In this document: positions 1-9,746 of the stretch, in pieces | Layout of the letters: each line of letters starts with the position of its first letter | Position numbering within the stretch: position 1 is the first letter of the stretch | Source: Naegleria gruberi | Taxonomy: Eukaryota | Direction: 5' to 3' (one strand) | DNA: 9,746 nt | Assembly (NCBI GenBank): GCA_000004985.1 | Contig: GG739033.1 | Program-made: the position numbers and the translations under genes | The notes under the pieces: generated by a model | What the model was told of the DNA's origin: nothing | Databases searched by the model: none | The model's input: the letters and a program-made list of their open reading frames with translations, nothing else

Positions 1-366
1 AGTTCTAAAATTGGAAGTAGTAGCAATTCCATTGTTGTAATCATAGGCAATGGATTTGGAGAGTTTTCCAAGGGGATCCATAAAGGTATTGAGATAGGAA
101 GTGATTTTTTCTCCATTGACATCTATCAAGTCATTTGACAGACCCTCAATCACTTGCTTTGTTACAGTGAATGAAGCAATCCAGATACAAAAGCAACTCA
201 TGATAAGAAGTATGGATACTACAGAAATGATAAATAGATTAATTGGAATTCTTCCACCACACACTCGATAGAAAGTTGAAACATTTTCTTCAGGATTTTT
301 TGAAGTGTCGTTTGACATTACTTCTTCCATGTCATCGTGGGTTACAGGGACAATTACTTGGACCAT
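1..366 (-). CDS. 5'-partial-in-window first coding exon of a single-pass (type-II-like) membrane protein. ATG at 366-364, open to the window edge. Translation: MVQVIVPVTHDDMEEVMSNDTSKNPEENVSTFYRVCGGRIPINLFIISVVSILLIMSCFCIWIASFTVTKQVIEGLSNDLIDVNGEKITSYLNTFMDPLGKLSKSIAYDYNNGIATTSNFRT...
   Basis: 122 codons are open on the minus strand from the window edge to the first ATG. An in-frame stop lies upstream at 397-399. The start context is A-rich (aaaaaaaATGg). A ~39-aa hydrophilic acidic N-terminus is followed by a ~24-aa hydrophobic segment (IPINLFIISVVSILLIMSCFCIWIASF) and then a hydrophilic ectodomain. This reading is hand-translated; the ORF track omits it because it has no stop in the window. 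I do not recognise the family of the extracellular part. Confidence 0.5.
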   Translation of the reverse strand, partial: MVQVIVPVTHDDMEEVMSNDTSKNPEENVSTFYRVCGGRIPINLFIISVVSILLIMSCFCIWIASFTVTKQVIEGLSNDLIDVNGEKITSYLNTFMDPLGKLSKSIAYDYNNGIATTSNFRT

Positions 367-667
367 TTTTTTTAAGTTGTTTTGATTCTGGTAATGTCAG
401 TTGCCGTCGAATATAGTTGTAAGAATTAGAGATGAATTTTGACACCTAGTGACATTATTCGATAACTTTGACTGAACCAATTGAATAAGAGATTGTTTTC
501 TTTCAAAGCCCATTTTTTCTTAAAATACTCTCTAATATGAAAAAATCTCCTCCTTTCAAACAACTTGTAAATAATGATTTTTGTTCAGTTGACCATAATA
601 GTAGAACTTAATCCACTTTTTAGGACAAAAAATTAATTTCATTAGAGATTAACCCATTGAATCTCCA

Positions 668-685
668 AGTCTCAGCGCTGAGACT
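668..685. repeat. Perfect 18-bp palindrome AGTCTCAGCGCTGAGACT, about 300 bp upstream of the ATG of the minus-strand gene at 366. A possible dimeric transcription-factor site or hairpin; function unproven.
   Basis: Read directly from the sequence: the 18-mer equals its own reverse complement. It is GC-rich relative to its AT-rich surroundings. A direct repeat TTTTACAT occurs twice just downstream at 689-696 and 706-713. Confidence 0.9.
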
Positions 686-999
686 CAAATTTTACATCCA
701 GCAGTTTTACATTTCTAGATTTTTGTTGAAATTGGTGAGGTTTTCAAACTTAATCTCTGATTAATTGAGCACCCTAAGGAAATTGTAATTTCAAAATAGG
801 TTTGGCTAGATTCTGGAGGAATGGTTTCCAATGATGTATCATAATTGAAAGGAATCTCTTTTACATTCATTTTGGAACCATTAAATTGAATGAGATCCAT
901 AGGAGTAATTGTTCAAACATCAATTAAACACCAACATCAATCTGTAGCAGTAGGAATTTTGTCTTCGGAATCAATGGTATTACTCATCATTATCTAAAA

Positions 1000-2208
1000 N
1001 NNNNNNNNNNNNNNNNNNNNNNNNNNNNNNNNNNNNNNNNNNNNNNNNNNNNNNNNNNNNNNNNNNNNNNNNNNNNNNNNNNNNNNNNNNNNNNNNNNNN
1101 NNNNNNNNNNNNNNNNNNNNNNNNNNNNNNNNNNNNNNNNNNNNNNNNNNNNNNNNNNNNNNNNNNNNNNNNNNNNNNNNNNNNNNNNNNNNNNNNNNNN
1201 NNNNNNNNNNNNNNNNNNNNNNNNNNNNNNNNNNNNNNNNNNNNNNNNNNNNNNNNNNNNNNNNNNNNNNNNNNNNNNNNNNNNNNNNNNNNNNNNNNNN
1301 NNNNNNNNNNNNNNNNNNNNNNNNNNNNNNNNNNNNNNNNNNNNNNNNNNNNNNNNNNNNNNNNNNNNNNNNNNNNNNNNNNNNNNNNNNNNNNNNNNNN
1401 NNNNNNNNNNNNNNNNNNNNNNNNNNNNNNNNNNNNNNNNNNNNNNNNNNNNNNNNNNNNNNNNNNNNNNNNNNNNNNNNNNNNNNNNNNNNNNNNNNNN
1501 NNNNNNNNNNNNNNNNNNNNNNNNNNNNNNNNNNNNNNNNNNNNNNNNNNNNNNNNNNNNNNNNNNNNNNNNNNNNNNNNNNNNNNNNNNNNNNNNNNNN
1601 NNNNNNNNNNNNNNNNNNNNNNNNNNNNNNNNNNNNNNNNNNNNNNNNNNNNNNNNNNNNNNNNNNNNNNNNNNNNNNNNNNNNNNNNNNNNNNNNNNNN
1701 NNNNNNNNNNNNNNNNNNNNNNNNNNNNNNNNNNNNNNNNNNNNNNNNNNNNNNNNNNNNNNNNNNNNNNNNNNNNNNNNNNNNNNNNNNNNNNNNNNNN
1801 NNNNNNNNNNNNNNNNNNNNNNNNNNNNNNNNNNNNNNNNNNNNNNNNNNNNNNNNNNNNNNNNNNNNNNNNNNNNNNNNNNNNNNNNNNNNNNNNNNNN
1901 NNNNNNNNNNNNNNNNNNNNNNNNNNNNNNNNNNNNNNNNNNNNNNNNNNNNNNNNNNNNNNNNNNNNNNNNNNNNNNNNNNNNNNNNNNNNNNNNNNNN
2001 NNNNNNNNNNNNNNNNNNNNNNNNNNNNNNNNNNNNNNNNNNNNNNNNNNNNNNNNNNNNNNNNNNNNNNNNNNNNNNNNNNNNNNNNNNNNNNNNNNNN
2101 NNNNNNNNNNNNNNNNNNNNNNNNNNNNNNNNNNNNNNNNNNNNNNNNNNNNNNNNNNNNNNNNNNNNNNNNNNNNNNNNNNNNNNNNNNNNNNNNNNNN
2201 NNNNNNNN
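1000..2208. other. Assembly gap or masked region (1209 N).
   Basis: Run of n characters. Every ORF-track entry containing X residues across this span is an artefact. Confidence 1.
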
Positions 2209-2254
2209 TTAGACAGCAACATCGACATGCCATAACCATCACAAGGAAACAAAT

Positions 2255-3146
2255 ATGAGCAATGCGTGTATTAATAGTGATGATCATACCGAAGGACATC
2301 GCATAAAAGTTGAAAGTAGAATAATAGACTCTCCTACCAATACTTTTACGAATAGCGTTCCATCAGCACATCAACAATATGACCTGAATAATGATACTAG
2401 AAGAGAATATTCTTCATCATCATCGTCATTGGTATCATCAAGTATTCAATCAAGAGGTTTGGAAGGAATATTCTCTCAAAAGAATGTGGACACAATGATG
2501 AATAATATTATTCAGCAAATATTGTCAACATTATCTGTGCAACAAGAACGCATGAATAACATTGAGCAAAAGCAGGACCACGGTTTTGCATCCGGCAATA
2601 CATCATCCATGTTGGTGCCGAATGCATCCACAGACCAACACCAAAAAATACAAGCATGTACCTCCCATGTAAACCATCAACAACCTGAAACTCCATCATC
2701 CAATGCAAACCAGCAACAACTAGTTATGGATAGAGGTTCCACATCTTCATTCAATAATGGTAGTGGAGATGTTGGCCTGCAAGGTTCTTCTTCATTCCCA
2801 TCTTCATCTCATTCCTTATCCAATAATACCACCAATTCTTCTTCTTCCACCAGTACATCTAGCTCGTCATTTAATGATTCTAAAAAGTTCATGCTCTCCC
2901 CTGGTACTAATTCCTCCACCCTAGAATTTATCAATGCTCATAACAATCCTATGTTAGCATCATCTGCAAATCAACAACTTCATTCACACAATGATCAGCT
3001 ATCAGATGCTGGTATAAGTCAATTATTCGAGGAATGCAACCATTCAACATTCAACATTGAGCCGCATTCATCCTTGTCACTTACAAAATCCACATCTGAA
3101 TTCAACTTGGAAGATTATCGAGATTTATTCAGTGATGCCAGATCTG
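2255..3146 (+). CDS. 3'-truncated CDS (runs into gap) encoding an S/N/Q-rich low-complexity protein, MSNACINSDDHTEGHRIKVESRIIDSPTNTF...SSSSSSLVSSS...NNTTNSSSSTSTSSSS...EDYRDLFSDARS. A possible nuclear or regulatory protein of unknown family.
   Basis: 297 codons are open from the first ATG after an in-frame TAG at 2210-2212 up to the gap at 3147. The start context is A-rich (aaacaaatATGa). Codon usage is consistent across the ORF. The composition has homopolymeric Ser and Asn/Gln runs. No recognisable catalytic motif is in the visible part. Confidence 0.55.
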
Positions 3147-5213
3147 NNNNNNNNNNNNNNNNNNNNNNNNNNNNNNNNNNNNNNNNNNNNNNNNNNNNNN
3201 NNNNNNNNNNNNNNNNNNNNNNNNNNNNNNNNNNNNNNNNNNNNNNNNNNNNNNNNNNNNNNNNNNNNNNNNNNNNNNNNNNNNNNNNNNNNNNNNNNNN
3301 NNNNNNNNNNNNNNNNNNNNNNNNNNNNNNNNNNNNNNNNNNNNNNNNNNNNNNNNNNNNNNNNNNNNNNNNNNNNNNNNNNNNNNNNNNNNNNNNNNNN
3401 NNNNNNNNNNNNNNNNNNNNNNNNNNNNNNNNNNNNNNNNNNNNNNNNNNNNNNNNNNNNNNNNNNNNNNNNNNNNNNNNNNNNNNNNNNNNNNNNNNNN
3501 NNNNNNNNNNNNNNNNNNNNNNNNNNNNNNNNNNNNNNNNNNNNNNNNNNNNNNNNNNNNNNNNNNNNNNNNNNNNNNNNNNNNNNNNNNNNNNNNNNNN
3601 NNNNNNNNNNNNNNNNNNNNNNNNNNNNNNNNNNNNNNNNNNNNNNNNNNNNNNNNNNNNNNNNNNNNNNNNNNNNNNNNNNNNNNNNNNNNNNNNNNNN
3701 NNNNNNNNNNNNNNNNNNNNNNNNNNNNNNNNNNNNNNNNNNNNNNNNNNNNNNNNNNNNNNNNNNNNNNNNNNNNNNNNNNNNNNNNNNNNNNNNNNNN
3801 NNNNNNNNNNNNNNNNNNNNNNNNNNNNNNNNNNNNNNNNNNNNNNNNNNNNNNNNNNNNNNNNNNNNNNNNNNNNNNNNNNNNNNNNNNNNNNNNNNNN
3901 NNNNNNNNNNNNNNNNNNNNNNNNNNNNNNNNNNNNNNNNNNNNNNNNNNNNNNNNNNNNNNNNNNNNNNNNNNNNNNNNNNNNNNNNNNNNNNNNNNNN
4001 NNNNNNNNNNNNNNNNNNNNNNNNNNNNNNNNNNNNNNNNNNNNNNNNNNNNNNNNNNNNNNNNNNNNNNNNNNNNNNNNNNNNNNNNNNNNNNNNNNNN
4101 NNNNNNNNNNNNNNNNNNNNNNNNNNNNNNNNNNNNNNNNNNNNNNNNNNNNNNNNNNNNNNNNNNNNNNNNNNNNNNNNNNNNNNNNNNNNNNNNNNNN
4201 NNNNNNNNNNNNNNNNNNNNNNNNNNNNNNNNNNNNNNNNNNNNNNNNNNNNNNNNNNNNNNNNNNNNNNNNNNNNNNNNNNNNNNNNNNNNNNNNNNNN
4301 NNNNNNNNNNNNNNNNNNNNNNNNNNNNNNNNNNNNNNNNNNNNNNNNNNNNNNNNNNNNNNNNNNNNNNNNNNNNNNNNNNNNNNNNNNNNNNNNNNNN
4401 NNNNNNNNNNNNNNNNNNNNNNNNNNNNNNNNNNNNNNNNNNNNNNNNNNNNNNNNNNNNNNNNNNNNNNNNNNNNNNNNNNNNNNNNNNNNNNNNNNNN
4501 NNNNNNNNNNNNNNNNNNNNNNNNNNNNNNNNNNNNNNNNNNNNNNNNNNNNNNNNNNNNNNNNNNNNNNNNNNNNNNNNNNNNNNNNNNNNNNNNNNNN
4601 NNNNNNNNNNNNNNNNNNNNNNNNNNNNNNNNNNNNNNNNNNNNNNNNNNNNNNNNNNNNNNNNNNNNNNNNNNNNNNNNNNNNNNNNNNNNNNNNNNNN
4701 NNNNNNNNNNNNNNNNNNNNNNNNNNNNNNNNNNNNNNNNNNNNNNNNNNNNNNNNNNNNNNNNNNNNNNNNNNNNNNNNNNNNNNNNNNNNNNNNNNNN
4801 NNNNNNNNNNNNNNNNNNNNNNNNNNNNNNNNNNNNNNNNNNNNNNNNNNNNNNNNNNNNNNNNNNNNNNNNNNNNNNNNNNNNNNNNNNNNNNNNNNNN
4901 NNNNNNNNNNNNNNNNNNNNNNNNNNNNNNNNNNNNNNNNNNNNNNNNNNNNNNNNNNNNNNNNNNNNNNNNNNNNNNNNNNNNNNNNNNNNNNNNNNNN
5001 NNNNNNNNNNNNNNNNNNNNNNNNNNNNNNNNNNNNNNNNNNNNNNNNNNNNNNNNNNNNNNNNNNNNNNNNNNNNNNNNNNNNNNNNNNNNNNNNNNNN
5101 NNNNNNNNNNNNNNNNNNNNNNNNNNNNNNNNNNNNNNNNNNNNNNNNNNNNNNNNNNNNNNNNNNNNNNNNNNNNNNNNNNNNNNNNNNNNNNNNNNNN
5201 NNNNNNNNNNNNN
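3147..5213. other. Assembly gap or masked region (2067 N) that swallows the 3' parts of the two convergent genes.
   Basis: Run of n characters. Confidence 1.
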
Positions 5214-5808
5214 TATCCACAACTCCTCTATCTACACCACTGTACACATCATTGATAAAACTTCCATCGTAAACTTTGATCAATTGTCCAAAAAGTTTAA
5301 AACAATTCTGAGGTGAAATGTTCATTTGAATTTCATGCTTCAAATGTGAAGCTAATGAACCTTGAATCATGTATTTTTGTGAGAAAATTAGGAGGGAGAG
5401 ACCTTCTTCATCGAGTGAGTATTCTAAACTACCAGTGTAAAAGCTTTTTACAATTTTGTAAAGTGCTGTTTCTTCGAATAAATCATCAAGGATCAGTTGA
5501 CCACATAAATTCTCTGAAAAATTGTTGGAGGAGAAGAGTGTTTGGAAGAATTCAGAATTTATGGATAGAATGCCTTTGTAAACTGAAAGAGTTTGTTGTA
5601 ATTTTGTAAGAACAATTTGAAAATCTGAAAATTGTGAATTGTCGAATAATTTTGCAGTGAAATTCGAAACATCCTGAACGTAAACTTTCTTATCTTCATA
5701 GGAACGGTTAGTTGAGGATTGAAGGAAGGCTGGAACACTAGAAACTGATGAACGAGACATTTTTTTCTTATTGAAAATTGTTTCGTTTAAGAATTTTTCT
5801 TTTATCAT
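5214..5808 (-). CDS. 3'-truncated CDS (runs into gap) whose N-terminal part is a BTB/POZ domain. The likely true start is the ATG at 5760 (MSRSSVSS...); the alternative upstream ATG at 5808 gives MIKEKFLNETIFNKKKMSRSS....
   Basis: The ORF is open from 5808 down to the gap. The segment ...SDFQIVLTKLQQTLSVYKGILSINSEFFQTLFSSNNFSENLCGQLILDDLFEETALYKIVKSFYTGSLEYSLDEEGLSLLIFSQKYMIQGSLASHLKHEI... matches the BTB/POZ consensus (D-[VF]-x-[LF]-x-V ... aHKavLaarSpyFkamF ... ieLddv...lLefiYTGel ... lLaaAdkyqi). The ATG at 5760 has the context aaaaaaaATGtct, identical to the LOG gene start at 7232. The ATG at 5808 has a poor context. Confidence 0.75.
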
Positions 5809-5913
5809 TCAACCAAACTTTCATGCAGTTACCTTTTTTGGAGTGAATATTTTGATCATGCTTACCAATTTGCAAAAAAAGATCAATCTGATAATCTATT
5901 AATAATGTACACA

Positions 5914-5980
5914 ATTGATTGTTGATCGTTGAATCTCTGTAAATGACATTCGTTGATTGCTGACAGAGTTTGATTGAAAC
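5914..5980. promoter_or_regulatory. Three copies of TTGATTG (CAATCAA on the gene strand) in the 5' flank of the BTB gene; a candidate cis-element cluster.
   Basis: The motif TTGATTG occurs in caattgattgttgat, cgttgattgctga and gtttgattgaaac within about 70 bp, 110-220 bp upstream of the BTB start codons. This is pattern only, with no functional evidence. Confidence 0.2.
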
Positions 5981-6053
5981 AATGCAAACTTGTTAACACC
6001 AAACTGTCGGTAACCACACCACCTTTCAATTTAAAAATTAAGCAATGTTAAAT

Positions 6054-6061
6054 TTCCTTAA
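6054..6061. repeat. Left target-site duplication TTCCTTAA of the MITE.
   Basis: Identical to 6721-8. It fits the hAT target consensus nTnnnnAn, which is established knowledge for that superfamily. Confidence 0.55.
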
Positions 6062-6720
6062 TAGATCGCGGGAGGTTGATATAAATTCGTCGATCCGCTG
6101 GACCAGAAGAAAATTTGCAAGTTGAGTGTCAACTTTGAAAAATATTCAAAAAAATATTATCAGCCAAACATAACAATGCAGTGAAACTACATAGTTTTAC
6201 CCATCGAGAAAACTGGCTTTATTTTGCATAACGTGGAATAGTATCATCATTAGTACTAATTTTAGTAGAATTGATGAACAACAATATGGTGTTTGGCTAA
6301 TGCTAATACACCAACAACAACAAGAAATAATAGTAATTATATTTGCGGAAGGCTCAAGAATGAATGGTTGCTGTTACCAATATTGGCTCTGTTTTTGTTG
6401 TTGGAGTTTGGCATCAGTTCTTGATTGGATTATTGTTGGTATTCTGTTGAGTTCCCAAATTTTCACAATAAAAGACTTGTTCAATATATTTGTGTTGGTT
6501 TCCTGCATGAAATGTTACCTCATTACTCGCAGAGTATTCAAGAGAAGGAATAGAGTCAATATTGGTGTTCTATCTTTGCTTGTGAGCAAGATTACCGACT
6601 TGTAAAAATTTTCAGATACCAAGAAATTTTGGCAAAGTCGAACTGGTATCCAATGGCTGGTATTTTGGACTTGGAAAAAAAAATTTCTGGCCCATTTTTT
6701 CAAAGACTTCCCGCGATCTA
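6062..6720. mobile_element. 659-bp non-autonomous DNA transposon or MITE with terminal inverted repeats, probably hAT-like. It is flanked by an 8-bp target-site duplication.
   Basis: The left end TAGATCGCGGGAgGT (6062-6076) matches the reverse complement of the right end aCtTCCCGCGATCTA (6706-6720). The outermost 12 bp are perfect and 14 of 15 match. Extended imperfect subterminal similarity is present: left TGGACCAGAAgaaAATTTgCAAG at ~6098-6122 against the reverse complement of the right TGGGCCAGAAATTTTtttttCCAAG at ~6668-6692. Perfect direct repeats TTCCTTAA lie immediately outside both ends at 6054-6061 and 6721-6728. The interior has no credible transposase. The only ORF is 101 aa, hydrophobic, with a polyQ run. 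Confidence 0.6.
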
Positions 6721-6728
6721 TTCCTTAA
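6721..6728. repeat. Right target-site duplication TTCCTTAA of the MITE.
   Basis: Identical to 6054-6061. The inferred empty site is ...aaaTTCCTTAAtatataatttt.... Confidence 0.55.
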
Positions 6729-6939
6729 TATATAATTTTCTGTATTCTTGCATTTTCGTACCGAGTTAACTTATTGATTCACTAATTTCTTTCATAGGAC
6801 TAATAAATTTCCAAATTCTCAATACGAATTGAAAAATTGTACAAAACAATTTCACCTTCCAAATAAATACATTTTCTCACCTCCAAATATGGCCATACTC
6901 AAACATTATCGAAATTCACAACAATTGCTCAGCCATTCT

Positions 6940-7231
6940 CCAAACCGACAAGATTATTCAAACACCTACCCATTCATCATCCATTCCTCAACTTTCCTTC
7001 ATCCAATTCCTCTTGCTCATCATTTCCGAACCTCGCCATTCATCATGCAACATCACCTCATCACCATTTTTGAACCAATCAAAATGCAACCCTCAACAAC
7101 AATATTTCCATTCTCACAATGCAACATCACTTCCCAAACAGCCCATTCTCACAATTCACAAGCAAAATGCATTTTCAGAATCTGCATTGTCGTTGTTGAA
7201 TCAAATACACAACAACAACGCATAGAAAAAA
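6940..7231 (+). promoter_or_regulatory. G-depleted, CA/CT-rich leader immediately upstream of the LOG start codon. A putative 5' UTR or core-promoter region.
   Basis: Positions 6961-7140 contain only about 7 G in 180 nt on the plus strand and about 30% C. This is strong strand asymmetry. The ORFs called here (6829-7239, 7013-7225) have His/Pro/Ser/Thr/Ile/Phe-dominated composition with almost no Gly, Asp or Glu, as expected from the base skew rather than from coding. Confidence 0.35.
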
Positions 7232-7439
7232 ATGTCTAGCCAACCAACCAATTCAACATGCTCTTCTGATTGTTCTGCTTCAACTGTTGCTGCAGAAAAG
7301 CCAAAACTTTCCTTTGTTGTTTATTGTGCTTCGAGTAGTAAATTGGATGAAAAGTATTTTAGTGCTGCAACACAAGTTGGTGAGACTTGTGCTCAGAATG
7401 GAATTGGAGTGAGATATGGAGGTGGTAATTGTGGTTTGA
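7232..7439 (+). CDS. LOG: LOG-family protein (cytokinin riboside 5'-monophosphate phosphoribohydrolase / 'lysine decarboxylase-like', Pfam Lysine_decarbox type), exon 1. Translation: MSSQPTNSTCSSDCSASTVAAEKPKLSFVVYCASSSKLDEKYFSAATQVGETCAQNGIGVRYGGGNCGL, ending on a split codon.
   Basis: KLSFVVYCASSSKLDEKYFSAATQVGETCAQNGIGVRYGGGNCGL aligns with the LOG N-terminal signature (plant LOG1 [45 protein letters not shown]). The start context is gaaaaaaATGtct. The exon ends at 7439 in phase 1, directly before the GTAAGT donor at 7440-7445. Confidence 0.8.
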
Positions 7440-7577
7440 GTAAGTATTTATTATGAGAATGCAACTTTTAATTATTCTATTTAATGTTCAATATATTTAA
7501 TACAATTTAATAATAATATTGAAAAATATTTAATATACGTCTGATGATGAAATAAATTATCGGAATGCATACAATAG
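7440..7577 (+). other. Spliceosomal intron of the LOG gene: 138 bp, GTAAGT...acaatAG, about 80% AT.
   Basis: A canonical GTAAGT donor follows the exon 1 end. An AG acceptor sits at 7576-7577 after an AT-rich tract. Splicing 7439|7578 joins a+tg into an ATG (Met) codon. This recreates the conserved LOG motif GGGxxGLMG and keeps the downstream frame TVAKSCMDK open. Confidence 0.65.
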
Positions 7578-7609
7578 TGNGTACTGTTGCCAAATCATGC
7601 ATGGATAAG
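7578..7609 (+). CDS. LOG: LOG-family gene exon 2 (start only): (M)-x-TVAKSCMDK... It continues into the gap at 7610-8337; the 3' end is not determinable.
   Basis: The frame after splicing gives GL-M-[ngt: Gly if n=g]-TVAKSCMDK. This matches the LOG consensus GLMGxVAxxvxxxGG. The same frame is the one called as ORF 7565-8371 in the track. Confidence 0.6.
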
Positions 7610-8337
7610 NNNNNNNNNNNNNNNNNNNNNNNNNNNNNNNNNNNNNNNNNNNNNNNNNNNNNNNNNNNNNNNNNNNNNNNNNNNNNNNNNNNNNNNNNNN
7701 NNNNNNNNNNNNNNNNNNNNNNNNNNNNNNNNNNNNNNNNNNNNNNNNNNNNNNNNNNNNNNNNNNNNNNNNNNNNNNNNNNNNNNNNNNNNNNNNNNNN
7801 NNNNNNNNNNNNNNNNNNNNNNNNNNNNNNNNNNNNNNNNNNNNNNNNNNNNNNNNNNNNNNNNNNNNNNNNNNNNNNNNNNNNNNNNNNNNNNNNNNNN
7901 NNNNNNNNNNNNNNNNNNNNNNNNNNNNNNNNNNNNNNNNNNNNNNNNNNNNNNNNNNNNNNNNNNNNNNNNNNNNNNNNNNNNNNNNNNNNNNNNNNNN
8001 NNNNNNNNNNNNNNNNNNNNNNNNNNNNNNNNNNNNNNNNNNNNNNNNNNNNNNNNNNNNNNNNNNNNNNNNNNNNNNNNNNNNNNNNNNNNNNNNNNNN
8101 NNNNNNNNNNNNNNNNNNNNNNNNNNNNNNNNNNNNNNNNNNNNNNNNNNNNNNNNNNNNNNNNNNNNNNNNNNNNNNNNNNNNNNNNNNNNNNNNNNNN
8201 NNNNNNNNNNNNNNNNNNNNNNNNNNNNNNNNNNNNNNNNNNNNNNNNNNNNNNNNNNNNNNNNNNNNNNNNNNNNNNNNNNNNNNNNNNNNNNNNNNNN
8301 NNNNNNNNNNNNNNNNNNNNNNNNNNNNNNNNNNNNN
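7610..8337. other. Assembly gap or masked region (728 N), plus a single n at 7580.
   Basis: Run of n characters. Confidence 1.
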
Positions 8338-8501
8338 TACAAAAAGTAAAAACAATAAAAAAGTTAAATGACATGATTAATAATTCAATATGACAATGCT
8401 CGATCTGTATTTTGACATTGAAAATTTCTATGACATTTGTCACATTAAAAAAATCAAAAAATGATTAGAGTGATATCCTACTTTTTTATGTTGTTGTGTA
8501 G

Positions 8502-8577
8502 TCGGAATGTTTTTGAATATACGAAGTGTAATTGGATATTCGGAATGTTTTTGAATATGCGAGATGTTGCTGTGTGT
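8502..8577. repeat. Two tandem ~38-bp units of a short repeat family (TCGGAATGTTTTTGAATAT[A/G]CGA[A/G]...). It lies in a larger degenerate repeat block of about 8460-8600.
   Basis: The 19-bp perfect repeat TCGGAATGTTTTTGAATAT occurs at 8502-8520 and 8540-8558. The full 38-bp units are about 76% identical. Flanking motifs GATTAGAGTGAT (8463) and GATTAGAATGAT (8581), and TGTTGTTGTGT / TGTTGCTGTGT, are also repeated. Confidence 0.7.
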
Positions 8578-8685
8578 TCAGATTAGAATGATGTTATTTT
8601 TTTTTAAATTGGTGGTTTATTCTAAACTATTTGTGTATCCATGCGAAATCTTTGTACTCCTTATTTAACGGTATTTTTTAAGTAA

Positions 8686-8740
8686 TGGAGCCTGTGACTT
8701 TAAAGAGATCCAATTAATGTAATAAAGAGCTGATTTTTCC
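8686..8740. repeat. Dispersed ~50-bp homologous segment (copy A): GGAGCCTGTGACTTTAAAGAGATCCAATTAATGTAATAAAGAGCT.
   Basis: It aligns with 9066-9120 (GGAGCCCATGCTTTTAAAGTCATCCAAAAAATGATTAAAAGCT) at about 75-80% identity. Both lie in an ORF-free AT-rich region. Confidence 0.5.
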
Positions 8741-9065
8741 TGATCAACATATTTGCGTTAATTGGCTTCATAATCTATCTGATTGATTCATAAAAACCTC
8801 AATTTAAATAACTAATGGACAATGAATTAAAGAGTGAAAAAACCCCGCCAAAAAAATAACATAAAAAACTGGGATCGAGAAGCTCAGTTTACATCATCGT
8901 AATGAGAGCATGGTATAGGTTAATATTTCACAGATATAATCAAATATATGTAATAAAAACATTATGAAACATTCACATATTGAAACATTATAGTAAAAAG
9001 AGCGGAACCTTATCTATTATTTAGGTCAAGTTTCTTTTTCTTTTTCTAGGCAAATTTGTTAAACT

Positions 9066-9120
9066 CGGAGCCCATGCTTTTAAAGTCATCCAAAAAATGA
9101 TTAAAAGCTTTGAAGATCAC
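9066..9120. repeat. Dispersed ~50-bp homologous segment (copy B).
   Basis: See copy A at 8686-8740. Confidence 0.5.
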
Positions 9121-9704
9121 ACAATTCATAAAATGTTTAGTATTGCTCCATATTACAGAATTTCTAACAATGAAAATGGTCTGGTTATGAAATAATGCTG
9201 TTCTATTAAAAGAATGAAATATTACCTGGAAAAAATAAGTATTAAAAAAAATTCATTCAAGCGCTGATTTCTATCTCCACAACAAAAAGGACTGAATCTG
9301 TGATTATTTCATGGTATATTGAAATCACTGTTTACATATATTAATTAAAGTCTCATGTGGTGAGGTGTCGTAAAACAAAAATTAAAGACCGAGTCCAACA
9401 AACACATAATTTTTGAATCAATTTTTGACTTATTAAAAACTTTGACTTATGTTTTCTAAGGTTCCTAATAACATAAACCAGTTATTTCATGCTACCATCG
9501 TTGTAGGTAAAGAAAAAGGTGTTGACTATTGGGGAAATCTGAATAGACGTTCATTCAGAAGCTTTTAGCATTCATTTATTATCTTTGTTCCATCATTCAG
9601 AATCTTTATTCAGGCCATTGGTTTCATGCAAAATACATTCTGAATTTCAGAATCTTTTCTTCCATTCTAAAGTCTTGTTTTTCGTTTAAAATGGAGTGCG
9701 CACA

Positions 9705-9746
9705 TTTATTATGCTGTTGAATATGCGAAATGTTGCTGAATATTCG
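9705..9746. repeat. Another copy of the same ~38-bp repeat family, running off the window end.
   Basis: TTGAATATGCGAAATGTTGCTG (9717-9738) matches 8552-8573 (TTGAATATGCGAGATGTTGCTG) at 21 of 22 positions. The following AATATTCG matches the unit junction ATATTCGgaatg. Confidence 0.65.

What the first reader, a model, noticed from the sequence alone, without database searches (positions are those of the whole stretch)
6054..6728. Intact-looking 659-bp MITE (hAT-like) with perfect 12-bp TIRs and 8-bp TSD, inserted between the BTB gene and the LOG gene
The termini TAGATCGCGGGA are perfectly inverted (6062-6073 and 6709-6720). The similarity extends weakly for about 60 bp inward: TGGaCCAGAA..ATTT..CAAG on the left against the reverse complement of TGGgCCAGAAATTTT..CCAAG on the right. 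The element is bracketed by a perfect direct repeat TTCCTTAA. An 8-bp TSD fitting nTnnnnAn and a TIR starting T-A-G (YARNG-like at 4 of 5 positions) are the established hallmarks of hAT elements. A perfect TSD and perfect terminal 12-mers suggest a recent, possibly still mobilisable insertion. The element lacks any transposase ORF, so an autonomous partner with the same TIRs should exist elsewhere in the genome. It sits about 250 bp upstream of the BTB gene ATG and about 500 bp upstream of the LOG ATG. Its right TSD overlaps a TATATAA-like sequence, so it may affect or donate promoter elements.
Basis: partly seen in the sequence, partly recalled or inferred. Interest (0 to 1): 0.6.

Follow-up and report, generated by a model that had tools for sequence, protein, structure and literature searches.

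The report
Small transposon insertion in Naegleria intergenic DNA
A 659-bp non-coding stretch between two Naegleria gruberi genes has the end structure of a cut-and-paste DNA transposon insertion, probably of the hAT type; this is an ordinary kind of feature, and no second copy or partner transposase could be looked for here.

Summary
TAGATCGCGGGA at 6062-6073 is perfectly inverted at 6709-6720 (14 of 15 positions when extended). TTCCTTAA directly flanks both ends (6054-6061, 6721-6728). Neither motif occurs elsewhere in the window. None of 2000 dinucleotide shuffles gave a 12-bp inverted repeat flanked by a direct repeat of 7 bp or more.

The claimed 60-bp subterminal similarity is not significant. 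The 659-bp interior has no Pfam hit, no homologue among 1.84 billion representative proteins, and no Rfam hit.

The window is Naegleria gruberi: its LOG N-terminus is 100% identical to the N. gruberi protein. The element lies between divergent BTB and LOG genes.

The best reading is one insertion of a non-autonomous terminal-inverted-repeat transposon. An 8-bp duplication fitting nTnnnnAn and a short TIR favour hAT (Ac-type target). The TIR lacks the G at position 5, and the boundary is ambiguous: 8, 6 or 4 bp duplications fit equally symmetrically.

"MITE" and "hAT" remain unproven. Scans of public collections returned only chance bacterial hits.

This is a new member of a known kind, of low interest.

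The parts
6054..6061 (.). Left target-site duplication, TTCCTTAA
   Evidence: One of only two occurrences in the window. It directly abuts the left TIR.
6062..6076 (+). Left terminal inverted repeat, TAGATCGCGGGAgGT (12 perfect, 14/15)
   Evidence: (pair I3).
6062..6720 (.). Whole element: 659 bp, 34.6% G+C, non-coding
   Evidence: No Pfam hit in any frame. The 101-aa internal ORF has no homologue among 1.84 billion representative proteins. No Rfam match. No second copy in the window.
6706..6720 (-). Right terminal inverted repeat, ACtTCCCGCGATCTA on the + strand
   Evidence: (pair I3).
6721..6728 (.). Right target-site duplication, TTCCTTAA, followed by TATATAA at 6729-6735
5214..5760 (-). 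Flanking gene: 5' part of a BTB/POZ-domain gene. The likely ATG is at 5760-5758, with an alternative in-frame ATG at 5808. The rest of the gene is masked.
   Evidence: Pfam PF00651, E = 1.1e-9; ORF table.
7232..7439 (+). Flanking gene: LOG-family exon 1. The intron is 7440-7577 and exon 2 starts at 7578.
   Evidence: The spliced 80 aa are 100% identical to the N. gruberi 'lysine decarboxylase' P0002, which carries PF03641 and PF18306. The intron sits at the same position in L121.

Best explanation
Positions 6062-6720 are one insertion of a non-autonomous class II (cut-and-paste) transposon in the intergenic region between the divergent BTB and LOG genes of Naegleria gruberi.

Inferred mechanism: a transposase encoded elsewhere bound the short terminal inverted repeats and excised the element. 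It then joined the element's 3' ends to a staggered cut 8 bp apart at the target aaatTTCCTTAAtata. Gap repair duplicated TTCCTTAA on both sides.

The 8-bp duplication with T at position 2 and A at position 7, together with the 12-15-bp TIR, points to the hAT superfamily with an Ac-type target preference.

The element carries no gene. It leaves about 300 bp of native upstream DNA for BTB and about 510 bp for LOG, so it is probably neutral for both.

Shown: the TIR and TSD structure, the absence of coding or known-RNA content, the host species and the flanking genes. Inferred: the transposition mechanism, the superfamily, the neutrality and the age.
For: - Perfect 12-bp TIR (14/15 when extended) and perfect 8-bp flanking duplication, each unique in the window.
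- 0 of 2000 shuffled windows reproduce a 12-bp inverted repeat with a direct repeat of 7 bp or more.
- Genome-wide chance expectation is 4.5e-4 for arms this G+C-rich.
- No coding capacity and no Rfam family.
- TTCCTTAA fits nTnnnnAn, the target pattern of Hermes and other Ac-type hAT elements (PMC10368747, PMC2803484, PMC3517528).
- Size, TIR length and TSD length match Mar (610 bp, 11-bp TIR, 8-bp TSD) and Vege (884 bp, 12-bp TIR, 8-bp TSD). Both were first assigned to hAT on these criteria alone, and Mar was later confirmed (PMC3517528).
- The BTB-LOG spacer is 1471 bp. Intergenic gaps in the N. lovaniensis LOG locus are 69-472 bp, which is weakly consistent with inserted DNA.
Against: - Only one copy was seen, with no family, autonomous partner or empty site.
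- The TIR starts TAGAT, so it lacks the G at position 5 of the hAT YARNG motif (motif recalled from established knowledge).
- No significant subterminal similarity or subterminal repeats were found, although hAT ends normally need them (PMC10368747).
- The duplication length is ambiguous (8, 6 or 4 bp) because TT..AA is self-complementary.
- No published record of hAT in Naegleria was found. Reported N. gruberi transposons are Harbinger and MuDRF (PMC3164196), and TE content is reported as only 0.28% (bioRxiv 10.64898/2026.06.24.734286).
- Without the post-hoc G+C criterion, about one such structure per 41-Mb genome is expected by chance.
Confidence: 0.75

Rival explanations
1. It is a non-autonomous TIR transposon of a different superfamily that makes 8-bp or near-8-bp duplications. 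Candidates are Mutator/MuDRF (present in N. gruberi), P and Merlin. Under the alternative boundaries (TSD 6 TCCTTA or TSD 4 CCTT), a superfamily making 4-6-bp duplications would also fit.
For: A full-length MuDRF element is reported in N. gruberi (PMC3164196), while no hAT record for Naegleria was found. The TIR lacks the hAT G at position 5. The boundary ambiguity is shown.
Against: MuDRF elements have 9-bp duplications (PMC3164196). A 9- or 10-bp reading here makes the two ends asymmetric by 1-2 nt. Mutator TIRs are usually much longer (established knowledge). The TSD fits the hAT Ac-type pattern at both diagnostic positions. The 4- and 6-bp readings require the element termini to match the target flanks by coincidence.
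Confidence: 0.15
2. It is a chance coincidence. The region is native intergenic DNA in which a 12-bp inverted repeat happens to be flanked by an 8-bp direct repeat, with no transposition involved.
For: Only one copy is known. There is no compositional break: the element is 34.6% G+C and its flanks are 31-33%. The i.i.d. expectation is about 1.1 such structures per 41-Mb genome when arm composition is ignored. Real sequence holds more inverted repeats than shuffles do: 42 against 19.5 10-mers.
Against: 0 of 2000 shuffled windows reproduce the structure. The arms are G+C-rich with two CpGs in a 32% G+C genome, which lowers the genome-wide expectation to 4.5e-4. The repeat extends to 14/15. The direct repeat abuts the arms exactly on both sides.
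Confidence: 0.07
3. It is a Tc1/mariner-type (Stowaway-like) element, GATCGCGGGA...TCCCGCGATC, with the canonical TA duplication, inserted into a pre-existing tandem repeat (TTCCTTAATA)x2.
For: TA flanks the GATC...GATC core on both sides. The direct repeat is in fact 10 bp, TTCCTTAATA (family D7).
Against: This reading requires a perfect 10-bp tandem duplication at the target and insertion exactly at its first TA. That is far less parsimonious than a single 8-bp duplication. TTCCTTAA occurs nowhere else in the window.
Confidence: 0.03

Closest known systems
Mar and Vege MITEs of Drosophila willistoni (hAT superfamily; PMC3517528)
   Same: They are short AT-rich non-coding elements (610 and 884 bp) with 11-12-bp TIRs and 8-bp target-site duplications. 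Both were first assigned to hAT from TIR and TSD length alone.
   Different: Mar has about 90 copies, relic full-length copies with a Buster-type transposase, a CAG(G/A)G TIR start and an nnnTAnnn target. The Naegleria element is known from one copy, starts TAGAT, and has a target fitting the Ac-type nTnnnnAn and not the Buster pattern.
Hermes/hobo/Ac autonomous hAT transposons (PMC10368747, PMC2803484)
   Same: They make 8-bp duplications with the nTnnnnAn preference, have short TIRs (17 bp in Hermes), and move by cut-and-paste through a staggered 8-bp target cut.
   Different: They are about 3-4.5 kb and encode a BED-DDE transposase. They begin with CAG(A/G)G and carry many subterminal repeats, such as AAGT/AAGC in Hermes. 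None of these could be shown here.
MuDRF (Mutator superfamily) and Harbinger elements reported from N. gruberi (PMC3164196)
   Same: They are class II TIR transposons documented in the same species.
   Different: MuDRF makes 9-bp duplications. Harbinger makes 3-bp duplications (TWA, from established knowledge). Neither fits the symmetric 8-bp duplication here.

Membership tests
hAT superfamily | 8-bp target-site duplication | tested here: met
   TTCCTTAA is on both sides and directly abuts the TIRs. Caveat: 6- and 4-bp readings are equally symmetric.
hAT superfamily | Target consensus nTnnnnAn (Ac family) or nnnTAnnn (Buster family) | tested here: met
   There is T at position 2 and A at position 7, so the Ac pattern is met. 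Positions 4-5 are CT, so the Buster pattern is not met (PMC3517528, PMC10368747). The support is weak, because about 11% of random 8-mers in this AT-rich DNA fit the Ac pattern (base frequencies).
hAT superfamily | Short TIRs (5-27 bp) and total length under 4 kb | tested here: met
   12 bp perfect, 14/15 extended; 659 bp in total (criterion from PMC3517528).
hAT superfamily | TIR 5' motif YARNG (A at position 2, G at position 5) | tested here: not met
   The TIR starts TAGAT, so positions 1-4 fit and position 5 is T, not G. The motif is recalled from established knowledge and was not checked against a database.
hAT superfamily | Subterminal short repeats that bind the transposase | tested here: inconclusive
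   No k-mer is significantly enriched at the ends; CTGG/CCAG occurs 5 of 6 times in the terminal 150 bp (P = 0.07), before any correction for multiple testing. The ends do not align beyond the TIR.
hAT superfamily | Autonomous partner with the same TIRs encoding a BED/DDE/hAT-dimerisation transposase | not testable with these tools
MITE (as a class) | Small size, TIRs, TSD and no coding capacity | tested here: met
MITE (as a class) | Multi-copy family of near-identical elements with different TSDs | not testable with these tools
   There is one copy in the window. There is none in the N. lovaniensis locus L122 or in L121. Collection scans gave only chance bacterial hits, and those collections do not hold the host genome.
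Mutator / MuDRF | 9-bp (8-11 bp) TSD with symmetric ends | tested here: not met
   Reading 9 or 10 bp as the TSD shifts the left end by 1-2 nt relative to the right end. MuDRF has a 9-bp TSD (PMC3164196).
PIF/Harbinger | 3-bp TSD (TWA) | tested here: not met
   The flanks are TAA on the left and TTC on the right of the TIRs.
Tc1/mariner (Stowaway-like) | TA duplication flanking the TIRs | tested here: inconclusive
   TA flanks a GATC...GATC core, but the additional 8-bp repeat would then need a pre-existing 10-bp tandem duplication.

The most novel reading that the evidence does not exclude
The element belongs to a recently or currently active hAT-like MITE family in Naegleria gruberi, with a live autonomous partner. 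That would be the first hAT record for Heterolobosea in the literature searched here, in a genome reported as almost free of transposons (0.28%). It would also be a candidate endogenous cut-and-paste vector for an organism that is hard to transform (the last point is from my own knowledge, not checked here).
Probability: 0.12. Interest if true: 0.45.

Novelty: new member of a known kind. Interest (0 to 1): 0.2.

Why it matters
If confirmed, this adds one small DNA-transposon family to the sparse transposon catalogue of Naegleria gruberi and gives a marker for strain or haplotype polymorphism at the BTB-LOG spacer. Its termini would be a handle for finding the autonomous element. An active partner could be useful as a genetic tool. 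The insertion sits in a shared upstream region but leaves about 300 and 510 bp of native promoter-side DNA, so a regulatory effect is possible but not indicated. As it stands, this is a routine annotation item.

Tried and rejected
- Metagenome scan with TAGATCGCGGGARGT: 120 loci, each with a single hit and a median G+C of 0.57. None extends beyond about 19-27 nt, so all are chance hits.
- Gapped pattern (TIR plus GGNCCAGAA) in genome contigs and viral contigs: 14 loci, 13 of them with 50-68% G+C and one viral contig at 41%. None has further similarity to the element.
- Exact look-ups of window ORFs to fetch the same locus from other assemblies, and of the N. gruberi LOG protein: nothing on record, so no empty-site test was possible.
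- N. lovaniensis LOG locus L122: only LOG exon 1 is shared and there is no BTB neighbour, so it is not an orthologous spacer.
- L121, a metagenomic Naegleria relative: only 37 bp lie upstream of LOG.
- BTB N-terminus against 5.8 billion proteins: no hit.
- The 101-aa internal ORF against 1.84 billion representatives: no hit.
- Six-frame pieces against Pfam: no hit. Rfam at E up to 1: no hit.
- Subterminal alignment and k-mer enrichment: not significant.
- Single-strand DNA fold: z = -3.2 on only 20 shuffles, with the ends pairing through the TIR. This adds nothing beyond the TIR.
- Literature search for the TIR string: only unrelated primers.
- Literature search for hAT in Naegleria: nothing found.
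- The N. gruberi genome paper is not held.

Full report
**What is in the sequence**

The window is 9746 bases, of which 4005 are masked as N (1010-2208, 3148-5213, 7580, 7610-8337). At the reported coordinates the 12-mer TAGATCGCGGGA lies at 6062-6073. Its exact reverse complement lies at 6709-6720. These are the only two matches in the window even when two mismatches are allowed.

Extended inward, the repeat reads TAGATCGCGGGA[G/A]GT, 14 of 15 positions (pair I3). TTCCTTAA lies directly outside both arms (6054-6061 and 6721-6728) and occurs nowhere else in the window. The enclosed element is 659 bp.

**Is it more than chance?**

- Among 2000 dinucleotide-preserving shuffles of the unmasked segments, none had a perfect 12-bp inverted repeat (50-3000 bp apart) flanked by a direct repeat of 7 bp or more. 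One had a 6-bp direct repeat.
- With 10-bp arms, 3 of 2000 shuffles reached an 8-bp duplication.
- An i.i.d. calculation with the window's base frequencies gives about 1.1 such structures per 41-Mb genome when arm composition is ignored. It gives only 4.5e-4 for arms with at least 8 of 12 G/C, as here.
- The other perfect 12-bp inverted repeats in the window are A/T runs or CAA repeats.

Chance is therefore unlikely. It is not formally excluded if the first stage scanned a whole genome and the G+C criterion is regarded as post hoc.

**Corrections to the observation**

- Subterminal similarity. The suggested weak similarity running about 60 bp inward is not significant: the best local alignment of the two subterminal 108-nt stretches is matched or beaten by 133 of 1000 shuffles. 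No short motif is convincingly enriched at the ends; CTGG/CCAG occurs 5 of 6 times in the terminal 150 bp, P = 0.07 uncorrected.
- Direct repeat length. The repeat is perfect over 10 bp (TTCCTTAATA), because the first two TIR bases recur after the right repeat (family D7).
- Boundary ambiguity. TTCCTTAA ends in mutually complementary TT..AA. Three boundary choices are therefore equally symmetric: TSD 8 + TIR 12, TSD 6 (TCCTTA) + TIR 13, and TSD 4 (CCTT) + TIR 14. All three predict the same empty site, aaatTTCCTTAAtata. The 8-bp reading is the most parsimonious, because the shorter readings need the element's terminal bases to match the target flanks by coincidence. One copy cannot settle the matter.
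- TA reading. A Tc1/mariner-style reading would need a pre-existing perfect 10-bp tandem duplication at the target.

**Host and neighbours**

The spliced N-terminus of the + strand gene is 100% identical over 80 residues to the protein named lysine decarboxylase [Naegleria gruberi] (P0002; PF03641 and PF18306, the LOG family). The gene structure is:

- exon 1: 7232-7439
- intron: 7440-7577
- exon 2: from 7578

It is 62% identical to the N. lovaniensis orthologue. So the window is N. gruberi and the LOG call is right.

The minus-strand gene carries a BTB/POZ domain (E = 1.1e-9). Its likely start is at 5760, because that ATG sits in the context AGAAAAAAATGTCT, which is identical to the LOG start context. 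This puts the element 301 bp upstream of BTB, or 253 bp from an upstream in-frame ATG at 5808, and 511 bp upstream of LOG.

The BTB-LOG spacer is 1471 bp. The twelve intergenic gaps in the 21-kb N. lovaniensis LOG locus range from 69 to 472 bp. This is weakly consistent with extra inserted DNA.

**Content of the element**

- G+C is 34.6%, like its surroundings.
- All six frames are broken by stops.
- The longest ORF (101 aa) and nine other frame pieces have no Pfam match at E up to 1.
- The 101-aa ORF has no homologue at E up to 0.001 among 1.84 billion representative proteins.
- No Rfam family matches anywhere in the window at E up to 1.

The element is therefore non-coding, as claimed.

**Search for relatives**

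There is no second copy or fragment in the window, in the N. lovaniensis locus L122, or in the metagenomic Naegleria contig L121.

| Scan | Pattern | Result |
|---|---|---|
| Public metagenome contigs | TAGATCGCGGGARGT | 120 loci, one hit each, median G+C 0.57; similarity ends after about 19-27 nt |
| Prokaryotic genome and viral collections | TIR plus GGNCCAGAA, gapped | 14 loci, 13 of them with 50-68% G+C; no further similarity |

All of these are chance hits, and the collections do not contain the N. gruberi genome.

Attempts to fetch the same locus from other assemblies by exact protein look-up failed. The N. lovaniensis locus shares only LOG exon 1 with the window. L121 has only 37 bp upstream of LOG.

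**Interpretation**

The architecture is that of a non-autonomous cut-and-paste transposon insertion. A transposase supplied in trans recognises the TIRs, excises the element and integrates it across a staggered cut. Repair of the cut yields the flanking duplication.

An 8-bp duplication with T at position 2 and A at position 7 matches the target preference nTnnnnAn of Hermes and other Ac-type hAT elements (PMC10368747, PMC2803484). It does not match the Buster-type nnnTAnnn (PMC3517528). About 11% of random 8-mers in this AT-rich DNA would fit nTnnnnAn, so this is weak support.

hAT elements have 8-bp duplications, TIRs of 5-27 bp and lengths under 4 kb (PMC3517528), and all three are met. The closest described analogues are the Drosophila willistoni MITEs:

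- Mar: 610 bp, 11-bp TIR, 8-bp TSD
- Vege: 884 bp, 12-bp TIR, 8-bp TSD

Both were first assigned to hAT on exactly these criteria, and Mar was later confirmed through relic transposase copies (PMC3517528).

Points against hAT membership:

- The TIR starts TAGAT and lacks the G at position 5 of the YARNG motif (motif from established knowledge).
- No subterminal repeats were detectable, although hAT ends normally depend on them (PMC10368747).
- I found no published hAT record for Naegleria.
- Harbinger and a full-length MuDRF element with 9-bp duplications are reported from N. gruberi (PMC3164196).

A 9- or 10-bp reading here makes the ends asymmetric, and a 3-bp TWA duplication is absent. Those two families therefore fit worse than hAT.

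**Age and effect**

Twenty perfectly matching pairs (40 bases) only bound per-site divergence since insertion to roughly below 7% at the 5% level. The probability of no change is 0.13 at 5% divergence and 0.015 at 10%. "Recent" is therefore plausible but loosely constrained.

The right duplication is followed by TATATAA (6729-6735). This is native flank sequence, not sequence donated by the element. Both genes keep several hundred bp of native upstream DNA, more than the typical spacer in the sister species. A neutral insertion is the default expectation; this is an inference.

**Novelty**

A short TIR/TSD element in a protist intergenic region is a known kind of feature. A recent preprint reports only 0.28% transposon content for N. 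gruberi (bioRxiv 10.64898/2026.06.24.734286). A structurally intact DNA-transposon relic is therefore mildly notable for this genome, and possibly an unrecorded family. I could not check Repbase.

My verdict is a new member of a known kind, of low interest, with the hAT and MITE labels provisional.

Noticed in passing
window 5755-5768 and 7224-7237: The two divergent genes (BTB and LOG) have an identical 14-nt start context, AGAAAAAAATGTCT, which forms a perfect 14-bp inverted repeat 1.47 kb apart. It may reflect a Naegleria start-site consensus. It supports the ATG at 5760 as the BTB start.
   Followed up: partly
window 8488-8579 and 9711-9745: There is a degenerate 19-bp tandem repeat (TCGGAATGTTTTTGAATAT, about 3-5 units). 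A related 28-35-nt copy (83-89% identical) lies in direct orientation at the very end of the window, 1166 bp away. The whole stretch 8338-9746 has no ORF longer than 41 aa and is 28.7% G+C. That is unusually long non-coding DNA for this compact genome and may be another repeat family.
   Followed up: partly
window 6750-7230: The stretch upstream of the LOG ATG is strongly strand-asymmetric, with C far exceeding G (GC skew about -0.6). It holds a 116/136-aa ORF (6889 or 6829 to 7239) that ends just after the LOG start. No gene with this product is on record. It may be a 5' UTR or upstream ORF, or non-coding.
   Followed up: partly
window 5214-5760 (- strand): The 182-aa N-terminal part of the BTB protein found no homologue at E up to 0.001 among 5.8 billion proteins, although the N. 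gruberi LOG protein is in that database. Either the gene is not annotated in this form, or it is a fast-evolving lineage-specific BTB gene.
   Followed up: no
L121 (ENA ERZ27254845, contig k141_1639959), 1-1076: An environmental metagenome contig carries the LOG gene of a different Naegleria species. Its spliced protein is 84% identical to the N. gruberi protein, and the first intron is at the same position.
   Followed up: partly
window 9551-9611: A degenerate 21-bp tandem repeat (TCATTCAGAATCTTTATTCCA, 2.9 copies) lies in the non-coding region downstream of LOG.
   Followed up: no
window 6376-6393 / 6549-6566 and 6308-6323 / 6392-6407: There are internal inverted repeats inside the element (18 nt at 89% and 16 nt at 88% complementarity). 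They contribute to a single-strand fold somewhat more stable than shuffles (z = -3.2 on 20 shuffles). Their significance is unknown.
   Followed up: no

Follow-up and report, generated by a model that had tools for sequence, protein, structure and literature searches.

The interval 7232-7609 of a 9,746-nucleotide stretch of Naegleria gruberi DNA (the window hereafter) raises the question of whether two reading frames that an ORF search keeps apart are pieces of one split gene. The plain ORF list carries 7232-7456 (74 aa) and 7565-8371 (mostly X) as separate entries. A preliminary description of the window had pointed to these same two ORFs, joined them across an intron and assigned the product to the LOG family; it had also argued that the source was not a metazoan, and Naegleria (Heterolobosea) bears this out. 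Our reading, to which we assign a probability of roughly 0.9, is that 7232-7609 is the 5′ part of the single-copy type-I LOG-family gene encoding XP_002680159.1, spliced at 7439^7578.

A split methionine codon in the GGGxxGLMG motif

The features of the gene that can be read in the window are collected in Table 1. ATG 7232-7234 is the first possible initiator, since it is preceded by an in-frame stop codon. Its A-rich context (aaaaaATGTCT) is common to the window gene and to an orthologue on a metagenome contig, L001, that is described below. Exon 1 codes for a nonconserved N-terminal extension of ~25 residues, followed by beta1 (FVVYCASS), alpha1, beta2 and GGGNCGL, and without splicing its frame stops at TGA 7454-7456.

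Table 1. Positions in the window of the start, exons, first intron and masked bases of the LOG-family gene
Feature	Position	Strand	Description
In-frame TAG stop	7223..7225	+	6 nt 5′ of the start codon; sequence read directly
Exon 1	7232..7439	+	208 nt = 69 codons + first base 'a' of the Met70 codon
Intron 1	7440..7577	+	138 nt, GTAAGT…CAATAG, phase 1, in the Met codon of GGGxxGLMG
Visible start of exon 2	7578..7609	+	TG completes Met70, then NGT (Gly71, first base unread) and TVAKSCMDK
Ambiguous base n	7580	+	Codon 71, position 1; NGT = Gly, Ser, Arg or Cys
N run	7610..8337	+	728 N; rest of the gene probably inside

The preliminary description had the exon ending on an 'a', a 138-bp intron running from GTAAGT to caatAG, and a following 'tg' restoring ATG, and every one of these coordinates and bases agreed with the sequence. 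It had further given the spliced product as GL-M-G-TVAKSCMDK. The methionine and TVAKSCMDK can be read as such; the glycine cannot, its codon beginning with n, but it is the right residue according to the public N. gruberi protein, which has Gly at codon 71, and the L001 orthologue, which has GGA. We infer that base 7580 must be G to give this family-invariant Gly71.

We enumerated all GT…AG pairs that leave a frame open from ATG 7232 to 7609, and 17 models survived. The acceptor at 7577 was used by all 17, and no other acceptor leaves a frame open as far as the N run. The models were scored with a profile HMM built exclusively from 118 intronless bacterial homologues from outside Naegleria. 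Removal of 7440-7577 ranked first of the 17 at 59.5 bits, against 46.1 bits for the unspliced reading and 45.3 bits for the second-best splice; the alternative splice readings were rejected. On TIGR00730, the unspliced sequence scored 31.0 bits (E 1.9e-7, model positions 3-44) and the spliced fragment scored 46.3 bits (E 3.9e-12, model positions 3-54); the 11 residues that follow the acceptor thus add ~15 bits and lengthen the alignment by exactly 10 model positions. Searched against the PDB, the fragment had Claviceps LOG as its top match (5ajt, E 2e-8), aligned unbroken through GGGxxGLMG-VA. The intron itself has canonical GT-AG boundaries, restores the frame and differs in composition from its surroundings, with 18% GC against 39% and 41% in the flanking exons.

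A homology search with the fragment returned a single metagenome protein (P0001), and its contig, L001, carries a complete orthologue. This gene is interrupted at the identical position and in the identical phase, TTGA^gtaagt…109 nt…aaatag^TGGGAACT; the corresponding intron in Naegleria lovaniensis is offset by 2 nt, and a further related locus, L163, lacks it. Spliced by hand, the L001 gene yields 222 residues (TIGR00730, 184 bits; PF03641, 137 bits) that are 84% identical to the N. gruberi protein (P0002) and 77% identical to the N. lovaniensis protein (P0003). Between the window and L001, the exons are conserved and the introns are not. The last 132 nt of exon 1 align without gaps at 82% identity, and 28 of the 31 readable bases of exon 2 match.

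The existence of the plain ORF 7232-7456 would also allow a reading without any intron, in which a truncated gene or pseudogene gives a 74-residue product ending at the TGA and the downstream match is coincidental. We consider this very improbable in view of the TIGR00730 score and model positions gained on splicing, the retention of the exon 2 bases in L001 next to an intron that does not rise above background, the canonical GTAAGT and YAG signals with the accompanying drop in GC, and the identical splice in the public annotation. The preferred reading is that the primary transcript would be spliced in vivo at 7439^7578.

The annotated protein, its masked half and its family

The spliced product is identical to residues 1-80 of XP_002680159.1 (80/80 if n is G), a 220-aa protein of strain NEG-M that also stands as EFC47415.1 and UniProt D2V6A9 (P0002). 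The two are the same gene, with no detectable difference between them; the window masks residues 81-220 and has n at 7580. The gene and its splice are therefore already in public databases, and this is an ordinary annotated gene, not one missed by annotation. The earlier gene model was internally consistent and, as claimed, absent from the plain ORF track, yet a public model for it existed. It shows that a correct split-codon gene model could be recovered from raw sequence and matters little otherwise; the side leads taken up below (a bacterial affinity and the shift and absence of intron 1) carry more potential than the gene model does.

In public records the protein stands as "lysine decarboxylase," a known misannotation for which LOG-family phosphoribohydrolase would be the proper name. 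The older name is a legacy misnomer for LOG-family proteins (PMC4979012, PMC8989509), whose members are without lysine decarboxylase activity (PMC4979012). In the literature on Naegleria together with cytokinin, lysine decarboxylase or horizontal transfer/Bacteroidetes, we found no discussion of this gene.

N makes up 41% of the window (1000-2208, 3147-5213, 7610-8337 and base 7580). The public protein contains no X residues and spans both the masked part and the Gly of the 7580 codon. Since the public record thus holds sequence at 7580 and across 7610-8337, the N there do not mark genuine assembly gaps. For all that follows, the catalytic half, which is masked in the window, was taken from the public protein. 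Its 140 residues beyond residue 80 require 423 nt with the stop codon, which together with a second intron can be accommodated in the 728 masked bases. We infer that 7610-8337 holds the rest of exon 2 (with MHERK and PGGVGTFEE), a phase-1 intron 2 in the Val codon of EVITW, exon 3 and the stop. A PGGxGTxxE motif had been predicted to lie hidden in this run, and the public protein does have PGGVGTFEE, at residues 131-139, with a length that suits the run.

Full-length XP_002680159.1 scored 186.1 bits on TIGR00730 (cut-off, 96.35) and 135.5 bits on PF03641 (Lysine_decarbox; cut-off, 27), and through the 80/80 identity the proposed LOG-family membership of the window gene holds. A profile search on the spliced translation, as proposed in the preliminary description, was less clear-cut. 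TIGR00730 matched, but the 80-residue fragment stayed under the cut-off (46.3 versus 96.35 bits) because 140 of the 220 residues are masked, and Pfam returned LDcluster4 alone, below threshold (17.9-18.5 bits versus 26.3). PF03641 cannot match here, since its model begins at residue 70 and the visible fragment ends at residue 80.

The motifs of the family are all present. GGGNCGLM(G) occupies residues 63-71 and becomes readable in the window only once the transcript is spliced, its last Gly codon being NGT. MHERK lies at residues 113-117, and PGGVGTFEE recurs in L001, N. lovaniensis and L163. In CgLOG, the catalytic residues are R99 and E122, the AMP contacts are S19, G116-T119, E121, M96 and K100, and the prenyl pocket is formed by M96, H97, K100, E125 and W129 (PMC4979012). 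Aligned with the Naegleria protein, M96/H97/R99/K100 fall on MHERK, G116-T119/E121/E122 fall on PGGVGTFEE, E125 and W129 correspond to E142 and W146, and S19 corresponds to the Ser residues of CASS (residues 32-35), so that all catalytic and binding residues are conserved. The catalytic pair, R116 and E139, is invariant across a 19-sequence alignment, and the prenyl-pocket residues are M113, H114, K117, E142 and W146.

Among solved LOGs, XP_002680159.1 matched AtLOG3 in sequence (2a33, E 1e-40, 143 bits). An AlphaFold2 model (pLDDT 85, pTM 0.81) has a Rossmann-type order of strands and helices, with the N-terminal 25 residues predicted to be disordered. The top 21 Foldseek matches to this model were all type-I LOG or LOG-like chains, with best TM-scores of 0.85-0.90 normalised to the target; type-II LOG structures (1wek, 5wq3, 5zi9) and PpnN ranked lower. 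The predicted fold is closest to type I and is without the extra N-terminal helix of type II, and the pocket has the M/H/K/E/W set of subgroup Ia. Predicted fold and pocket residues together support the assignment as a type-I LOG, and the product may be a dimer, as expected for this class.

The solved type-Ia enzymes AtLOG3 (2A33), AtLOG8 (1YDH), CgLOG (5ITS), PaLOG (5ZBJ) and Claviceps LOG (5AJT) share with the Naegleria protein the fold, the GGGxxGxMG, MHxRK and PGGxGTxxE motifs, the catalytic Arg and Glu and the five prenyl-pocket residues, although their identity to it in structural alignments is just 32-39%. The Naegleria protein differs from them in its N-terminal extension of ~25 residues, in CASS instead of CGSS in beta1, in an IPKFM…W segment and in a C-terminal W-D-x-N…F tail. 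The last three of these features are common to the Naegleria protein and the Bacteroidota-type proteins discussed below and are not found in plant LOGs.

Proposed activity and role

By analogy with characterised LOGs, the 220-residue product would be a Rossmann-fold nucleotide N-glycosidase (phosphoribohydrolase). It would cleave the N9-C1′ bond in N6-substituted AMP, that is, in cytokinin riboside 5′-monophosphates, and probably in AMP itself, with ribose 5-phosphate and the free base as products. Catalysis would fall to R116, the Arg of MHERK, together with E139, the last Glu of PGGVGTFEE. The substrate range is predicted, and any signalling role is putative.

The preliminary description had called the gene cytokinin-activating. 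LOG-family membership and the pocket residues agree with this term, and cytokinin-specific activity may be proposed from them; the full-length protein, however, did not reach the NCBIfam cytokinin-LOG equivalog NF058542 (131.1 bits versus a cut-off of 300), and for this reason it is not classed as equivalent to the bacterial enzyme that this model describes. The term thus applies at the level of the family.

The same gene model would serve equally for a housekeeping purine-nucleotide nucleosidase, active in the turnover of AMP or of tRNA-derived modified AMP and in purine salvage, without cytokinin signalling. The missed NF058542 cut-off suits such a role, as does the nucleotide nucleosidase PpnN, which belongs to the same family. 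A CHASE-domain kinase, the cytokinin-receptor type, is not reported among the 24 histidine kinases of N. gruberi (PMC6324907), so that a hormone-like role would be without a known receptor. The LOG of Dictyostelium acts on cytokinin nucleotides and on AMP, with a broad specificity that was measured, and its authors read the retained AMP activity as an original, non-cytokinin role (PMC11228631). On the other side, all five of the proposed prenyl-pocket residues (M, H, K, E and W) are as in the cytokinin-active AtLOG3, CgLOG and CpLOG, and N. gruberi has a cytokinin oxidase homologue, reported as the sole one outside land plants and bacteria (PMC7049301), which points to real cytokinin metabolism. 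Weighing these, we regard a purely housekeeping role as the less probable alternative, but one with a substantial chance of being correct.

The Dictyostelium discoideum enzyme, DdLog (DDB_G0281309), is comparable: a type-Ia LOG encoded by a single two-exon gene in a soil amoeba, and the sole amoebal LOG with biochemistry. By its published description it is set apart from the Naegleria protein in affinity, being closest to plant LOGs (47-50%), whereas the Naegleria protein is closest to bacterial ones.

Related loci, a displaced intron and bacterial relatives

The N. lovaniensis orthologue (P0003, C9374_000820; named "Cytokinin riboside 5′-monophosphate phosphoribohydrolase" in UniRef) is 74% identical to the N. 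gruberi protein and has the same motifs and two introns. Its intron 1 (L002, 8205-8327) is in phase 0 and lies 2 nt downstream, TTGATG^gtgagt…atttag^GGCACT, whereas in the window and in L001 (252-360) the intron is in phase 1 within the ATG. The model spliced by hand equals the annotated protein, and no other GT-AG pair works. Across the junction, all three proteins have the same sequence, GLMGT.

A fourth Naegleria-like LOG gene was found in metagenomes at L163 (831-1485), and also in L164 and L165. Intron 1 is absent from L163, where ggt ttg atg ggt acc is contiguous. Intron 2, in contrast, is kept there. It lies in phase 1 in the Val codon of EVITW and measures 49 nt in L001, 97 nt in N. 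lovaniensis, where codon and phase are identical to those of the related loci, and 37 nt in L163-L165. This pattern implies a gain of intron 1 within the Naegleria lineage or its loss from L163. At 67-71%, the identity of the L163 product to the other three lies below that among those three (72-85%), which suggests that L163 is the outgroup. When the N. gruberi protein was used to scan metagenomes, the loci returned were all uninterrupted and of bacterial type (37-51% identity), with no further Naegleria-like ones among them.

The 2-nt offset of intron 1 between congeners resembles "intron sliding," a phenomenon that has rarely been documented. The introns of L001 and N. lovaniensis have a stretch of 15 identical nt in common, TTTGAAAATTAATTT, in a local alignment whose score was attained in 5 of 500 shuffles; for the remaining two intron 1 pairs, scores did not exceed those of their own shuffles. 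This lends weak support to a single intron having slid, as opposed to two separate gains.

Beyond Naegleria, the best matches were uninterrupted proteins of ~192 aa with 50-56% identity and about 220 bits, the named ones coming from Paludibacter, other Bacteroidota and Ignavibacteria/Ignavibacteriota. An exhaustive HMMER scan of 1.84 billion representatives placed the L163 product first and bacterial-type proteins after it. The Naegleria protein is closer to the Bacteroidota-type proteins (loci L083-L162) than to the plant, Bacillus and Pseudomonas LOGs compared; its identity to the Arabidopsis LOG structures is 36-39%. These 192-aa TIGR00730 proteins of Bacteroidota and Ignavibacteriota (e.g., Paludibacter spp.) are, at 52-56% identity, its closest relatives outside Naegleria and differ from it in being intronless and in lacking both the N-terminal extension and a two-residue insertion after a conserved Trp (W-GM-E). 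To our knowledge, none of them has been characterised biochemically.

A neighbor-joining distance tree was built over about 180 columns from four characterised LOGs and 140 bacterial sequences, the latter picked for their similarity to the Naegleria protein. Naegleria fell within the bacterial clade, apart from both Arabidopsis LOGs, YvdD and PaLOG, in 200 of 200 bootstraps. The bacterial affinity may reflect horizontal transfer. We treat this as a lead, not a finding, because the bacterial sampling was biased, no other protist or fungal sequences were included and a distance method was applied to ~180 columns. LOGs in general are assumed to be vertically descended (PMC7049301).

Bacterial contamination of the assembly, in place of a eukaryotic gene, would also account for nearest non-Naegleria relatives that are bacterial, at up to about 55% identity. 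It is extremely improbable. Spliceosomal-type introns interrupt the gene in four related eukaryote-like loci, and its base composition is Naegleria-like. It also sits on scaffolds of 665 kb in N. gruberi and 738 kb in N. lovaniensis among eukaryotic neighbours (USP, PX and protein kinase), with a BTB gene nearby in the window. Together, introns and scaffold context in effect refute contamination.

For a eukaryotic gene with this affinity, a tentative and rather unlikely joint history would be that a Bacteroidota-type gene was acquired by horizontal transfer, gained intron 2 and then intron 1, and underwent the 2-nt slide between the N. gruberi and N. lovaniensis lineages. Intron 2 would come first because it is common to all four related loci, and intron 1 later because L163 is without it, in contrast to the N. 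gruberi, L001 and N. lovaniensis genes. Were this history true, the gene and the reportedly Chlamydiae-derived cytokinin oxidase would form a cytokinin-metabolising module assembled from bacterial genes. Should the affinity to bacteria hold in a proper phylogeny, the locus would be a compact and datable case of a transferred gene with an intron gain and an intron shift of 2 nt. It would also strengthen the case for cytokinin synthesis or breakdown in a free-living relative of the pathogen N. fowleri, in view of the cytokinin oxidase already reported from N. gruberi (PMC7049301) and of a "cytokinin dehydrogenase" listed in N. fowleri vesicle proteomes (PMC9312180).

Gene order around the locus was compared by matching 17 kb of N. 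lovaniensis sequence (L002, 1-16877) with the readable ORFs of the window, and LOG exon 1 was the sole match. The N. lovaniensis neighbourhood contains USP, AMP-binding, PX, PhoPQ-related and kinase genes. The two species do not seem to share the local gene order, in a comparison from which the masked 41% of the window drops out.

Scanning the window for Rfam families and tRNAs gave no hits. Two other ORFs in the window run into masked sequence. On the minus strand, a BTB/POZ ORF (5214-5808; PF00651, E 1.2e-9) starts at 5808 and enters the N run at 5213. On the plus strand, a low-complexity ORF rich in Ser, Asn and Gln (2255-3146), with no Pfam match, begins at ATG 2255 and enters the N run at 3147. 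Just upstream of the LOG start lies a tract of ~530 nt (6700-7230) that is strongly depleted of G on the plus strand (2-8% G, about 30% C; GC skew about −0.6) and contains several weak 20-nt direct repeats. The 37 upstream bases available in L001 are likewise G-poor, and the upstream region in N. lovaniensis, at 20% G, is not.
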